Of a stretch of DNA of 64,000 nucleotides, positions 1-64,000 are shown piece after piece. Source of the DNA: Syntrophorhabdaceae bacterium (GTDB lineage: Bacteria; Desulfobacterota; Syntrophorhabdia; Syntrophorhabdales; Syntrophorhabdaceae). Location of the stretch: contig OY762209.1 in the NCBI GenBank assembly GCA_963665295.1, positions 1,024,001 to 1,088,000 on the forward strand, given 5' to 3'. The number at the start of each line of letters is the position of its first letter. The stretch's first letter is position 1. The notes under the pieces are model-generated. The model saw only the letters and a program-made list of their open reading frames with translations. It searched no databases and was not told where the DNA came from. A program made the translations under genes and the position numbers.

Positions 1-338
1 GGCTCATGGTGGGCTTCAAGCGGGTATACAACATCACCAAGGCCCTGAAGGAAGCAGGCGAACCGGACAGGTCCCTCTTCAACCAGCCTGAGGAAGAAGC
101 CCTTTTCAACCTCTACGAGGCAACGAAGGATGCCTTTTTCTCCGCGGTTCAGGAGAGAAGGTATGCGGAAGCCCTCACGGCCCTCGTAGGTTTCAAGGAG
201 ACAATCGACAATTTCTTTGACAAGGTCTTTGTCATGGATAAAGACGATGCAGTAAAGAACAACAGACTCGCCCTCCTCACCAAAATCAGGGACATGTTCC
301 TGCGCTTCGGAGATTTTTCCAAAATTCGCATAGACTAA
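1..338 (+). CDS. glyS: Glycine--tRNA ligase beta subunit, C-terminal fragment (5' end outside window)
   Basis: C-terminal motif 'FKRVYNI...[25 protein letters not shown]...DFSKI'; adjacent to ppdK, a common arrangement. Confidence 0.93.
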
Positions 339-348
339 GGAGACCCTC

Positions 349-3099
349 ATGACCAAGTACGTGTACCTCTTTGCGGGCAAAAAGGCGGAGGCAGGGGAAA
401 GACTTAGGAATCTCGTGGGCGGCAAGGGCGCGGGCCTCGCCGATATGGTCAACCTCGGAATTCCCGTCCCTCCCGGCTTCACCATAACCACGGAAGCGTG
501 CGTTTATTTCTATCAGCACGACATGGCCTTCCCCGAGGGCTTGAAGGAACAGGCAATTGACAACCTGAAGAAGGTGGAGGAGGCCATGGGCATGACCTTC
601 GGCGACCCCAAAAACCCCCTTCTTTTCTCTGTCCGGTCAGGCGCCAGGGTCAGTATGCCGGGGATGATGGATACGGTGCTCAACCTGGGTCTCAATGACA
701 AGACCGTGAAAGGCCTCGCAAAACTTACAGGGGACGAACGTTTCGCTTATGACTGTTACAGGCGCTTTGTCCAGATGTACGGAGACGTGGTCCTCGGACT
801 CAAACCCGCAGGAAAGGAAGAGCGCGACCCCTTCGAAGACGTGATCGAAGCGAAGAAGAAGGAAAAGAAGGTCACCCTCGATACGGATTTGACGGTGCGC
901 GACCTGAAGGACCTCGTGGCAAGCTTCAAGAAGCTCATAAAGACAGGGCTGAAAGTGAATTTCCCCGAAGACCCCTATGAACAGTTATGGGGCGCCATCG
1001 GCGCGGTCTTCAAATCGTGGAACACCGAGAGGGCCATCACTTACAGAGAGCTTAACAACATACCCGACACGTGGGGGACGGCGGTCAACGTCCAGTGCAT
1101 GGTCTTCGGAAACATGGGCGAAGGCTCAGGCACGGGCGTGGCTTTCACGAGAAACCCCGCCACGGGAGAAAACGCGTTCTACGGGGAATACCTCCTGAAC
1201 GCCCAGGGCGAAGACGTGGTGGCAGGCATAAGGACCCCCCTTCCCATCAATAAGAAACAGAAGACCGACGACTCCATCCGGTCCCTTGAGGAGGCCATGC
1301 CGGACATATACGGCCAACTCATGGATATCCGGAAGAAGCTTGAAGAACGGTACCGGGATATGCAGGACATCGAGTTTACCATACAGAGGGGAAAGCTCTG
1401 GATGCTCCAGACAAGGACGGGCAAGAGGACGGCCTTTGCCGAGTTCAAGATCGCCATCGACATGGTAAAGGAGAAGCTCATCGAAAAGGAGGAGGCCCTC
1501 CTCCGGGTGAAACCCGACCAGCTAAACCAGTTGATGCGGCCCATGTTCGATCCCGAGGAGAAGGTAAAGGCTCTGAAGGAAGGCCGCCTGGTGGCCCGGG
1601 GGCTCAACGCGGGGCCGGGCGCGGCCACGGGAAGGGTCGTGTTTAACGCGGATGACGCGGAAACATGGGCAAGCCGCGAGGAGAAGGTCATCCTCGTCCG
1701 GATAGAGACATCCCCCGAAGACTTACGGGGCATGAATGCTGCCCTGGGCATCCTCACCTCCACGGGCGGCGTGTCGAGTCATGCCGCGCTTGTGGCGCGC
1801 CAGATGGGAAAGATCTGTGTCGCGGGATGCGGAGAACTGGGAATAGACTACAAGAAAAAGACCATCACCTCCAGGGGCCGGGTCATAAAGGAAGGCGATT
1901 TCATCTCCCTTGACGGCACCACGGGCGAGGTCTTTGCAGGTCCCATAATGACCATACCTTCAGAGATATTGAGGGTCCTCGTCGACAAGAGCCTCAAGCC
2001 CGAGGATTCCCCCATTTACCGGGATTTCAGCCTTCTCATGAAATGGGCGGACAAGGCGCGGAAGCTCGGTATCAGGACCAACGCGGATGAGCCGGAGCAG
2101 GCGGAAGTGGCGGTCGCCTTCGGCGCGGAAGGGATCGGCCTTTGCAGGACGGAGCACATGTTCTTTGCAGGAGACCGGATCGACGCGGTGCGGGAGATGA
2201 TCGTGGCAGGCGACATGGAAGGAAGGGTAAAGGCCCTGGCCAAGATCCTCCCCATGCAGAAGAAGGATTTTATCGGCCTCTTCAAGGTCATGAACGGCCT
2301 TCCCGTCACCATCAGAACCCTCGACCCACCCCTGCACGAGTTCCTGCCCCACACGGAAAAGGAGATAACCGACCTCGCGGAGAAGACCGGCACCCCCTAT
2401 GAGACCATCACCGCAAAGATACAGAGCCTCCACGAGGAAAACCCCATGCTCGGCCACAGGGGCTGCAGGCTCGGGATCGTCTTCCCCGAGATCACCGAGA
2501 TGCAGGCGCGGGCCATCTTTGAGGCAGCCTGTGAAGTAAAACAGTCCGGCATTGCGGTCAAGCCCGAGGTCATGATACCCCTTGTCGGCCACGTGGCGGA
2601 GCTTATCCTTCAGAAAGAGGTAGTCGACAAGGCGGCAAAAGAGGTCTTTGCCCGGTACGGCATGGAGATAGAATACATGGTGGGCACCATGATCGAGATA
2701 CCGAGGGCCGCCATCACGGCAGACGAGATCGCGAAGGTTGCCGAATTCTTCTCCTTCGGCACCAATGACCTTACCCAGACGACCATGGGGATGAGCCGGG
2801 ACGACGCGGTGAAATTCCTCAAGTTTTACATTGAGCATTCCATTCTCCCCTACGACCCGTTCCAGCGAATCGACGAGGACGGGGTGGGCAAACTGATGAA
2901 GATAGGCGTGGACCTGGGCAGGAAATCGCGAAAAACCCTCAAGATAGGCATATGCGGTGAGCACGGCGGAGAGCCCAACTCCGTGGAGTTCTGCCATCGT
3001 CTCGGGCTCAATTACGTGAGCTGTTCCCCCTACAGGGTAACCATCGCCAAGCTTGCAGCCGCGAGGGCGGCGATCCAGGACAAGAGGAAGGCGAAGTAA
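349..3099 (+). CDS. ppdK: Pyruvate, phosphate dikinase
   Basis: 916 aa; [41 protein letters not shown] phospho-His motif, [37 protein letters not shown]. Confidence 0.98.
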
Positions 3100-3100
3100 G

Positions 3101-3640
3101 ATGCCCCCCGAAAAGGTCCTCCTCCATATATGCTGCGCCCCATGCAGCATATATGTCCTGAGACGGCTCAGGGAGGAAGAGAAGGAGGTCACGGGGTACT
3201 TCTTCAACCCCAATATCCACCCTTACACTGAATTCCTGAAGAGGCTTGCCACCCTGGAAAACTACGCGAAAATATCGCTCCTCCCCCTCATAACGGACAA
3301 AGAGTATGATCTCGAAGGCTTTCTCAAGGGTACCCTCGCGCGGGGCAAGGACCGGTGCCTCTTCTGCTACTCCATGAGACTCGAAAAAGCCTTCGCCAAA
3401 GGAGCCGAACTGGGAGTGGACGCGGTCACCACAACCCTCCTCTACAGCAGGCACCAGCGTCACGCCGATATAAAGGCGATCGCCGGGTATCTTTCCCGCG
3501 CGTATGGCATCCCCTTCCTTTACAGGGACTTCCGGGAGGGCTGGAAAGAGGGGATCGACGCGTCGAAGGCGATCAACATGTACCGTCAGCCCTATTGCGG
3601 GTGCATTTTCAGCGAAAAAGAGCGTTTCGGAGGGAAATAG
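3101..3640 (+). CDS. queH: Epoxyqueuosine reductase QueH (DUF208)
   Basis: LLHICCAPCS, FFNPNIHP, RCLFCY, YRQPYCGCIFS; start set at ATG 3101 just after the ppdK stop. Confidence 0.9.
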   Translation: MPPEKVLLHICCAPCSIYVLRRLREEEKEVTGYFFNPNIHPYTEFLKRLATLENYAKISLLPLITDKEYDLEGFLKGTLARGKDRCLFCYSMRLEKAFAKGAELGVDAVTTTLLYSRHQRHADIKAIAGYLSRAYGIPFLYRDFREGWKEGIDASKAINMYRQPYCGCIFSEKERFGGK

Positions 3641-3643
3641 CCG

Positions 3644-3856
3644 GTGCAGGGCATAGGAAAATTACTCGTAGTCCTCGGCATCGTCATGGTCCTCCTGGGT
3701 CTTGCCTTCATGTTCGGCGACAGGATCCCTTATATCGGGAGGCTCCCCGGCGACATTTTCATCAAAAAGGAGCGATTCAGTCTTTACTTCCCCATCACCA
3801 CGAGCATCGTGATAAGTATTATACTCACCGTACTGTTTTCCATTTTCAGAAAATAA
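3644..3856 (+). CDS. DUF2905 family small membrane protein
   Basis: GRLPGDI...YFPITTSIVISIILT signature; GTG start. Confidence 0.85.
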   Translation: MQGIGKLLVVLGIVMVLLGLAFMFGDRIPYIGRLPGDIFIKKERFSLYFPITTSIVISIILTVLFSIFRK

Positions 3857-3867
3857 GGAGGATTTAA

Positions 3868-4671
3868 GTGAAGAATAAGGTTCTGTCCGCATTGTTTATG
3901 GTTCTGATCATCGGCTTCGTCCTTGGAGGAGCGGCTGACCCCGCGAGAGGGGCGGCTCCCGCCAAAGGCAAAAAGGCAACGAAGGCAGTGAAAGAAGAAG
4001 CCCCGTCCACCCCGACGGCGGAGGAGGAGTTCAAGAAGAGCTTCCCCAACATAAAGTTCGACTCCATGAACCCCACGGCCATAAAGGGCGTCTACGAGGT
4101 AGTGGTGGGCGACAAAGTCGCATACTTTGCCCCGGACCCTGGATACCTCATCGTGGGGGAGATACGGGACAAAAACGGGGTGAGCATCACCGCAAAGAGA
4201 AGGGAACAGCTTACGGCGATAAAGAATGAGGCCGTAGCCGCCAGGGCAAAGAACCTCCCCCTCGACAAGGCCGTCAAGATCGGGGATGGCAAGAACACGG
4301 TCATCGAGTTCACCGATCCCGATTGCCCATACTGCCGGAAGGCGTCGGAGTTCTTGGCGAAGAAGGCCGACCTGACGAGATATATCTTCTTCATGCCCCT
4401 GCCCATGCATCCCGATGCCGCGAATAAGGCAAAATATGTGCTCTGCCAGGAAGACCGGGGCAAGGCGTATGAGGAGGCCATGACAGGCAAACTCGACAGC
4501 AAGAAATACGAGCAGTGCAAGAAGCCCGAGGTGGATGACCTCATGAAACTCTACAAGGAGCAGGCCATGAAGATGGAGATAAACAGCACGCCTTTCTTCA
4601 TAGTGAACGGTAAGGTAATCTCTGGCTTCGACACGCCCCGCATCGAAGAGGCCCTGAAACCAAAACCTTAA
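3868..4671 (+). CDS. dsbC: DsbC-family thiol:disulfide isomerase
   Basis: Signal peptide, N-terminal dimerisation-like segment (IKGVYEV), FTDPDCPYC active site, STP cis-Pro motif; AAGGAGG RBS. Confidence 0.85.
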   Translation: MKNKVLSALFMVLIIGFVLGGAADPARGAAPAKGKKATKAVKEEAPSTPTAEEEFKKSFPNIKFDSMNPTAIKGVYEVVVGDKVAYFAPDPGYLIVGEIRDKNGVSITAKRREQLTAIKNEAVAARAKNLPLDKAVKIGDGKNTVIEFTDPDCPYCRKASEFLAKKADLTRYIFFMPLPMHPDAANKAKYVLCQEDRGKAYEEAMTGKLDSKKYEQCKKPEVDDLMKLYKEQAMKMEINSTPFFIVNGKVISGFDTPRIEEALKPKP

Positions 4672-4689
4672 ACCACAGGGTGAATTCCG

Positions 4690-4728
4690 AAAACCGGCGC
4701 CTCCCTTCCGGAGAAGCGCCGGTTTTTT
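4690..4728 (+). terminator. Rho-independent terminator after dsbC
   Basis: AAAACCGGCGC...GCGCCGGTTTTTT hairpin followed by a T tract. Confidence 0.8.
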
Positions 4729-4856
4729 ATGGGTCCCCCGGTCCCGTGTCGTTTTGTCCGCGCAGGACCTTGACATTTCCCTTGTATCCGGTGTTTTTAG
4801 TCTGAGGCAGTCGCAATTCAACGCCGCCCGCTACGGGCTGGGAGGAGGTTATTTCC

Positions 4857-5684
4857 ATGGGTTTTCTCAGGATCGACGAGGAGAAGTGCAGGAAGGACGG
4901 AATGTGTGCGCGGACGTGCCCGGGAGGCGTCATTCATCTCAAGACGGAGAAAGGCTATCCCGACATGGTCCCGTGGGGCGAAAGCGCATGCACGCGGTGC
5001 GGTCATTGCGTGGCCGTCTGTCCCGAGGGCGCCTTGAGCCATACGAAGATCCCCATGAAGAACTTCCCCGCCATCAGGAACGAGCTTCTTATCAGCGCGG
5101 ACCAGGCCGTGCAGTTCCTGCGGTCCCGCCGCTCGATCCGTCTCTATGAAGACAGGCCCGTGGAAAAGGAGAAGATCCAGGCCCTCATCGAGGTTGCCCG
5201 GTACGCCCCCACCGGGGGCAACACCCAACTCGTGGAATGGGTGGTGCTGAGCGGCAAACCCGCCATCCGCCGCATAGCCGGCCTCGCGGCGGACTGGATC
5301 AGGGACGCCCTGAAAACGGACCCCCAACTGCTCGTCGCCTCCCCATACCTCCCCATGATCGTCAAGGCCTGGGACGAGGGCTCTGACTCCATACTCAGGG
5401 ATGCGCCCGCCCTCGTCGTGGCCTCGGCCCCGAAACAGGCGATAAACGGCATGGTGGACCTCACCCTCGCCCTGTCTTATCTCGATCTCGCGGCCCCTCA
5501 CATGGGCCTCGGCACCTGCTGGGCGGGCTTGCTCCAGAGGGCCCTCCTTAACTCGCCCGACCTCAGGGAGGCCGTGGGCATACCCGTGGACCATCCCCAC
5601 CATTATCCCATGATGTTGGGATACCCCCGGGTGAAATACCACCGTCTCGCTGCCCGGAAGCCTCCGAAGATCACCTTCAGATAG
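4857..5684 (+). CDS. Nitroreductase family protein with N-terminal 2x[4Fe-4S] ferredoxin domain
   Basis: CRKDGMCARTCP and CTRCGHCVAVCP; RRSIR, APTGGNTQ, GLGTCWAG. Confidence 0.9.
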   Translation: MGFLRIDEEKCRKDGMCARTCPGGVIHLKTEKGYPDMVPWGESACTRCGHCVAVCPEGALSHTKIPMKNFPAIRNELLISADQAVQFLRSRRSIRLYEDRPVEKEKIQALIEVARYAPTGGNTQLVEWVVLSGKPAIRRIAGLAADWIRDALKTDPQLLVASPYLPMIVKAWDEGSDSILRDAPALVVASAPKQAINGMVDLTLALSYLDLAAPHMGLGTCWAGLLQRALLNSPDLREAVGIPVDHPHHYPMMLGYPRVKYHRLAARKPPKITFR

Positions 5685-5702
5685 GAAAGGGCGGACCCAA
5701 GG

Positions 5703-5945
5703 TCACGCCGGGGTCTGCTTCGAGGCTTTCTTCCTGTACCTCAGGTAAAGGTCTTCGACCTTCTTTCTCGCCCAGGCCGTTCTCCTCAAGAACCGGAGGC
5801 TGGACTTGATGCTCGGGTCATTGGTGAAACACCTGATATTGATGATCCTGCCCATTTCACTCCACCCGTAATATTCCACAAGCTCGGTGAGGAGCTTTTC
5901 CAGAGTAATGCCGTGAAGGGGGTCGTTGGTATGTTGACTCTCCAT
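5703..5945 (-). CDS. VF530 (DUF2132) family DNA-binding protein
   Basis: [10 protein letters not shown]...YGW...[26 protein letters not shown]; start re-assigned to ATG 5945. Confidence 0.88.
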
Positions 5946-6026
5946 ATCTGTCCTGTCGGGATTTTCTCTTATTGTATCACGGCGCGCCCGAAAGGCGGCG
6001 CTTTTGCGCGGCAGGGTAACAAGGCG

Positions 6027-6055
6027 GAGGGTGACCGTCGGGTCACCCTCTTTTT
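6027..6055 (+). terminator. Terminator-like hairpin
   Basis: GAGGGTGACC-GTCG-GGTCACCCTC followed by TTTTT. Confidence 0.6.
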
Positions 6056-6180
6056 CATCATCACCACGGGGTTTTGTCAAAAGAATACATAAGTGGCCAT
6101 GATGTCCCTTGTCCTTTCAATCTCACAAATTCACTCCACACTCCCGTGCCTCGCGGGCCGGTTTCGCGCCGAAAGGCCTT

Positions 6181-9100
6181 TCAAGGCTTAACCTTGAACA
6201 CCTTCCCCGGGGACGTTCCCACGGATGTGGTTACCGTTACCGCGCCGGTGGTGGCGCCTGCGGGGACCGTGCACTTGATCGCCGTCTCCGACCACGAGGT
6301 ATAGGCGGTCACGGCCACGCCGTTGAAACTTACCGTCGATGCGCCCTGGGCCGATCCGAAGTATTTGCCCTTCAAGGTCACCACTGTTCCCACCGTTCCC
6401 GAAGAGGGGGAGACGGAAGAGAGGACGGGAAGGTTCACGGTAAACGTCTTCCCGGGGGACGTTCCCACGGACGTGGTTACCGTTACCGCGCCGGTGGTGG
6501 CGCCTGCGGGGACCGTGCACTTGATCGCCGTCTCCGACCACGAGGTATAGGCGGTCACGGGCACGCCGTTGAAACTTACCGTCGATGCGCCCTGGGCCGA
6601 TCCGAAGTATTTGCCCTTCAAGGTGACCACTGCTCCCACCGTTCCCGAAGAGGGGGAGATGGAAGAGAGGACGGGAAGGTTCACGGTAAACGTCTTCCCG
6701 GGGGATGTTCCCACGGACGTCGTTACCGTTACCGCGCCGGTGGTGGCGCCTGCGGGGACCGTGCACTTGATCGCCGTCTCCGACCACGAGGTATAGGCGG
6801 TCACGGGCACACTGTTGAAACTTACCGTCGATGCGCCCTGGGCCGATCCGAAGTATTTGCCCTTCAAGGTCACCACTGTTCCCACCGTTCCCGAAGAGGG
6901 GGAGACGGAAGAGAGGACGGGGGACTTGGGCACTGCAACGACATCGAACTGCACCTTGACCGATTTGGCCGTCGACAGACTGGTGAGGCACGTGTTGCCC
7001 GAAACCTCGTCGCAGCCTGTCCACCCGGCAACGGCTGAACCTGAATCGGGGATGGCCACGAGGGTTACCGTATTGTCCGAGGTGAAACTGCCGCTACAGA
7101 AAGTGCCGCAATTGATGCCGAGGGGCGTGCTTGCCGCCAAACCCGAGCCTTTGCCTGTCTTTCCTACGGTGAGGGTATTCCACGATACGGGACTGAATTT
7201 TACTACCGCACTATCAGTTGTTCCGTAAATGCTGTTGTAACCGTCCACCGCGAGCCCGTAGATCTTTTGGGACGCATTGCCGGAACGGTATGACCTCCAT
7301 TCAGTAATAAAAGTGCCGTCGGACTTGAATCTGAGAATCCTTCCCTCAATGGTGCTTACAAGAAGGTTGTCGGCCGTATCCACTGAAATCCCCGTGAGGT
7401 AACTATAAAACTGACCCTGTGCCGGAGAGACGGTCCATTTTCCGAGAAAATTGCCGTTCCTATCGAATTTCTGAACGTTGCCCCTCGCGCTGTCAAGGAT
7501 ATACACGCCATTTTTGGAGTCTATGGCGATACCGGTGGGCCAGTAAAATTCGCCGTCGCCTTCACCATACTGGCCCCATGCGAGATAGCTCGAATCGCCG
7601 CCGAATTTTTGTATGCGCGTATTACCGGAGTCGACAACGAAAACGTCCTCCAGGGTGTTCACCGCCACGCCCATGGGATTGGAAAACTGTCCTTCTTCCC
7701 AGCCGTAGCTCCCAAATTCCTCCAGAAACCCGCCCGCAGCGTCAAACACCTGTACACGGCTGTTTCCATAATCGATTGCGTACACATTCCCGGAAGGCCT
7801 CGTCGATATTGCCCAGGGATTGATGAATTCTCCAGGTCCGCTTCCATATTGACCCCACATTCTCACGTAAGCCCCATTATTGTAAAGCACCTGGATCCTG
7901 TGATTGCCCGAATCGGCGACAAAAATCTCGTTGCCTTTTGCCGCAATGCCGAGGGGAGTATAGAACTGCCCGTTTCCCTGTCCGGAGGAACCGGTCTGCC
8001 AGGTTTTCTTGTACCGTGTCACCGGGAATCTCGAATAGTCGGTCTGGACGCCTGTCTTGTTATCTTTTGCACGCCACCGGTACACGCCCTCGCCCTTTGC
8101 CGACGCCGGGGTGAAGACATAATTGAACTGGCCCAGGGTGTCGGCGTTCATCGTAACGCCGGGAGCGCCTGTCCCGTCCGGGTAGAGCATGGAAACGGTA
8201 ACGCTGCCTTTCTGTGAAAACCCTACGCCCGACAGAATGACCGATTGACCCAGATAGCAGCCTGACTGACTCTGGGAAATCTCTGGAGTGGAAGCGTTGA
8301 TAAGCTGACTGAGGCCATAGGGCGCCACGCCCTTCGCCGTATCATCCGTAACATAGAGGCGGCCGTCGCTCGTAAGGGCCATCTGTCTGAAATTGAGGGC
8401 AGCGCCGGAGTTGAAGAACTTCGAAAGATCGAAAGTCCGCTGTTCCTTCGGCTTGTCGGGAAAGGTGTTTTGCCACTCCCGTACGCCGTCGAGGGACGCC
8501 CTTACGTCGGCAAGGACCTGCAACATGCGCTCCTGCTCGGCGCTGGTGGATTGAACAGGCTCGTTCGTGATCTGCTCGAGAGGCACATCGAGGACAAAGA
8601 GGTGGTTGGTCGCCGTGCCTCTTGCCCGGACGCGGTCGATGGCCGACACGTAGGTGTCTATGCTTGAAGCGAAGGCGCTTTTCGAGGAACCGAGGCGGGC
8701 AGGCTCCTTGGGAGTGAGAAGCTTGGGGTAATAGAGTATTATGTTCCTCAACGCCACCAGTTCATCCGCCTCCATCTGAAGACCGTACGCAGCCTGGGGA
8801 ATGTAGATATCGAGGTTGTAGGCAAGAAGCAGTTCGAGGCTTGCCTTCGCCCCGTACAGGGCCGCTCTTATGAGGAGCGCGTCTGCATAATCTATGTTGT
8901 AGGCGGGTCCCGTGGTCTTTAGAGCGTCAGGGTTCATGACGGAAACAAAGTCGATGCTGGTGACCTTGTTGAGGTTTTCTATGGCCCCGTTAATCTCCTT
9001 GAGCGCCTTGTTGTTCAGGAAGTCCAGAATATCGCCCGACTTCGGGGTGGTAGTCGCCAACTGCTCGGGGCTCTTCGAAATGACCGTATTGTACACGCCA

Positions 9101-9465
9101 TATTCGGAGAAGGTAAATCCCGAAAGCTCCGCGATCTCCCGGATGCTGTCGAGACCGGGCGTACTTTTTTCCTGCCCCTCTTCATAGACCGCCATAACCC
9201 TTGTGACGCCGTAGAGCATCTGGGCCTCCTGGCTGGTCGGGTCCGTTGTTACCGCTTCCAGGAATTTCGCCTTGGCGGTGAGCACATCATGGTTGTAAAG
9301 GGCGATCTTCCCTTCATTGATAAGCGAAGAGACGTCCGCCGACCTGGAAGGAGCCCGCTTTCCCTGGGAAATGAATCCAAGGGGCTTTGTAAAAACGAAA
9401 GTGGAGATGCCGAAAATTCCTAGAATGAGGATGCCGATGAATAACCCTGCCCTTTTCCTGTTCAC
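6181..9465 (-). CDS. Large exported/surface protein: helical N-terminal region, NHL-repeat beta-propeller, InlB-B-like repeat, three IPT/TIG domains
   Basis: N-terminal hydrophobic helix; NHL motifs (GQFYTPLGIA..VADSGNHRIQV, GQFSNPMGVAV..DSGNTRIQKF); 'GINCGTFCSGSF..VTLVAIPDSGS..GWTGC'; 3x 'SPSSGTVGTVVTLKGKYFG..WSETAIKCTVPAGATTGAVTVTT'. Confidence 0.85.
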   Translation of the reverse strand: MNRKRAGLFIGILILGIFGISTFVFTKPLGFISQGKRAPSRSADVSSLINEGKIALYNHDVLTAKAKFLEAVTTDPTSQEAQMLYGVTRVMAVYEEGQEKSTPGLDSIREIAELSGFTFSEYGVYNTVISKSPEQLATTTPKSGDILDFLNNKALKEINGAIENLNKVTSIDFVSVMNPDALKTTGPAYNIDYADALLIRAALYGAKASLELLLAYNLDIYIPQAAYGLQMEADELVALRNIILYYPKLLTPKEPARLGSSKSAFASSIDTYVSAIDRVRARGTATNHLFVLDVPLEQITNEPVQSTSAEQERMLQVLADVRASLDGVREWQNTFPDKPKEQRTFDLSKFFNSGAALNFRQMALTSDGRLYVTDDTAKGVAPYGLSQLINASTPEISQSQSGCYLGQSVILSGVGFSQKGSVTVSMLYPDGTGAPGVTMNADTLGQFNYVFTPASAKGEGVYRWRAKDNKTGVQTDYSRFPVTRYKKTWQTGSSGQGNGQFYTPLGIAAKGNEIFVADSGNHRIQVLYNNGAYVRMWGQYGSGPGEFINPWAISTRPSGNVYAIDYGNSRVQVFDAAGGFLEEFGSYGWEEGQFSNPMGVAVNTLEDVFVVDSGNTRIQKFGGDSSYLAWGQYGEGDGEFYWPTGIAIDSKNGVYILDSARGNVQKFDRNGNFLGKWTVSPAQGQFYSYLTGISVDTADNLLVSTIEGRILRFKSDGTFITEWRSYRSGNASQKIYGLAVDGYNSIYGTTDSAVVKFSPVSWNTLTVGKTGKGSGLAASTPLGINCGTFCSGSFTSDNTVTLVAIPDSGSAVAGWTGCDEVSGNTCLTSLSTAKSVKVQFDVVAVPKSPVLSSVSPSSGTVGTVVTLKGKYFGSAQGASTVSFNSVPVTAYTSWSETAIKCTVPAGATTGAVTVTTSVGTSPGKTFTVNLPVLSSISPSSGTVGAVVTLKGKYFGSAQGASTVSFNGVPVTAYTSWSETAIKCTVPAGATTGAVTVTTSVGTSPGKTFTVNLPVLSSVSPSSGTVGTVVTLKGKYFGSAQGASTVSFNGVAVTAYTSWSETAIKCTVPAGATTGAVTVTTSVGTSPGKVFKVKP
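6193..6921. repeat. Three near-identical 246-bp tandem copies encoding IPT/TIG domains
   Basis: Equivalent positions at 6202, 6448 and 6694 (period 246); few substitutions between copies. Confidence 0.95.
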
Positions 9466-9482
9466 TTTATTTCCCCCCTTTA

Positions 9483-10046
9483 TTAAGTGTGGGAACCGGC
9501 GCCCCTGATAGGCAAAAGGTTCCCTTCCATTTCAACCACGCCGGTCTCAAGATGTATGAGCGCTCTTTGCGCCTGGTGAAGCCTTTTATCGTTAATGGTC
9601 ACTTCCACGTCTCCCTTCAGAAAGATCGGAGAAGCGTCCGTAAGCCCCCAGACCGCCTCCTTCGCGCTGAACTTCAGGACCCCTTCCCTGAAGGTGTATG
9701 TGCCTTTCACGTTCTCAAAACAATTGTCTTTCACCACGGTTGTGCGCACCCCCAGAAACTTCTTGCCCCTCCTGACCAGACGCTTACCCTCGAATCGAAG
9801 CGATTTCTCACCCGACTCCTGGTTTATGCGGTAATCGTCTATCACGGCCTCTACATCCAAAGGCAGGCTTATGGTGCGTGCGGCGTGAGGTTGACCGTGC
9901 ATCCCGCGGAAGGTGCAGAAGTATGCGACAGAGCAGATGAGGACGACGGCGAAACACCCGGACGAAATCAGCGCCGCTTTCCTGCCCGCCGGCAACCCTT
10001 TTACAAAGGCAGACAATCTTCGGAGTCCGGTTTCGGTCATTGCCAT
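9483..10046 (-). CDS. Hypothetical membrane-anchored protein, beta-rich (weakly LptC/OstA-like)
   Basis: 187-aa ORF directly upstream of, and co-oriented with, the surface-protein gene; one TM segment followed by alternating beta-strand-like sequence. Confidence 0.55.
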   Translation of the reverse strand: MAMTETGLRRLSAFVKGLPAGRKAALISSGCFAVVLICSVAYFCTFRGMHGQPHAARTISLPLDVEAVIDDYRINQESGEKSLRFEGKRLVRRGKKFLGVRTTVVKDNCFENVKGTYTFREGVLKFSAKEAVWGLTDASPIFLKGDVEVTINDKRLHQAQRALIHLETGVVEMEGNLLPIRGAGSHT

Positions 10047-10218
10047 ATGATCTTCATATTCCCCTATAAAATACGGAGCGTACCTGGGTCAATAAAACCC
10101 TCTGGTGAGGCGTCAAAGATGCGAAATCATCAACAGAATAGAACATTTTGTTCGGGAAAGTAAACAGTTTTTCAAGGAGAACCTCTCTATGGCGGCCGGC
10201 GATGGCCGACAGTTTTCC

Positions 10219-11058
10219 TTACGGCAGGACGGCAAACACCCGGGCCGGAAAACCGGACCCGTCTTTGGGCTTCGGGAAAGCCGCTATTACCAGGGCGCCC
10301 GCCTCCGGCACCTCGTTCAAGTTCGCCAGAAGCTCAATTTGATAGCGGTTCTGATTCAGTATGTAGGCTTCCCGCGAGTAGTCGTTCTTCGAAACGGCAA
10401 TGCCGGGATCGGTGTCGGTTGTCTCGTGGCCGGAAGCGGTAATCTTACGTTGTTCGTACAAATATCGCAACACATCCAGGCTCCAACCGGGGTAGTGGGC
10501 AATCCCGTCGGCATCCCTGTTCTGCATAGCTTCCATGCTCGGCCACCGCCTGCACCAGTCTGTGCGCATTGCGACAAAAGCTCCTTCCGGGATGGGGCCA
10601 TGCCGTTTCTCCCAATCCTTGATATCTTCCATGGTTATGGTGTAATCCGGGTTCCCCGCGACCTTCTCATGAACATCGATTACCACTAAAGGAAGGATCA
10701 TCTCTTTTACGCTGATCTGGTCCACGGTTCGCAAACCCTTCACGAAGTGAGCGGGAGGGTCTACATGGGTTCCCCACTGGCCGACGTGAGTGAAGGATTG
10801 TGCATAAAAGCCGTTTCCCAATCGTCCGACGCCCGGTTCATACCAGTAGAGGGTCTCCCGTTTCTCGTCAGGAAAGCCCTTCCAATGGGGAACCCCGGGT
10901 GAGAAGGCATGGGTGAGATCGACGAACCTCTTTGTCTTTATCACTCGCCAGGCATCTTCGAGAGTGAGTTTTTCCGAGGCCGGGCAAAAGGATGCGAATG
11001 CGAACATCACACAGGCCATCACCAGCAACAGTGCCGTAGCGGTCCTGCCTAATTTCAT
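10219..11058 (-). CDS. Cyclase family (kynurenine formamidase-like) metal hydrolase with signal peptide
   Basis: VDLTH, GTHVDPPAHF, RTDW, HYPGWS, ETTDTD, ELLANL, GSGFPARVFA; GGAGGG RBS before ATG 11058. Confidence 0.88.
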   Translation of the reverse strand: MKLGRTATALLLVMACVMFAFASFCPASEKLTLEDAWRVIKTKRFVDLTHAFSPGVPHWKGFPDEKRETLYWYEPGVGRLGNGFYAQSFTHVGQWGTHVDPPAHFVKGLRTVDQISVKEMILPLVVIDVHEKVAGNPDYTITMEDIKDWEKRHGPIPEGAFVAMRTDWCRRWPSMEAMQNRDADGIAHYPGWSLDVLRYLYEQRKITASGHETTDTDPGIAVSKNDYSREAYILNQNRYQIELLANLNEVPEAGALVIAAFPKPKDGSGFPARVFAVLP

Positions 11059-11495
11059 AAGTCTACCCTCCATGTTTCATGTGTAGCCGCCAAGCTTGTT
11101 TGAATTTCAATTTAGCACAAATTATTGCTTTCAAAAAGGTAAATGCGCCGGATCGGACGTCCCCCTCGCGCACAGGGGGCCTGTTTCCGGGCCGGCGGGG
11201 CATCTCGAAGGCTAGAGAGGAATCCCGGGACATCCGGGTGAACGGATTGCGTTGACGGTCCCCCTGGAACCGGGAATCAGCCGGAGACCATGAACCCATC
11301 CTGGGAGCGGCGGCGGTAATTGCAGGAAGGTGTCCGGATCCTTCACTTGCGCAGGAAGGCCACCCTATACGATAAACAAAGCAGAAATAGACGGATAAGA
11401 AGGATGTATAGTTCGCAACGCCCTGAAACAGAATTTCGGTGCTTCATCTGCTGTCATTCTCGGATCAGAATTGTCCTGCCGTGGAGCCTGCCCCG

Positions 11496-11921
11496 CTATT
11501 TCCCGAGAACGACCAGGTTCACGTGGTCCGGGCTACCGGCCTGGAAGCGAACCATCACGTGTTGTGCCGGCACATTATACACTTCCGTGGCATTGGCCCC
11601 GGTCGGGGAGCCGGGGTCAAGGGTGAATTCACCGAGGGTCCCCAGGCAATTCCCTTTTGAATCCGACGACAGCACCTGCACCTTTATGATGCCTGAGCCC
11701 GAGCTCACGGAGGCGTCGAGCTTTATTTGTGTGTAAGTCTTTACGTTAAGCGGACCTACCGACAGCTGGTAGACGCCGCGTACAGGAATCAACGGTTTGT
11801 CGAGTTCCTTACAGAGAGGAGATGTGGCGGAAGACAGGGAAGGAATGCCGGCCAGAAGGCCCAGGACAAGGAGCAGGAACAGGGCAGGCGATCCAGGTTT
11901 CCTATCGATTCTTCTTTTGAT
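11496..11921 (-). CDS. Hypothetical secreted protein (about 141 aa), start codon uncertain (ATC?)
   Basis: Frame stays open 5' of the TTG at 11792 through a signal-peptide-like 'IKRRIDRKPGSPALFLLLVLGLLAGIPSLSSA'; GAAGGGGG lies 7 nt before ATC 11921. Confidence 0.5.
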   Translation of the reverse strand: MKRRIDRKPGSPALFLLLVLGLLAGIPSLSSATSPLCKELDKPLIPVRGVYQLSVGPLNVKTYTQIKLDASVSSGSGIIKVQVLSSDSKGNCLGTLGEFTLDPGSPTGANATEVYNVPAQHVMVRFQAGSPDHVNLVVLGK

Positions 11922-12188
11922 TTTCCATCCCCCTTCATCCCGGCATATTTCCGGGGCTCAGCCCCGAATGGGGTTATTGTAATCGGGAAAAACGAACATG
12001 ACAATGACATAGATCACACAATCGTCATCTTTTTCAATTTTGATCGGCGATTATGGCGGTTCAGTGAGGGCCGTGGGCAGGTTCCGGAAATACCCTGCGC
12101 GTGGATTTCTGAAAGGGGCGCCGGGGCCAGGGGTTCATCCCTGTCCGCGCGGCGCCGTGAAAAGCTTCCGGTCTGTATCGCTTCTTGT

Positions 12189-14669
12189 CTACTTCCCCTT
12201 GCCCGAGAGCTTCACTGTCGTCGGGGTAGCCGAGGCATTCGAGCCGATGGTGAAACTGCTCGATTTCGTTCCTGCCGTGGCGGGGTCAAAGGTCACGTTT
12301 ATGGTGCACGTGGCGTTCTGGGCAATGCTTCCGCTCGTGCAGCCGCTCGCGTCCACGGTGAAGGACGCGTCGGCGGGTGTCGATACGGGCCCCACGGTAA
12401 GGGCGGACAATCCCGTGTTCTTGATCTTGATGGGCTTCGTTGACGTGTCGTCTGTAGTGACCGTGCCGAAGTTAATGCTGGTGGGCGACACGGACATCTT
12501 GGGCGCAACGGCGGTGGCCGTGAGGCTCACAGAAACGGTCGGGTGCACCGGGTCGTTGGAGGCGATCTGAAGGGTTCCCGTTCTCTTGCCGTATGATGAG
12601 GCGAGGATGCTCACCGTGACCTGGCAGGTCTCGTTCTTGTCCATGCCGGAGGTGCAGTTGTTCGAAGCAATGAACTCCGTGGATCCCGTGATGGTCGTGG
12701 CGGTCACCCAGAGCTGGCCGACCCCGGTATTCTTTATGATCACTGTCTTGGTGGCGGAGGTGACGCCCTTCTTCACGTTGCCCAGGTTAATGCTCTTGGC
12801 GTTTACCGAGATGGATGGCGGCTTGTTGAAGGCGGCCGCCACGGTTGTGGTGCCGTTTATGACCACCGTGCAGGTCGTGCCCGAGGTAGACGTGCAACCC
12901 GACCAGTTATCAAAGGCGTATCCCTTACCCGCAACTGCGGTAAGCGTGACGGTGGCCCCTGCCGTGAACGAGGCGGAGCAGGTAGAGCCGCAATTTATGC
13001 CTGAGGGCGAGCTCGTCACCGTGCCCGTGCCTGTGCCTGTGGGGGTGACCGTCAATTTGTACGTTGAGGGTGCCGCGGTGGGGCAGAACGTGACATCATA
13101 GCCGAAGGCTCCCCCTGCATCGCCGAGGCAGGTCAGCAGGACTTTGTCGTCATAGGGGAAGCTGTACGCGGTGGGGCACGAGTTGTGGAAGAGCGCGGCA
13201 AAGGGCTCAGCCACGGCCGCCCATGTGGGGTTCACCGCCTGGCACTCGCCGTCCGCCTGTTGCCAGGAAGAGCAGCCGCAGCACCACGTCGCGCTGGTTC
13301 CGTAGGACCCTGTCCCCTTGCAGGACGTATGGTTTATGCCGTTACACGCATAGAGGCTCCAGGAACTCGGCTGGCATGTATTGATGGTGGGCGAGTTGGG
13401 GGTAAGGTCACACGCCTGAGGCTGTCCGTAGAGCGCCCCGAGGGGGCCCAGGCAGTCGTAGTTCCCCCGGGTGGGGTCGCACGGACCGCTCCCGTCCGAG
13501 CACTGCTTGGTTATTCCGTTGCATGTGGCCGTGCTCGGCGCGCAGTCGGCGTTCGTCGTACAGGGAAGGGCCTGGCACGTGTTGGTCTGAGGGTTGCAGT
13601 TCATCACGCAGAGCGCTTCGGTGTTGATGATCTGGCAGGTGGTGCCGGTGGGACAGGTATAATTGGGGTAGTCGCCGCAGAGATTCGCCCCTAAGACGGG
13701 GCAATCCGAATTCTGGGTGCAGGAGATCACGCCCATGCTGTGGGCCTTGTTACAGTCTATGGAGCTGCCCACGGCGCAGGTCCCCGATACGCAACTCCCG
13801 CTGCAGCAATCCGAATTCGCGGTACACGTCGGGTCGCCGCCGCTTTTGCAGTTCGGATTGCGGCTGCAATAATCCTGAGGGGCAAGACATCCTACCACGA
13901 CGGAGTTCGAAAGTATCTGGAGCTCGGGAGGACACTTGGAATTGGCGTCCCATACACACGGGGCAGGGCAGTTCGGTCCGGCCTGGACACATCCGAGATT
14001 ATTGCACGGAGCAGGAGTAGTGTTCGGTATGACGGCGATCTCCAGGGGGATGCCCGGCCCGTCCACGGTGCTCAGGTCGTAGTTGTCCACGGACGTTCCC
14101 GCAACGCCGGGCTGAAACTCGTTCAGGGTAGAGGGCGTGCTCCCCCCGGACTGACAGTTGAGCAGGCCGTTGCAGTCGCCAAGGTCGCAGGCGCTCGGGA
14201 GGAGACAGTAGCCGTTCGTGCACTGGGCGCTGTTATCGCCGATAAAGGGGATACAGTCGGTGTTAAACTGGCATCCCTGCTTCACGCAGACCCCCTGATA
14301 GCAGACGGGGTTTACCCCCTGATAGGGCGAGCAGTCGGCGCTGGTCGTGCAAGTTGGATAGTGGACGCTGGAACTGTCAAAGGCGCAGCCCGTCCGGGCC
14401 CAGAACCTGCCGCTGTTCCATGCCGCCTCGGGTATGCACATGGTCTGGGTGGTCCCCGAGTTCACCCTCCAGTTCCAGCTCGGGACCGGGGTCGGGTCCA
14501 GGATCGAGTGACCGCCCACCCATACGGTGAAGCCACAGTTATTGATAAAGTTGAAGGTGCGCTGCCCCGACACGCAGGTGTCGGCGTTGGACTGAGGCAC
14601 AAAGAGAAACGTGCACAAGATGAGGATCAGGAACATGGTGGCTGCTGCTGCATACGCTCGCTTAATCAT
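12189..14669 (-). CDS. Secreted thaumatin-domain protein with Cys-rich insertions, InlB-B-like repeat and two Ig-like (choice-of-anchor D/ASH-type) domains
   Basis: FINNCGFTVWVG, SGRFWARTGC, CDLGDC, TLNEF, YDLSTVDG, CPPELQ, CPTAYSFPYDD, YDVTFCP; C-terminal 'INLGNV..IKNTG' and 'INFGTV..IKNTG..CTINVTFDP'; GGAGG RBS. Confidence 0.85.
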   Translation of the reverse strand: MIKRAYAAAATMFLILILCTFLFVPQSNADTCVSGQRTFNFINNCGFTVWVGGHSILDPTPVPSWNWRVNSGTTQTMCIPEAAWNSGRFWARTGCAFDSSSVHYPTCTTSADCSPYQGVNPVCYQGVCVKQGCQFNTDCIPFIGDNSAQCTNGYCLLPSACDLGDCNGLLNCQSGGSTPSTLNEFQPGVAGTSVDNYDLSTVDGPGIPLEIAVIPNTTPAPCNNLGCVQAGPNCPAPCVWDANSKCPPELQILSNSVVVGCLAPQDYCSRNPNCKSGGDPTCTANSDCCSGSCVSGTCAVGSSIDCNKAHSMGVISCTQNSDCPVLGANLCGDYPNYTCPTGTTCQIINTEALCVMNCNPQTNTCQALPCTTNADCAPSTATCNGITKQCSDGSGPCDPTRGNYDCLGPLGALYGQPQACDLTPNSPTINTCQPSSWSLYACNGINHTSCKGTGSYGTSATWCCGCSSWQQADGECQAVNPTWAAVAEPFAALFHNSCPTAYSFPYDDKVLLTCLGDAGGAFGYDVTFCPTAAPSTYKLTVTPTGTGTGTVTSSPSGINCGSTCSASFTAGATVTLTAVAGKGYAFDNWSGCTSTSGTTCTVVINGTTTVAAAFNKPPSISVNAKSINLGNVKKGVTSATKTVIIKNTGVGQLWVTATTITGSTEFIASNNCTSGMDKNETCQVTVSILASSYGKRTGTLQIASNDPVHPTVSVSLTATAVAPKMSVSPTSINFGTVTTDDTSTKPIKIKNTGLSALTVGPVSTPADASFTVDASGCTSGSIAQNATCTINVTFDPATAGTKSSSFTIGSNASATPTTVKLSGKGK

Positions 14670-15225
14670 AATACCTCCGTGATGGATTAGTTGGTCGTGC
14701 TCCGGTTCGGGACCGGCCTCTCCCGGACGTACCCCAAAAGATGCGTGCAGGCGGTCTTTTCGTTACAGGGAGCAAAGTGTGCATGGGTGATCCCGGGCTT
14801 TTCAGGAAGGGGGCGGCGAAGACTGAGGTTTTCTTATTGTGAAGGCAACGCGGTCCCGTCCGGCGCAGAGGATTTCCACGCTGCTTCGGGTCTTGGGCTT
14901 CGGCGCCCGGGAGAGGGATTCTCCCGGCCCCAACCGGAAGCATAAACACCTCCTGATATGCGAGAAAAACGCTGCCCTGTTAGCGGTTGAGGCCCTTCAC
15001 GGTCTCTATGGCATCTTGCGCGTCACCAAAGAAGAAACGTGTGCAGGAATAGCGTGTCCCAATTGTCCTACTAATAAATGGGAATGTAAAGAGGGTCGTG
15101 AAAAAAAAAGGACAACCGGAAATCCGGTTTCTCTCTCCCTGGAATGTGGCCGACGCGGGCTTTGTTTGCTTCTGGCCCATGGGCTGAAAATATACTATAC
15201 TATTTTTTTTCACCAAGGAGGTACT

Positions 15226-15780
15226 ATGCATAGGGAGAGCCCGAAGAACATGATCAATCGTGATGACTGCCTTCTGGTCATCATCGACGCCCAGGAAAAA
15301 TTGACGCCCGCCTTGACGGAACCTGACGGGATGACCGCCAATATCGTCCGCCTCGCGCGGTTTGCCGGGATTGCGGGGATTCCCGTGATCGTCACCGAAC
15401 AGGAGAAGCTCGGCCCTACCGTCGCCTCCGTCAGGGACGCCCTGCCTTCCGCCGACCCCGTGAAGAAGGTCCACTTCAACTGCTTCTCGTGCCACGACTT
15501 CAGGGACCGGGTCCATGCCATGGGGCGGAAAACCCTTATCCTTACCGGCGCGGAGGCCCACATCTGCGTGACCCAGACGGCGCTTCACGCCCGGCCGGAA
15601 TACGACGTCCACGTGGTGGCCGACGCCATATCCTCCCGCGCGCCGGAGAACAAGCGGATCGCCCTTCAGAGAATGGCGAGCGTCGGTTCCGTGATAACCT
15701 CTACGGAGATGTTCATCTACGAGATACTCGAACGGGCCGGCACGGATGAGTTCAAGGCCACCCTTGCCCTCGTCAAGTAG
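15226..15780 (+). CDS. Isochorismatase family hydrolase (YcaC-like)
   Basis: LLVIIDAQEKL, VTEQ..LGPT, K..FNC, GAEAHICVTQTA, DAISSR; AAGGAGG RBS before ATG 15226. Confidence 0.9.
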   Translation: MHRESPKNMINRDDCLLVIIDAQEKLTPALTEPDGMTANIVRLARFAGIAGIPVIVTEQEKLGPTVASVRDALPSADPVKKVHFNCFSCHDFRDRVHAMGRKTLILTGAEAHICVTQTALHARPEYDVHVVADAISSRAPENKRIALQRMASVGSVITSTEMFIYEILERAGTDEFKATLALVK

Positions 15781-15786
15781 GAGTGC

Positions 15787-16938
15787 GTGGAGAAACCGCG
15801 GTTCATCACCCTGTTTCTTGCCTTCCTGAGGCTCGGAACCACCGCCTTCGGCGGTCCCGCCATGGTGGTCTACATTAAAGACCTTGCCGTCAGGCGCGAG
15901 GCGTGGCTCGACGAGCCGGTCTTCAACGACGGTGTTGCCCTGTGCCAGTCCATACCGGGCGCCACGGCCATGCAGATGGCGGCATACGTGGGACTGAGGT
16001 CAAGGGGAATTCCCGGGGCGCTCCTCTCGTACGTGGGCTTCGGTCTGCCCGCCTTTATCTTCATGGTGACCCTCTCATCCCTCTACCTCCGCTATCACCA
16101 TCTTGCCGAGGTCGTCTCCCTTTTCGCCGTGCTTCAGGTTATCGTCGTAGCCCTCATCGCGAACGCAACCCTTCTGCTCGGCAGGGGCCTGGCGACAAAA
16201 CCCTTCAATGTAGCCATCGCCCTTCTCTCCGCGCTTCTTTTCGGCCTGGGCGTAAGCCCTTTCCTCGTGATCCTCTGCGGCGGCGTCCTGGGCGGTCTGG
16301 TCCTCAGACACAGGAAGGCCCCGGAGGCGGGGAAATCCCGGGGGGAATTGTTTCACGGGAAACCGGTTTTTATCATCCTTTTCTTCATCCTCGCGGGCCT
16401 CGCCGGGGCGTACCTCCTCGACACGGTGTTTTTCCGGCTTGCCCTCACCATGCTCAAGATCGATTGCTTCGCCTTTGGCGGCGGGTTCGCGGCGCTCCCC
16501 CTCATGCTCCACGAAGTCGTCAACGTAAGGGGCTGGATGGCGAGCACCACCTTCATGGACGGCATAGCCCTCGGTCAGGTTACCCCGGGCCCCATAGTCA
16601 TAACCGCCGCCTTTGTGGGATATATGGTGAAGGGGCTTGCGGGCGCACTGGTTGCCACGTGCGCGGTTTTCGCACCTTCTTTTCTGGCACTCATCATTTC
16701 CGCTCCCCTTTTCGACCGGCTCAAGGGTTCGTCTCTGTTCCTGAGCGCGACAAAGGGTGTTTTTGCCGGCTTTCTCGGACTTCTGCTTTATATGACCATA
16801 AAATTCGCCATTCTCGTCCCGTGGGACCTCGTGCGCATCGCCGTGGGCGCTCTCGCTTTTATCGCCCTTATAAGGAAGGTAGACACCTTTTATATCGTGC
16901 TTGCCGGGGCATTGCTCTCTCTCGTCATATTCAGGTAG
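15787..16938 (+). CDS. chrA: Chromate efflux transporter, long form
   Basis: Two repeats: AFGGP...QSIPG and AFGGG...GQVTPGP; very hydrophobic. Confidence 0.92.
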   Translation: MEKPRFITLFLAFLRLGTTAFGGPAMVVYIKDLAVRREAWLDEPVFNDGVALCQSIPGATAMQMAAYVGLRSRGIPGALLSYVGFGLPAFIFMVTLSSLYLRYHHLAEVVSLFAVLQVIVVALIANATLLLGRGLATKPFNVAIALLSALLFGLGVSPFLVILCGGVLGGLVLRHRKAPEAGKSRGELFHGKPVFIILFFILAGLAGAYLLDTVFFRLALTMLKIDCFAFGGGFAALPLMLHEVVNVRGWMASTTFMDGIALGQVTPGPIVITAAFVGYMVKGLAGALVATCAVFAPSFLALIISAPLFDRLKGSSLFLSATKGVFAGFLGLLLYMTIKFAILVPWDLVRIAVGALAFIALIRKVDTFYIVLAGALLSLVIFR

Positions 16939-16966
16939 AAACCGGGGTTGCCGCCCCGCCGGGACC

Positions 16967-19900
16967 TTAACGATCGAGGACCTGCCTTACCTTCTTGAGT
17001 AATTCGATGGGGGTCACAGGCTTGGACAGAAAATCGAACCTCCTGTCTTCTATGCCCTTGTCGAGGATAATATCCTTTGTGTATCCGCTCATAAAGAAGA
17101 CCTTCACCTCGGGGTTTATGGTCGCTATCTCGTCGTAGGCGGCCCTCCCGTTCTTCCCCGGCATGACGGAGTCGAGGATGAGGAGGTCGATTACGCTCTT
17201 GTTGAGGCCGAACTTCTCCACTGCCTCGTTCCCGTCAGCCGCCTCGATCACGTTATATCCATACCTGGCGAGAACCTCTCTTATAAGCCGCCGCACCTCC
17301 TCGTTGTCCTCCGCGAGAAGGATGGTCTCTTTGCCATGGGCGATCTCCTCCGGGACGGGCAGTTCCACCGGGGCCGGGATGTCCACCACGGGGAAGTATA
17401 TGTGAAACGTGGTCCCCATGTTCGGCTCGCTGTACACGGTAATGTACCCGTCGTGCTGCGTAACGATGCCGTAAACAGTGGAAAGCCCGAGGCCCGTGCC
17501 TTTGCCCACCTCTTTCGTGGTGAAGAAGGGCTCGAAGACCCTGTTCCGCGTCTTTTTGTCCATGCCCACTCCCGTATCGGAAACCGAGAGGACGGCATAT
17601 TTCCCGGGCCTGTCGATCCCGTAAGTCCCCACGGATTCCCGGTCGAGGTCAATGGCCCTTGTCCTGATAGTCAGGGCGCCGCCCCGCGGCATGGCGTCCC
17701 GGGCGTTCGTGGCGAGATTGAAAAGGATCTGGTCCATCTGGGTGGTATCGGCCATTACGATAAGGTCTTCGTCGGAGAGCTCCGTCTTGAGCACCACGTC
17801 CTCGGTAAGCAGCCTCTTGAGGAGGCTCGTCGTTCCTCTCAGGACATCGTTTATGTTGACGGGGCTCAGGCTAAGGGGTTGCTGCCTGCTGAAGGCGAGG
17901 AGGCTCCCGGTAAGGCCTGCGGCCTTCTGGGAGGCGGACAGGATATGGGCAACGTAAGTCTGCAAAGGGTCCTCCTTGCCCATCTTCATCTGGAGCAAGG
18001 TCCCGTAACCCGTCATGGTGGTGAGGATATTATTGAAATCGTGGGCCACACCCCCTGCGAGCATTCCTATAGCCTCCATTTTCTGCGACTGGAGAAGCTG
18101 AAACTCGAGGCTTTTCTCCCTCGTAATGTCGATAACGGTTCCCGAGATGGCCGGCCGGCCGTTATAGGTTATGAAGCTCCCGAGTATCTTTAAGGTAATT
18201 ACCCTTCCGTCTTTTCTGATCGCTCTGTGCGAATACTCGATATTGGGCACTTCACCGGTGATGCGCTTTCTGATGTTATCTTCCACGAACTTCTTGTCTT
18301 CAGGATGGGTCAGATCAACGGGGCTTACCTTGTCCACAAGCTCCTCGAAGGCGTATCCGTAGATCTCGCAAAAACGCTTATTGAGGAAACGGAACAGGCG
18401 GTCCTGGATGATGTATACGCCGACGATGGAGTTTTCCACGACGGTACGGTATTTCTCCTCCGACTCCAGAAGGGCCTGCTCGGACCGCTTCTGGCTGGTC
18501 ACATCAACTGCGGTAAAGACCAGTCCCGCGGAAATGTCCTTCGGGTCGATGGCCGCCCCTCTCAGGTGTACATCCCTTGTTTCTCCGTTCTTGTGGACCC
18601 ACTTCGTGTCGGTAATACCCACGCCGCCCTTCCTGATCCCACCCCATACGGCCCTGCCGACGCGGGCATACTCCTCGTCCGAGGCATAGAAGAGCCGGGC
18701 GCCCTTCTCCTTCTGCTCCTGACTCGTGTAGCCCGTGATGGAGGTCATGCCCTCGTTCACCCATCCGGGCATCCTCTCTACGTTGGTAATGACGATGCCC
18801 ACCGGGGCGGCCGAGAAAACGGACCTCAGGGTGGCCTCGCTTCTTCTCAACGCCTGCTCCGCGTGTTTTCTCTCCGTAATGTCTTCCGCGGTGCCTTCGT
18901 AGCAGATAGTCTTCCCCTTCTCATCGGCAACCGCGTGGGCGTTCATGCTGATCCACATGGTGCTCCGGTCCTTTCGGTAGAGCTCTATCTCGAAATTCGA
19001 CACAAACCCGTTCTTCTCGTAAAGCTTCTTCAGCCTGATCCTGTCAACGGGATCGACGTACATCTGGCTCTCGATATCGGCGACGCTGTTCAACAGTTCC
19101 TCAGCCGAACCGTATCCGTACATCCTCGCAAGGGCGGGGTTCGCGCTCAGGAAACGTCCTTCCGGCGTGGATTGGAATATGCCCTCCACCGCGTTTTCGA
19201 AGATGTTGCGGTATTTTTCCTCGCTTTTCTTCAGCGCTTCCTCCGCGCGCTTGTGTTCGGTCACGTTCCTCAGGTACGCCAGGGTTGCGGGGGCCCGCCG
19301 GTATATGATGCTTGTCGCCGTCACCTCGATGTCGATGGGGGTCCCATCCCTCCTCCGCCCCCTGAAGGCGTATCCCTGAGGGTCCGAGTCGCCCCCCTGC
19401 CTCCGGGAGTCTATGTCCTTCACCCATGTCACGTCTTCAGCGCCCACCACCACGGAAAGGGGTATTCCTGTAATCTCCGCAGGGCTGCCGTATCCGAACA
19501 TTTCGACAAACCTCCGGTTTACGTAGAGCGGCTCTTCTCCCTTCAGCAGCACAATCCCATCGTTCGAACTTTCTATGGCGACCCGGTAACGTTCCTCGCT
19601 TTCCTTGAGGGCACGCTCCGTCCTCCTGCGCTCCGTAACGTCCTCCAGGGTACCCTCGTAGCGGACCACCCTTCCGCCAGGGGTCCGGACAGCCCGGGCA
19701 TTCACCCGGGCCCAGAAGATGCTCCCGTTCTTTCGCTGGAACCGGACCTCGAAGGTCCTCGCAAGGTCCTCCTCGAGAAGAAGCTTCTCGAAGACCTCCC
19801 GGTCTTCTTTCTCCACATAAAGCTGGGACGGAATATCGGTGATGGTGGAAACCATGTCTTCCGGAGAGGCGTATCCCGCCATTTGGGCGAAGGCGGCGTT

Positions 19901-20917
19901 TACCGTGGTGAACCGTCCTTCAGGGTTTGACTGGAACATGCCCAGGATCGAGTGGTCGAAAATGTTACGGTATTTCTCTTCACTCTGCCGGAGGGCCTCC
20001 TCCGCCTCCTTACGGGACGATATATCTTCCGCCGTCCCGTCGTAGTATATGATCTTCCCGTCCGCATCCTTCGCGGTACGGACGTTTATGGAGACCCACA
20101 CCTTGCTCCTGTCCTTCCTGTAGAACTGGGTCTCGAACCGTTCCACAAAACCTTCCCGTTCCATAAGTTCACGGACCCTCGCCCGGTCTTCGGGATTGAC
20201 ATAAAGTTGGGATCCCACGTGGCTGATGCTCTCCGTCAGTTCTCGGGCAGTGTCATATCCGTAAATCCTCGCAAGGGCAAGATTGGAACTCAACAGGGAC
20301 CCGTCCGGCGCGGTCCGGAAGATGCCGAGCACGGCGTTTTCGAAGATATTGCGGTATCTGGTCTCGCTCTCCGCCAGGGCCGCCTCCGCAGTCTTCTGCT
20401 CCGTTATATCTTCGAGGGTCTCGATGGCCCCTATTGTTTCCCCTGCGGGGTCCCTTATGGCCGCCGCGGTCAGGTAGAACCACTTCACCTCCCCGCCGGT
20501 CATGACGTAAGAGCCCACTCCCTCAAAAGCATCGTCCGTAAATCGTGATTTCTCGTACCGCTCGGTGTACTCCCCGGTAGTGGCCTTCCCCTTCCGGTCC
20601 ACGAGGAAGTCGGCAAGGCACGGGGTCTCTTCCCGGTAAAAGGGTTTCCAGTGATCCTTCGTTCCCATCACATCCCGGGCGCTCATGCCCGTGACCGCCT
20701 CCAGGGCCCTGTTCCAGAGGACCACCTTGTGGTCTTTGTCGATAATAAACTGGGGGATGGGCGATCGGTCTATCACCAGACGGTTGACCAGACGGTCTGC
20801 GCCGCCGGAGGAGACCGGCGCCTCCGCGCCTCCCTCGGTCGCCCTATTCCCCCGTTTCGCACGAAGTTCCATGAGTTCCGTGATAAGCTCTTCACGTGTT
20901 TTATCTTCGTCCCTCAT
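16967..20917 (-). CDS. Hybrid sensor histidine kinase with seven PAS domains and a receiver domain
   Basis: Seven PAS/PAC units ending in DIT/DVT-like motifs; AGGVAHDFNN H-box; NLATNARDAM, DTGVG, FEPFFTTK, GTGLGL; C-terminal REC domain. Confidence 0.93.
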   Translation of the reverse strand: MRDEDKTREELITELMELRAKRGNRATEGGAEAPVSSGGADRLVNRLVIDRSPIPQFIIDKDHKVVLWNRALEAVTGMSARDVMGTKDHWKPFYREETPCLADFLVDRKGKATTGEYTERYEKSRFTDDAFEGVGSYVMTGGEVKWFYLTAAAIRDPAGETIGAIETLEDITEQKTAEAALAESETRYRNIFENAVLGIFRTAPDGSLLSSNLALARIYGYDTARELTESISHVGSQLYVNPEDRARVRELMEREGFVERFETQFYRKDRSKVWVSINVRTAKDADGKIIYYDGTAEDISSRKEAEEALRQSEEKYRNIFDHSILGMFQSNPEGRFTTVNAAFAQMAGYASPEDMVSTITDIPSQLYVEKEDREVFEKLLLEEDLARTFEVRFQRKNGSIFWARVNARAVRTPGGRVVRYEGTLEDVTERRRTERALKESEERYRVAIESSNDGIVLLKGEEPLYVNRRFVEMFGYGSPAEITGIPLSVVVGAEDVTWVKDIDSRRQGGDSDPQGYAFRGRRRDGTPIDIEVTATSIIYRRAPATLAYLRNVTEHKRAEEALKKSEEKYRNIFENAVEGIFQSTPEGRFLSANPALARMYGYGSAEELLNSVADIESQMYVDPVDRIRLKKLYEKNGFVSNFEIELYRKDRSTMWISMNAHAVADEKGKTICYEGTAEDITERKHAEQALRRSEATLRSVFSAAPVGIVITNVERMPGWVNEGMTSITGYTSQEQKEKGARLFYASDEEYARVGRAVWGGIRKGGVGITDTKWVHKNGETRDVHLRGAAIDPKDISAGLVFTAVDVTSQKRSEQALLESEEKYRTVVENSIVGVYIIQDRLFRFLNKRFCEIYGYAFEELVDKVSPVDLTHPEDKKFVEDNIRKRITGEVPNIEYSHRAIRKDGRVITLKILGSFITYNGRPAISGTVIDITREKSLEFQLLQSQKMEAIGMLAGGVAHDFNNILTTMTGYGTLLQMKMGKEDPLQTYVAHILSASQKAAGLTGSLLAFSRQQPLSLSPVNINDVLRGTTSLLKRLLTEDVVLKTELSDEDLIVMADTTQMDQILFNLATNARDAMPRGGALTIRTRAIDLDRESVGTYGIDRPGKYAVLSVSDTGVGMDKKTRNRVFEPFFTTKEVGKGTGLGLSTVYGIVTQHDGYITVYSEPNMGTTFHIYFPVVDIPAPVELPVPEEIAHGKETILLAEDNEEVRRLIREVLARYGYNVIEAADGNEAVEKFGLNKSVIDLLILDSVMPGKNGRAAYDEIATINPEVKVFFMSGYTKDIILDKGIEDRRFDFLSKPVTPIELLKKVRQVLDR

Positions 20918-21087
20918 TGCCCGTCCCCTGTGCCTGCCATTAGACTTGATAAGATTATACTATATTTTTGGGATTTGTGGGACCTGACAAGGACCCTTTG
21001 CAGAATACCTTTGTTCCATGGTGCTTGCCGGAACGGGAGGCGGCACGACTGTGTCGCCCCTATTTGCCGAGGGATGAAATACATAAC

Positions 21088-21117
21088 GCCCCTGCGCGTT
21101 GCTGCCTCGCAGGGGCG
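21088..21117 (-). terminator. Hairpin, probable terminator of the lipoprotein gene
   Basis: GCCCCTGCG...CGCAGGGGC inverted repeat downstream of the gene. Confidence 0.45.
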
Positions 21118-21148
21118 GTTTCGTTTTGAACTGGGGAAGCCCCGCAGC

Positions 21149-22399
21149 CTAATCCTTTTTCAGATACACCAGGTCCGTGGGCGAGAAATTTCCCCCCTTG
21201 ACCGATGTAGCCCAGGACGCGTCGACTCCGAAGAGTTCCGATACCTTGAGTTCCCCTTTATAGGTCCCCTTGGTCTTGCCCAGAGGCATGCGGGTCTTTG
21301 AATCAATGATCTGCTCCCCGGGGGAGTAGACTTCGAGAATGGCGTCTTTATCGAGGCCCGACTGTCTGCCTGCGTTGATGTAAACCTTGCCGTTTTCCAG
21401 GGATGCGATCCTTGCATGCCAGTCGATGGTGAGGATGCTCTTAAGAAGGTCATCCGCAATAATCTCGATGGACAGGTCTATGGCCCTTATCTTCGCCTTC
21501 TCGGTGGAAAGGTCTCCCTTCTCCCTGGAGAGGAATACGGGATTTCTTCCGGAGAGCTGTTTAAGTATGGTCCCTGTCTCCGTATTGTAGACCTCGAGGC
21601 CCATCTTCGATATGGCGAATGAGGTCTCTCTGTCGTCTTTCCCTTCTATCTTGGAAGTGCTCGTGAAGATATCGGAGAGAGTACCCTTCAACACTGCCTG
21701 CACCCCGTAGACCTCGTTCAAAACCTTCATGTTCGCAGGGTCGGTGAGAGAACCCTTGAGGTTCGTGGTTCCGGGGTCGATGCAGATAATGGCGTTCGTA
21801 TTCTCCAGCCGAGAGATGAGTCTCCTTGTGGCGAGTTCTCCCAGGTGCTCTGTCTTGTAATTCGTCTGGTCCGTGATGGGAAGGACGATGACCCGCCTTT
21901 TCATCTTGGGTGACGGGTAGGTGAAGGAAAGCATGGGAGTAGGCATGTATCCCATTCCCGCGGGAAGGGAACCCATCTGCGCGGGGTAGGCCATCTGGGG
22001 GGCAATGCCCTTCTTCCTGTAGTCTTCTTCGAGTTTGGCGAGACGCGCTTCAAGTTCTTCCCTATCCTTCTTGGTGCTCCCTGTGACCGCCGACATGACC
22101 GTCTCTCCGAGACCCGGCACATACTGGTCTTTTCTGACCCATACATATTCCGGCTCGTAGGGGGTGAGCATGTACTTCTTGTTGCGGGTGTAGATGTATT
22201 CTATGCCGTCCAGGACCTTTATGTCGCCCGCCTTGGGTTCCGCCACATCGACGCGCTCAACCTTCTCTTCCTTTGTGGCAGAAGCCGCTTTTGTCGCCTC
22301 CGGCTTCTTCACCGTGGTATCTGTTTTCTTGTTCATGAAGGGTATGTAACTACACGAGAAAACGGAGAAAGCGAGGGAAATGATTATGAGTTTTTTCAT
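21149..22399 (-). CDS. Lipoprotein with CsgG/FlgT-like alpha/beta domain and FlgT-C-like beta domain
   Basis: Lipobox 'MKKLIIISLAFSVFSC'; 'VIVLPITDQT..LKGTLSD', 'VYINAGRQSGL..LEVY..DSKTRMPLG'. Confidence 0.65.
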   Translation of the reverse strand: MKKLIIISLAFSVFSCSYIPFMNKKTDTTVKKPEATKAASATKEEKVERVDVAEPKAGDIKVLDGIEYIYTRNKKYMLTPYEPEYVWVRKDQYVPGLGETVMSAVTGSTKKDREELEARLAKLEEDYRKKGIAPQMAYPAQMGSLPAGMGYMPTPMLSFTYPSPKMKRRVIVLPITDQTNYKTEHLGELATRRLISRLENTNAIICIDPGTTNLKGSLTDPANMKVLNEVYGVQAVLKGTLSDIFTSTSKIEGKDDRETSFAISKMGLEVYNTETGTILKQLSGRNPVFLSREKGDLSTEKAKIRAIDLSIEIIADDLLKSILTIDWHARIASLENGKVYINAGRQSGLDKDAILEVYSPGEQIIDSKTRMPLGKTKGTYKGELKVSELFGVDASWATSVKGGNFSPTDLVYLKKD

Positions 22400-22405
22400 C
22401 ACGTG

Positions 22406-22435
22406 ATTATAATCCATATCGTTTCATAAAGTCAA
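22406..22435 (-). promoter_or_regulatory. Sigma70-type promoter of the lipoprotein gene
   Basis: TTGACT-18 nt-TATAAT on the minus strand, ending 6 nt before ATG 22399. Confidence 0.6.
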
Positions 22436-22527
22436 ACCACCTGTAATGGGTTATTTGTTCAGGTTCGCTAAGTTCCGCATTCGATTCACGGAGAGTTGGG
22501 CTTCCATCATCCTTGGATTGGGTTATC

Positions 22528-22599
22528 TGGAGGTGGCGGGAATCGAACCCGCGACCCCCTCGTTGCGAACGAGATGCTCTCCCTCTGAGCTACACCCCC
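22528..22599 (-). tRNA. tRNA-Ala(CGC), CCA not encoded
   Basis: GGGGGTGTAGCTCAG..TCTCG-TTCGCAA-CGAGG..GGTTCGATTCC..CACCTCCA; G3:U70 Ala identity pair. Confidence 0.95.
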
Positions 22600-22676
22600 T
22601 GATTAGCCACTATAATAGTATGTTCTCTATGCAAATGGCAAGGTTTTTCTTCAGTGCCCTTTTCACCGGCGCCTGT

Positions 22677-23036
22677 CTATAGGTTAAGTATATTCTTTAT
22701 TGTCTGTTTCAACTCTCCCGTATCGGCCGACTTCACCACATACCCATCCGAGACCCAGCTCGAAAAATCCTGCTTGAACTCCCCGTAAGCGGAGCAAAGG
22801 ATCACGGGTTGGTCTTTGTTCTTGTTCTTGATTTCGTTCAGGACCTGTATGCCGTTCATGCCCGGCATCTTTATGTCCAATATGATGAGATCGAAGGTCC
22901 CGGCTGCGGCCTTTTCTATGGCCTCGAGCCCGTTTGAGGCGAGGTCGACTTCGTAGCCCTCGTCTTCAAGTTCCTCCTTGAAAAGAATTCTTATGTTCTC
23001 CTCATCATCAACGACCAAAAGCCTTACAGTTTTCAT
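22677..23036 (-). CDS. Single-domain response regulator
   Basis: LVVDDE, LDIKMPG, 119 aa; overlaps the kinase stop codon. Confidence 0.92.
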   Translation of the reverse strand: MKTVRLLVVDDEENIRILFKEELEDEGYEVDLASNGLEAIEKAAAGTFDLIILDIKMPGMNGIQVLNEIKNKNKDQPVILCSAYGEFKQDFSSWVSDGYVVKSADTGELKQTIKNILNL

Positions 23037-24763
23037 AAAAACTCCTCTGCTATTATATTATTTTGTATGGGGAGATACACCACAAATGTTACGCCCTTCC
23101 CGACCTCGTTCTTTATGTCGAGCCGGCCGTTGTGATTCATGACGATCTTGTTCGATATGGCAAGTCCCAGACCGGTGCCCCTTTCCTTTGTGGTGAAGAA
23201 GGGATTGAAGATGTTGTCCATAATGGCAGGGTCGATTCCTCCTCCCGTATCCGAGATGGAAGCGGACAGGAACCTTTTTCCGTCCACCGATGTCTCGCCC
23301 GTCTCTATGGCTATCTTTCCCTTTCCGTCCATCGCTTCGAAGGCGTTGATCAGGATGTTGATGAGAACCTGCTTGATCTGCTGGCTGTCGCACAATACGG
23401 CGGGCAGATTGTCCCCGTACTTCCTTTCTATCCTTATGTCCTTCCACGTGCTGTCCGGCGTGAAGAGGGAGAGCACTTCATCGAGGGAGGCGTTGATGTC
23501 GCAGGCCCCGGTGAGCACGGGGCTCTCCTTCACGTAACTCAGGATCTCGTTGAGAATTGCCTCGAGGCGCGTCACTTCCTTCAGGATGATCTCCACATAC
23601 CTGCTTTCCGGTTGGTCGAGGTGGGCTTTCTTGGCAAGCCTTTTTGTAAACCCCCCGATGATGACCAGGGGGTTCTTGATTTCGTGGGCGATATTCGCCG
23701 TCATCTCTCCCAGGCTTTTCAGTTTCTCCTGCTCGATGAGCCTTTTCTGGGCGTCGCTCAGCTCCCTGACCACGTCCCTCAGCCGCCTGTTGAGGAGCGT
23801 GTTTTCGAGCCCGTTGGACATGTAGTTGGATATGGTGTTGATGAGGGACCCTCCGTCCTCTTCCGCCACAAAGTACTGCACCTTTGTGGCGCCCATGGTG
23901 ATTGTTCCGATGACCCGGTTTCTCGACAGCATGGGTGAGGTGTGGAGGAAAAACTTGAGAGAGTCCTCTTCATCCTCGGAAAGGCTGTCCTTCAGGGACA
24001 GGGATTTCCTGCCCTTCGCGGAATCCAGCTCCAGGTTGTTGACATAGGCCATTGTCCTGGCGTCTATGGTCCCGTAGGTGAACCTCTGCGAGCCCAGCCT
24101 GAGAAAAGGATACTCCAGCTTGATCGTGACGAATCGGGCGTTAAGGGCCTTGGCGATAATGAGGACGATGGTCTTCAACAACTCCTGCGGCTCCACATCC
24201 GACGTGAGGACCTTGCCGATCTCCGACAGGGTGGCAAGCTCGCTGATCCTTTTCTTGGACTCGAGAATAAGGGAATAGGTGCGAAGGACCCCCCCTATCT
24301 CCCTCGAAAGTATGGCAAGGAGTATCTTGTCCTGGTCCCTGAGGGTATCGCTTGACGAAACCGCCACCAGGACGCCATGGAGGTAACTGTCGTCCGAGAG
24401 GGGCAGGAAGGCGAAGGTCTTGAACTTCGCGGCAAGGCCGTTGAGGTCCGGGTAGAAAAGACAGCCGAACCTCGGCGGGACGTCCCGGGACGTGAAGTAC
24501 TGGGGCGCTCTTCTCTGGGCCACTCCCCCTATGACACCCTCCCCTATGTGGCACCTGTATTTGCTCAGGATCTTGAAGAGGGCGCTTTTATCGTTCATGA
24601 AACGGCACGTAAGCCTTTTGTCCTGATCGAGGGTATAGACGATAACGTCCTCGAAACCCATCCGCTGGGATATGATGTTGAGAATGGCTTTAATCCGGGA
24701 AGATATCTCCAGGTTGGAGTGGGATATCTCTATTACCTTTCCGAAGAGGTCAATGTGGTTCAT
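23033..24763 (-). CDS. GAF-domain sensor histidine kinase
   Basis: Two GAF-like segments (IGEGVIGGVA); AHEIKNPL, NILINAFEAM, DTGGG, FFTTK, GTGLGL. Confidence 0.9.
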   Translation of the reverse strand: MNHIDLFGKVIEISHSNLEISSRIKAILNIISQRMGFEDVIVYTLDQDKRLTCRFMNDKSALFKILSKYRCHIGEGVIGGVAQRRAPQYFTSRDVPPRFGCLFYPDLNGLAAKFKTFAFLPLSDDSYLHGVLVAVSSSDTLRDQDKILLAILSREIGGVLRTYSLILESKKRISELATLSEIGKVLTSDVEPQELLKTIVLIIAKALNARFVTIKLEYPFLRLGSQRFTYGTIDARTMAYVNNLELDSAKGRKSLSLKDSLSEDEEDSLKFFLHTSPMLSRNRVIGTITMGATKVQYFVAEEDGGSLINTISNYMSNGLENTLLNRRLRDVVRELSDAQKRLIEQEKLKSLGEMTANIAHEIKNPLVIIGGFTKRLAKKAHLDQPESRYVEIILKEVTRLEAILNEILSYVKESPVLTGACDINASLDEVLSLFTPDSTWKDIRIERKYGDNLPAVLCDSQQIKQVLINILINAFEAMDGKGKIAIETGETSVDGKRFLSASISDTGGGIDPAIMDNIFNPFFTTKERGTGLGLAISNKIVMNHNGRLDIKNEVGKGVTFVVYLPIQNNIIAEEFL

Positions 24764-26207
24764 GGGCGCTCATGGCTCTATGGTAAAGTTCGAGGTACTC
24801 CTTCGCGGACCTTTCCCATGAGAAATCGGCTTCCATGCATCTTGCCATGAGAGACTTCCACTGGTCCCCGTTTCCGTACACCGTGAGGGCGCGGACAAGG
24901 GCGTCGAGCATGGCCTTCTTTGTATAATCGTAAAACTTGAAACCCGTTCCTCTGTCGGACTCCGAGGTATAATCGATTATTGTGTCTTCCAGGCCACCCA
25001 CACCCCTCACCACGGGAACAGTCCCGTACTTGAGGCTGTAAAGCTGGTTCAACCCGCACGGTTCGTACCTTGAAGGCATGAGGAACATATCCGCGCCCGC
25101 CTCGATCAGGTGGGCAAGGCTGTTGTCATAGGCGATCTTGATGGAGAAGGACCGCGGGAATGCCTTTGCCAGCTCGGTGAACAGTTCGTGGTACTTTCTT
25201 TCGCCGGTGCCGAGGATTATGTACTGGGCGCCGAGACCTACCATTTCCTCCAGGCTCGCGGCGATGAGGTCAAAACCCTTCTGGTCGGCAAGCCTCGATA
25301 TGGTGGCGATAAGGGGGGTCCCCTCCTCCTGGGGTAAGCCGAAGGCCTCCTGGAGCGCCCTCTTGCATACGGCCTTGTTCGCCGCGTCCCCGGCGCTGTA
25401 CTTCGCGGGGAGGAACTCGTCCCTTTCGGGGTTCCAGTCCTCGTAGTCTATCCCGTTTATGATCCCGAAGAGGTCCTTTTTCCGGGTACGCAGAATACCG
25501 TCCAGCCCGTAGCCGAACTCCTGGGTCTGTATCTCCTCGCTGTATTTTCTGCTGACCGTGCTTATGATGTCGGAAAAGATGATCCCGCCCTTGAGGAAAT
25601 TGATGTTGCCGAAGAACTCGAGGTAATCGGGGGTAAAGTATTCCCACCCTATATTGAGGAGGTGCATATCGTGGTGCCAGAATATGCCCTGGTAGCCGAG
25701 ATTGTGGATGGTGAATACGGTAGGGATGTTCGCAAGGATCGGGTCGTCTTTGTAGACGGTCTTGAGAAACACTGTTGCGAGGGCCGTTTCCCAGTCATTG
25801 CAGTGGAGCACGTCGGGTACGAACCCCGTGGCCTTTATGGCCTCAAGAATGCTCTTTGAGAAGAATATGAACCTCTCCGCGTTGTCCAGGTAGTCCCCGT
25901 CGGGGGTGCTGTAGAGATAGTCCCTGTAAAAATACTCGTCCTTCTCCACCAGATATGCGGTGACCCCGTCATACCGGCTCTCCACTATCTCGCCTTCCAC
26001 CATGGACTGGGATACCTGACACGAGACCTTGAGGTTCTTATATTCCATGGGGAACTTGTTTTCTTCGATCCCCTTGTGCTTCGGCAGTATTACCCGAACC
26101 TCCGCTCCCAGCTTATTGAGTGCCTTCGGGAGAGCGCCGGTAACGTCGGCAAGGCCGCCTGTCTTCACAAATGGGAATATCTCCGGAGACGCGATCAGCA
26201 CCTTCAT
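24750..26207 (-). CDS. glgA: Glycogen synthase
   Basis: KTGGLADV, HCNDW, FTIHNLGYQG, GIINGID, PSRYEPCGLNQL; start re-assigned to MKVLIAS. Confidence 0.96.
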   Translation of the reverse strand: MKVLIASPEIFPFVKTGGLADVTGALPKALNKLGAEVRVILPKHKGIEENKFPMEYKNLKVSCQVSQSMVEGEIVESRYDGVTAYLVEKDEYFYRDYLYSTPDGDYLDNAERFIFFSKSILEAIKATGFVPDVLHCNDWETALATVFLKTVYKDDPILANIPTVFTIHNLGYQGIFWHHDMHLLNIGWEYFTPDYLEFFGNINFLKGGIIFSDIISTVSRKYSEEIQTQEFGYGLDGILRTRKKDLFGIINGIDYEDWNPERDEFLPAKYSAGDAANKAVCKRALQEAFGLPQEEGTPLIATISRLADQKGFDLIAASLEEMVGLGAQYIILGTGERKYHELFTELAKAFPRSFSIKIAYDNSLAHLIEAGADMFLMPSRYEPCGLNQLYSLKYGTVPVVRGVGGLEDTIIDYTSESDRGTGFKFYDYTKKAMLDALVRALTVYGNGDQWKSLMARCMEADFSWERSAKEYLELYHRAMSAHEPH

Positions 26208-26221
26208 GTGAACCCCCTTCT

Positions 26222-27223
26222 CTATATAGTTGTTTCCCTCAGATACTCGGTAGCTTCTTCGGGCGGAGTAGGATTTATGTAGAAACCGGTCCCCCATTCA
26301 AATCCCGCCATCTTGGTCAGTCTCGGGATGATCTCCATGTGCCAGTGGTAGTGCTGCATCTCGCCGTTCCCGAAGGGCGCCGTATGGATCATAAAGTTGT
26401 ACGGCGGCGAGTTAAGTACCTTGTTGTACTTCCTGAGGATGGTGGAAAGCGCCTCGGCGGCCGCATAGAAGTGGTCCTCCTTCTCTCTCGTCACGAAGTA
26501 AGGCTCATGTTTCTTCGGCAGGATCCAGGTTTCAAAGGGGAACCGGGACGCGTACGGCGAGATGGCCATGAAGTGTGCGTTTTCGAATACGACCCGCACG
26601 CCGTCTTCCTTCTCCTGGGCCATTATATCGCAAAAGATACAGCGGTCTTTATACCGGTAATACGAGAGGCCGCCGTTTATCTCCTCGAGCACCCTCTTGG
26701 GGACGATAGGAAGGGCTATCAACTGCGAGTGCGAGTGGTCAAGGGATGCCCCCGCGATGGAGCCGTGGTTTTTGAAAACCATGACGTACTTGAACCTTTT
26801 GTCTTTTGCGAGGTCGAGCACCCTCTCCTTGTAAGCCACAAACACATTCTCGATTGCTTCCGTCTCCATGCCCGACAGGGTTTCGCCATGGACCGGCGTC
26901 TCGACGATCACCTCGTGGGCGCCGACACCGTTCATCCTGTCATAGAGCCCTATGCCCTGCTTGTCCAACCCGCCCTCGATCCTGAGGGCCGGGAATTTGT
27001 TCGGCACCACCCGGAGCGTCCACCCCGGGGTGTTAGGCGGAGAAAAGTCCCTTCTCACCGCATACAATTCGCCGGGGGTCATATTCTCGTTGCCCGGGCA
27101 GAGAGGGCACATGCCCGCCTTGGGCGGCGGCGCCTCTTCCGTAAAGAACAGTGGTCTCTTTCCTCTTTCTGTGGAAATTATGACCCACCTGTCAATAATT
27201 GGGTCCTTTCTCAACTCAGGCAT
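26222..27223 (-). CDS. galT: GalT-family nucleotidyltransferase (galactose-1-P uridylyltransferase-like)
   Basis: ELRKDP..WVII..R.KRP, CPLCPGNE, NKFPAL, GAHEVIVE, GASLDHSHSQ, AGFEWGTG. Confidence 0.88.
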   Translation of the reverse strand: MPELRKDPIIDRWVIISTERGKRPLFFTEEAPPPKAGMCPLCPGNENMTPGELYAVRRDFSPPNTPGWTLRVVPNKFPALRIEGGLDKQGIGLYDRMNGVGAHEVIVETPVHGETLSGMETEAIENVFVAYKERVLDLAKDKRFKYVMVFKNHGSIAGASLDHSHSQLIALPIVPKRVLEEINGGLSYYRYKDRCIFCDIMAQEKEDGVRVVFENAHFMAISPYASRFPFETWILPKKHEPYFVTREKEDHFYAAAEALSTILRKYNKVLNSPPYNFMIHTAPFGNGEMQHYHWHMEIIPRLTKMAGFEWGTGFYINPTPPEEATEYLRETTI

Positions 27224-27283
27224 GCGTCACTCCAAGAAACGATATTTTGACATGGTGCAAACCACGTGGTAAGACATTTCCCG

Positions 27284-27946
27284 ATGATACCGATCAGGGA
27301 CAACATCCCTACAAATACATATCCCATTATAACCACAACCATCATCGTTGTAAACACGTTAGTTTTTATCATGCAAAAACTATACCTTAATGTGCCCGAG
27401 GGTGAGGTGCTCTACCGGCACTATGGCTTGATCCCACGCGAATTCCTTCTCTCCGTGGTTTCGAGGTGGGACCTTATCCCCTATAATGTGCTTACCGTCT
27501 TCAGTTCCATGTTTCTCCATGGCGGATTTCTCCACATTATCGGCAACATGCTTTATCTGGCCATATTCGGCAACAACGTGGAAGACGTGCTGGGCCATGG
27601 ACGATTTCTCTTGTTCTACCTCGTTTCCGGCATGGTCGCCTCCGCCTTTCAGATCTTTTACGACCCCTTGTCCGGAATCCCCATCATCGGCGCAAGCGGT
27701 GCAGTGTCCGGCGTGCTCGGGGCCTACCTTGTCCTCTTCCCTTTCGCCCGGGTGAAGACGGTGCTCTTCATTTTAATCTTTATCAAAATAGTCGAGTTAC
27801 CTGCCATACTGCTGCTCACGGTTTGGTTTCTCATGCAGATACTTTTTTCCTATGGCGAGAGCGTTGCGTGGTATGCCCACATAGGCGGTTTCATCTTCGG
27901 GCTCGTGACGGTGAAAATCTTCAGCCTCGGGCGGAAGCGGAAATAG
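27284..27946 (+). CDS. Rhomboid family intramembrane serine protease
   Basis: MIPIRD, SMFLHGG..HIIGNMLYL.IFGNNVED, GASGAVSG, AHIGGF. Confidence 0.93.
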   Translation: MIPIRDNIPTNTYPIITTTIIVVNTLVFIMQKLYLNVPEGEVLYRHYGLIPREFLLSVVSRWDLIPYNVLTVFSSMFLHGGFLHIIGNMLYLAIFGNNVEDVLGHGRFLLFYLVSGMVASAFQIFYDPLSGIPIIGASGAVSGVLGAYLVLFPFARVKTVLFILIFIKIVELPAILLLTVWFLMQILFSYGESVAWYAHIGGFIFGLVTVKIFSLGRKRK

Positions 27947-27952
27947 GGTGGA

Positions 27953-29299
27953 ATGTTTCACGTGAAACATTTAAAGGTCCTCCTCATCAACCCGCACATT
28001 TACGATTTCGCCGCCTACAGCTTCTGGTCAAGCCCCCTCGGTCTCCTCCAACTCGGGGCCGTACTCAGACAGAACGGTCTTCACGTCGCCTTCATCGACT
28101 GCATGAAGACCCTCGATGAAAAACGAAAACCCGACGGCCGGGCCCCTTTTCTCAAGGCGAAGAGCACCCTGCCCCTGCCTCCACCCCTCAAGGCCATAAA
28201 GAAACGCCTCAAAAGATACGGCATCTCCCCCGACCAACTCCGCGAGCGCCTCGCCCTCCTCGACCCGCCCGACCTCGTGCTCATCACCACCATAATGACC
28301 TACTGGTATGGCGGCGCCAGCGAGGCCGCCCGCACGGCCAGGGAAGCCTTCCCCCACGCCAAAATCATCATGGGCGGCATCTACCCATCCCTCTGTAGCG
28401 ACCACGCTCTCGCCCATATGAAAGATGCCGACCTCGTCCTCGGCCACCGCGAGACGGACACCCTATACCGTTACATCGAGGAGACCTTCTCAACTACCCT
28501 CCCCTTCAAACCCTCCATGTACGATCTCAACCACTTGCCCTATCCCGCTTTCGACCTCTCCGAATCCCTCCCCTTCATCCCCCTCCTCACCTCATACGGC
28601 TGCGCCTTCAACTGCACCTACTGTGCCACCCCCTATATGCATCCCCGCATTGTGCGGAGGGACCCTGCCCACGTCCTCGACGAGATCCGCCATTGGCACG
28701 AACGTGGCGTGAAACGTATCGTGATGTACGACGACAATCTCCTCTACCGAAGCGACCTCTACGCCGCGCCCCTCTTCGATGCCATCTCCCGCCTCCCTTT
28801 TTCCCTGGACATTTACAACCCCAACGCCGTCAACGCAGCCTTCCTTGACGACCGTACCGCCCGCCTCCTCGTCGCCGCAGGTTTCCGCGACATCCGTATC
28901 GGCCTCGAAACCGTGGACCCCGCCACCCAGCGGTCCACCGGCGGCAAGGTCAACCTCCAGGTCTTCGAGCGCGCCCTCGACAACCTGGCCCGGGCCGGCT
29001 TCCCCATCAACAAAGTGGGGGTCTACATACTTTCCGGCCTCCCTTTTCAACGATGGGAAACCGTCAGGGCCGCCATCGACTACCTCTCCTCCTTCGGCGT
29101 CCGAACCGAAATCGCAGAATACACGCCCATTCCCCATACCCCACTCTTCGACCAACACCACGCCGCCGCCCGTTACCCCGTCGCCCAAGACCCCATCTAC
29201 CAGAACAACGCCCTCTTTCCTTTCGCCTGGGAAGGATTCACCGAAGAAGACCTCTCCAACCTGAAGCGCTACCTCAAGGAGATAAACCCCAAACCCTGA
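27953..29299 (+). CDS. B12-binding-domain radical SAM protein (start ATG 27953 or GTG 27962)
   Basis: LLINP..PLGLL, MGGIYPSL, TSYGCAFNCTYC (CxxxCxxC), DDNLL, YTPIPHTPL. Confidence 0.9.
   Translation: MFHVKHLKVLLINPHIYDFAAYSFWSSPLGLLQLGAVLRQNGLHVAFIDCMKTLDEKRKPDGRAPFLKAKSTLPLPPPLKAIKKRLKRYGISPDQLRERLALLDPPDLVLITTIMTYWYGGASEAARTAREAFPHAKIIMGGIYPSLCSDHALAHMKDADLVLGHRETDTLYRYIEETFSTTLPFKPSMYDLNHLPYPAFDLSESLPFIPLLTSYGCAFNCTYCATPYMHPRIVRRDPAHVLDEIRHWHERGVKRIVMYDDNLLYRSDLYAAPLFDAISRLPFSLDIYNPNAVNAAFLDDRTARLLVAAGFRDIRIGLETVDPATQRSTGGKVNLQVFERALDNLARAGFPINKVGVYILSGLPFQRWETVRAAIDYLSSFGVRTEIAEYTPIPHTPLFDQHHAAARYPVAQDPIYQNNALFPFAWEGFTEEDLSNLKRYLKEINPKP
27954..27969. promoter_or_regulatory. parS: parS centromere site (ParB binding)
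   Basis: Perfect palindrome TGTTTCACGTGAAACA matching the canonical parS consensus, about 21 kb from dnaA. Confidence 0.92.
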
Positions 29300-29555
29300 C
29301 CCCTACGCCTCCTTGACCCCAAGCCCCCCTTTACTCGACATCCCCCTGTCTCTGCAGTCCCTCCATTGACTGCGGCCCCGCGACACCAGGACACCGAAAA
29401 GCAATACAACACCCCCATTCCGGCATATGCAACGCCGCCTCTCGACCCAGCGGACACACTCTGCCCGCGCCGCCCCGGCGCAACGCACCATTGCCCCACA
29501 CCCCCGAGACTCATTTTATTGATATATTGTGCCAAATGGTGTTAAATAACTGGAC

Positions 29556-29637
29556 GCGAGAGTGGCGGAACTGGCAGACGCACTGGACTTAGGATCCAGC
29601 GGGTTAAACCGTAGGGGTTCAAATCCCCTCTCTCGCA
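29556..29637 (+). tRNA. tRNA-Leu(TAG), CCA not encoded
   Basis: GCGAGAGTGGCGGAACTGGCAGACGCA-CTGGA-CTTAGGA-TCCAG, long variable arm, GGTTCAAATCC, CTCTCGCA. Confidence 0.96.
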
Positions 29638-29651
29638 AATACCTTCTTCCT

Positions 29652-32516
29652 TCACTCCATGATACTTTTCAGCAACTCCTTCAATTCCTCCACCTTATAG
29701 GGCTTCGTGATGGCGCCCCTGAAACCGTATTCCCTGTGCCTCGCTATGACAGGGTCATCGGCATAGCCACTCGAAATGACACCCCTTACCCGACCATCCA
29801 ATACCCGCATCCTATCGAAGGCTTCCTTTCCGCCCATCCCCCTTTTCACCGTCAGGTCGAGAATCACCGCGTCAAATCCCCTGCCCCGGCTCAAAGCCTC
29901 CCCGTAAGCCGCCACCGCCTCCTCCCCGTTCCCGGACACTACTACCTCATATCCCAGATGGCTGATCAGCCTGCTCGCCACCTTCCGCACGTTTTCGTCG
30001 TCGTCCATAAAGAGCACCTTCTTCTGCGCCTTCACTCCGGACTCGGCCCCCTCGAAGCGCTCCACACTCTCCTTATATGCCGGCAGATAAATATGCACCG
30101 TGGTGCCTATGCCCACCGCAGACTCCACTTCCATGCGCCCCTTATGCCTCTCCACCGTAGAGTACGCCACTGCAAGACCGAGGCCCATGCCCCTCTCCGC
30201 ACCGAGACCCTTTGTCGTGAAATAGGGGTCAAATATCTTCGGAAGGTCCTCCCCTCTGATCCCTCTCCCCCGGTCCTCTATGGAAATCCTCACGAACTTT
30301 TCTCCACCAAGACCGCTGCTGCCCTTCTCCACCACGTTCTGGGCCCTTACCACTACCGCTCCCCCCTCCGGCATCGCCTCCATGGCGTTCAACACCACAT
30401 TCCCGATCACCTGGCCTATCTGCGTCTCGTCCGCCTCGATCGCTGCGAGGTCATCGGCCAGGGCAAAAAGGCACTCCACGTTAGAGCCCCTCACCGCCAG
30501 TTGAGCACTCCCCCTCACCACGCCCCCTACCTCCAGAACGCGCCTCACCGGCGCCCCTCCCTCGGAAAAGGTAATCAGTTTCCTCGTCAACTCCTTACCC
30601 GCGAGTGATATGCGCTCCGCCTCGGCCAGAAACCCGAACTCCTCGCTCCCCGACGGGAGGGCGATCTTCGCGATCGCGATATACCCCGTTACCGCCATGA
30701 GCAAATTGTTGAAATCATGCGCAATCCCCCCTGCCAGGGTCCCGATCGACTCCAACGTGCGCTTCCTTAAAAGCTCCGCTTCCATGTGCTTTCGGCCCGT
30801 AATATCCCTGCTCGAGCAATCGATCTCCTGCACCGTCCCCGATCCATCCCTTACAAGACGCCCCACCGTTTCCGCCCATATCTCCGCGCCGTCCTTCCGC
30901 CGCATCCGATGCTCCACCACATAACGCCCGTCCCCCCGCCGCGACGCCACCCTCATCAACTCCCGCACCCGCTTCATATCCTCGGCGGGCACAAACTTCT
31001 CCGGAAATTCACCCACCATCTCCTCGGGCAGATACCCCAGAACCGCCTCAGACGACGGTGTAACGTAGAGCGCCCGTCCGTCTCGAGCGTGCCGTGAAAT
31101 CATATCCGTCGCGTTCTCAGCGAGAAGCCGGTCAAGGCGTTCGCTCTCCCTCAGGGCCTCCTCCGTCCGCTTCCGTTCCGTAATGTCCTCCGTGGTACCC
31201 TCCAGGAACACGATCTCCCCCGACTCATCGCGAACCGCCCTCGCATTCAGGGACACCCACACCTTCTTGCCGTCCTTCCGGTAAAGCTCCACCTCGAACC
31301 TTTCCGCCACGCCGTCCCGACCGCACACCTCCAGAAGACTCATCCGATCGCCCCCGTTCACATACCGCTCCTCACCGAGATCCACCACCGACCCTATCAA
31401 TTCCTCTGCAGACGCGAAGCCGAAAGTCCTTGCAAGGGCGTTATTCGCACTCAAAATCCGCCCCTCCCGGGTGCTCCGGAATACCCCCATGATGGCGTCG
31501 TGAAAAATGGCCCGGTATTTCCCCTCCGCCTCTTTCAACCGGTTCTGTGCCTCAACTCTGTCAGTGACGTCCCGGTCAAATCCGAGATACCCCGAGAACC
31601 TTCCTTCCTCGTCAAAGACCGGCGCCCCGCTCGTTTCCACCACCACCGCACGCCCGTCTTTGCGAATCCCGCTCCTCTCCAGTCCCGCAAAGGGCTTCCG
31701 CGCAGCCAGAATGTCCGCCTCCACTCCCATGGCCCCCACTACTCCGAACTCCCTCTTACCCACGATCTCCCCAGGCTCATAGCCTAAAAGCTCCTTCACC
31801 TTCGAACTCGCGTATGTGTACACCCCCTCACTGTCAACTCTCCACACCCAGTCGCTCGTGGTCTCCACGAGCGAACGGAACCGCTTTTCGCTCTCACGCA
31901 ACGCACTTTCGACCCATTTTCTGTGGGACACCTCCCCCTCCAGTGCCGAGGATCTCTCCCTACTCTCCAGGTTCAGAAGGCCCAGATCCGCGATAAACAC
32001 CGCAAGCTCGCCCAGATACGACATCACCTGGGCGAGCTTCTCCCCGGACACAACCGGCACCTGCCTCAACGCCTCAAGGTATGCCTCAACGTCATAATCA
32101 TATTCTTTCGCCTGCCTCCGGAACCGCCCCACGTCCGCCTCACCTCTCAGAACCTGACCCGTCGCGAGGCTCGCAAGGTGCCTCCCGTTGATTATGATAG
32201 GCGTCGCGCAATCTACAAGCCCGTGGGCGCACTCTTCTATCACCACCTGGCCCACCTCCTTCAACTGACCGGTAAGGCGTACGTTACTCGCCACGCATTT
32301 TGCCGCCGAGTCAGGATGGACCCTGTGGAACTTCGTGCACACGTCGTACCATCCCGACGCAATCAGTATTTCCTGACTCGGATGCTCCACAAATCCTATC
32401 GTAAAACCCGTGGCCCGGGAGAACTTCTCAAACACCCTTCGAAGCCGCTCAAGGTCGATGAGATCCCTGATCGTATATTTTTCACCCGTCAAACTTTTCC
32501 TCGATTCTCGGTCCAT
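29652..32516 (-). CDS. PocR/PAS hybrid sensor histidine kinase
   Basis: PocR: CTKFHR..C..ECAHGLVDCATPIIINGRHL..GQ; three PAS domains; AGGIAHDFNN; C-terminal REC domain. Confidence 0.9.
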   Translation of the reverse strand: MDRESRKSLTGEKYTIRDLIDLERLRRVFEKFSRATGFTIGFVEHPSQEILIASGWYDVCTKFHRVHPDSAAKCVASNVRLTGQLKEVGQVVIEECAHGLVDCATPIIINGRHLASLATGQVLRGEADVGRFRRQAKEYDYDVEAYLEALRQVPVVSGEKLAQVMSYLGELAVFIADLGLLNLESRERSSALEGEVSHRKWVESALRESEKRFRSLVETTSDWVWRVDSEGVYTYASSKVKELLGYEPGEIVGKREFGVVGAMGVEADILAARKPFAGLERSGIRKDGRAVVVETSGAPVFDEEGRFSGYLGFDRDVTDRVEAQNRLKEAEGKYRAIFHDAIMGVFRSTREGRILSANNALARTFGFASAEELIGSVVDLGEERYVNGGDRMSLLEVCGRDGVAERFEVELYRKDGKKVWVSLNARAVRDESGEIVFLEGTTEDITERKRTEEALRESERLDRLLAENATDMISRHARDGRALYVTPSSEAVLGYLPEEMVGEFPEKFVPAEDMKRVRELMRVASRRGDGRYVVEHRMRRKDGAEIWAETVGRLVRDGSGTVQEIDCSSRDITGRKHMEAELLRKRTLESIGTLAGGIAHDFNNLLMAVTGYIAIAKIALPSGSEEFGFLAEAERISLAGKELTRKLITFSEGGAPVRRVLEVGGVVRGSAQLAVRGSNVECLFALADDLAAIEADETQIGQVIGNVVLNAMEAMPEGGAVVVRAQNVVEKGSSGLGGEKFVRISIEDRGRGIRGEDLPKIFDPYFTTKGLGAERGMGLGLAVAYSTVERHKGRMEVESAVGIGTTVHIYLPAYKESVERFEGAESGVKAQKKVLFMDDDENVRKVASRLISHLGYEVVVSGNGEEAVAAYGEALSRGRGFDAVILDLTVKRGMGGKEAFDRMRVLDGRVRGVISSGYADDPVIARHREYGFRGAITKPYKVEELKELLKSIME

Positions 32517-33150
32517 TATTCCGTCCCCTCGACATACCCCATAAAAGGCAATCCTCCCATCTCCTCTCGTTCGAGCCCCATCCTGTCCCGCAATTACAGT
32601 CTCCCACTTTTTTCACCCCAGATCAACAACCATCCCCTCAAAGATACTCCTCCTTCTACGCCCGCTCCGCCAAGCCCCCTCTCCCGACCACGCCCTACCT
32701 TGCTAAAACACCTCTTCCCGCTATATCCCTTTTGTAGCCCTTGTACTGCATTACGACCTCGTCTGAGGGCCAAGTATCATGGACACCTCGTTTCGTGCAG
32801 CCTGACGCATTCTCCACGGTCGTTTTTTCATGGTCCCCCGAAAAATTTCCCCTCCCATTACCGCCCACCCCACTCCCTTTGCTTCCCTCTGCCCACCCCG
32901 TTTTCTCCACGCCTCGCCGCCAACCCCACCCAATTCCTTCTCCCGGAGAAATGGTCGCCATAAAAAAGGGCACAAACGTAGACCGCCCCCGCGGACCAAC
33001 TTTGACCCCCTCTCCCCTGCTGACAGATCTGAATGATGGTGATGTCCGTGCGCGCCTCGAACGCGGCGCGTGGTGCTGACAATACGTGGCTCGCCCGAAG
33101 CCCGGCGGGAGCCTGCCTCCTCCCGCCCCCGCGCTCGCCCCCTGCAACTC

Positions 33151-33648
33151 CTACCCTTCCCCTGCCGCTCTCCCCCCCGCATCGACAATTACCAGTTCCT
33201 CTGCTGAGAATACCCTTGCATCGAGAATCATAATAAACCCGCCTTGCCTCTTCCCTATCCCCTTGATGAGATCTTTCTTGATTCCCGTTCCGATCTTCGG
33301 CGTAGCCTCGATCTCATCGTCCCCGAACTCCACGACCTCCTGAACCGAATCCACCACCGCGCCCATGACGGTATTCTCCCCCTCAAAAGGTACCTCCACC
33401 ACAATTATGCACGTATCGACCGTCCTCCCTCTGCCCGTAATCCCCAGCTTCACCCCCAGGTCAATAACGGGAACCACGTTCCCCCGCAGGTTGATGACGC
33501 CCCTCATGAACACGGGCGCACCGGGGACTTCCGTAATCCTGGTCAATTCCATAATCTCCCGCACATGGGCCACCTCGAGGCCGAAACCCTCTTCCCCCAT
33601 GGTGAAGGTGAGATACCGCCCCCTCTCCATCATCTCCCCTGAACTCAT
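33151..33648 (-). CDS. cheW: Chemotaxis coupling protein CheW
   Basis: YLTF..EGFG..VREI..ITEVP..RGVINLRGNVVPVIDL..VDSVQEV. Confidence 0.95.
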   Translation of the reverse strand: MSSGEMMERGRYLTFTMGEEGFGLEVAHVREIMELTRITEVPGAPVFMRGVINLRGNVVPVIDLGVKLGITGRGRTVDTCIIVVEVPFEGENTVMGAVVDSVQEVVEFGDDEIEATPKIGTGIKKDLIKGIGKRQGGFIMILDARVFSAEELVIVDAGGRAAGEG

Positions 33649-33663
33649 GTCCCTTCGCCCTCT

Positions 33664-35733
33664 CTAACATCTCTCGAAGTCATCATCGAGAATATCGAGA
33701 CTGCTCCCCATGTTCAACGTCACGCCGCCCGCCTTCGTACCGTTTCCCTCTGTGCGGTTTTGAAAAACGGCCCTGAATGACCCACCGCCGTTCTTTCCTG
33801 TTCCGCGACGGACGCGCAGCCCCACTTCGGAAGTCTCCTTGTCTCCGGCCTTGAGGAAGGAGATGGTCTCTTGTAGCTGCTCGGCCTGACTCGACAACTC
33901 CTCCGATGTAGCCGCCATCTCTTCCGTGGCCGACGCGTTCTGCTGAATTACCTGGTCCAGTTGCTGAATGGCCTGATTAATCTGTTCCGCCCCCGCGTTC
34001 TGCTCATGGCTCGCTGCGCTGATCTCCTGAACAAGCTCCGCAGTCCTCTGGATATCAGGCACGATCTTCCCCAGCATCTCGCCCGCCCTCACCGCGACCT
34101 CGACGCTCGAAGTGGAAAGCTTACTAATCTCCCCTGCCGCGCCCTGGCTCCTCTCCGCCAGCTTACGCACCTCAGAGGCCACCACCGCAAATCCCTTGCC
34201 GTGTTCCCCTGCCCGGGCCGCTTCTATCGCCGCGTTCAGGGCAAGAAGGTTCGTTTGCCGCGCGATCTCCTCTATGATGGTGATCTTCTCCGCTATCTCC
34301 TTCATGGCAGCAACAGTCTCCCTCACTGCGCGGCCACCTTCGCCCGCGTCCTCCGCCGATTTCAGGGCGATCTTCTCGGTCTGGTGTGCATTGTCCGCGT
34401 TCTGCCTGATATTGGAAACCATCTGCTCCATAGACGAGGAGATCTCTTCCGCCGAAGCCGCCTGTTCGGTCGCCCCCTGAGAGATCTGCTGAGAGGTGGC
34501 GTTCGTCTGGGCGCTCCCGGATGCCACGTTGTCCGCCGCATTCTTCACGTCATTTACCACCTCGATGAGCCTCCTTACCATGGACGCAAGGGCTTTCATA
34601 AGCTCGTCTTTCTCCGACCGCTCCTTCACTTCCACCATGAGGTTGCCCTTCGCGATCTCCCTCGCAAGCCCCGACACGCCGTTCATGGAGTCGATCAGCA
34701 CATTCAGGTTGTTCTTGATCCCGTTGAAATCGCCGTTGTACGCCACCGTGATCCTATCGGGAATATCTCCCTTGGAGATCCTCTCTACATACTCGGCAGC
34801 CACATTCAGGGGGCCAATCACCGCATTCAGGGTATCGTTGATGCCCCGCACGATCTCCCTGTACCCTCCCTTGAACTCTTCCGCCCTTCCCCTCGTGGAC
34901 AGCCTCCCGTCAACAGCCGCCCTCGTGAGCGCCTCCGTCTCCCCTATCAGGGCCCGCAGGGTCTCCACCATGCTACTGAAGGATCGGGCCAGAAGCCCCG
35001 CCTCGTCCTTCCCGTCTACCTCCACAGTCATCCCCACGTCCCCAAGGGCAAGCCTGTCCGTTGCCTCCACAAGCTCCATGAGGGGTTGCTTTATGGAGCG
35101 GGTAATGTAATAGGCGGTACACACGGCGAAGCACAAAGCAAAAAGGCCGATGCCTATCAGCAGATTACGAGCCGACCCGTACGCCGCCGCCGCCTCCTGA
35201 TACCGGGCCTCGTTCATCTCCTTCTGGTACCGCACCATTTCGCCGTACACCGCGTTCAGTTCCACGGAGTTGGGCCTCGACTCTCTCATGTAGAGGGCGA
35301 GGGCCTCGGCTGACTTCCCTGACGATGCAAGACCGGTCACCCTGTCGTTGATCTCCCTGCCCTTCCCCGTAACAGCCTTGATCTTCCCTATGATCTGCCT
35401 GCCTTTTTCCGTGTCGTCAAGCTTCTCCAGCTTCTCCATGGCCTCTTTGTAAGCCCCCCGGTCCGCTGCGAGCTTCTGTTTTTCCTCCGCCACCACCGCG
35501 CTGTCCTTGGTCGCCGCAATAGCGAGCATTGATTTCGCCACGTCGCTTATGGCCCTGGAGGCGTCGTTCGCGTGCTCGATCTTGACATTATTCACCCGCA
35601 CTATCCGGTCAAGCTTGTCACTCACGCTCCTCATGCTCCCGAGGCCGACGACGGTCAATATCACCATAAGCGCCACCACGATCCCAAAACCCGCCCCAAG
35701 TCTCGTGCCTATCCTTACGTCTCTCAGTTTCAT
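33664..35733 (-). CDS. Methyl-accepting chemotaxis protein (4HB sensor, multiple HAMPs)
   Basis: Two TM helices, HAMP repeats, [40 protein letters not shown]; start re-assigned to MKLRDV. Confidence 0.95.
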
Positions 35734-35821
35734 ACGACACTCTCCTTCATCGACGTTAACCTCATTATCCTGCAAAAGGCCGCCCTCTCCCGGCGGCCCC
35801 CTCACATGGGCAACTGATCTC

Positions 35822-36187
35822 TCATCCCAACACCCGCCTCACCACCGTAAGAAGCTGCTCGAACCTGAAAGGTTTCACGATCCATCCCGTGGCCCCCGCC
35901 GCCCTTCCCTCATGCTTTTTCGAGTCCTGCGACTCCGTGGTAAGCATTATGACAGGAACGAACCTCGTCTCCGCCCTCTTTCGCAGCTCCCTGATGAGCC
36001 CGATGCCATCCAGATTCGGCATATTCAGGTCCGTAATCACCATATGAACCGGATAGCCCATCAGTTTCGTCAGTGCCTCCCGTCCGTCCGATGCCTGGAC
36101 CACTTCGTACCCCGCATCCCTCAGGGTATAGCTCACCATCTGACGAATGCTCGACGAGTCATCCACCGACAGAATCCGTTTGCTCAT
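35822..36187 (-). CDS. cheY: CheY-like response regulator
   Basis: [35 protein letters not shown]. Confidence 0.92.
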
Positions 36188-36893
36188 TTCCCTCCCTCTT
36201 GCTCACACCCATGCACAGCCCCTGGGGGGGCGCCCTCTTGTCGCCGCTCCCTCCCGCGAAGCCCACCTCAGCCCTGCCGCTGCGAATAGATCCTCCTACC
36301 GCGCAGCCGAAAAGCCGCGCTATCGCGAGAGATGCCCACAATGTCCATAGTCTGATTTATTGCTGAAGAGTTGTCCCCGGCCGAAGGTAAGGGCATGTGA
36401 TTAATTTCACTACCGCCTTCGCGAAGACCCGGGGCCGGCCTGTAGTTGATTGCAGATGGGGAAATAGTCGCTCCCCGTCCGGAAGAATGTACCGCCTCGT
36501 AATCTGGAGCGTCCTCACGCATCTGTCACTCCCTCTGTTACGACAGCCCGTGTATATGTCGCTGCGAAGCCCAATGCTTCCGGCCCGGGGAGCCCGCGCT
36601 CCCCACGAAAAGGATGCCCACCCCGTTGCGACGGCGAACATTCCTATGTATGGCGAATTCCCACCGCTCGAAGAAATTCTCATCCCTTCGTTTCCTGTTA
36701 TCGGCAAACCAGCCCATTTCTTAACCTATTTTGTCCCATATTCCTTCTGTCGCGATCCTTTCTCTCTCCTGCGGCGCGCAAAATGCGGGCAAGGCGCAAC
36801 GCCCTCCCGTCATATGGGAATCCATCCATTCCCATGCCGCCCCAGGCATAAATGGATTGCCTGTTTCCCCCGTCCTTCCATGGGAGACTGCTG

Positions 36894-36919
36894 CACCCAA
36901 CCCCGGGCGGGGTTGGGTG
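36894..36919. terminator. Hairpin downstream of hisH
   Basis: CACCCAACCCC-GGGC-GGGGTTGGGTG; no clear T tract. Confidence 0.4.
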
Positions 36920-36938
36920 GAATCATCGAATAGGTCTA

Positions 36939-37541
36939 TTATTTCGCTAGCTTGAGAAAGTTCTGGAGGAGCTTGAGCCCCACCTTCTGGCTTTTTTCCG
37001 GGTGAAACTGACAGGCAAAGACGTGTTTCTTCTGAATGGAAGAGCAGAAGTCCGTGCCGTAATTCGTTTTGGTGGCCACCACGTCTTCCTCGGGAAGACA
37101 GTAGTAGGAATGGACGAAATAGAAGAATTCACTGTCGGCTATGCCGTCGAGGACCTCGGCGCCTTTTACCCGCTCTATGCTGTTCCACCCCATGTGGGGC
37201 ACCTTCATGTCGCCCTTGAATCGCGGGACTGTCCCCTTCACAAACCCCATTCCCTTCACGCCGGGAGCCTCTTCACTCGTTTCAAAGAGTATCTGCATGC
37301 CGAGACATATGCCCAGATAGAGCTTATCGTTCATGATGAGGTCCCTGATAAAGTCGAGGAGGTCAAACTTTTCGAGGTTTTCTATGCACTTGCCGAAAGC
37401 CCCCACCCCAGGAAGGACGATCCCTTTCGCCTCTTCGATGACCGACTTATCCCTCGTGATCACCGCATCCGCCCTGAGTTTCTTGAAGGCGTTCGTCACG
37501 CTCCTCAGGTTCCCCATTCCATAATCTACGATGGCAATCAT
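36939..37541 (-). CDS. hisH: Imidazole glycerol phosphate synthase, glutaminase subunit
   Basis: MIAIVDYGMGNL, LPGVGAF, GICLGMQ, PHMGWN, YFVHSY, QFHPEKS. Confidence 0.97.
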   Translation of the reverse strand: MIAIVDYGMGNLRSVTNAFKKLRADAVITRDKSVIEEAKGIVLPGVGAFGKCIENLEKFDLLDFIRDLIMNDKLYLGICLGMQILFETSEEAPGVKGMGFVKGTVPRFKGDMKVPHMGWNSIERVKGAEVLDGIADSEFFYFVHSYYCLPEEDVVATKTNYGTDFCSSIQKKHVFACQFHPEKSQKVGLKLLQNFLKLAK

Positions 37542-38122
37542 AACATCCCTTTCGTGGACAGAGCGCCTTTTACCCGTTCGTCCTTTGTTACCGCATCCTT
37601 GAGCGCCCTTCCGAAGGCCTTGAACACCGCCTCCACCTTGTGGTGCAGGTTCTCCCCGTAGAGCAGGTTCACATGGAGGGCGCACTTCGCCTCGCCCACG
37701 AAACCCTTGAAAAATTCCCTCACCACGTCCACATCGAACATGGCTATCCTGCCGTTAAGCTCCCCTTTCCATACGAAAGTGGGTCGTCCGCTCATATCCA
37801 GGGCAACCATGACCAGGGATTCGTCCATAGGCACGATGGCGTGACCATACCTCTTCAATCCCTCGAAGTTGCCCAGGGCTTCCTTGAATGTCCTGCCGAG
37901 CACGATGCCCACGTCCTCCACCGTATGATGGGAGTCTACCTCGATGTCGCCTTTTGCCTCTATGGTGAGGTCGAAAAAACCGTGCCGTGCGAAGAGGTGG
38001 AGCATGTGGTCAAAGAAGGGTATTCCCGTCGAGATGGTCGAATTCCCCTCGCCGTCAACGGTGATCCCCACCACGATGGTAGTTTCCTTTGTCTCTCTCT
38101 CCACTTTTGCGACTCTTGCCAT
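37538..38122 (-). CDS. hisB: Imidazoleglycerol-phosphate dehydratase
   Basis: RETKET, FFDHML, DSHHTVEDVGI, PMDE, NLHHKVEAVFKA. Confidence 0.97.
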   Translation of the reverse strand: MARVAKVERETKETTIVVGITVDGEGNSTISTGIPFFDHMLHLFARHGFFDLTIEAKGDIEVDSHHTVEDVGIVLGRTFKEALGNFEGLKRYGHAIVPMDESLVMVALDMSGRPTFVWKGELNGRIAMFDVDVVREFFKGFVGEAKCALHVNLLYGENLHHKVEAVFKAFGRALKDAVTKDERVKGALSTKGML

Positions 38123-38131
38123 CCGGTCCCC

Positions 38132-39001
38132 CTATGGTATGACCTTATTCAACGGGTACTCCACGATGCCCTCGGCGCCCGCCCGCTTAAGGTCGGGGAT
38201 AATGTCCCTTACCACCTTCTCGTCAATGATCACCTCTATGGCAACCCACTTCTCGTCGGAGAGGTTCGATATGGTGGGAGTGTTAAGGGACGGGAGAATG
38301 CCTGTCACTGTCGCCAGTTGGCTTCTCGGCACGTTCATCTTGAGCCCCACCTTCTCCTCAGCGAGGAGCGCCCCTTTCAACAATATCATTATATTCTCTA
38401 TCTTCCTTTTTTTCCACTTGTCTTTCCAGGCGTCCTTGTTTGCAATCACCACGGTTTCCGATTCGAGGATGGTATCCACGATTCTCAGGTTGTTGGCCCT
38501 GAGCGAGTCCCCTGTCTCCGTGACCTCGATGATCGCGTCCGCAAGGAGCGGCGGTTTTACCTCCGTGGCGCCCCACGAGAATTCCACGCTCGCGTCGATC
38601 CCCTTCTTCTTAAGGAACCTTTTCGTAAAAGCCACCAACTCGGTAGCGATCTTCTTTCCCTTCAGGTCCTCCACTGTATTGATGGGGGAATCGTTGGGCA
38701 CGGCGATCACCCATTTTACGCCCCGGAAACCGACTTTGCCGTACCTCAGGCGGATAAGCTCCACCACCTTGGCGTCCTGTTCAAGCACCCAGTCATACCC
38801 CGTAATACCTACGTCGAGTATGCCGTCCTGAACGTAGCGCGCCATTTCCTGGGCCCTGATCACAAGGCCCTCGAGTTCGGGGTCGTCGATAACGGGCACA
38901 TACGACCTTTCAGGCAGTTTAATGGTATACCCCGCGTTCTTGAACAGTCTGAATGTGGACTCCTGCAAGCTTCCTTTCGGCAGACCTATTTTCAGCTTCA
39001 T
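38132..39001 (-). CDS. hisG: ATP phosphoribosyltransferase, long form
   Basis: [32 protein letters not shown]-terminal regulatory domain. Confidence 0.96.
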
Positions 39002-40275
39002 TTAAGCTCCTTTCTTGCCTTTATCGCCTCTCCGTGGGCAAAGAGACCTTCGATCCGGGACAGCCTTATGGCGCTGTCGCCGTATTGTTCGACAAATTCT
39101 TTCTCCACCTTCACCACTGCCTTTCTCCTCATGAAGGTGTCAACGGAAAGCCCTGCGGTGAACCTCCCCGCCCCGCTCGTGGGAAGGACGTGGTTCGTGC
39201 CTATGTAGTAATCCCCCATGGCCACCGGGGTATAAGGGCCTACATAGAGGATACCCGCGTAAAGGATCTTCCGCTCCAGGGTCTCGTCGCCTATGAGTTC
39301 CATATGTTCCGGGGCGATGGCGTTGACCAGGGTCACCGCCTTTTCCGTGTCCGGGCAGTATGCGAGAAAACCGTTGTCCTCAAGGGCCTTTTCCATGACA
39401 GCCCTTCTCGGGCTCCCTGCGGCCAGCTCCTCCATCTTCCTCCGGACAAGTTCCAGGTGCTCCCTGGAGGGCGAAAAAAGCCCTACCATGGCCATCTCGT
39501 CGTGCTCGGCCTGGGACAGGAGGTCCCATGCGAGGGCATTCGGGTCAAAGGGCTCTGTGCAAAGCACGACCAGTTCCGACGGTCCCGCGAGCATGTCTAT
39601 GCCCACCCTCCCGTACACATCCCGCTTTGCTTCCTCCACATAGGCGTTGCCCGGCCCGACTATCATATCCACCTTGGGAATGGAGCCGGTGCCGTAGGAA
39701 AAGGCATATATGGCCTGGGCCCCGCCGATCCTGTACACTCCCGTAACGCCGAGAAGTTCGCATGCGGCCAGTATGTAAGGGTTTATCACTCCATCCTTCG
39801 AAGGGGTGGCCACGAATATCTCGCTCACGCCGGCCAACTGGGCCGGCACGACCCCCATGGTCACCGACGAAGGGTACGGCGCGGTTCCGCCCGGCACGTA
39901 GACCATGGCCCTTTCCACGGGCACCCATTCGTCCTTCACCAGAAGGCCCTTGCTTTTGTAGGTCCTGCCCCGGGTCTTCTGGGTCCGGTGGTAGGCCCTC
40001 ACGTTCTTTATCATGCCTTTGAGTATTGCCGCGTCGGCCTTCGGTATCCCGGAAGCAGCTTCTTGTATCTCTTCGGCGGGGACTTTGAGCGGGTGGTCAT
40101 GCTGCCAGCCGTCCCACTTCCTTCCGAACTCCCGGAGTGCACCCTCCCCTTCGGCGAGGAGCGCCTGCTTTATGCCCTTGACCGCGGCGGTGATGCTTGT
40201 CTTTCTCTTCTCTCTGCCTTCCAGGATGAAGGGGACGAAGTAATCGAACTCTCTCTCAATGTCCCATATCTTCAT
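38998..40275 (-). CDS. hisD: Histidinol dehydrogenase
   Basis: [49 protein letters not shown]. Confidence 0.96.
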
Positions 40276-41530
40276 CTTTCCTCCTTGATATCCTGGCGCC
40301 GAGGCCCGACAGCTTCTCTTCTATGGATTCGTATCCACGGTCTATATGGTATATCCGCGATATCTCCGTGGAACCGTACGCCGCGAGACCCGCGATGATG
40401 AGGGATGCGCTCGCCCTTAGGTCCGTTGCCATTACCTTTGCCCCGGAAAGGGTCTTGCCGCCCTTCACTATGGCCGTATTGCCTATCACCCGGATATCTG
40501 CGCCCATGCGGCGCAGCTCGGCCACGTGCATCATCCTGTTCTCGAATATGGTCTCCGTTATGGCGCTCACACCCCGGGAAACGCTCATGAGGGCCATCAT
40601 CTGGGCCTGCATGTCCGTGGGGAACCCCGGGTAGGGAACGGTTTTGATGTCCACCGCCACGGGTCTCTTCTTGTTCATTGCCGCCTTGATGACCCCGTCC
40701 TCCTCGGCGATTTCCATGCCCGATTCCCTGAGCTTGTCAATGACCGACTTGATGTGGCCCGGGGCACAGCCCTCAACGGCAATGTTGCCCCTCGTCATGG
40801 CGCATGCCGCAAGGAAGGTGCCTGCCTCGATCCTGTCGGGAATTACATCATAATCACACGGTATAAGGGTATCCACGCCCCTTATCCTGATGACCTCTGT
40901 TCCCTCGCCGTCTATCCTTGCCCCCATCTTCTTGAGCATGCACGCGAGGTCCACAATCTCCGGCTCCCGCGCCGCGTTCTCGATAATGGTCTCGCCCTTC
41001 GCACGGACCGCGGCCATGAGGATGTTTTCCGTTCCGCCCACGGTGGTGGTCTCGAAGGTGATCCTCGCGCCCTTCATCCGGTCCGCCGTGACATCCACGT
41101 AACCTTCCCTTATGTTGACCTCGCATCCCAGGAGGGAAAGGCCTTTCAGGTGGAGATCGATGGGCCTCTCTCCTATGGCGCATCCGCCAGGATAGGAAAC
41201 CGTAGCCTTGCCGAGACCGCCCAAAAGGGACCCCAGGACGAGTACGGAAGCCCTCATCTCCTTCACCAGCTCATAAGGGGCCACGTGATTCTCCATACCT
41301 TTCGTGTCCACGTGGAGCCGGTGGCCGTCGAGCCATTCCGTTTTCGCGCCGAGAATGCCGATGAGCCTCATCATGGTCTCCACGTCCCTGAGGCGCGGTA
41401 CATTCCCTATGACATAGTCACCCTTTTGAAGGACCGTCGCCGCGAGGACAGGCAACACGGCGTTCTTCGATCCGCTGATCTTCACCGTGCCTTTGAGTCT
41501 CTCGCCGCCTTCTATTACGAATTTGTCCAT
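40256..41530 (-). CDS. murA: UDP-N-acetylglucosamine 1-carboxyvinyltransferase
   Basis: SGSKNAVLP, MRAS, PGGCAIGERPIDLH, PGFPTDMQ, TDLRA, HIDRGY; start re-assigned to MDKFVI. Confidence 0.97.
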   Translation of the reverse strand: MDKFVIEGGERLKGTVKISGSKNAVLPVLAATVLQKGDYVIGNVPRLRDVETMMRLIGILGAKTEWLDGHRLHVDTKGMENHVAPYELVKEMRASVLVLGSLLGGLGKATVSYPGGCAIGERPIDLHLKGLSLLGCEVNIREGYVDVTADRMKGARITFETTTVGGTENILMAAVRAKGETIIENAAREPEIVDLACMLKKMGARIDGEGTEVIRIRGVDTLIPCDYDVIPDRIEAGTFLAACAMTRGNIAVEGCAPGHIKSVIDKLRESGMEIAEEDGVIKAAMNKKRPVAVDIKTVPYPGFPTDMQAQMMALMSVSRGVSAITETIFENRMMHVAELRRMGADIRVIGNTAIVKGGKTLSGAKVMATDLRASASLIIAGLAAYGSTEISRIYHIDRGYESIEEKLSGLGARISRRKDEDMGH

Positions 41531-42345
41531 GAGCCTGTAATCACCCTTTCCTTGTGGGCAAGGTCCTTCTTTATCGTTGCCGAAAGCCCACACGATTTCA
41601 ATAGATCCACCATCTTTCCCGCCTGCCCCGGAGCGCCGATCTCCATCAAGGCAAACCCGTTCCTGTTCAGGCGATCCGGCAGGCACGACACGAACCTCCG
41701 GTAGACATCAAGCCCGTCGAGCCCTCCGAGGAGGGCAAGGGCCGGCTCGTAGCCCTTTACATCGATCATCACCTCGTCCCATTCATCCTCCGCCACATAG
41801 GGGAGGTTCGCAAGGATCATGTCGAACCTGCGCCCGGGCCCAATGGCCTCGAACAAATCGGAGCAGACGAAGGTCAGCCTCTCGGGGACCCCCGAGTTCA
41901 GCCCGTTTCGCCTTGCCGTGCGTAGCGCCTCCATGGAGACATCCACGCACATTACCTTTCTTGAGGATAGCCGGGCTATGGTGGCGCCGATGGCGCCCGA
42001 GCCCGTGCCCATATCGACCACGGTAACAAGGTCGGACCGCCTCTCAAGGATGGTGAGGGCTTCCTCCACAAGGAGCTCCGTCTCCGGCCTCGGGATGAGT
42101 ACACCCCGGTCGACCGCAAAGGAATGGGAGAAAAACTCCTTCTCGCCCGTGATATAGGCAAGGGGCTTCCCTGCCTTTCTTTCCTCGAAGAGTCTCAGGA
42201 CGTTCCACGCCTCCTCCTCCCCTATTTCCCGGTCAAGGTCCATGAGGACCTCTTCTTTTCTGAGGGAAAGGGCAAAGGAGAGGATGTTGAGGCTGTCCAA
42301 CCCCTGAATCTCACCGGCCTTCGCCATGATGTCCCGAATGCGCAA
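41515..42345 (-). CDS. prmC: Release factor glutamine methyltransferase
   Basis: PLAYITG, VLIPRPETE, DMGTGSGAI, NLPY; downstream of prfA. Confidence 0.93.
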   Translation of the reverse strand: MRIRDIMAKAGEIQGLDSLNILSFALSLRKEEVLMDLDREIGEEEAWNVLRLFEERKAGKPLAYITGEKEFFSHSFAVDRGVLIPRPETELLVEEALTILERRSDLVTVVDMGTGSGAIGATIARLSSRKVMCVDVSMEALRTARRNGLNSGVPERLTFVCSDLFEAIGPGRRFDMILANLPYVAEDEWDEVMIDVKGYEPALALLGGLDGLDVYRRFVSCLPDRLNRNGFALMEIGAPGQAGKMVDLLKSCGLSATIKKDLAHKERVITGSWTNS

Positions 42346-42352
42346 CGGCTTT

Positions 42353-43417
42353 TTACCCTTTTTTTATCGTTTCCGATCGGAAATGAGCGGTCAGTGGGGC
42401 GATGATGCTGTCCAGGTTTCCGTCTAAAACATCCTGGAGCTTGTAGAGTGTGAGGCCGATCCTGTGGTCCGTAACCCTTCCCTGGGGAAAGTTGTACGTT
42501 CTTATCCGTTCGCTTCTGTCTCCGGTGCCTACCTGCTTTCTCCGTTCTTCCGAGATTTCCTGCTCTTTCTCGCTTTCCATCTTCTCTTTCAGCCTTGCCC
42601 GGAGCACCCTGATGGCCTTCGCCTTGTTCTTGTGCTGGGACTTCTCGTCCTGACACGTGACCACGATGCCGGTGGGCAGGTGCGTTATCCTCACCGCCGA
42701 GTCGGTGGTATTCACGTGCTGGCCGCCGGGGCCGCTCGATCTGAAAACGTCGATTCTGAGTTCCTCGGGGCTTATGTCGAACTCCAGCTCCTCCGGCTCG
42801 GCGAGGACCGCCACCGTCACCGTGGACGTGTGTATCCGGCCCTGCGCTTCCGTGAGGGGGACCCTCTGAACCCTGTGGACCCCGCTCTCGTACTTGAGCA
42901 TATTGAAGGCATCCTTGTTTTCCATCACGAGGATAGCCTCCTTCAGTCCGCCCAGGTCGGAGGTGTTCGCCTCCATGAGCTCCGTCTTCCAGCGCATCTT
43001 TTCCGCGTACTTCAGGTACATGGTGAGAAGTTCCCGTCCGAAAAGGGCCGCCTCTTCGCCGCCTGTGCCTGCCCTGATCTCCAGGAAGGTACTCTTCGCC
43101 GACGTCTCGTGCTTCTTGAGGAGTCTTTCCGTGAGGCGGTCTTCAAAATCCTGCTGCTCTTTTTCAAGGCGCGCGGCTTCTTCCCGCGCCATCTCCTTGA
43201 ACTCCTCTTCCGTCTCCGAAAGGATCATCTCCGCGACGTTTTCCGCTTCTTCCTTGCGCTTCTTCCACTCTCTGTAGAGGTCTACGACCTCTTTGATCTC
43301 CGTGCGCTCCTTGGCGAGCTTTTTATAGACTTCCATGTTCGCCATCGTTTCGGGCCGCGCCATCTCATCTTCGATTTCCTGGTACCGCTTTTCCGTCTCT
43401 TCTAATCTTTCAAACAT
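42353..43417 (-). CDS. prfA: Peptide chain release factor 1
   Basis: [25 protein letters not shown] (PxT), [23 protein letters not shown]. Confidence 0.98.
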
Positions 43418-43626
43418 TACGTTGTCGTCTTCTTGCCGTACCTTCTCTCGAATTTTTCAACCTGTCCGGCCGAGTCGATCCGTTTTTCCTTACCCGTGAA
43501 GATAGGGTGGCACTTCGCGCAGATTTCCACGGTGATCTTGTCTTTTACCGACAGGGTCTCAAAGGTGTGGCCGCATGCGCATTTGACTGTGGCGGTCTTC
43601 AGATCCGGGTGTATTCCTTTTTTCAT
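43417..43626 (-). CDS. rpmE: 50S ribosomal protein L31 (Zn-binding type)
   Basis: [21 protein letters not shown]; alternative start at 43632. Confidence 0.96.
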
Positions 43627-43628
43627 TT

Positions 43629-44882
43629 TCATCCTCCTCTGCTCATTGAATATAAAAAATCTTTATTTGAATCGCTGTCAGCCAGTTTTTCAAGGAGAAA
43701 CTCCATTGACTCCACCTGATTCATGGGCTGCAGCACCTTTCTCAGGAGCCATATCCTCGACAGGTCGCCGTTTTCGAGGAGCAACTCCTCTTTTCTGGTG
43801 CCTGACTTGTTTATGTCGATGGCCGGGAAGACCCTCTTCTCGGCGAGTTTTCTGTCGAGATAGATTTCCATGTTTCCCGTGCCCTTGAATTCCTCGAATA
43901 TTACCTCGTCCATCCTGCTCCCCGTGTCGATCAGGGCCGTTGCCACGATGGTGAGGCTTCCTCCTTCTTCAATGTTCTTTGCCGCGCCGAAGAACCTTCT
44001 CGGTTTCTGCATGGCCGATGCGTCGATACCACCGGAGAGTATCTTTCCACTGGAAGGCACCACCGTGTTGTACGCCCTCGCGAGCCTCGTGATGCTGTCG
44101 AGGAGTATGACCACGTCCCTCTTGTGTTCCACGAGCCTCTTCGCCTTTTCGATCACGATCTCCGCTACCTGCACGTGTCTCGTGGCGGGCTCGTCGAAGG
44201 TGGAGCTTATGACTTCCCCGTTTACGGACCGGATCATGTCGGTCACTTCCTCGGGCCTTTCATCGATTAGAAGGACGATAAGGTGGACTTCCTTGTGGTT
44301 CTTCGTAATGCTGTTCGCGATATGCTGGAGGAGCATGGTCTTGCCTGTTCTCGGGGGGGCCACTATCAAGCCTCTCTGTCCCTTGCCGATGGGTGTGAAA
44401 AGATCCATGACCCTGGTGGACATATTGTCCGGCTTGGTTTCCAGTTGCAGTCTCTCGTTGGGATATATGGGGGTAAGGTTATCAAAGATGATCTTGTCTT
44501 TGGCGACGCTCGGGTCGTCAAAGTTGATCGTCTCCACCTTGAGAAGAGCGAAATACTTCTCGTTGTCCTTGGGCGGTCTTATCTGCCCCGAGGTGGTATC
44601 CCCCGTCCTCAGGCCGAATCTCTTTATCTGCGACGGCGATATGTATATGTCGTCCGGGCCGGGCAGGTAGTTGGAATCGGTGGACCTTAAAAATCCGAAT
44701 CCTTCTGAGAGGACTTCGAGCACCCCTTCCCCGTACACCGATTCGTTTTTGTCCACAAAAGCCTGGAGTATTGCGAATATCAGCTCCTGTTTCCTCAAAC
44801 CGGCGGCGTTCTCTATATTCATCTCCTTCGCCATGTGGGTCAGTTCCCCGATTTTCTTCCTCTTCAGTTCATTAAGGTGCAT
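43629..44882 (-). CDS. rho: Transcription termination factor Rho
   Basis: [54 protein letters not shown]; start at MHLNEL. Confidence 0.98.
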
Positions 44883-45484
44883 GTATCCTCTCCCTCCCAT
44901 ATTTTTATCTTTTCCAAGAGGATTTCTATCTCTTTTCTAAGATCTTCCTCCGTCCCGCTATTGTTGACGATGTAATCCGCCATTCTCTCTTTCTCTTCGA
45001 GCGGCATTTGGTGTGAGATACGTCGCTCCATGTCTTCCCTGACCATACCCCTCAAAACCAGCCTCTCTTTTATTATGTTTATATCCGCCGATACGACGAC
45101 CGTCTTGTCAAGCTCCTTGTTGAGCCCCTTTTCAAAGATGAGCGGCCCGTCGATAATCACGGCTTTTGCCCCTTTTTTTCTCTCATTCCCTATCTCATTC
45201 GCCATCCTTGCGAGCAGCCGGGGATGGACGATCCCTTCAAGGGTCTTCAGGTGGTCCCTGTTCTTGAAAACCAGGTCACGCATCCTTTCCACGTCAACCG
45301 TCCCGTCGTCTCTGACAGATTCCTTTCCAAAGGCCCTCTTCATGTCTTCTTTCACCTCGGGACTGTCGGAGACTTCCTTCGCAAGGTTGTCGAGGTCGAT
45401 TACGGTGAATCCTGCCTGCCTGAGCATGGCGGAGACGGTGCTCTTACCGCTCCCTATGATGCCTGTTATCCCTATGGTGATCAT
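44864..45484 (-). CDS. coaE: Dephospho-CoA kinase
   Basis: [39 protein letters not shown]. Confidence 0.94.
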
Positions 45485-47844
45485 ATATCAAGATTTCTCA
45501 CGTTCAGGGCATTGTCTTCAATGAAGAGTCTTCGCGTCTCTATGTTGTTCCCCATGAGGACCGTAAATACCTGGTCCGCCTCTACGGCATCCTCGATGGA
45601 GACCTTAAGAAGGGTCCTTCTTTCCGGATCCATGGTGGTCATCCAAAGTTGCTCGGGGTTCATTTCTCCAAGACCTTTATACCTCTGAATACTCACTCCC
45701 TCTTTCCCTACCCCGTTTATAAAACCGAGCAGCCCTTCCGCTCCTTCAAACGCCGTTTCGTTGTTTCCGTTTGCCACCCGCACCTGCCCCTCATAAAAGG
45801 AGCGGACCTGGGCATATGTCTTATAGGCGGCTGTGTAATCTCCCTCGGAACACATTTCAAAATCTATCTGGGCCGTGTTGTGCACCTTCTTCGACGGGTC
45901 CCTCACAAGCATAGAGTAAAGGTTGTGTTCCCTGTCGAGAGATAATTCCGTTTCAAAGCCCTCTCCTTCGAGGTATGCTTTCAGCTGGGTCAGTTTCTCG
46001 GGACCCTCGAAATCCTCTCTCCGGAAAATGCCCTCTTTGAAAAGCCGGAGGGTTGCCTTCCTGTCCAGTCCCGAAGCGCTCATCTCCCTCATAAACCGCT
46101 CGACGTTCCGTATCTTCTCTACGGCGGTTACGAGGTTTTCACTTTCCACCTTCACATCATCCAGGTAACACTGCACCTTCTCCATACCCCTGCTCATGAT
46201 GTGACGCTCGAAATCGTCCTCGTCTTTCGCGTAGATTTCCTTGGAGCCGTGCTTTATCTTATAGAGCGGTGGCTGTGCAATGTATACGTACCCGTTCATC
46301 AGCAGGTCGGGCATCTTTCTGTAAAACAGCGTGAGGAGAAGGGTCCTTATATGAGACCCGTCCACGTCGGCATCAGTCATTATGATTACCTTGTGGTACC
46401 TGAGCTTTTCTATGTTTTCCGTATTTATGCCGAGAGCGAGATATATGGCCTTTATTTCCAGATTTGAAAGCACTTTCTCCTGCCGGGACTTCTCCACGTT
46501 CAGAATCTTGCCCCTAAGCGGCAGAATGGCCTGGGTCTTCCGGTCCCTCCCCTGTTTCGCGGAACCTCCTGCCGAATCTCCCTCCACAATGTAAATTTCA
46601 CACATTTCAGGGTCGTTGGACTGGCAGTCGGCGAGCTTGCCGGGCAATATGCCGCTTTCAAGAAGGCTCTTGGTCTTTACCAGCTCCTTTGCCTTCTTTG
46701 CCGCTTCCCGGGCTCTTTTGGCCTCCATGGCCTTGTTGATGATCGCCTTGGCCACACTCTCGTGGAGCTCTAAATATTCCGTGAAGCTCTCATTCAACAC
46801 CGACTCGACGAGGCCCTTGATCTCGCTGTTTCCGAGTTTCGACTTGGTCTGGCCTTCAAACTGGGGATTGGCTATCTTGATGCTTATAACCGTGACCATT
46901 CCCTCTTTTATGTCGTCGCCCGATACATTCTCTTTGGACTTTATACCCGGGTTTGTCTGGATAAAATTGTTGATGCTCCTCGTAAAGGCGCTCCTGAAAC
47001 CCGCCACGTGAGTGCCGCCTTCCTGAGTGTTTACGTTGTTCACAAAACTGTAGACGCTCTCGTTGTACCCGTCGTTGTATTGGACCGCCACTTCGATGAA
47101 GTCGAGGGGCTGTCTCTCCGTAACCACATGAATCGGTTCGTCAAAGATAGGGGTCTTGTTCTGATTCAGAAACCTGACAAAGGCCTTCAACCCGCCCTCG
47201 TGTCTGAATTCCTGTCTCTTGCCCTTCCTCTCGTCGATGACGATGATGTGAATGCCGTTATTGAGGAAGGATATTTCCCGCATCCTCTGGGCAATAATGT
47301 CAAAGCTTATTTCCGTGGTTTCAAAAAGGTTCTCGTCGGGCTTGAACTTGACCTTCGTGCCCGTCTTCTCCGTATCACCGATGACCTTGAGTTCCGTCAT
47401 CTTGTTGCCGCCCTCGTACCTCTGGAAATGGACTTTTCCATCCCTGCGCACTTCCACTTCGAGATACTCGGAAAGGGCATTCACCACGGAAAGACCCACG
47501 CCGTGCAGACCCGCCGAATAACGGTAAGTGTCCTTGTCGAATTTTCCACCTGCGTGGAGTTTCGTAAGCACGACTTCCAAGGCAGGCATATTTTCTTCGA
47601 CGTGCATGGCCACAGGGATCCCTCTTCCGTTATCTTCGCAGGTAACGCTGTTGTCCCGGTGGATGGTGATCTGGATCTTGTTACAGAATCCTTCGAGGGC
47701 CTCGTCCACGCTGTTGTCCACAAGCTCGTATACGAGGTGGTGAAGACCGCCTACACCTGTGTTCCCGATATACATGGAGGGCACTTTCCTGACCGCGTCA
47801 AGGCCGCCCAATATTTTTATACTCTCTGCTCCGTACTCTCTCAT
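45481..47844 (-). CDS. gyrB: DNA gyrase subunit B
   Basis: ELVDNSVDE, DNGRGIP, LHAGGKF, EGDSAGG, PLRGKILN, MTDADVDGSHI, QRYKGLGEMNPEQLW; carries the long C-terminal insertion. Confidence 0.98.
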   Translation of the reverse strand: MREYGAESIKILGGLDAVRKVPSMYIGNTGVGGLHHLVYELVDNSVDEALEGFCNKIQITIHRDNSVTCEDNGRGIPVAMHVEENMPALEVVLTKLHAGGKFDKDTYRYSAGLHGVGLSVVNALSEYLEVEVRRDGKVHFQRYEGGNKMTELKVIGDTEKTGTKVKFKPDENLFETTEISFDIIAQRMREISFLNNGIHIIVIDERKGKRQEFRHEGGLKAFVRFLNQNKTPIFDEPIHVVTERQPLDFIEVAVQYNDGYNESVYSFVNNVNTQEGGTHVAGFRSAFTRSINNFIQTNPGIKSKENVSGDDIKEGMVTVISIKIANPQFEGQTKSKLGNSEIKGLVESVLNESFTEYLELHESVAKAIINKAMEAKRAREAAKKAKELVKTKSLLESGILPGKLADCQSNDPEMCEIYIVEGDSAGGSAKQGRDRKTQAILPLRGKILNVEKSRQEKVLSNLEIKAIYLALGINTENIEKLRYHKVIIMTDADVDGSHIRTLLLTLFYRKMPDLLMNGYVYIAQPPLYKIKHGSKEIYAKDEDDFERHIMSRGMEKVQCYLDDVKVESENLVTAVEKIRNVERFMREMSASGLDRKATLRLFKEGIFRREDFEGPEKLTQLKAYLEGEGFETELSLDREHNLYSMLVRDPSKKVHNTAQIDFEMCSEGDYTAAYKTYAQVRSFYEGQVRVANGNNETAFEGAEGLLGFINGVGKEGVSIQRYKGLGEMNPEQLWMTTMDPERRTLLKVSIEDAVEADQVFTVLMGNNIETRRLFIEDNALNVRNLDI

Positions 47845-47860
47845 TTTTAATCCCTTTAGA

Positions 47861-48949
47861 TTAAACCCTGATCGGCATCACGATATTCTTATAATACTCG
47901 GGGCTGTTCTCCTCTTCAAAAAGGACGGCTCCATACGTGGGGGGTATCTTTACCACGATACGTTCCCCTTCGATATGGGATACGATATCGAGCATAAATT
48001 TCACGTTGAAATTCATACTCATTACCTCACCCTCGTAGCCGATCTCTATGGTTTCTTTTGCGTGTCCTATATCGGACTCGGATTCTATTTCCATTGTGCC
48101 CGGTGCAAGGTTGATCTTCACGGGCTCCGACCTTCCCATAATAGCGGAAACGCGGCGGAGTCCCCTCAGGAAATGCTCTTTTTCGATGGTGGCCACATTG
48201 TCGCTCTGCTGGGGGATCACGTTGTCATAATCGGGAAAGTTGCCCTCTATGATCCTCGACACCACCGTCGCCTTCTCCGTACTGAATTGTATGTGTTTTT
48301 CATCTATACTCAGCTTTACCTTATCCTCGTCACCTATGATCCGCTCTATCTCGGATACGGACCGTTTGGGAATGGTTATCCCCTTGAAGCCCTTGATGTT
48401 CTCTATCTCCTTCTGGTAGAGGGCCATTCTGAAACCGTCCGTCCCTACCACCACGACCTTCCCCTCGGTCCCCTTCATGTGCATGCCTGTCAGCACATAA
48501 CGCGTCTCGTCATTGGAGATGGCGAAGCTTACCTTGTCCGTGATCTCCTGGAGGAGCCTGCCGCTCACGAAAAATTCCTCATACCCCTCGATCTCCTTTA
48601 CCTCGGGAAACTCTTCGGGGTCCTGCAGGCTGAGCACGATTTCCGTCTGCTTCTGCCTGATGGTGAGAGTATTGTCTTTCACTTCAAGACCGATCTCCCC
48701 GTTATCCATCTCCTTCAATATCTCCAGGAACTTCCTTCCGTGGACGACTATCCTTCTCTCTTCCTCTGTCTTGTAATCAATATGGCTTATGGCGCTTAAC
48801 TCGAGGTCTGTGGAATAGATGGTTGTCCCTTCCCTTCCAAACGCTATGAGGACGTTCGAGAGTATGGGCATGAGCGATCTCTTTTCTGTAATGCCTACCA
48901 ATTTTGATATAGGCCCTGAAATAAGATTTTTATCTATGTTTATATTCAT
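47861..48949 (-). CDS. dnaN: DNA polymerase III beta sliding clamp
   Basis: PILSNVL, STDLE, ETRYVLTG, TDGFRMA, GNFPDY, IVMPIRV. Confidence 0.97.
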   Translation of the reverse strand: MNINIDKNLISGPISKLVGITEKRSLMPILSNVLIAFGREGTTIYSTDLELSAISHIDYKTEEERRIVVHGRKFLEILKEMDNGEIGLEVKDNTLTIRQKQTEIVLSLQDPEEFPEVKEIEGYEEFFVSGRLLQEITDKVSFAISNDETRYVLTGMHMKGTEGKVVVVGTDGFRMALYQKEIENIKGFKGITIPKRSVSEIERIIGDEDKVKLSIDEKHIQFSTEKATVVSRIIEGNFPDYDNVIPQQSDNVATIEKEHFLRGLRRVSAIMGRSEPVKINLAPGTMEIESESDIGHAKETIEIGYEGEVMSMNFNVKFMLDIVSHIEGERIVVKIPPTYGAVLFEEENSPEYYKNIVMPIRV

Positions 48950-48957
48950 AAATACCT

Positions 48958-48994
48958 CTCGTCATCATAATAAGTGATGTTAACTTGTTGAAAA
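48958..48994 (-). promoter_or_regulatory. oriC unwinding element: tandem degenerate DnaA boxes plus DnaA-trios upstream of dnaN
   Basis: Minus strand TTTTCAACA AGTTAACA TCACT TAT TAT GAT GAC GAG; same layout as the box-box-spacer-NAN-trio module of B. subtilis oriC. Confidence 0.6.
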
Positions 48995-49068
48995 GCCTCC
49001 ATATGCCTTTATATCTGAGGGGATCCACGAAGAACAATGGTCCGGCGGAATGTGGAAGAGATGTGTGC

Positions 49069-50385
49069 TCATGTCAGCTTGATCCTTGATTCCAGGTTAT
49101 CAACAGTGTTTTTCAACTCTTTCTTAATTTTTTGCTCTGCCTCTATTTTTCTTATGGAATGGAGGACAGTTGCGTGATCCTTCCCGCCAAACTTTTCACC
49201 AATGCTTACCAGGGAAGCGTCCGTCAGCTTTCTCGAAAGGTACATGGCGATCTGACGGGGAACCATGAGGGATCTGATCCGCCTCTCGGACTTCAGATCG
49301 GATATCTTAATGGAAAAGTAAGACGCCACCTGTTCTATGACAAGGTCGATGGTGATTTCCTTCTTCTTCTCCTTTATGAGGTGGCCCATTATTTCCTTGG
49401 CGAGGTCGATGGTAATGGGGGTCCCCTTCAGGGAGGAGAAGGCGACGATTCGCGTGAGAGAGCCTTCGAGGGATCTCACGTTGTCGTCCACATTGGAGGC
49501 GATAAAAAAGGCCACATCAAGGGGCAGGTCCACGTCTTCATACTCTGCCTTTTTGTTGAGTATGGCCACCTTTGTCTCGAGGTCAAGGGATTGGATATCC
49601 GCGATGAGGCCCCATTCGAACCGGGAACGGAGTCTCTCCTCGAAATTCTCGATGTCCCTCGGGAACTTGTCGCTCGTTACCACGATCTGCTTCATATTGT
49701 CATAGAGGGCATTGAAGGTGTGGAAAAACTCCGCCTGAGTCCTTTCCTTCCCTGCAATGAACTGTATATCGTCAATTAAAAGTATATCCATTCTCCTGAA
49801 GCGGTTTCTGAAATCCTCCATCTTTTCATAGCGAAGGGAATTAATCAGCTCGTTGGTGAAAACCTCCGCGGTAATATAGCAAATGCGCTCCGGACCCGTG
49901 TTGCTGTGGGTGAGGAGGAAATTGCCGATTGCGTTCAGGAGGTGCGTCTTACCCAGACCCACGCCGCCGTATATGAAGAGCGGGTTGTAAGTCTTGCCCG
50001 GATTGGTCGCCACGGCCAGACACGCCGCATTGGCAAACTGATTGCTCGCCCCCACGACAAAATTCTCGAAGGTATACCGGGGATTGAAGATGTTATATTT
50101 CGGGGGCTTCTTTATGACCACGCCCCGGGTGCCTTCCTGCTTCTCGTCCTTCTTCAGCACATATTCTATCTTTGTGTCCGTTTTGGTAAGGTCCTTGATG
50201 AGGCTTACCATGATGGGCTCGAAGTTTTCCACGATCCAATCCCGGAAGAAGGTGTTCGGGACCGCGATATAACATTTATCGTCCCTGTAATCCGAAAATT
50301 GTATGGGCTCAATCCACGTTTTATAGCTATCTTCGCTGATTATGCTCGCAATCTTAGGTTTTATCTGGGAGATAATATCATCCAT
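49069..50385 (-). CDS. dnaA: Chromosomal replication initiator DnaA
   Basis: YTFENFVVGASN, YNPLFIYGGVGLGKTHL, LLIDDIQF, RLRSRFEWGL, GGKDHATVLH. Confidence 0.99.
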   Translation of the reverse strand: MDDIISQIKPKIASIISEDSYKTWIEPIQFSDYRDDKCYIAVPNTFFRDWIVENFEPIMVSLIKDLTKTDTKIEYVLKKDEKQEGTRGVVIKKPPKYNIFNPRYTFENFVVGASNQFANAACLAVATNPGKTYNPLFIYGGVGLGKTHLLNAIGNFLLTHSNTGPERICYITAEVFTNELINSLRYEKMEDFRNRFRRMDILLIDDIQFIAGKERTQAEFFHTFNALYDNMKQIVVTSDKFPRDIENFEERLRSRFEWGLIADIQSLDLETKVAILNKKAEYEDVDLPLDVAFFIASNVDDNVRSLEGSLTRIVAFSSLKGTPITIDLAKEIMGHLIKEKKKEITIDLVIEQVASYFSIKISDLKSERRIRSLMVPRQIAMYLSRKLTDASLVSIGEKFGGKDHATVLHSIRKIEAEQKIKKELKNTVDNLESRIKLT

Positions 50386-50397
50386 TAGTGTACATCT

Positions 50398-50428
50398 TTT
50401 TCAACATATTTTCAACATATGTGGATAA
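50398..50428. promoter_or_regulatory. DnaA boxes upstream of dnaA
   Basis: Perfect TGTGGATAA at 50420-50428; TTTTCAACA at 50398-50406 and 50409-50417. Confidence 0.8.
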
Positions 50429-50456
50429 CTTAAAGGTTTCCGAATGGCTAAACTGA

Positions 50457-50485
50457 ATACTAATATAATCGGGAAAAATTTTCAA
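50457..50485 (-). promoter_or_regulatory. Sigma70 promoter of dnaA
   Basis: TTGAAA-17 nt-TAGTAT on the minus strand, with the DnaA boxes downstream (autoregulation geometry). Confidence 0.55.
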
Positions 50486-50561
50486 CCTTTTTTTGTCCCC
50501 CCGGCCCCTTCCCGGACATGCCCCGGGAGAGCCCCGGACCGGGCCGACTTCTTCATTATCC

Positions 50562-50590
50562 TTGCATACTTAAGGGGTTTATGTTAATTT
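50562..50590 (+). promoter_or_regulatory. Sigma70 promoter of ileS
   Basis: TTGCAT-17 nt-TAATTT with extended -10 TG. Confidence 0.55.
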
Positions 50591-50623
50591 CTAGAAACTT
50601 CTTTTCAAGGATACCTTAAGAAA

Positions 50624-53383
50624 ATGGACTATAAAGAGACTTTGAACCTGCCGAAAACACCTTTTCCCATGAGGGGCAATCTCCCTGTAAAGGAAAAGGA
50701 AATGCTCGCCTTCTGGGACCGGATCGGACTATACCGCCGACTGGTCGAGGGAAAGGCGGACCATCCCACCTTCATCCTCCACGACGGCCCTCCGTACGCG
50801 AACGGGAACATTCACCTGGGCACCGCCCTCAACAAGATCCTGAAGGACATAATCGTGAAGTCGAAGTTTATGTCGGGCTTCAGGGCCGACTATGTACCGG
50901 GCTGGGACTGCCACGGCCTTCCCATAGAACACCAGGTGGAAAAGAACACGAAGGCAAAGAAGGAGAACCTCTCCAAGCTCGAGACCCGCCGGCATTGCAG
51001 GACCTACGCTGCGGGGTTCGTCGATATCCAGAGGGAGGAGTTCAAGAGGCTCGGCGTCATAGGCGACTGGGATCATCCGTACATTACGATGGATTACCGC
51101 TACCAGGCCACCATCGTGGAAGAGATAGAGAAGTTTTTCGAACGAGGGGATGTATACAGGAAGAAAAAACCCGTCCTCTGGTGCATGAATTGTCTCACCG
51201 CCCTCGCCGAGGCGGAGATAGAATACGAGACGAAAACGTCTACGTCGGTCTATGTAAAGTTTCCTTACGAAGGAAAAGGAGAGGCCCTCTTCTCCGGATA
51301 TCCCGAGAAGCCTCTTTACATGCTCATCTGGACCACCACACCCTGGACATTGCCTGCAAACCTCGCCATCGCGGTAAACCCCGAGTTTACCTATGTGTCC
51401 GTAGAAACGGAAGATTCCGTATATATCGTACTCAAGGACCTTCTCGAAGACGTGATGAAGAAGGCGGGAATCGCGACGTACAAGGTTATCGCGGAAATTC
51501 CCGGCTCAAGCCTCAAGGGCCTCAAGTTCAGGCATCCCTTTATCGAGAGGGACTCGGTCATTGTTTTCGCGGACTATGTGGCGAGCGACACAGGGACCGG
51601 CGCGGTCCACATCGCCCCGGGCCACGGCGAAGAGGACTATGAGACAGGGCTTGAGTACGGCCTCGACGTCTATTCCCCCGTAAACGAGAAAGGGGAGCTC
51701 TTCGAAGAGGTGGAATTCTTCAAAGGGATGAAGGTCTTCGACGCCAACCCCCATGTCGTGACGAAGCTTAAGGAACTCGGCCGCCTCCTCCACCAGGAGG
51801 AGATAGAGCACTCCTATCCTCATTGCTGGCGTTGCAAGAAACCCGTAATATTCAGGGCCACGGAACAGTGGTTCATATCCATGGACAAGAACGGCCTGAG
51901 GCAGAAGGCCCTCGATGAAGTCAACAGGGTCCGCTGGATCCCCGCGTGGGGCAAGGACAGGATCTACAACATGCTCTCCGTACGTCCCGACTGGTGCATC
52001 TCCAGGCAGCGGACGTGGGGCGTGCCCATCACCATATTCTACTGTGAGAAATGCAGGGAGCCCTACTGGAACCGCGAGACATTCAAAAAGGTCATAGAAT
52101 CCGTGGAAACACAGGGCGCCGATATATGGTTTGAAAAAGACGCCTCCTATTTCCTGCCGGAAGGGGCGAAGTGCGGCCGCTGCGGCAACACGGGGTTCGT
52201 GAAGGAAGAGGATATTCTCGACGTGTGGTTCGACTCGGGGGTGAGCTTTGCCGCGGTCTGCAAGAAGAGGCCGGACCAACTCAAATTCCCCGCCGACCTC
52301 TACCTCGAGGGCAGCGATCAGCACAGGGGATGGTTCCACAGCTCGCTCCTCGCCTCAGTGGGCAACGAGGGAAAAGCCCCCTACCAGTCCGTGCTCACCC
52401 ACGGTTTCGTGGTGGACGGGACCGGGCGGAAGATGGGGAAATCCTTGGGGAATATGATATCCCCCTCGGAGATCATCGACAAATACGGCGCGGAGATCCT
52501 CCGGCTCTGGGTCACCTACGAGGACTACAAGGACGACATAAAGATATCGAAGGACATCATCAATCGCCTGGTGGAGACGTACCGGCGCATCAGGAACACG
52601 CTCCGCTTCCTCCATGCGAATATCAACGACGATTTTAACCCTGCCACGGACCGGGTCGCCTACGCGGACCTTTCGTCTCTCGACAAGTGGCTCCTCTCGC
52701 GGCTTCAGAGGCTCATCATCAGGGTCGAAGAGGCATACAACAACTATTCGTTCCACGTTATATACCACAGCATCCATAATTTCTGCTCCGTTGACCTGAG
52801 CGCCCTGTACCTCGACATCGTGAAGGACAGGATCTATGTGGAAAAGAAGGATTCCCTGAAGAGAAGGTCGTCACAGACCGTAATCTTCGAGACCATCGTC
52901 TCCCTCCTGAAGCTTATGGCGCCCATCCTCTCCTCCACCGCGGACGAGATGTGGTCATACCTCGGCGACCAGGTCGAAGGGGAGAGCGTGCTCCTCACCG
53001 AATTCCCCGCCCCGAAAACGGAGCTTATCAACGAAGAGGTGGAGCAGATTTGGGAGAGCATCTGGAAGATCAGGGAGCAGGTCAACAAGAAGATCGAAGA
53101 GAAGAGGGCCGCGAAAGAGATCGGCCATTCCCTGGATACGAAGATCGTCATCACCGCGGGAGAGGACGATTACCGTCTCCTCACGAATATCGACGACGAG
53201 TTGAAGGGGATCTTCATCGTCTCTCAGATAGAGGTCAATAAGGGGAGCGAATTCAATATCGCCGTCCTCAAGGCGGAAGGGGAGAAGTGCGAGCGGTGCT
53301 GGCAGTATGCCGTGGACATGAAGAAGACGGGACCCTTCCCGAATGTATGCAAGCGATGCGAAGATATATTGTCTTCCCTGTAG
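50624..53383 (+). CDS. ileS: Isoleucine--tRNA ligase (type 1)
   Basis: HDGPPYANG, HLGT (HIGH-like), GWDCHGLP, WCISRQR, EGSDQHRGWF, KMGKS, C-terminal CERCW..CKRC Zn finger. Confidence 0.98.
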   Translation: MDYKETLNLPKTPFPMRGNLPVKEKEMLAFWDRIGLYRRLVEGKADHPTFILHDGPPYANGNIHLGTALNKILKDIIVKSKFMSGFRADYVPGWDCHGLPIEHQVEKNTKAKKENLSKLETRRHCRTYAAGFVDIQREEFKRLGVIGDWDHPYITMDYRYQATIVEEIEKFFERGDVYRKKKPVLWCMNCLTALAEAEIEYETKTSTSVYVKFPYEGKGEALFSGYPEKPLYMLIWTTTPWTLPANLAIAVNPEFTYVSVETEDSVYIVLKDLLEDVMKKAGIATYKVIAEIPGSSLKGLKFRHPFIERDSVIVFADYVASDTGTGAVHIAPGHGEEDYETGLEYGLDVYSPVNEKGELFEEVEFFKGMKVFDANPHVVTKLKELGRLLHQEEIEHSYPHCWRCKKPVIFRATEQWFISMDKNGLRQKALDEVNRVRWIPAWGKDRIYNMLSVRPDWCISRQRTWGVPITIFYCEKCREPYWNRETFKKVIESVETQGADIWFEKDASYFLPEGAKCGRCGNTGFVKEEDILDVWFDSGVSFAAVCKKRPDQLKFPADLYLEGSDQHRGWFHSSLLASVGNEGKAPYQSVLTHGFVVDGTGRKMGKSLGNMISPSEIIDKYGAEILRLWVTYEDYKDDIKISKDIINRLVETYRRIRNTLRFLHANINDDFNPATDRVAYADLSSLDKWLLSRLQRLIIRVEEAYNNYSFHVIYHSIHNFCSVDLSALYLDIVKDRIYVEKKDSLKRRSSQTVIFETIVSLLKLMAPILSSTADEMWSYLGDQVEGESVLLTEFPAPKTELINEEVEQIWESIWKIREQVNKKIEEKRAAKEIGHSLDTKIVITAGEDDYRLLTNIDDELKGIFIVSQIEVNKGSEFNIAVLKAEGEKCERCWQYAVDMKKTGPFPNVCKRCEDILSSL

Positions 53384-53847
53384 TCCCCCTTATCTTTTTC
53401 CTTGACCGGTGGACGAAGTGGCTTGTCACAGAGCACCTGGGCCACATGGAGGGCATCCACATTACGTCCTTCTTTTCTCTCGTGAACTGGAGGAACCTGG
53501 GCGGCGCCTTCGGTTTCCTCTCCCAGCACCCACTGGGGAAGTACGTGTTCATGGTCCTGCCCCTCATCGTTGCGGCGGGTCTTGTCTATGCCCTCATCGC
53601 CTATAAGCTTCCCCTCCTCAAGACCTTCTCTCTCGCGTGCATCCTCGCGGGGGCCGTGGGGAATATCTATGACAGGATGTCTTACGGCTACGTAATCGAT
53701 TTTCTGCTCTTCTATTACAAGAGTTTCCAGTGGCCCGCCTTCAACGTGGCGGATATCTCCATCTCCACGGGCATCGGATTGTGGCTTTTTGCCGAGCTTC
53801 TCGCCTCTCTCAAGAAGAACGGCGACAAAGTCCTCAAAACCCCTTAA
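53356..53847 (+). CDS. lspA: Lipoprotein signal peptidase
   Basis: DRWTK, NLGGAFG, GAVGNIYDR, VIDF, WPAFNVAD; follows ileS. Confidence 0.95.
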   Translation: MRRYIVFPVVPLIFFLDRWTKWLVTEHLGHMEGIHITSFFSLVNWRNLGGAFGFLSQHPLGKYVFMVLPLIVAAGLVYALIAYKLPLLKTFSLACILAGAVGNIYDRMSYGYVIDFLLFYYKSFQWPAFNVADISISTGIGLWLFAELLASLKKNGDKVLKTP

Positions 53848-53873
53848 GGGCGGGAAGAGAGAAAGGCCTGGTC

Positions 53874-54107
53874 ATGGCGGACGAACTCCTTGAAGAGGAA
53901 AAGAAACTCCGGAGACTCAGGTTCATGGTCGATTTTGCCCTCGAATACATCAGGACCCAGCATATTTCCCACGACGAAGCCATCTCCGTGGTGGAGGGGG
54001 TAAGAAACCACGCACTGAAACTCTTCCCCGGAAAAGAAGAAACCTTCGACCTCATCTACATGTCCCGCTTCAAACGGCTCCTCAACGAAAAATTCCAGAG
54101 GGCGTAG
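53874..54107 (+). CDS. Small hypothetical protein (77 aa)
   Basis: Helical protein 'EEEKKLRRLRFMVD..LFPGKEETFDLIY..RFKRLL'; codon style like host genes; follows lspA. Confidence 0.75.
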   Translation: MADELLEEEKKLRRLRFMVDFALEYIRTQHISHDEAISVVEGVRNHALKLFPGKEETFDLIYMSRFKRLLNEKFQRA

Positions 54108-54261
54108 ATGTGCGTCCACGGCGGCCGGTAAACAGTTGAATTCCTGTAATATGGATTACCCACATGGATGACACGGTGATTTTAGGGAGAGCGTGCGTAA
54201 CGGGTGTCATGACTATCTCCGGTGGCAGCCGGTGTAAGGCCAATCGCAGGTTGGTTCCCGC

Positions 54262-57200
54262 CTAACCCATCGATTCCTGCTCATGTTTTTCTAGTCTCGC
54301 GAAAAGCTTATCAATATAGTTATCCCGGTCATCAGTCATAAAGAGCACATGCTGGTCTTCAAGCTCTTCCTGTGTTTTGCCCCATTTCAATTGCGGGTAT
54401 GGCGACCATGAAAGAATGAAGCTGTTGAGAATTACGTTCGGATCGTTCAACCGCTTCTCGATCTCCTTGATGCGCCTATGAAGCAGGACCTTCTCGCTGC
54501 CTGGCCCCTCTCCATGAAGAAGGCCATGAGGGTCAAGAAACGTTACGTATTGCTTGTCTCCGGTCAATACCCAAAAAATAAAGTCTGGGTAGAAACTCCC
54601 AGCCTCGAAAAAACCTACGCCTTTGCCACGGCTCATGTTTCTGAGAAGGAAAAGCTCTGTTTCGTTGTTTTCAAGGGCAGTTCTGTTTGTATTGCACCAG
54701 CCCCTCAGGTCCGTGACGAACTGATATTCACTCTCATTGAGCATTACCGGCAGAACTGTGATTTTGCCACCTTTAGGGACATGAAAGAGCGGTTGAAAAA
54801 GGTGTTTCCCGAAATTACAGGCATTGAGACCACCGGCCTGAAGAAGATCGTCCTTTCGCAACTCCAGGTCCCTCTTTATCTGATTGATTCCCTGAATGAC
54901 CTGGGCCTCGTCGCCATCGACGATAAGCTGATACAGTTCCTCAGTCGGCAGGTTGTCATCGTCCGGCGTCAGCTCGCGGAGTTCGAGGCGCGGTTCGATG
55001 TATTCACGCTTGCGATAGTTGTAATAATGCTCACAGTATCGCTTCAGGAGTTCGCCGGCGATCTGCTGGAGGAGCATGACGCCTTTGAGGTCCGCAGGAT
55101 TAAGCCAGGCTTCAGGCAGGTATAGGACATACCACGAAGAGTCTCCCAGTAAAGCACGGATCCCGCCTTTGGTAATGTTGAGGTTATACCAGCTTTTTTC
55201 ACGCTTGAACTGTTCCAACTCAAAGAACAGGGCGTCATAATCAAGTAATGCAAGGTGGCGTCCGCGAAAATATGCGTTGCTTTTCCCGGCTGCAGAACTC
55301 GTCCCTTTCGACTGCACGGCCTGAATTCGGGGATACCAATCAGCCGTAACCCTATTGGCAGTCAAGTAGCCGGGGACAACTCCCACGGTGGGGACAGGGC
55401 CGTCCTTCTTGAAGTCGTACTCCTTGCCGTCCGATGCCTTCCGTTTAGGCCGGAGTATTTTCAATCTTTTGCCAAAATCATAGGTCACATTCAGCGGAAC
55501 TGTAATGACGGTCCTGCGCTCGTTTCCGGGCAAGCCTTCCTCTCTTAAGAATTCCCGGAATCTTTCCATAAAATCAGCCTCGATCCCGAAAACGTTGAGC
55601 GTCTCGATCTCAGGGATGAAGACAGGTTGCACGGGCGCATGGGATCTGCCGCTCCGCTTCAGGCTCCACTCGTATCCTTTAAGGCGGACGCCCCGGCCGA
55701 ATAGTTGGATAATCTGTGTCCCTTCGCTTTTCCCCACATGCATGAGCCCCAGGGTGCTTACACGCCAGCAGTCCCAACCTTCCACAAACTTCTTGGACCC
55801 GATGAGAAGATTGACAGCAGACGAGGAATCTTTTACCGAGGCAAACGTGGCTTCCGTAAAATCGCTGTCTTCTACTTTCAACGGAATATGGTTTTGAGCT
55901 GCCACCTCTGCAACGTGGTCGCAGAGTCCTTTTGCGTCCCCAACATTTATCAGCCCGAAGGGAAGCTCCGCTCCACCTACGCGTAGCGCTACCTCTCCCG
56001 AATCCCCCTTGATCCTCTCAAGTTCAAGGGTTCCGCCTGCGTCGTTATTGAAGAGGCGCCGGAGGATGTCACGATAGATCTGCTCCATCGTTTCTCCGGC
56101 ATTCATCGATTCTGCGAGATAGGTAAAAGAACCGGCGAAAATGTCGTTGCCGTCCTTGTCGATGAGGCCGGTGTCCTGACCCTTTCCGGTGAGGACCTTA
56201 TCCATTCTTTTGCACGCTGCCTGCCGGTCATGAAGGAAATCAGCGATGAACTGGATTATCAGGGCCACATCTGTGGCCACAATCCTATCATCTTCCGAAC
56301 CACCCTTGGCCTTTGAGACAGTGCTCCCCACGAAAACCCAGAGGGGTTTTTCGATGTTGAAGGGTGCGAACTCCTTTGATTTGTCATCGTAAATCCGCAA
56401 TTGCTGATAGAACTTAAGGAGACAAGCCGTCAGATACATGGCCCGCATGTCGTCAAACGACTTCGGGAGGTTCAGTATCTGATAGTCCTTTCCAAAACCA
56501 TCCTCATAGAACCACCGGTAGGAATAATCAAAAATAATGGTTTTGGCATAGCTATTCTCGAAGTCCTTGTTGTTGGCCGCCGATACCGCCTGCTCGAAAG
56601 TGGCCGAATACTCGAAGGTGAATCCTTTTGCACAGAGGTCGGAACGACGGGTGAACCATGCGCCCTCCTCTTTTCCGCTCATGCCCCGGTGTCCTTCATC
56701 GACGAGAAGCAGGTTTTGATCGCCCAGGCTTCTGGTGGCAATCGTGTTGGGGCCTTCCTGATCGCCCAATTTTGTTATCTCGATAACATCGACCTGGTCG
56801 AATGCACCCTGTTTGGATAGATCAAGCTTTTTCACCGACCAGAATCCACTTTCCTGGAATTCGATAATGTGCTGCTCGCTGAGACGCTCATTAGGAGTAA
56901 GCAGGATAGCTCGGGAAAGAACCTTTTCCTCGCCATGTCTTTTGGCATAATGGCGGTATTGAAGCAGATTGACATGCATAAGCAGCGTCTTCCCGCTGCC
57001 CGTTGCGTTCTGAAGGCAGAGTTTGTTCAGGTCGTCTTCAGAATACGGCGGGATGTCGGCGTATTCAGGCCAGTGGTGATTGAACCGATTCACAAAGACA
57101 TTGAGGTCTTTTAGAAGCGCCTGGCGATTCCCCAGGAAACGGTCCAGATATATTTCCGTGAAGAGGAGCGTCAGCCATTGAAAATACTTCCACACAACAG

Positions 57201-57522
57201 GCCTGCGTCGCTTCTCGTTAATGGCCTGGGTATGGCGCACAATATTTTCTTCATAGAGCAGAATCTGTTCCTTGCTGATGGCCGCCAGATCATTCCAGAA
57301 GAGGGTGCTGTTTACCAGGGCGTGGTAGAAATGGTGGAGATTGTCGTGATCGAGACCTTCACGGCATTTCTTGAGCGGTTCTGCCAGATCGTGGAAGGGC
57401 CTGGTAGTCCCTGTGTATCTGTCGGCAAGAGGGTCAATACCGAAGAGGCCCATGAGCCACTGATTGAGGACAAGCTTGTTGCGGAAGGCGTGCTGTTTGG
57501 GACCCTTTGATTTCTTAGCCAT
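54262..57522 (-). CDS. res: Type III restriction-modification Res subunit (SF2 helicase + PD-(D/E)xK-like nuclease)
   Basis: NATGSGKT, DEGH, EYSATF, FVEGWD, QLFGRGVRL, C-terminal FYPDF...FLDPHG. Confidence 0.88.
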   Translation of the reverse strand: MAKKSKGPKQHAFRNKLVLNQWLMGLFGIDPLADRYTGTTRPFHDLAEPLKKCREGLDHDNLHHFYHALVNSTLFWNDLAAISKEQILLYEENIVRHTQAINEKRRRPVVWKYFQWLTLLFTEIYLDRFLGNRQALLKDLNVFVNRFNHHWPEYADIPPYSEDDLNKLCLQNATGSGKTLLMHVNLLQYRHYAKRHGEEKVLSRAILLTPNERLSEQHIIEFQESGFWSVKKLDLSKQGAFDQVDVIEITKLGDQEGPNTIATRSLGDQNLLLVDEGHRGMSGKEEGAWFTRRSDLCAKGFTFEYSATFEQAVSAANNKDFENSYAKTIIFDYSYRWFYEDGFGKDYQILNLPKSFDDMRAMYLTACLLKFYQQLRIYDDKSKEFAPFNIEKPLWVFVGSTVSKAKGGSEDDRIVATDVALIIQFIADFLHDRQAACKRMDKVLTGKGQDTGLIDKDGNDIFAGSFTYLAESMNAGETMEQIYRDILRRLFNNDAGGTLELERIKGDSGEVALRVGGAELPFGLINVGDAKGLCDHVAEVAAQNHIPLKVEDSDFTEATFASVKDSSSAVNLLIGSKKFVEGWDCWRVSTLGLMHVGKSEGTQIIQLFGRGVRLKGYEWSLKRSGRSHAPVQPVFIPEIETLNVFGIEADFMERFREFLREEGLPGNERRTVITVPLNVTYDFGKRLKILRPKRKASDGKEYDFKKDGPVPTVGVVPGYLTANRVTADWYPRIQAVQSKGTSSAAGKSNAYFRGRHLALLDYDALFFELEQFKREKSWYNLNITKGGIRALLGDSSWYVLYLPEAWLNPADLKGVMLLQQIAGELLKRYCEHYYNYRKREYIEPRLELRELTPDDDNLPTEELYQLIVDGDEAQVIQGINQIKRDLELRKDDLLQAGGLNACNFGKHLFQPLFHVPKGGKITVLPVMLNESEYQFVTDLRGWCNTNRTALENNETELFLLRNMSRGKGVGFFEAGSFYPDFIFWVLTGDKQYVTFLDPHGLLHGEGPGSEKVLLHRRIKEIEKRLNDPNVILNSFILSWSPYPQLKWGKTQEELEDQHVLFMTDDRDNYIDKLFARLEKHEQESMG

Positions 57523-57584
57523 ATATCCCTTCCCGATATTCCAGGCAGTCAGGCTTGTTGCTCATGAGATAGTTACAAAGGTAT

Positions 57585-57618
57585 TTGTGTCTCACAGAGC
57601 CACTATTATGAGACACAA
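57585..57618. repeat. 10-bp inverted repeat between rhuM and res
   Basis: TTGTGTCTCA-14 nt-TGAGACACAA. Confidence 0.7.
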
Positions 57619-57644
57619 GGCGTTCCATAGCCACTCTCTTCTGT

Positions 57645-58697
57645 CTAATCACTATCTCGCCCCGACGTTTCTATTGCTTTTTCCATGCGTCTCAGTTCCT
57701 CATCATCAGAAAGGGCTTCAGTTTCAGCCTCAGTGGCGAGGCGATGGTGGTTGAATACCTCGTATTGCTTGAGCGCCAGCGTGTCGGCAACCTCCTTGGA
57801 AACCTTTCCTGCGTTTTCAAGGATCTCTCGTTCGTTGAAACGCAAGAAGGCATTCAGTTTTTCGCGCCAATCCCTCATAAAAATCTGTCTATGCCGTTTC
57901 GCCTGGTCTTCAGCATAGTCCAGATACATACTTACAATGCGGTTGAGTCCGGCAAGCTCCTCTTCGTTCAGGTAGTTTTTTGCAATCGTCACATCGCCCT
58001 TACGAACCTTCGTTCCTTTCCATGATGTAAGGCCCATGTTGGGCTTTTTTGCATCGGCCCGCCCGGCAATCAATTCCGCTGCCGTCTTACCGGAAATGGC
58101 GAAGTGCAGTTTGTTCTGGACGATCCGGAAGAACGTCAATGTCTCCTCTGCTTTAGGATTGTAGTCAACGGCCAGTTTGTAGATATCACGAATTTTCTGG
58201 TAGAATCGCTTTTCGCTGGATCGGATATCCCGAATCCGCTCCAGCATCTCGTCGAAGTAATCAGAACCGATGTTCGTGCCCGCCTTGAGACGGTCATCGT
58301 CCATGGTGAAGCCCTTTACGAGGTACTCGTTTAGACGTTCCGTAGCCCAGATGCGGAACTGAGTGCCACGATATGACTTTACCCGGTACCCTACCGCAAT
58401 AATGGCCTCCAGATTGTAGTGCCGGACGGAGCGTTGGATTTGTCTGCCGCCTTCCTGACGAACTATTAAGTAATCCTTAATAGTTGCCTTTTCCGAAACC
58501 TCACCCTCATCGTAAATATTCTTCAGGTGAATGTTGATATTGGGAACGGTTGTTTGAAACAAGTCCGCCATTGCCGCCTGGGTCAGCCAAACGGTTTGGC
58601 CCTCTATCCGTATTTCGATACGAGTTTTTCCATCTTCTGTCTGATAGAGCAAGAATTGACTGTTTTCCGGGAGGCCGGGTGTATTATTCTTTGCCAT
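57645..58697 (-). CDS. rhuM: RhuM family protein
   Basis: TVWLTQAAMADLF, HYNLEAIIAVGYRVKSYRGTQFR.WA, GFTMDDDRLK, IRDIRSSEKRFY, AKNYL. Confidence 0.92.
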   Translation of the reverse strand: MAKNNTPGLPENSQFLLYQTEDGKTRIEIRIEGQTVWLTQAAMADLFQTTVPNINIHLKNIYDEGEVSEKATIKDYLIVRQEGGRQIQRSVRHYNLEAIIAVGYRVKSYRGTQFRIWATERLNEYLVKGFTMDDDRLKAGTNIGSDYFDEMLERIRDIRSSEKRFYQKIRDIYKLAVDYNPKAEETLTFFRIVQNKLHFAISGKTAAELIAGRADAKKPNMGLTSWKGTKVRKGDVTIAKNYLNEEELAGLNRIVSMYLDYAEDQAKRHRQIFMRDWREKLNAFLRFNEREILENAGKVSKEVADTLALKQYEVFNHHRLATEAETEALSDDEELRRMEKAIETSGRDSD

Positions 58698-58698
58698 A

Positions 58699-61600
58699 TT
58701 ATACCCCCTCCGTATCCCACATTCTTTTCATAAACTCTTCTTCGATGAGACGGACCTTCCATGTGTCGCCTTCTTTCAGAAGATTGGGCAGGTTGTTGCT
58801 CCCATTGACGTAAATTGTATCGAACTCAAAATCACGAGTACTGATACGATTCTTCTCGAACCACTCGTCGAGCATGAGGTTATCCGTCTCCGGATCACCG
58901 GTCAGTCTTCGCCAGACGATGAGCACCTTTTCCTTTTGGCCGTTGTTTGGGTTTTGCCGGTCTTTCGGGACCCAGCCTTCAACCTTGCGGAACCACCAGC
59001 GACAATGATCAGGTGACAATGAACAATGAGCAGGTGACAATGAACAATGAGCAGGTGACAATGAACAATGAGCAGGTGACAATGAACAATGAGCAGGTGA
59101 CAATGAACAATGAGCAGGTGACAATGAACAATGATCAGGTGACAATGAACAATGATCAGGTGACAATGAACAATGATCAGGGTCATCTTTTGGTTCAATT
59201 TGTTCATTGTTCATTGATAATTGTTCATTGACCTTCCGCATCTTGCCGTCAATGACAAGCTTCGTATGCTGATCGGTGGGAAGCTCCGGATCGGAAAGTC
59301 GCATGAAGCCTGCCGTAAAGACCTGGGGTTCGGCAATGTGGATCACTCTGAGGCCAATAAGGTAATTGAAGGTTTCGAGGAGGTCCACGTTGCGGTTCAC
59401 GTATTCGTCGCTTCCCGGCTTCTTCACTTTCAAAGTATAGGCGGTGGGATCGGAAAAAGCATCGATATTGAGAAGCGATTGACTCCCCTTTGTCTCCACA
59501 TCAAGGAGATAGTGGAGCATGAAATCCTCTTCGAGGGAAGCATTGGCCGCCACCGCCTTATCGCGGGTCGGGTTAACGTCAAAACGGAGGTTGTTCAGAG
59601 TGTCTTCGTAGGATTCGAGGCGGAGGTACTTGAAGCAGTGGGAGATACCCGTGTGACGGGCTGTGGGCTTGCCGTCTTTCCAGTCAGCGGAATAGACCAC
59701 CTTCACTATTCGAGGTTTGAGCACGGTGTCGAAATAGTCACCCATTTCAACGAGGATATACTTCCGGTTACCGCTATCTCCTCGATTGAGGTTAATGACG
59801 GCGTGAGCGGTAGTGCCAGACCCGGCAAAGTAGTCGAGAACGATACCATCATATTCTTCTTTCAGTCCACACACCGCGAGGCAATCCTCAACGGCATATA
59901 ACGATTTTGGGTACGAGAACACATTGTAGGTGTCAAAATATTGTTTCAGTAAGCCAGTTCCATGTTCTGTAGCCGAGTACTTCGCGTCTACCCAGGTCGT
60001 GAGTGGGAGAACCCCATCTTTGCCTGGTCTGAATCGGTAGTACACGGTAATGGAGTCTCCTTGGACTTTTGCCCGGTAATCTTTCGAAGAGTTCGTTATG
60101 TTCTCAGGTTTTCCGCGCCACCTTCGCTCAGCACCTTGTTCGTCAATTGGGTAGACCACGATTTCGTCGGCCTTCGGTTGCTCCGTAATATCCCACGTCC
60201 TGCAGTCGTCATTCCAATTCATTTTCGGTATACGAACGCTTTCTCCGCAAATATATAGGGGATAATAAAGTGAAGGCCGGTCTTTGCGTTCCGAATTGGA
60301 GCCTCGCTTTCTGAACAACTCCCACATATAAGCCCGGCCTTTTTCGTCGTTGTGTCTATAACGAGCGGCTTGTTTTTCCGATCTTGGAAGCTTAGAGATG
60401 GTTGCGGCGGGAGTATTCTTCATGAAGATGGCATATTCATGGGACTGTGCAAATCCCGAAGGAACAGGGCGTCCCGATGGGTTCATCCTTATTGTTACCG
60501 TGCCTGCGTGGCAATTCTGGTCGAACTCCTGTTCCAAAAGGAAATGAAGTTCCTTCTGTTGGTAATCATCGATTGTTGCACAGAGTATCCCACTGACCGG
60601 CAAAAGAAGTTTTGATATGTGAACTCGGTCAGCAAGCAGTGATATCCAGGAAGAACTTCGGTATCCATTCTTGTAGCTAATCGGTCCAGCATCTGTGTTG
60701 TATGGGGGGTCGATATATATGGACCTTATCCTTTCTTTATATCGCTCCCTTAACTGGTTCAGGGCCTGGAAATTCTCCGAATGAATCAGCAAGCCATCGC
60801 ACTGTTCGTCCAATCCTTCAATTGATGAAACAAGCCGCTCCTTAAACTTATCATCAAAAAATTGAGTATCGAGCACCAGTTTATTGTGGGCTTTCAGAAA
60901 AGCCAACGTGAGAGGTCTGGAGTAGCCCGGCGTATCGGGGGCAGCTAAATCACCGCGCACCATCTCGATCCCGTCAATCGCAAAGAGTTTCACCCACTCC
61001 TCGCGTTGAGCCTCATTGGCGGCTATCTCCGGATAGAGGTCTTCGGGTATCCGATCAAGGGTGATGCAGTAATTAGTCTCCACAACGAACTTCTTCTTTA
61101 GCCAGAGCTTCTTCTGGAAGTTTTCGAGCTGCGCGAGAAAGTCGATCAGTTTTCCGGCTATTCTCCGGAGGACCTTGATTTTTGCCAGATAGCTTTCTAC
61201 TGCCGGGGCTTCGGCGTTCTCAATGTCATCGAGGCGCATCACCTCGTTTTTGATATAGAAGTCCAGCTCCCGGCGGAGGAAAGCGCCCAGGTCTTTGTGG
61301 ATGAAGTAATCCATGGTGTTCCGTGCCGTATACTGGTTCACATATTTTGCCAGGAGGGGCCGTTTCTTGTCGTTCTCCGTGGGGGCAGGGATGCTGAAAA
61401 GGCGTAAATAGGCCGCCAGACTCGCCATGTCGCCGGCCATTGCCTTCAGCGACGAAAGAATGGCCGCCACGGCCTCGACATTTCTCTTGTCTTTCCATGT
61501 ACCTTCCTGCCCTGATTTTTCCGGGTCGGGACGGTACTCAAAGTTGACCACCATCTCACCCGCATCATTCAATTCAACAGGCTTCTCCTTGTGAATAATG

Positions 61601-62325
61601 AAGTAACGCTTGGTTGCGTCACTGGCCTTAACATTGCCGTGTTCCCCTTCTGTTGCCTCGACGATACGGAAGTTCACCCTGAATCCATCAGGAATGTTCT
61701 CCTCGGCGGCACCAAAGAGACCGCCCATTCCAGGGTCCTTTTCTTTCGTGTTCTTTTGTATCTGGGCTTGTGCAGCTGACGAAAGATCGAAGGTGAAATT
61801 GGAAAAATACTCCGTGGTCTTAATATAGTACTGGTCAGCGTTGGCCCAGTGGAGCTTGACTTCTTCCCCGCTGTAAGGCACAGCAAAAGGCGCGGAACGT
61901 CCTTCTGTCTCACGGGCATAGTACCGACGGGAAATAAAATCGCCGTCGTCATAATAGCGCTCAAAGAAGCGGTAAAGGTGGTCGTAAATGTCCGCCTCGG
62001 CAGCGACGGAACCCGCGACTGCCTCGTATCGCCCCCGAACTTCTTTCACTGCGTCGGTCTGCTCGGGATCGGGGGCTCCAAACTTTCTTGCCGTCTCTAT
62101 GGCGTCATCTATTTTTGCCTGCAGTGTTGTTTTCTGTATCTGGTCAACTTCTCCGAAGGCATCCTCCACGATTTTAAGAAGGTCCTTTTCAATAAACTCC
62201 GAAACCTGTCGGGCCTTGGCATGCATAATCCGGTAGAAACCGAAATCGAGGTCAGGCTGGTCAAGCTGAAAAAGCTCCTTCAGTTTCTTAAGGAGACGGG
62301 TCCGAAGTTGTTCTGTGGTGGGCAT
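58699..62325 (-). CDS. mod: Type III RM Mod subunit (N6-adenine DNA methyltransferase) with in-frame repeat insertion
   Basis: DLDFGFYRIM N-terminus, NTMDYFIHKDL, IYIDPPYN, YPKS, DYFAGSGTT; GGAG RBS before ATG 62325. Confidence 0.92.
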   Translation of the reverse strand: MPTTEQLRTRLLKKLKELFQLDQPDLDFGFYRIMHAKARQVSEFIEKDLLKIVEDAFGEVDQIQKTTLQAKIDDAIETARKFGAPDPEQTDAVKEVRGRYEAVAGSVAAEADIYDHLYRFFERYYDDGDFISRRYYARETEGRSAPFAVPYSGEEVKLHWANADQYYIKTTEYFSNFTFDLSSAAQAQIQKNTKEKDPGMGGLFGAAEENIPDGFRVNFRIVEATEGEHGNVKASDATKRYFIIHKEKPVELNDAGEMVVNFEYRPDPEKSGQEGTWKDKRNVEAVAAILSSLKAMAGDMASLAAYLRLFSIPAPTENDKKRPLLAKYVNQYTARNTMDYFIHKDLGAFLRRELDFYIKNEVMRLDDIENAEAPAVESYLAKIKVLRRIAGKLIDFLAQLENFQKKLWLKKKFVVETNYCITLDRIPEDLYPEIAANEAQREEWVKLFAIDGIEMVRGDLAAPDTPGYSRPLTLAFLKAHNKLVLDTQFFDDKFKERLVSSIEGLDEQCDGLLIHSENFQALNQLRERYKERIRSIYIDPPYNTDAGPISYKNGYRSSSWISLLADRVHISKLLLPVSGILCATIDDYQQKELHFLLEQEFDQNCHAGTVTIRMNPSGRPVPSGFAQSHEYAIFMKNTPAATISKLPRSEKQAARYRHNDEKGRAYMWELFRKRGSNSERKDRPSLYYPLYICGESVRIPKMNWNDDCRTWDITEQPKADEIVVYPIDEQGAERRWRGKPENITNSSKDYRAKVQGDSITVYYRFRPGKDGVLPLTTWVDAKYSATEHGTGLLKQYFDTYNVFSYPKSLYAVEDCLAVCGLKEEYDGIVLDYFAGSGTTAHAVINLNRGDSGNRKYILVEMGDYFDTVLKPRIVKVVYSADWKDGKPTARHTGISHCFKYLRLESYEDTLNNLRFDVNPTRDKAVAANASLEEDFMLHYLLDVETKGSQSLLNIDAFSDPTAYTLKVKKPGSDEYVNRNVDLLETFNYLIGLRVIHIAEPQVFTAGFMRLSDPELPTDQHTKLVIDGKMRKVNEQLSMNNEQIEPKDDPDHCSLSPDHCSLSPDHCSLSPAHCSLSPAHCSLSPAHCSLSPAHCSLSPAHCSLSPDHCRWWFRKVEGWVPKDRQNPNNGQKEKVLIVWRRLTGDPETDNLMLDEWFEKNRISTRDFEFDTIYVNGSNNLPNLLKEGDTWKVRLIEEEFMKRMWDTEGV
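59001..59181. repeat. 21-bp tandem array (8 full units + 1 partial) inside mod, built from 7-nt subunits
   Basis: GACAATGAACAATGA(G/T)CAGGT at 59015, 59036, 59057, 59078, 59099, 59120, 59141, 59162; encodes (P[DA]HCSLS)n. Confidence 0.97.
59200..59232. repeat. Inverted heptamer arm complementary to the 21-bp array
   Basis: TTGTTCATTGTTCATTGATAATTGTTCATTGAC. Confidence 0.9.
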
Positions 62326-62329
62326 TTTT

Positions 62330-62645
62330 TCAATCTCCAATCATCAATGATCAATGAACACTTCTCTTGCGCGAGCACTCTCATGCGCCCGTTTCGGTTT
62401 GTCCATTGTCAATTGTTTACTGTCCATTGTCCCTTGTCAATCTCCAATCATCAATGATCAATGAACACTTCTCTTGCGCGAGCACTCTCATGCGCCCGTT
62501 TCGGTTTGTCCATTGTCAATTGTTTACTGTCCATTGTCCCTTGTCAATCTCCAATCATCAATGATCAATGAACACTTCTCTTGCGCGAGCACTCTCATGC
62601 GCCCGTTTCGGTTTGTCCATTGTCAATTGTTTACTGTTCATTGTC
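62330..62645. repeat. Three tandem 107-bp hairpin-forming units between the four-helix-bundle gene and mod
   Basis: Copies start at 62330, 62437 and 62544 and are essentially identical; each has CAATGA-type and CATTGT-type arms around a GC-rich core. Confidence 0.97.
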
Positions 62646-63049
62646 TTGCTTATTCTCGTCTTCTTCAAAATAGCAAAAAGGATGGCAGCCACCTCATCCA
62701 CACAGGGAAAAATACTCTCAAAAGACTTGGCGTCCAGGTATCCGGTATCTTTGAGCAAATTCAGCCAATATTTCGTCTCTTGCGCCTCCTTGTATGCGAT
62801 AGAAACCTTGGCCGAAAGATCGGCTTCGGAAATAGCTCCTTTCGCCTCGGCCAGATTTGCCCCAATCGAGGTTCCGCTTTTGAGCAATTGTCTCGACAGC
62901 ACAAACTCACGTTTCTGTTCTGTTAACTGCTTGTAAATATGGACAATGCGAATAGCCAGTGCGTAGGATTTCTCATACGCAGGATTAGGTTTGCTCATTG
63001 TCATCTGTCCATTGCTCATTGTCATCTGCCCATTGTCCATTGTCCTCAT
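62558..63049 (-). CDS. Four helix bundle protein (TIGR02436 / 23S rRNA IVP / bAvd-like); alternative start at 62998
   Basis: KSYALAIRIV..LSRQLLKSGTSIGANLAEA..S.ADL.AK..IAYKEAQETKYWL.LL; ATG overlaps the upstream gene's TGA. Confidence 0.9.
   Translation of the reverse strand: MRTMDNGQMTMSNGQMTMSKPNPAYEKSYALAIRIVHIYKQLTEQKREFVLSRQLLKSGTSIGANLAEAKGAISEADLSAKVSIAYKEAQETKYWLNLLKDTGYLDAKSFESIFPCVDEVAAILFAILKKTRISKTMNSKQLTMDKPKRAHESARAREVFIDH
62992..63045. repeat. Heptamer/21-bp repeat at the 5' end of the four-helix-bundle gene
   Basis: Minus strand CAATGGA CAATGGG CAGATGA CAATGAG CAATGGA CAGATGA CAATGAG; encodes MDNGQMT MSNGQMT. Confidence 0.9.
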
Positions 63050-64000
63050 ACCACTCTCCACCGGATCGTAAAGACCGGTGTGATCGTTGTTCTTTGCTGC
63101 ATGCGTTTCACAAGCTTCTCAACAAGCTGGTCTCTTTTCGCGGTAATCTCATCTTCCATGTCAAATATCTTTTCTCGCAATGTTCGTTTTCTGCGTTCAA
63201 GCTTGACAATCTCCTCCTGAATTCCATGTTGCTCCTCCATGGTCGATGCCTGACGGCTTCTTCGCTGGAGATCACGGACTTGGCGTTTGACATCATCGAG
63301 TTCTTTCTGTGCGGCCATTTCCATGTCTTCAGCCCATTTATCAAGTTGCTGACAAGCTTCGTTAAAGTGCCGGTTGTTTTCTTCGAGATTACGGGCAATG
63401 GTTGCCTCTGCATATTGTTGGCTGTCGGCGTTTAGACGATTATCGATAGCCACAGGAAGGGTGTCTGCTGGAACGGCTTGACCGCTACAACTAAAGAGTT
63501 TTTCGCAGGTCTCTTGGTCGACGTTATTGCCCACATCATCAACGGCCGTAAAAAGCAGGAATTCTTCGCTGTCGAAGGAGTCTATCCGTAAATGACGGAG
63601 GATAAGCCAGCCCGAGTTTCCTTTGAGCCCTTCCACCATGGAAATTTTTGTCGGATGGTTACTTATGTCGAATTTGATCTCCTTCAAGGGGCATTCATAT
63701 TCGGTGCCCCTCGCGATAACGTGCTCGCCAAGGGGATGGCCCAGACGGTACAGGTAGTCACCGGGTATATTTTCCCGGTTCTTGGATATGAGATGATAAC
63801 GTCCCGGCGAAGCCCCGGCAACAGGTGAAGAATTAAGTATAAATGAAAGGTCGGCATCATCGAACAAAGCGTACTCTGACAGTGTGTGTTTTGTGAGACT
63901 CCAGAAAAGACGGCCAATGCGGTCAAGCTTCTCCTGTGTGCCCGATATGTTTACCTTCAGCCGGGTATGCACATCTTCATCGAAGTTCTCCATGAGAAGC
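63046..64000 (-). CDS. C-terminal part of a probable SNF2-related helicase (5' end outside window)
   Basis: Frame open to the window edge; 'LMENFDEDVH..YRLGHPLG..LDKWAED..coiled coil..VFTIRWRVV' resembles C-termini of SNF2-like proteins found upstream of type III mod; helicase motifs not visible here. Confidence 0.65.
   Translation of the reverse strand, partial: LLMENFDEDVHTRLKVNISGTQEKLDRIGRLFWSLTKHTLSEYALFDDADLSFILNSSPVAGASPGRYHLISKNRENIPGDYLYRLGHPLGEHVIARGTEYECPLKEIKFDISNHPTKISMVEGLKGNSGWLILRHLRIDSFDSEEFLLFTAVDDVGNNVDQETCEKLFSCSGQAVPADTLPVAIDNRLNADSQQYAEATIARNLEENNRHFNEACQQLDKWAEDMEMAAQKELDDVKRQVRDLQRRSRQASTMEEQHGIQEEIVKLERRKRTLREKIFDMEDEITAKRDQLVEKLVKRMQQRTTITPVFTIRWRVV

Follow-up and report, generated by a model that had tools for sequence, protein, structure and literature searches.

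A four-helix-bundle gene between inverted heptamer arms in a Syntrophorhabdaceae restriction-modification operon: one copy of a widespread cassette

A small TIGR02436-family gene, encoding a four-helix-bundle (4HB) protein, lies between a helicase-like gene and the methyltransferase gene mod in a restriction-modification (RM) operon of a Syntrophorhabdaceae bacterium, and is enclosed by inverted arms of tandem heptamers. The locus is one copy of a widespread cassette of inverted repeat arms and a small gene, which is not specific to RM operons, and the same slot occurs empty, with arms only, or filled by a different gene. We see about an even chance that it is an exchangeable junction cassette with the design of an rRNA intervening sequence (IVS), lodged in mRNA. 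A literature search found no published description of this arrangement. Below, the window is the whole stretch of DNA analysed (64,000 nt of contig OY762209.1).

Organisation of the locus

The cassette extends from the upstream stop codon through the 5′ heptamer arm, the 4HB gene and the inverted 3′ arm to the downstream ribosome-binding site (Table 1). The 5′ arm begins at the helicase stop, which the ATG of the 4HB gene overlaps, and supplies the opening codons of the 4HB reading frame; the C-terminus is extended by read-through into the first of three 107-bp units (62327–62647). These are 96–100% identical, with their copy number as assembled, and in each a CAATG arm is followed, after a spacer, by a CATTG arm. 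The GGAGA in the 3′ arm lies 8 nt ahead of the mod start, and it likewise terminates the arm in L060, L069, L114, L115 and L042. Near the 3′ end of mod is a further array, in frame and 98% homogeneous, whose 21-nt unit is three heptamers.

The initial annotation had reported heptamers at the 5′ end of the 4HB gene, in the 107-bp units and in mod, and all three were found where it placed them. Its remark on open reading frames applies to mod and to the 4HB gene; units 2 and 3 are intergenic. The upstream gene is presumably of SNF2 type, judging by its N-terminal motif; the 315 aa within the window matched nothing in a Pfam and NCBIfam profile search.

Over 62646–64000, reads of four runs (of unrecorded kind, possibly including the source sample) gave neither joints nor a loose end at the stop codon of the helicase gene. 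No RNA dataset was listed as containing 58500–64000, a result without bearing on expression. Two contigs start 38 nt past the left edge of this region, inside unit 1, as is expected of a real repeat.

Table 1. Features of the cassette and the surrounding operon, by window position.
Feature	Position	Strand	Remarks
Helicase-like gene, 3′ part	63046..64000	−	upstream of cassette; 963 aa in genome
4HB gene	62558..63049	−	TIGR02436/PF05635 (profile matches); 163 aa
5′ arm	62991..63045	−	7-nt-period tract, ~7 degenerate CAATG-type heptamers
107-bp hairpin unit 1	62541..62647	−	CAATG arm, GC-rich inner hairpin, CATTG arm
107-bp hairpin unit 2	62434..62540	−	intergenic
107-bp hairpin unit 3	62327..62433	−	own CATTG arm is the cassette 3′ arm
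GGAGA	62334..62338	−	likely mod ribosome-binding site, within cassette 3′ arm
mod	58699..62325	−	type III-like DNA methyltransferase, 1208 aa; PF01555
CAATG arm of mod hairpin	59200..59232	−	4.4 units; in-frame, gene-less hairpin
Loop of mod hairpin	59182..59199	−	18 nt; in frame
CATTG arm of mod hairpin	59002..59181	−	8.6 copies of 21-nt unit (P[D/A]HCSLS); copy number as assembled
RhuM-family gene	57645..58697	−	context; PF13310
res	54262..57522	−	context; type III restriction subunit; PF04851

The 4HB protein

The protein scores 95.3 bits against TIGR02436 (cut-off 24) and 90.9 bits against PF05635 (cut-off 33.8). An alignment-based structure model (pLDDT 92.5), which replaced a poor single-sequence fold (pLDDT 61), has four long helices and matches 2RLD with TM-scores of 0.84–0.88; 2GSC was also matched. 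Kinship to Avd of diversity-generating retroelements (DGRs), claimed in the initial annotation, is borne out at the level of fold (4DWL, TM 0.70–0.73), with a weak E-value of 0.04 and an identity of 14–15%. Both closest solved homologues, 2RLD and 2GSC, contain five chains per entry, and together with the titles of their references this suggests that the 4HB protein is a pentamer. Structures of TIGR02436 proteins have been solved, and we know of no function for them.

Among carriers of the cassette the protein is 71–84% identical and only 6/38 to 19/42 of fourfold-type sites are identical, indicating that the protein is conserved despite diverged silent sites. TIGR02436 proteins occur in 45 of 61 related genomes, with up to 16 matches per genome.

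Distribution of arms and heptamers

Flanks that match in inverted orientation were found in 85 of 96 TIGR02436 homologues, compared with 7 of 288 controls, and both flanks were periodic in 68 of the homologues and 6 of the controls. The period is 7 in 135 of 162 periodic flanks. These flanks support the earlier idea that the gene and its structured repeats form a module. The arms comprise 2–19 units (median 5, mode 4), and with so broad a length the match of five units per pentamer is loose.

The initial annotation also envisaged a system specific to RM operons, or a dedicated regulator of mod. Both proposals are contradicted by the neighbours of the family, which include chemotaxis, sugar, acetyl-CoA synthase and other unrelated genes, by the empty state of 45/70 orthologous junctions, and by the presence of a GxxExxY gene in the same slot. 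A regulator that binds the arm with the mod ribosome-binding site, and so times the methyltransferase upon entry into a new host, would fit the position of the GGAGA so close to the mod start. It would also fit the placement of the five closest homologues (76–82% identical), all of which sit after the same helicase, and of L116 (52–54%), which precedes another restriction-enzyme gene. However, the GAG of the site is predicted to be unpaired in the ensemble, most orthologous operons lack the cassette, and neither the varied neighbours nor the alternative GxxExxY filling favours this role, which we regard as very improbable.

Within this genome, chains of at least three CAATG/CATTG motifs at spacings of 7, 14 or 21 nt occur only in this operon among 5,508,164 bases, extending to the whole genome the earlier observation that no such arrays are seen elsewhere in the window. 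A looser heptamer pattern gave 13 genome matches, 12 of them within the operon, and its reversed control none. No further copy of the 107-bp unit or of the mod insert was found elsewhere in the genome. The armed 4HB cassette is present in one copy, a second TIGR02436-like gene is without arms, and the genome yielded neither a GxxExxY gene nor dispersed cassette copies of the kind that mark insertion sequences and MITEs.

A search of relatives that started from the repeats gave eight loci, none with a 4HB gene within ~1.5 kb, which argues against tight coupling of gene and repeat. The possibility raised at the outset, that heptamers occur independently of 4HB genes and homologues lack such flanks, is thus partly realised in relatives, but most homologues do have armed flanks. 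Correspondence between gene-less hairpins and cassettes of the same genome is mixed: G452 has a GxxExxY gene with an 8-mer downstream arm (L226) resembling the loop insert of L043, and no CAATG-armed 4HB gene was seen in the incomplete genomes that carry L064 and L042.

States of the helicase–mod junction

The empty-site orthologues sought for this locus exist: in 45 of 70 operons the helicase–mod junction is empty (≤32 nt). Five operons carry a 4HB gene there (window included; 2 of 61 when operons were found without 4HB as query), one has nothing but the arms, and another (L039) has a GxxExxY gene flanked by 9-mer arms. Unrelated inserts of 487–1923 nt (n = 9) also occur there. Phylogeny indicates that the 4HB carriers are non-monophyletic, monophyly of four carrier mod genes being rejected (p-AU 2.2e-5) on a 35-row tree whose subset was picked after inspection.

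The flanks of L039 (GxxExxY) and L114 (4HB) are 98% identical, with 19 mismatches in the 60 nt adjoining the cassette versus 8 in the next 480 nt, and among 100 close pairs this one is the extreme case on the mod side. No target-site duplication was seen by eye in aligned filled and empty junctions and loops, most pairs being too diverged for certainty. The mismatch-rich rim, with no target duplication seen, suggests block replacement at the slot, mainly on the evidence of this one pair. Among the 4HB carriers no co-transferred flanks of greater length were seen, and no cognate transposase lies within the arms, where 4HB is the only gene.

Identity along the L039 and L114 flanks swings from below 60% to 100%. 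Given this mosaic operon and the unrelated inserts, the cassette could be carried along passively as RM operons reshuffle in the ordinary way. In its full form this account makes the cassette an old gene carried by recombination between mosaic RM operons, its repeats being slippage products unlinked to any activity of the protein. The gene-less repeats and the single armed copy in the genome agree with it, as do the mosaic flanks and other cargo. It leaves unexplained, however, why 85/96 homologues in unrelated operons have inverted periodic arms and why a second family of the same design, GxxExxY, occupies the same slot, and we consider it decidedly unlikely.

Predicted folding of the transcript

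In the ensemble computed for the window the 5′ tract forms ~20 predicted pairs with the last CATTG arm, as the initial annotation had suggested it might; the single minimum-energy structure, however, pairs the arms in a different way. Arm–arm pairs were also predicted in L060 (24.5), L114 (19.2), L039 (18.1) and L069 (12.6), and were weak in L042 (4.9) and L115 (3.2). Unit 1 folds better than its shuffles (z −3.43; 0/200 as good); the whole L114 cassette does not (z −1.01). Predicted stems are often 4-bp helices interrupted by 3x3 loops. An Rfam search of 54000–64000 gave no match.

Such pairing could serve the host through mRNA processing, in which RNase III would cut the arm stem and uncouple the helicase from the mod–res messages, with the protein modulating the cut. 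The predicted pairs surround the 4HB gene, the genome has an RNase III gene, the protein is under purifying selection, and the design is that of the Coxiella IVS, whose excision by RNase III in vitro has been described (PMC4990558). We nevertheless think this unlikely, as 45/70 junctions do without the cassette, the stems are so often interrupted, and cutting the in-frame mod hairpin cannot be useful.

The array inside mod

With the mod insert, 93 residues separate the anchors, whose spacing in most orthologues is 20, and the same loop has other insertions in 8/66 orthologues. The array is a gene-less hairpin within an insertion-tolerant loop, and its fold is no better than that of shuffles (z −1.25; 17/200 as good). 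The initial annotation proposed a mobile cassette that seeds repeats. That the cassette changes places is supported. The 4HB gene may have seeded the mod array but need not have done so: in L064 the helicase–mod junction is empty although mod contains CAATG/CATTG arrays, and L060 has the cassette and a mod loop without insertion.

Type III mod genes are known to carry phase-variation tracts, whose units switch the frame because their length is not divisible by three. The array here, being long, tandem and 98% homogeneous and lying in a type III-like mod, could be such a tract, unrelated to the 4HB gene. Its 21-nt unit keeps the frame, however, it sits near the mod 3′ end in a loop that accepts unrelated insertions, and its inverted partner arm belongs to the same repeat family as the cassette arms, so that this origin is scarcely credible.

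Comparison with known systems

A close parallel is the 23S rRNA IVS of Coxiella burnetii (helix 45, S23p), a ~430-nt element with a PF05635 gene within terminal inverted arms, tandem heptamers of variable copy number ahead of the start codon, and heptamer repeats in a stem that RNase III cleaves (PMC4990558). A further ORF-bearing 23S rRNA IVS, in Leptospira, is known to us through citations in that paper. Shared with the Coxiella element, as far as it is described there, are an S23p-family ORF after tandem heptamers and inverted arms able to pair across the ORF (pairing predicted here); the Coxiella unit GACAGAT is also present in our 5′ arm. Unlike a 23S IVS, the cassette lies between protein genes in mRNA, another gene family can take its slot, and gene-less arms also occur in frame within a protein gene.

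The 4HB fold is shared with DGR Avd (4DWL, 8UBE). All five Avd protomers touch one RNA stem-loop, and Avd is needed by the DGR reverse transcriptase (RT) (bioRxiv 10.1101/2023.10.23.563531). An Avd-like pentamer might therefore bind the cassette stem-loop and recruit an RT in trans, with cDNA replacing the target via short homology, cf. DGR retrohoming. Short co-replaced flanks without duplication would agree with this, and the genome has two RT matches, a group II intron and a second RT-like gene. These lie 0.4 and 1.6 Mb away, however, and unlike in a DGR neither the operon nor its surroundings contain an RT, and the 20 largest of the repeat families listed for 55001–64000 include no template/variable repeat pair differing at adenines; with the low identity to Avd, we rate active RNA homing as quite improbable.

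Heptamer arrays, often as convergent pairs, have been reported between aligned genes in Xanthomonas and Nostoc, where they are G-rich and numerous per genome (PMC4692102); the phrase 'helix bundle' is absent from the main text of that paper. Unlike those, the arrays here are restricted to one operon.

MITEs, REP/REPIN sequences and Rickettsia palindromic elements are gene-less hairpins found between genes and in frame inside genes. Our locus differs from them in having no transposase, no target duplication seen and no genome-wide spread; tandem arrays make up its arms, and in complete form it bears a non-enzymatic-looking gene.

Proposed explanation and significance

As an exchangeable junction cassette, the element would likely pass from host to host as a block that takes the place of the resident junction. 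Crossovers immediately beyond the arms, in homologous recombination or gene conversion, would bring along ~30 nt of the neighbouring genes, with neither transposase nor target duplication. Plausibly, the arms pair in the transcript and close off the 4HB gene. The start overlapping the upstream stop and the 3′ arm supplying the next ribosome-binding site would plausibly let the operon keep working. More speculatively, a pentameric Avd-like protein may bind its own arm RNA and so keep the gene linked to its arms. Both the mod array and the 107-bp units would be gene-less hairpin derivatives later amplified by slippage, of which only a frame-preserving 21-nt slip would survive within mod.

A broader and rather doubtful extension is that replacement cassettes of this sort, faithful to their sites and free of transposase, make up a class. 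Genes from unrelated families (Avd-like 4HB, GxxExxY), all small and each with its own inverted tandem-repeat arms, would compete for the same operon junctions and actively promote homing by short-homology replacement, with the pentamer reading the repeat RNA; the rRNA IVS would then be the particular instance in which such a cassette ended up in rRNA, and DGR Avd would be a relative taken over from elements of this kind.

The locus offers more than single cases do, since one slot is found empty, arm-only, 4HB-filled and GxxExxY-filled, and the near-isogenic swapped pair marks the edges of the exchanged block. The design ties together ORF-bearing rRNA intervening sequences, DGR Avd and the so far unexplained surplus of heptamer repeats across bacterial genomes. 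For the TIGR02436 family it provides a reproducible candidate for a nucleic-acid partner, making binding directly testable.

Heptamer repeats in the RM operon

The minus-strand RM operon comprises a helicase-like gene, a small gene, mod, a RhuM-family gene and res, the small gene being, by profile match, a member of the four-helix-bundle (4HB) family TIGR02436/PF05635. The initial annotation saw heptamers at three sites of this operon and no such arrays elsewhere, and this held genome-wide: outside these sites, the single 5.5-Mb contig of the genome has no chain of at least three CAATG or CATTG at 7-, 14- or 21-nt spacing, and 12 of 13 matches of a looser pattern lie inside the operon (reversed control, 0). 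Because the GC content of the operon is low (48-52%, vs about 55-65% in most bins outside it) and, among 400 further genomes from the phylum, just 7 gave a match to mod, the operon was probably acquired by transfer, repeats included. It lies near a probable replication origin, since about 4 kb separates the end of res and two genes that we read, by their translations, as dnaN and dnaA. A 246-bp unit elsewhere in the window is probably a repeated protein domain.

Positions of repeats and associated genes (L, loci of this or related genomes; G000:C1, the contig of this genome)
Sequence	Position	Feature	Setting
Window	62991-63045	Heptamer tract	Minus-strand operon
Window	62327-62647	Three 107-bp heptamer units	Minus-strand operon
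Window	59002-59232	Heptamer array in mod	
Window	47861-50385	Presumed dnaN and dnaA	
Window	6202-6921	246-bp unit, 2.9 copies, 97% identity	
G000:C1	660114-660150	Lone ACTTCTG heptamer array, 5.4 copies	Between convergent genes, no 4HB gene
L002 (G000:C1 about 1,170,000)	1198-1776	Second TIGR02436-like gene, 192 aa	
L233 (G000:C1 about 686,000)	1092-2936	Group II intron with RT/maturase	
G000:C1	about 2,650,000	Second RT-like gene, 551 aa, unassigned	
L116	302-766	4HB gene, 52-54% identical, CAATTGA-type arms	Directly 5' of restriction-enzyme gene
L235, L236	about 1500	Inverted heptamer hairpin without a gene, orthologous in both	Between two genes, two related genomes
L064	7138-7444	Three CAATG/CATTG tracts in frame	Separate points of mod
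L043	7350-7382	8-mer tract	Second in-frame mod site

Repeat arms in the TIGR02436 family

The 7-nt periodicity and inversion sought in TIGR02436 flanks were both found. From 112 profile hits, 96 distinct, non-independent genes with full 150-nt flanks were retained (16 were cut off or identical) and compared with 288 control positions at the same loci, some of which probably hit further arms. Both flanks were periodic in 68 genes vs 6 controls, and the two flanks matched each other in inverted orientation in 85 genes vs 7 controls; direct matches occurred in 35 genes. The period was 7 in 135 of 162 periodic flanks, with some of 8 and 9, and the unit varies from locus to locus. The arrangement of gene and arms is real, not chance. 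Neighbours include chemotaxis, two-component, sugar, acetyl-CoA synthase and ligase genes, with a single restriction gene among 70 frames at 39 chosen loci; the module is therefore not specific to RM operons.

A repeat-pattern search of 60 relatives gave eight loci (two gene-less hairpins, five apparent single arms and one apparent chance match), and no 4HB gene lay closer than about 1.5 kb to any of them, so the link between gene and arms runs one way. In the relatives, heptamers do occur apart from 4HB genes, which tells against a tight coupling; in this genome the CAATG-type heptamers are confined to the operon, and homologues do carry repeat flanks. Periodic arms are absent at the second TIGR02436-like gene of this genome, which lies in an apparent cas operon. 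The lone ACTTCTG array is possibly a leftover arm. The restriction-enzyme gene at L116 belongs to an apparent type I system.

States and exchange of the junction cassette

Empty sites, anticipated by the initial annotation, exist: 45 of 70 helicase-mod junctions, window included, measure at most 32 nt. This 4HB lineage occupies five (window, L060, L069, L114 and L115), L114 and L115 having been found with 4HB as query; a tally free of this bias gives 2 of 61. Arms alone (CAATG/CATTG) occupy L042, a GxxExxY gene (TIGR04256) flanked by inverted 9-mer arrays occupies L039, and other genes and other spacers (36-131 nt) fill nine junctions each. The nine with other genes (L053, L065, L071, L085, L089, L092, L093, L094 and L111) carry unrelated cargo of 487-1923 nt, some of it resembling toxin-antitoxin pairs, and L072 has a 9-mer arm remnant. 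In the other carriers the cassette (424-443 nt) runs from a 5' arm at the helicase stop through the gene to a 3' arm whose end is the ribosome-binding site of mod; that of the window (723 nt) has an additional, triplicated hairpin, and its 4HB gene reads through into copy 1.

In a mod tree of 35 rows chosen from 68 (18 rows omitted as short or lacking a junction, L115 too short), four 4HB carriers are scattered rather than forming a clade (monophyly rejected, p-AU 2.2e-5). The sister of L114 is L039; the two differ at 8 of 480 flank positions vs 19 of 60, mostly silent, touching the cassettes, and their near-junction drop on the mod side is the strongest of 100 close pairs (median zero). From this excess we infer, for one pair, a block replacement including about 30 nt of each neighbour gene. 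Inspection by eye showed no target duplication. Because only one such pair is at hand and mosaicism extends through the whole operon, ordinary recombination could have made the swap. These data establish the cassette layout and its exchange.

Carrier 4HB proteins are 71-84% identical vs 16-45% at fourfold-type sites, which points to an old gene under purifying selection and faithful to one junction. That the cassette is a passive passenger is distinctly unlikely.

The array inside mod

Between the mod anchors lie 20 residues in orthologues vs 93 in the window. Insertions of 18-84 nt occur in this loop in 8 of 66 orthologues scored, most repeat-like by eye (7-, 8- or 9-nt units) and one resembling a REP-type palindrome; the loop is tolerant and gathers hairpins. 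The Syntrophotalea locus L064 combines mod tracts outside this loop with an empty junction, L060 a cassette with no loop insertion, and a local origin of the window array is possible. Its expansion, a 98% homogeneous 21-nt unit, fits slippage filtered for frame; phase variation is barely conceivable. The mod hairpin folds no better than shuffles. A role of the cassette as regulator of mod seems remote.

Predicted RNA structure, protein fold and known systems

In ensemble folding of the window cassette, about 20 predicted pairs join the 5' arm to the last of the 3' arms and so close off the gene; the minimum-energy structure differs from this pairing (z -2.73, 20 shuffles). Expected arm pairs are 24.5 in L060, 19.2 in L114, 12.6 in L069 and 3.2 in L115, and 107-bp unit 1 is predicted to form 4-bp helices separated by 3x3 loops. 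In Coxiella, PMC4990558 describes an IVS with heptamers (GACAGAT) 5' of S23p and a 28-bp stem cleaved by RNase III; processing of this kind that is useful to the host is unlikely here.

The 4HB protein matches 2RLD (sequence E 2.7e-27; fold TM up to 0.88), 2GSC by fold and, weakly, Avd (TM 0.73, E 0.04). Published work reports the Avd likeness of PF05635 (PMC10053308), a stem-loop contacted by the Avd pentamer (bioRxiv 10.1101/2023.10.23.563531), PF05635 genes in cas loci (PMC3936711) and convergent heptamer pairs in Xanthomonas (PMC4692102). The number of units per arm varies widely around a median of 5; protein binding to the arms is speculative, as is the hypothesis of a pentamer that recognizes some five units. 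RT-assisted homing is very unlikely. The genome contains a group II intron and a second RT-like gene.

A literature search, with most subscription journals outside its coverage, turned up no paper describing operon-borne cassettes in which repeat arms flank a 4HB or GxxExxY gene. The cassette shares the build of an rRNA IVS, yet by defining features falls outside the IVS, DGR and IS/MITE families. An IVS-like junction cassette is a reading to which we give an even chance: it would let the operon go on working, would be exchanged through short-flank replacement and would leave gene-less hairpins behind.
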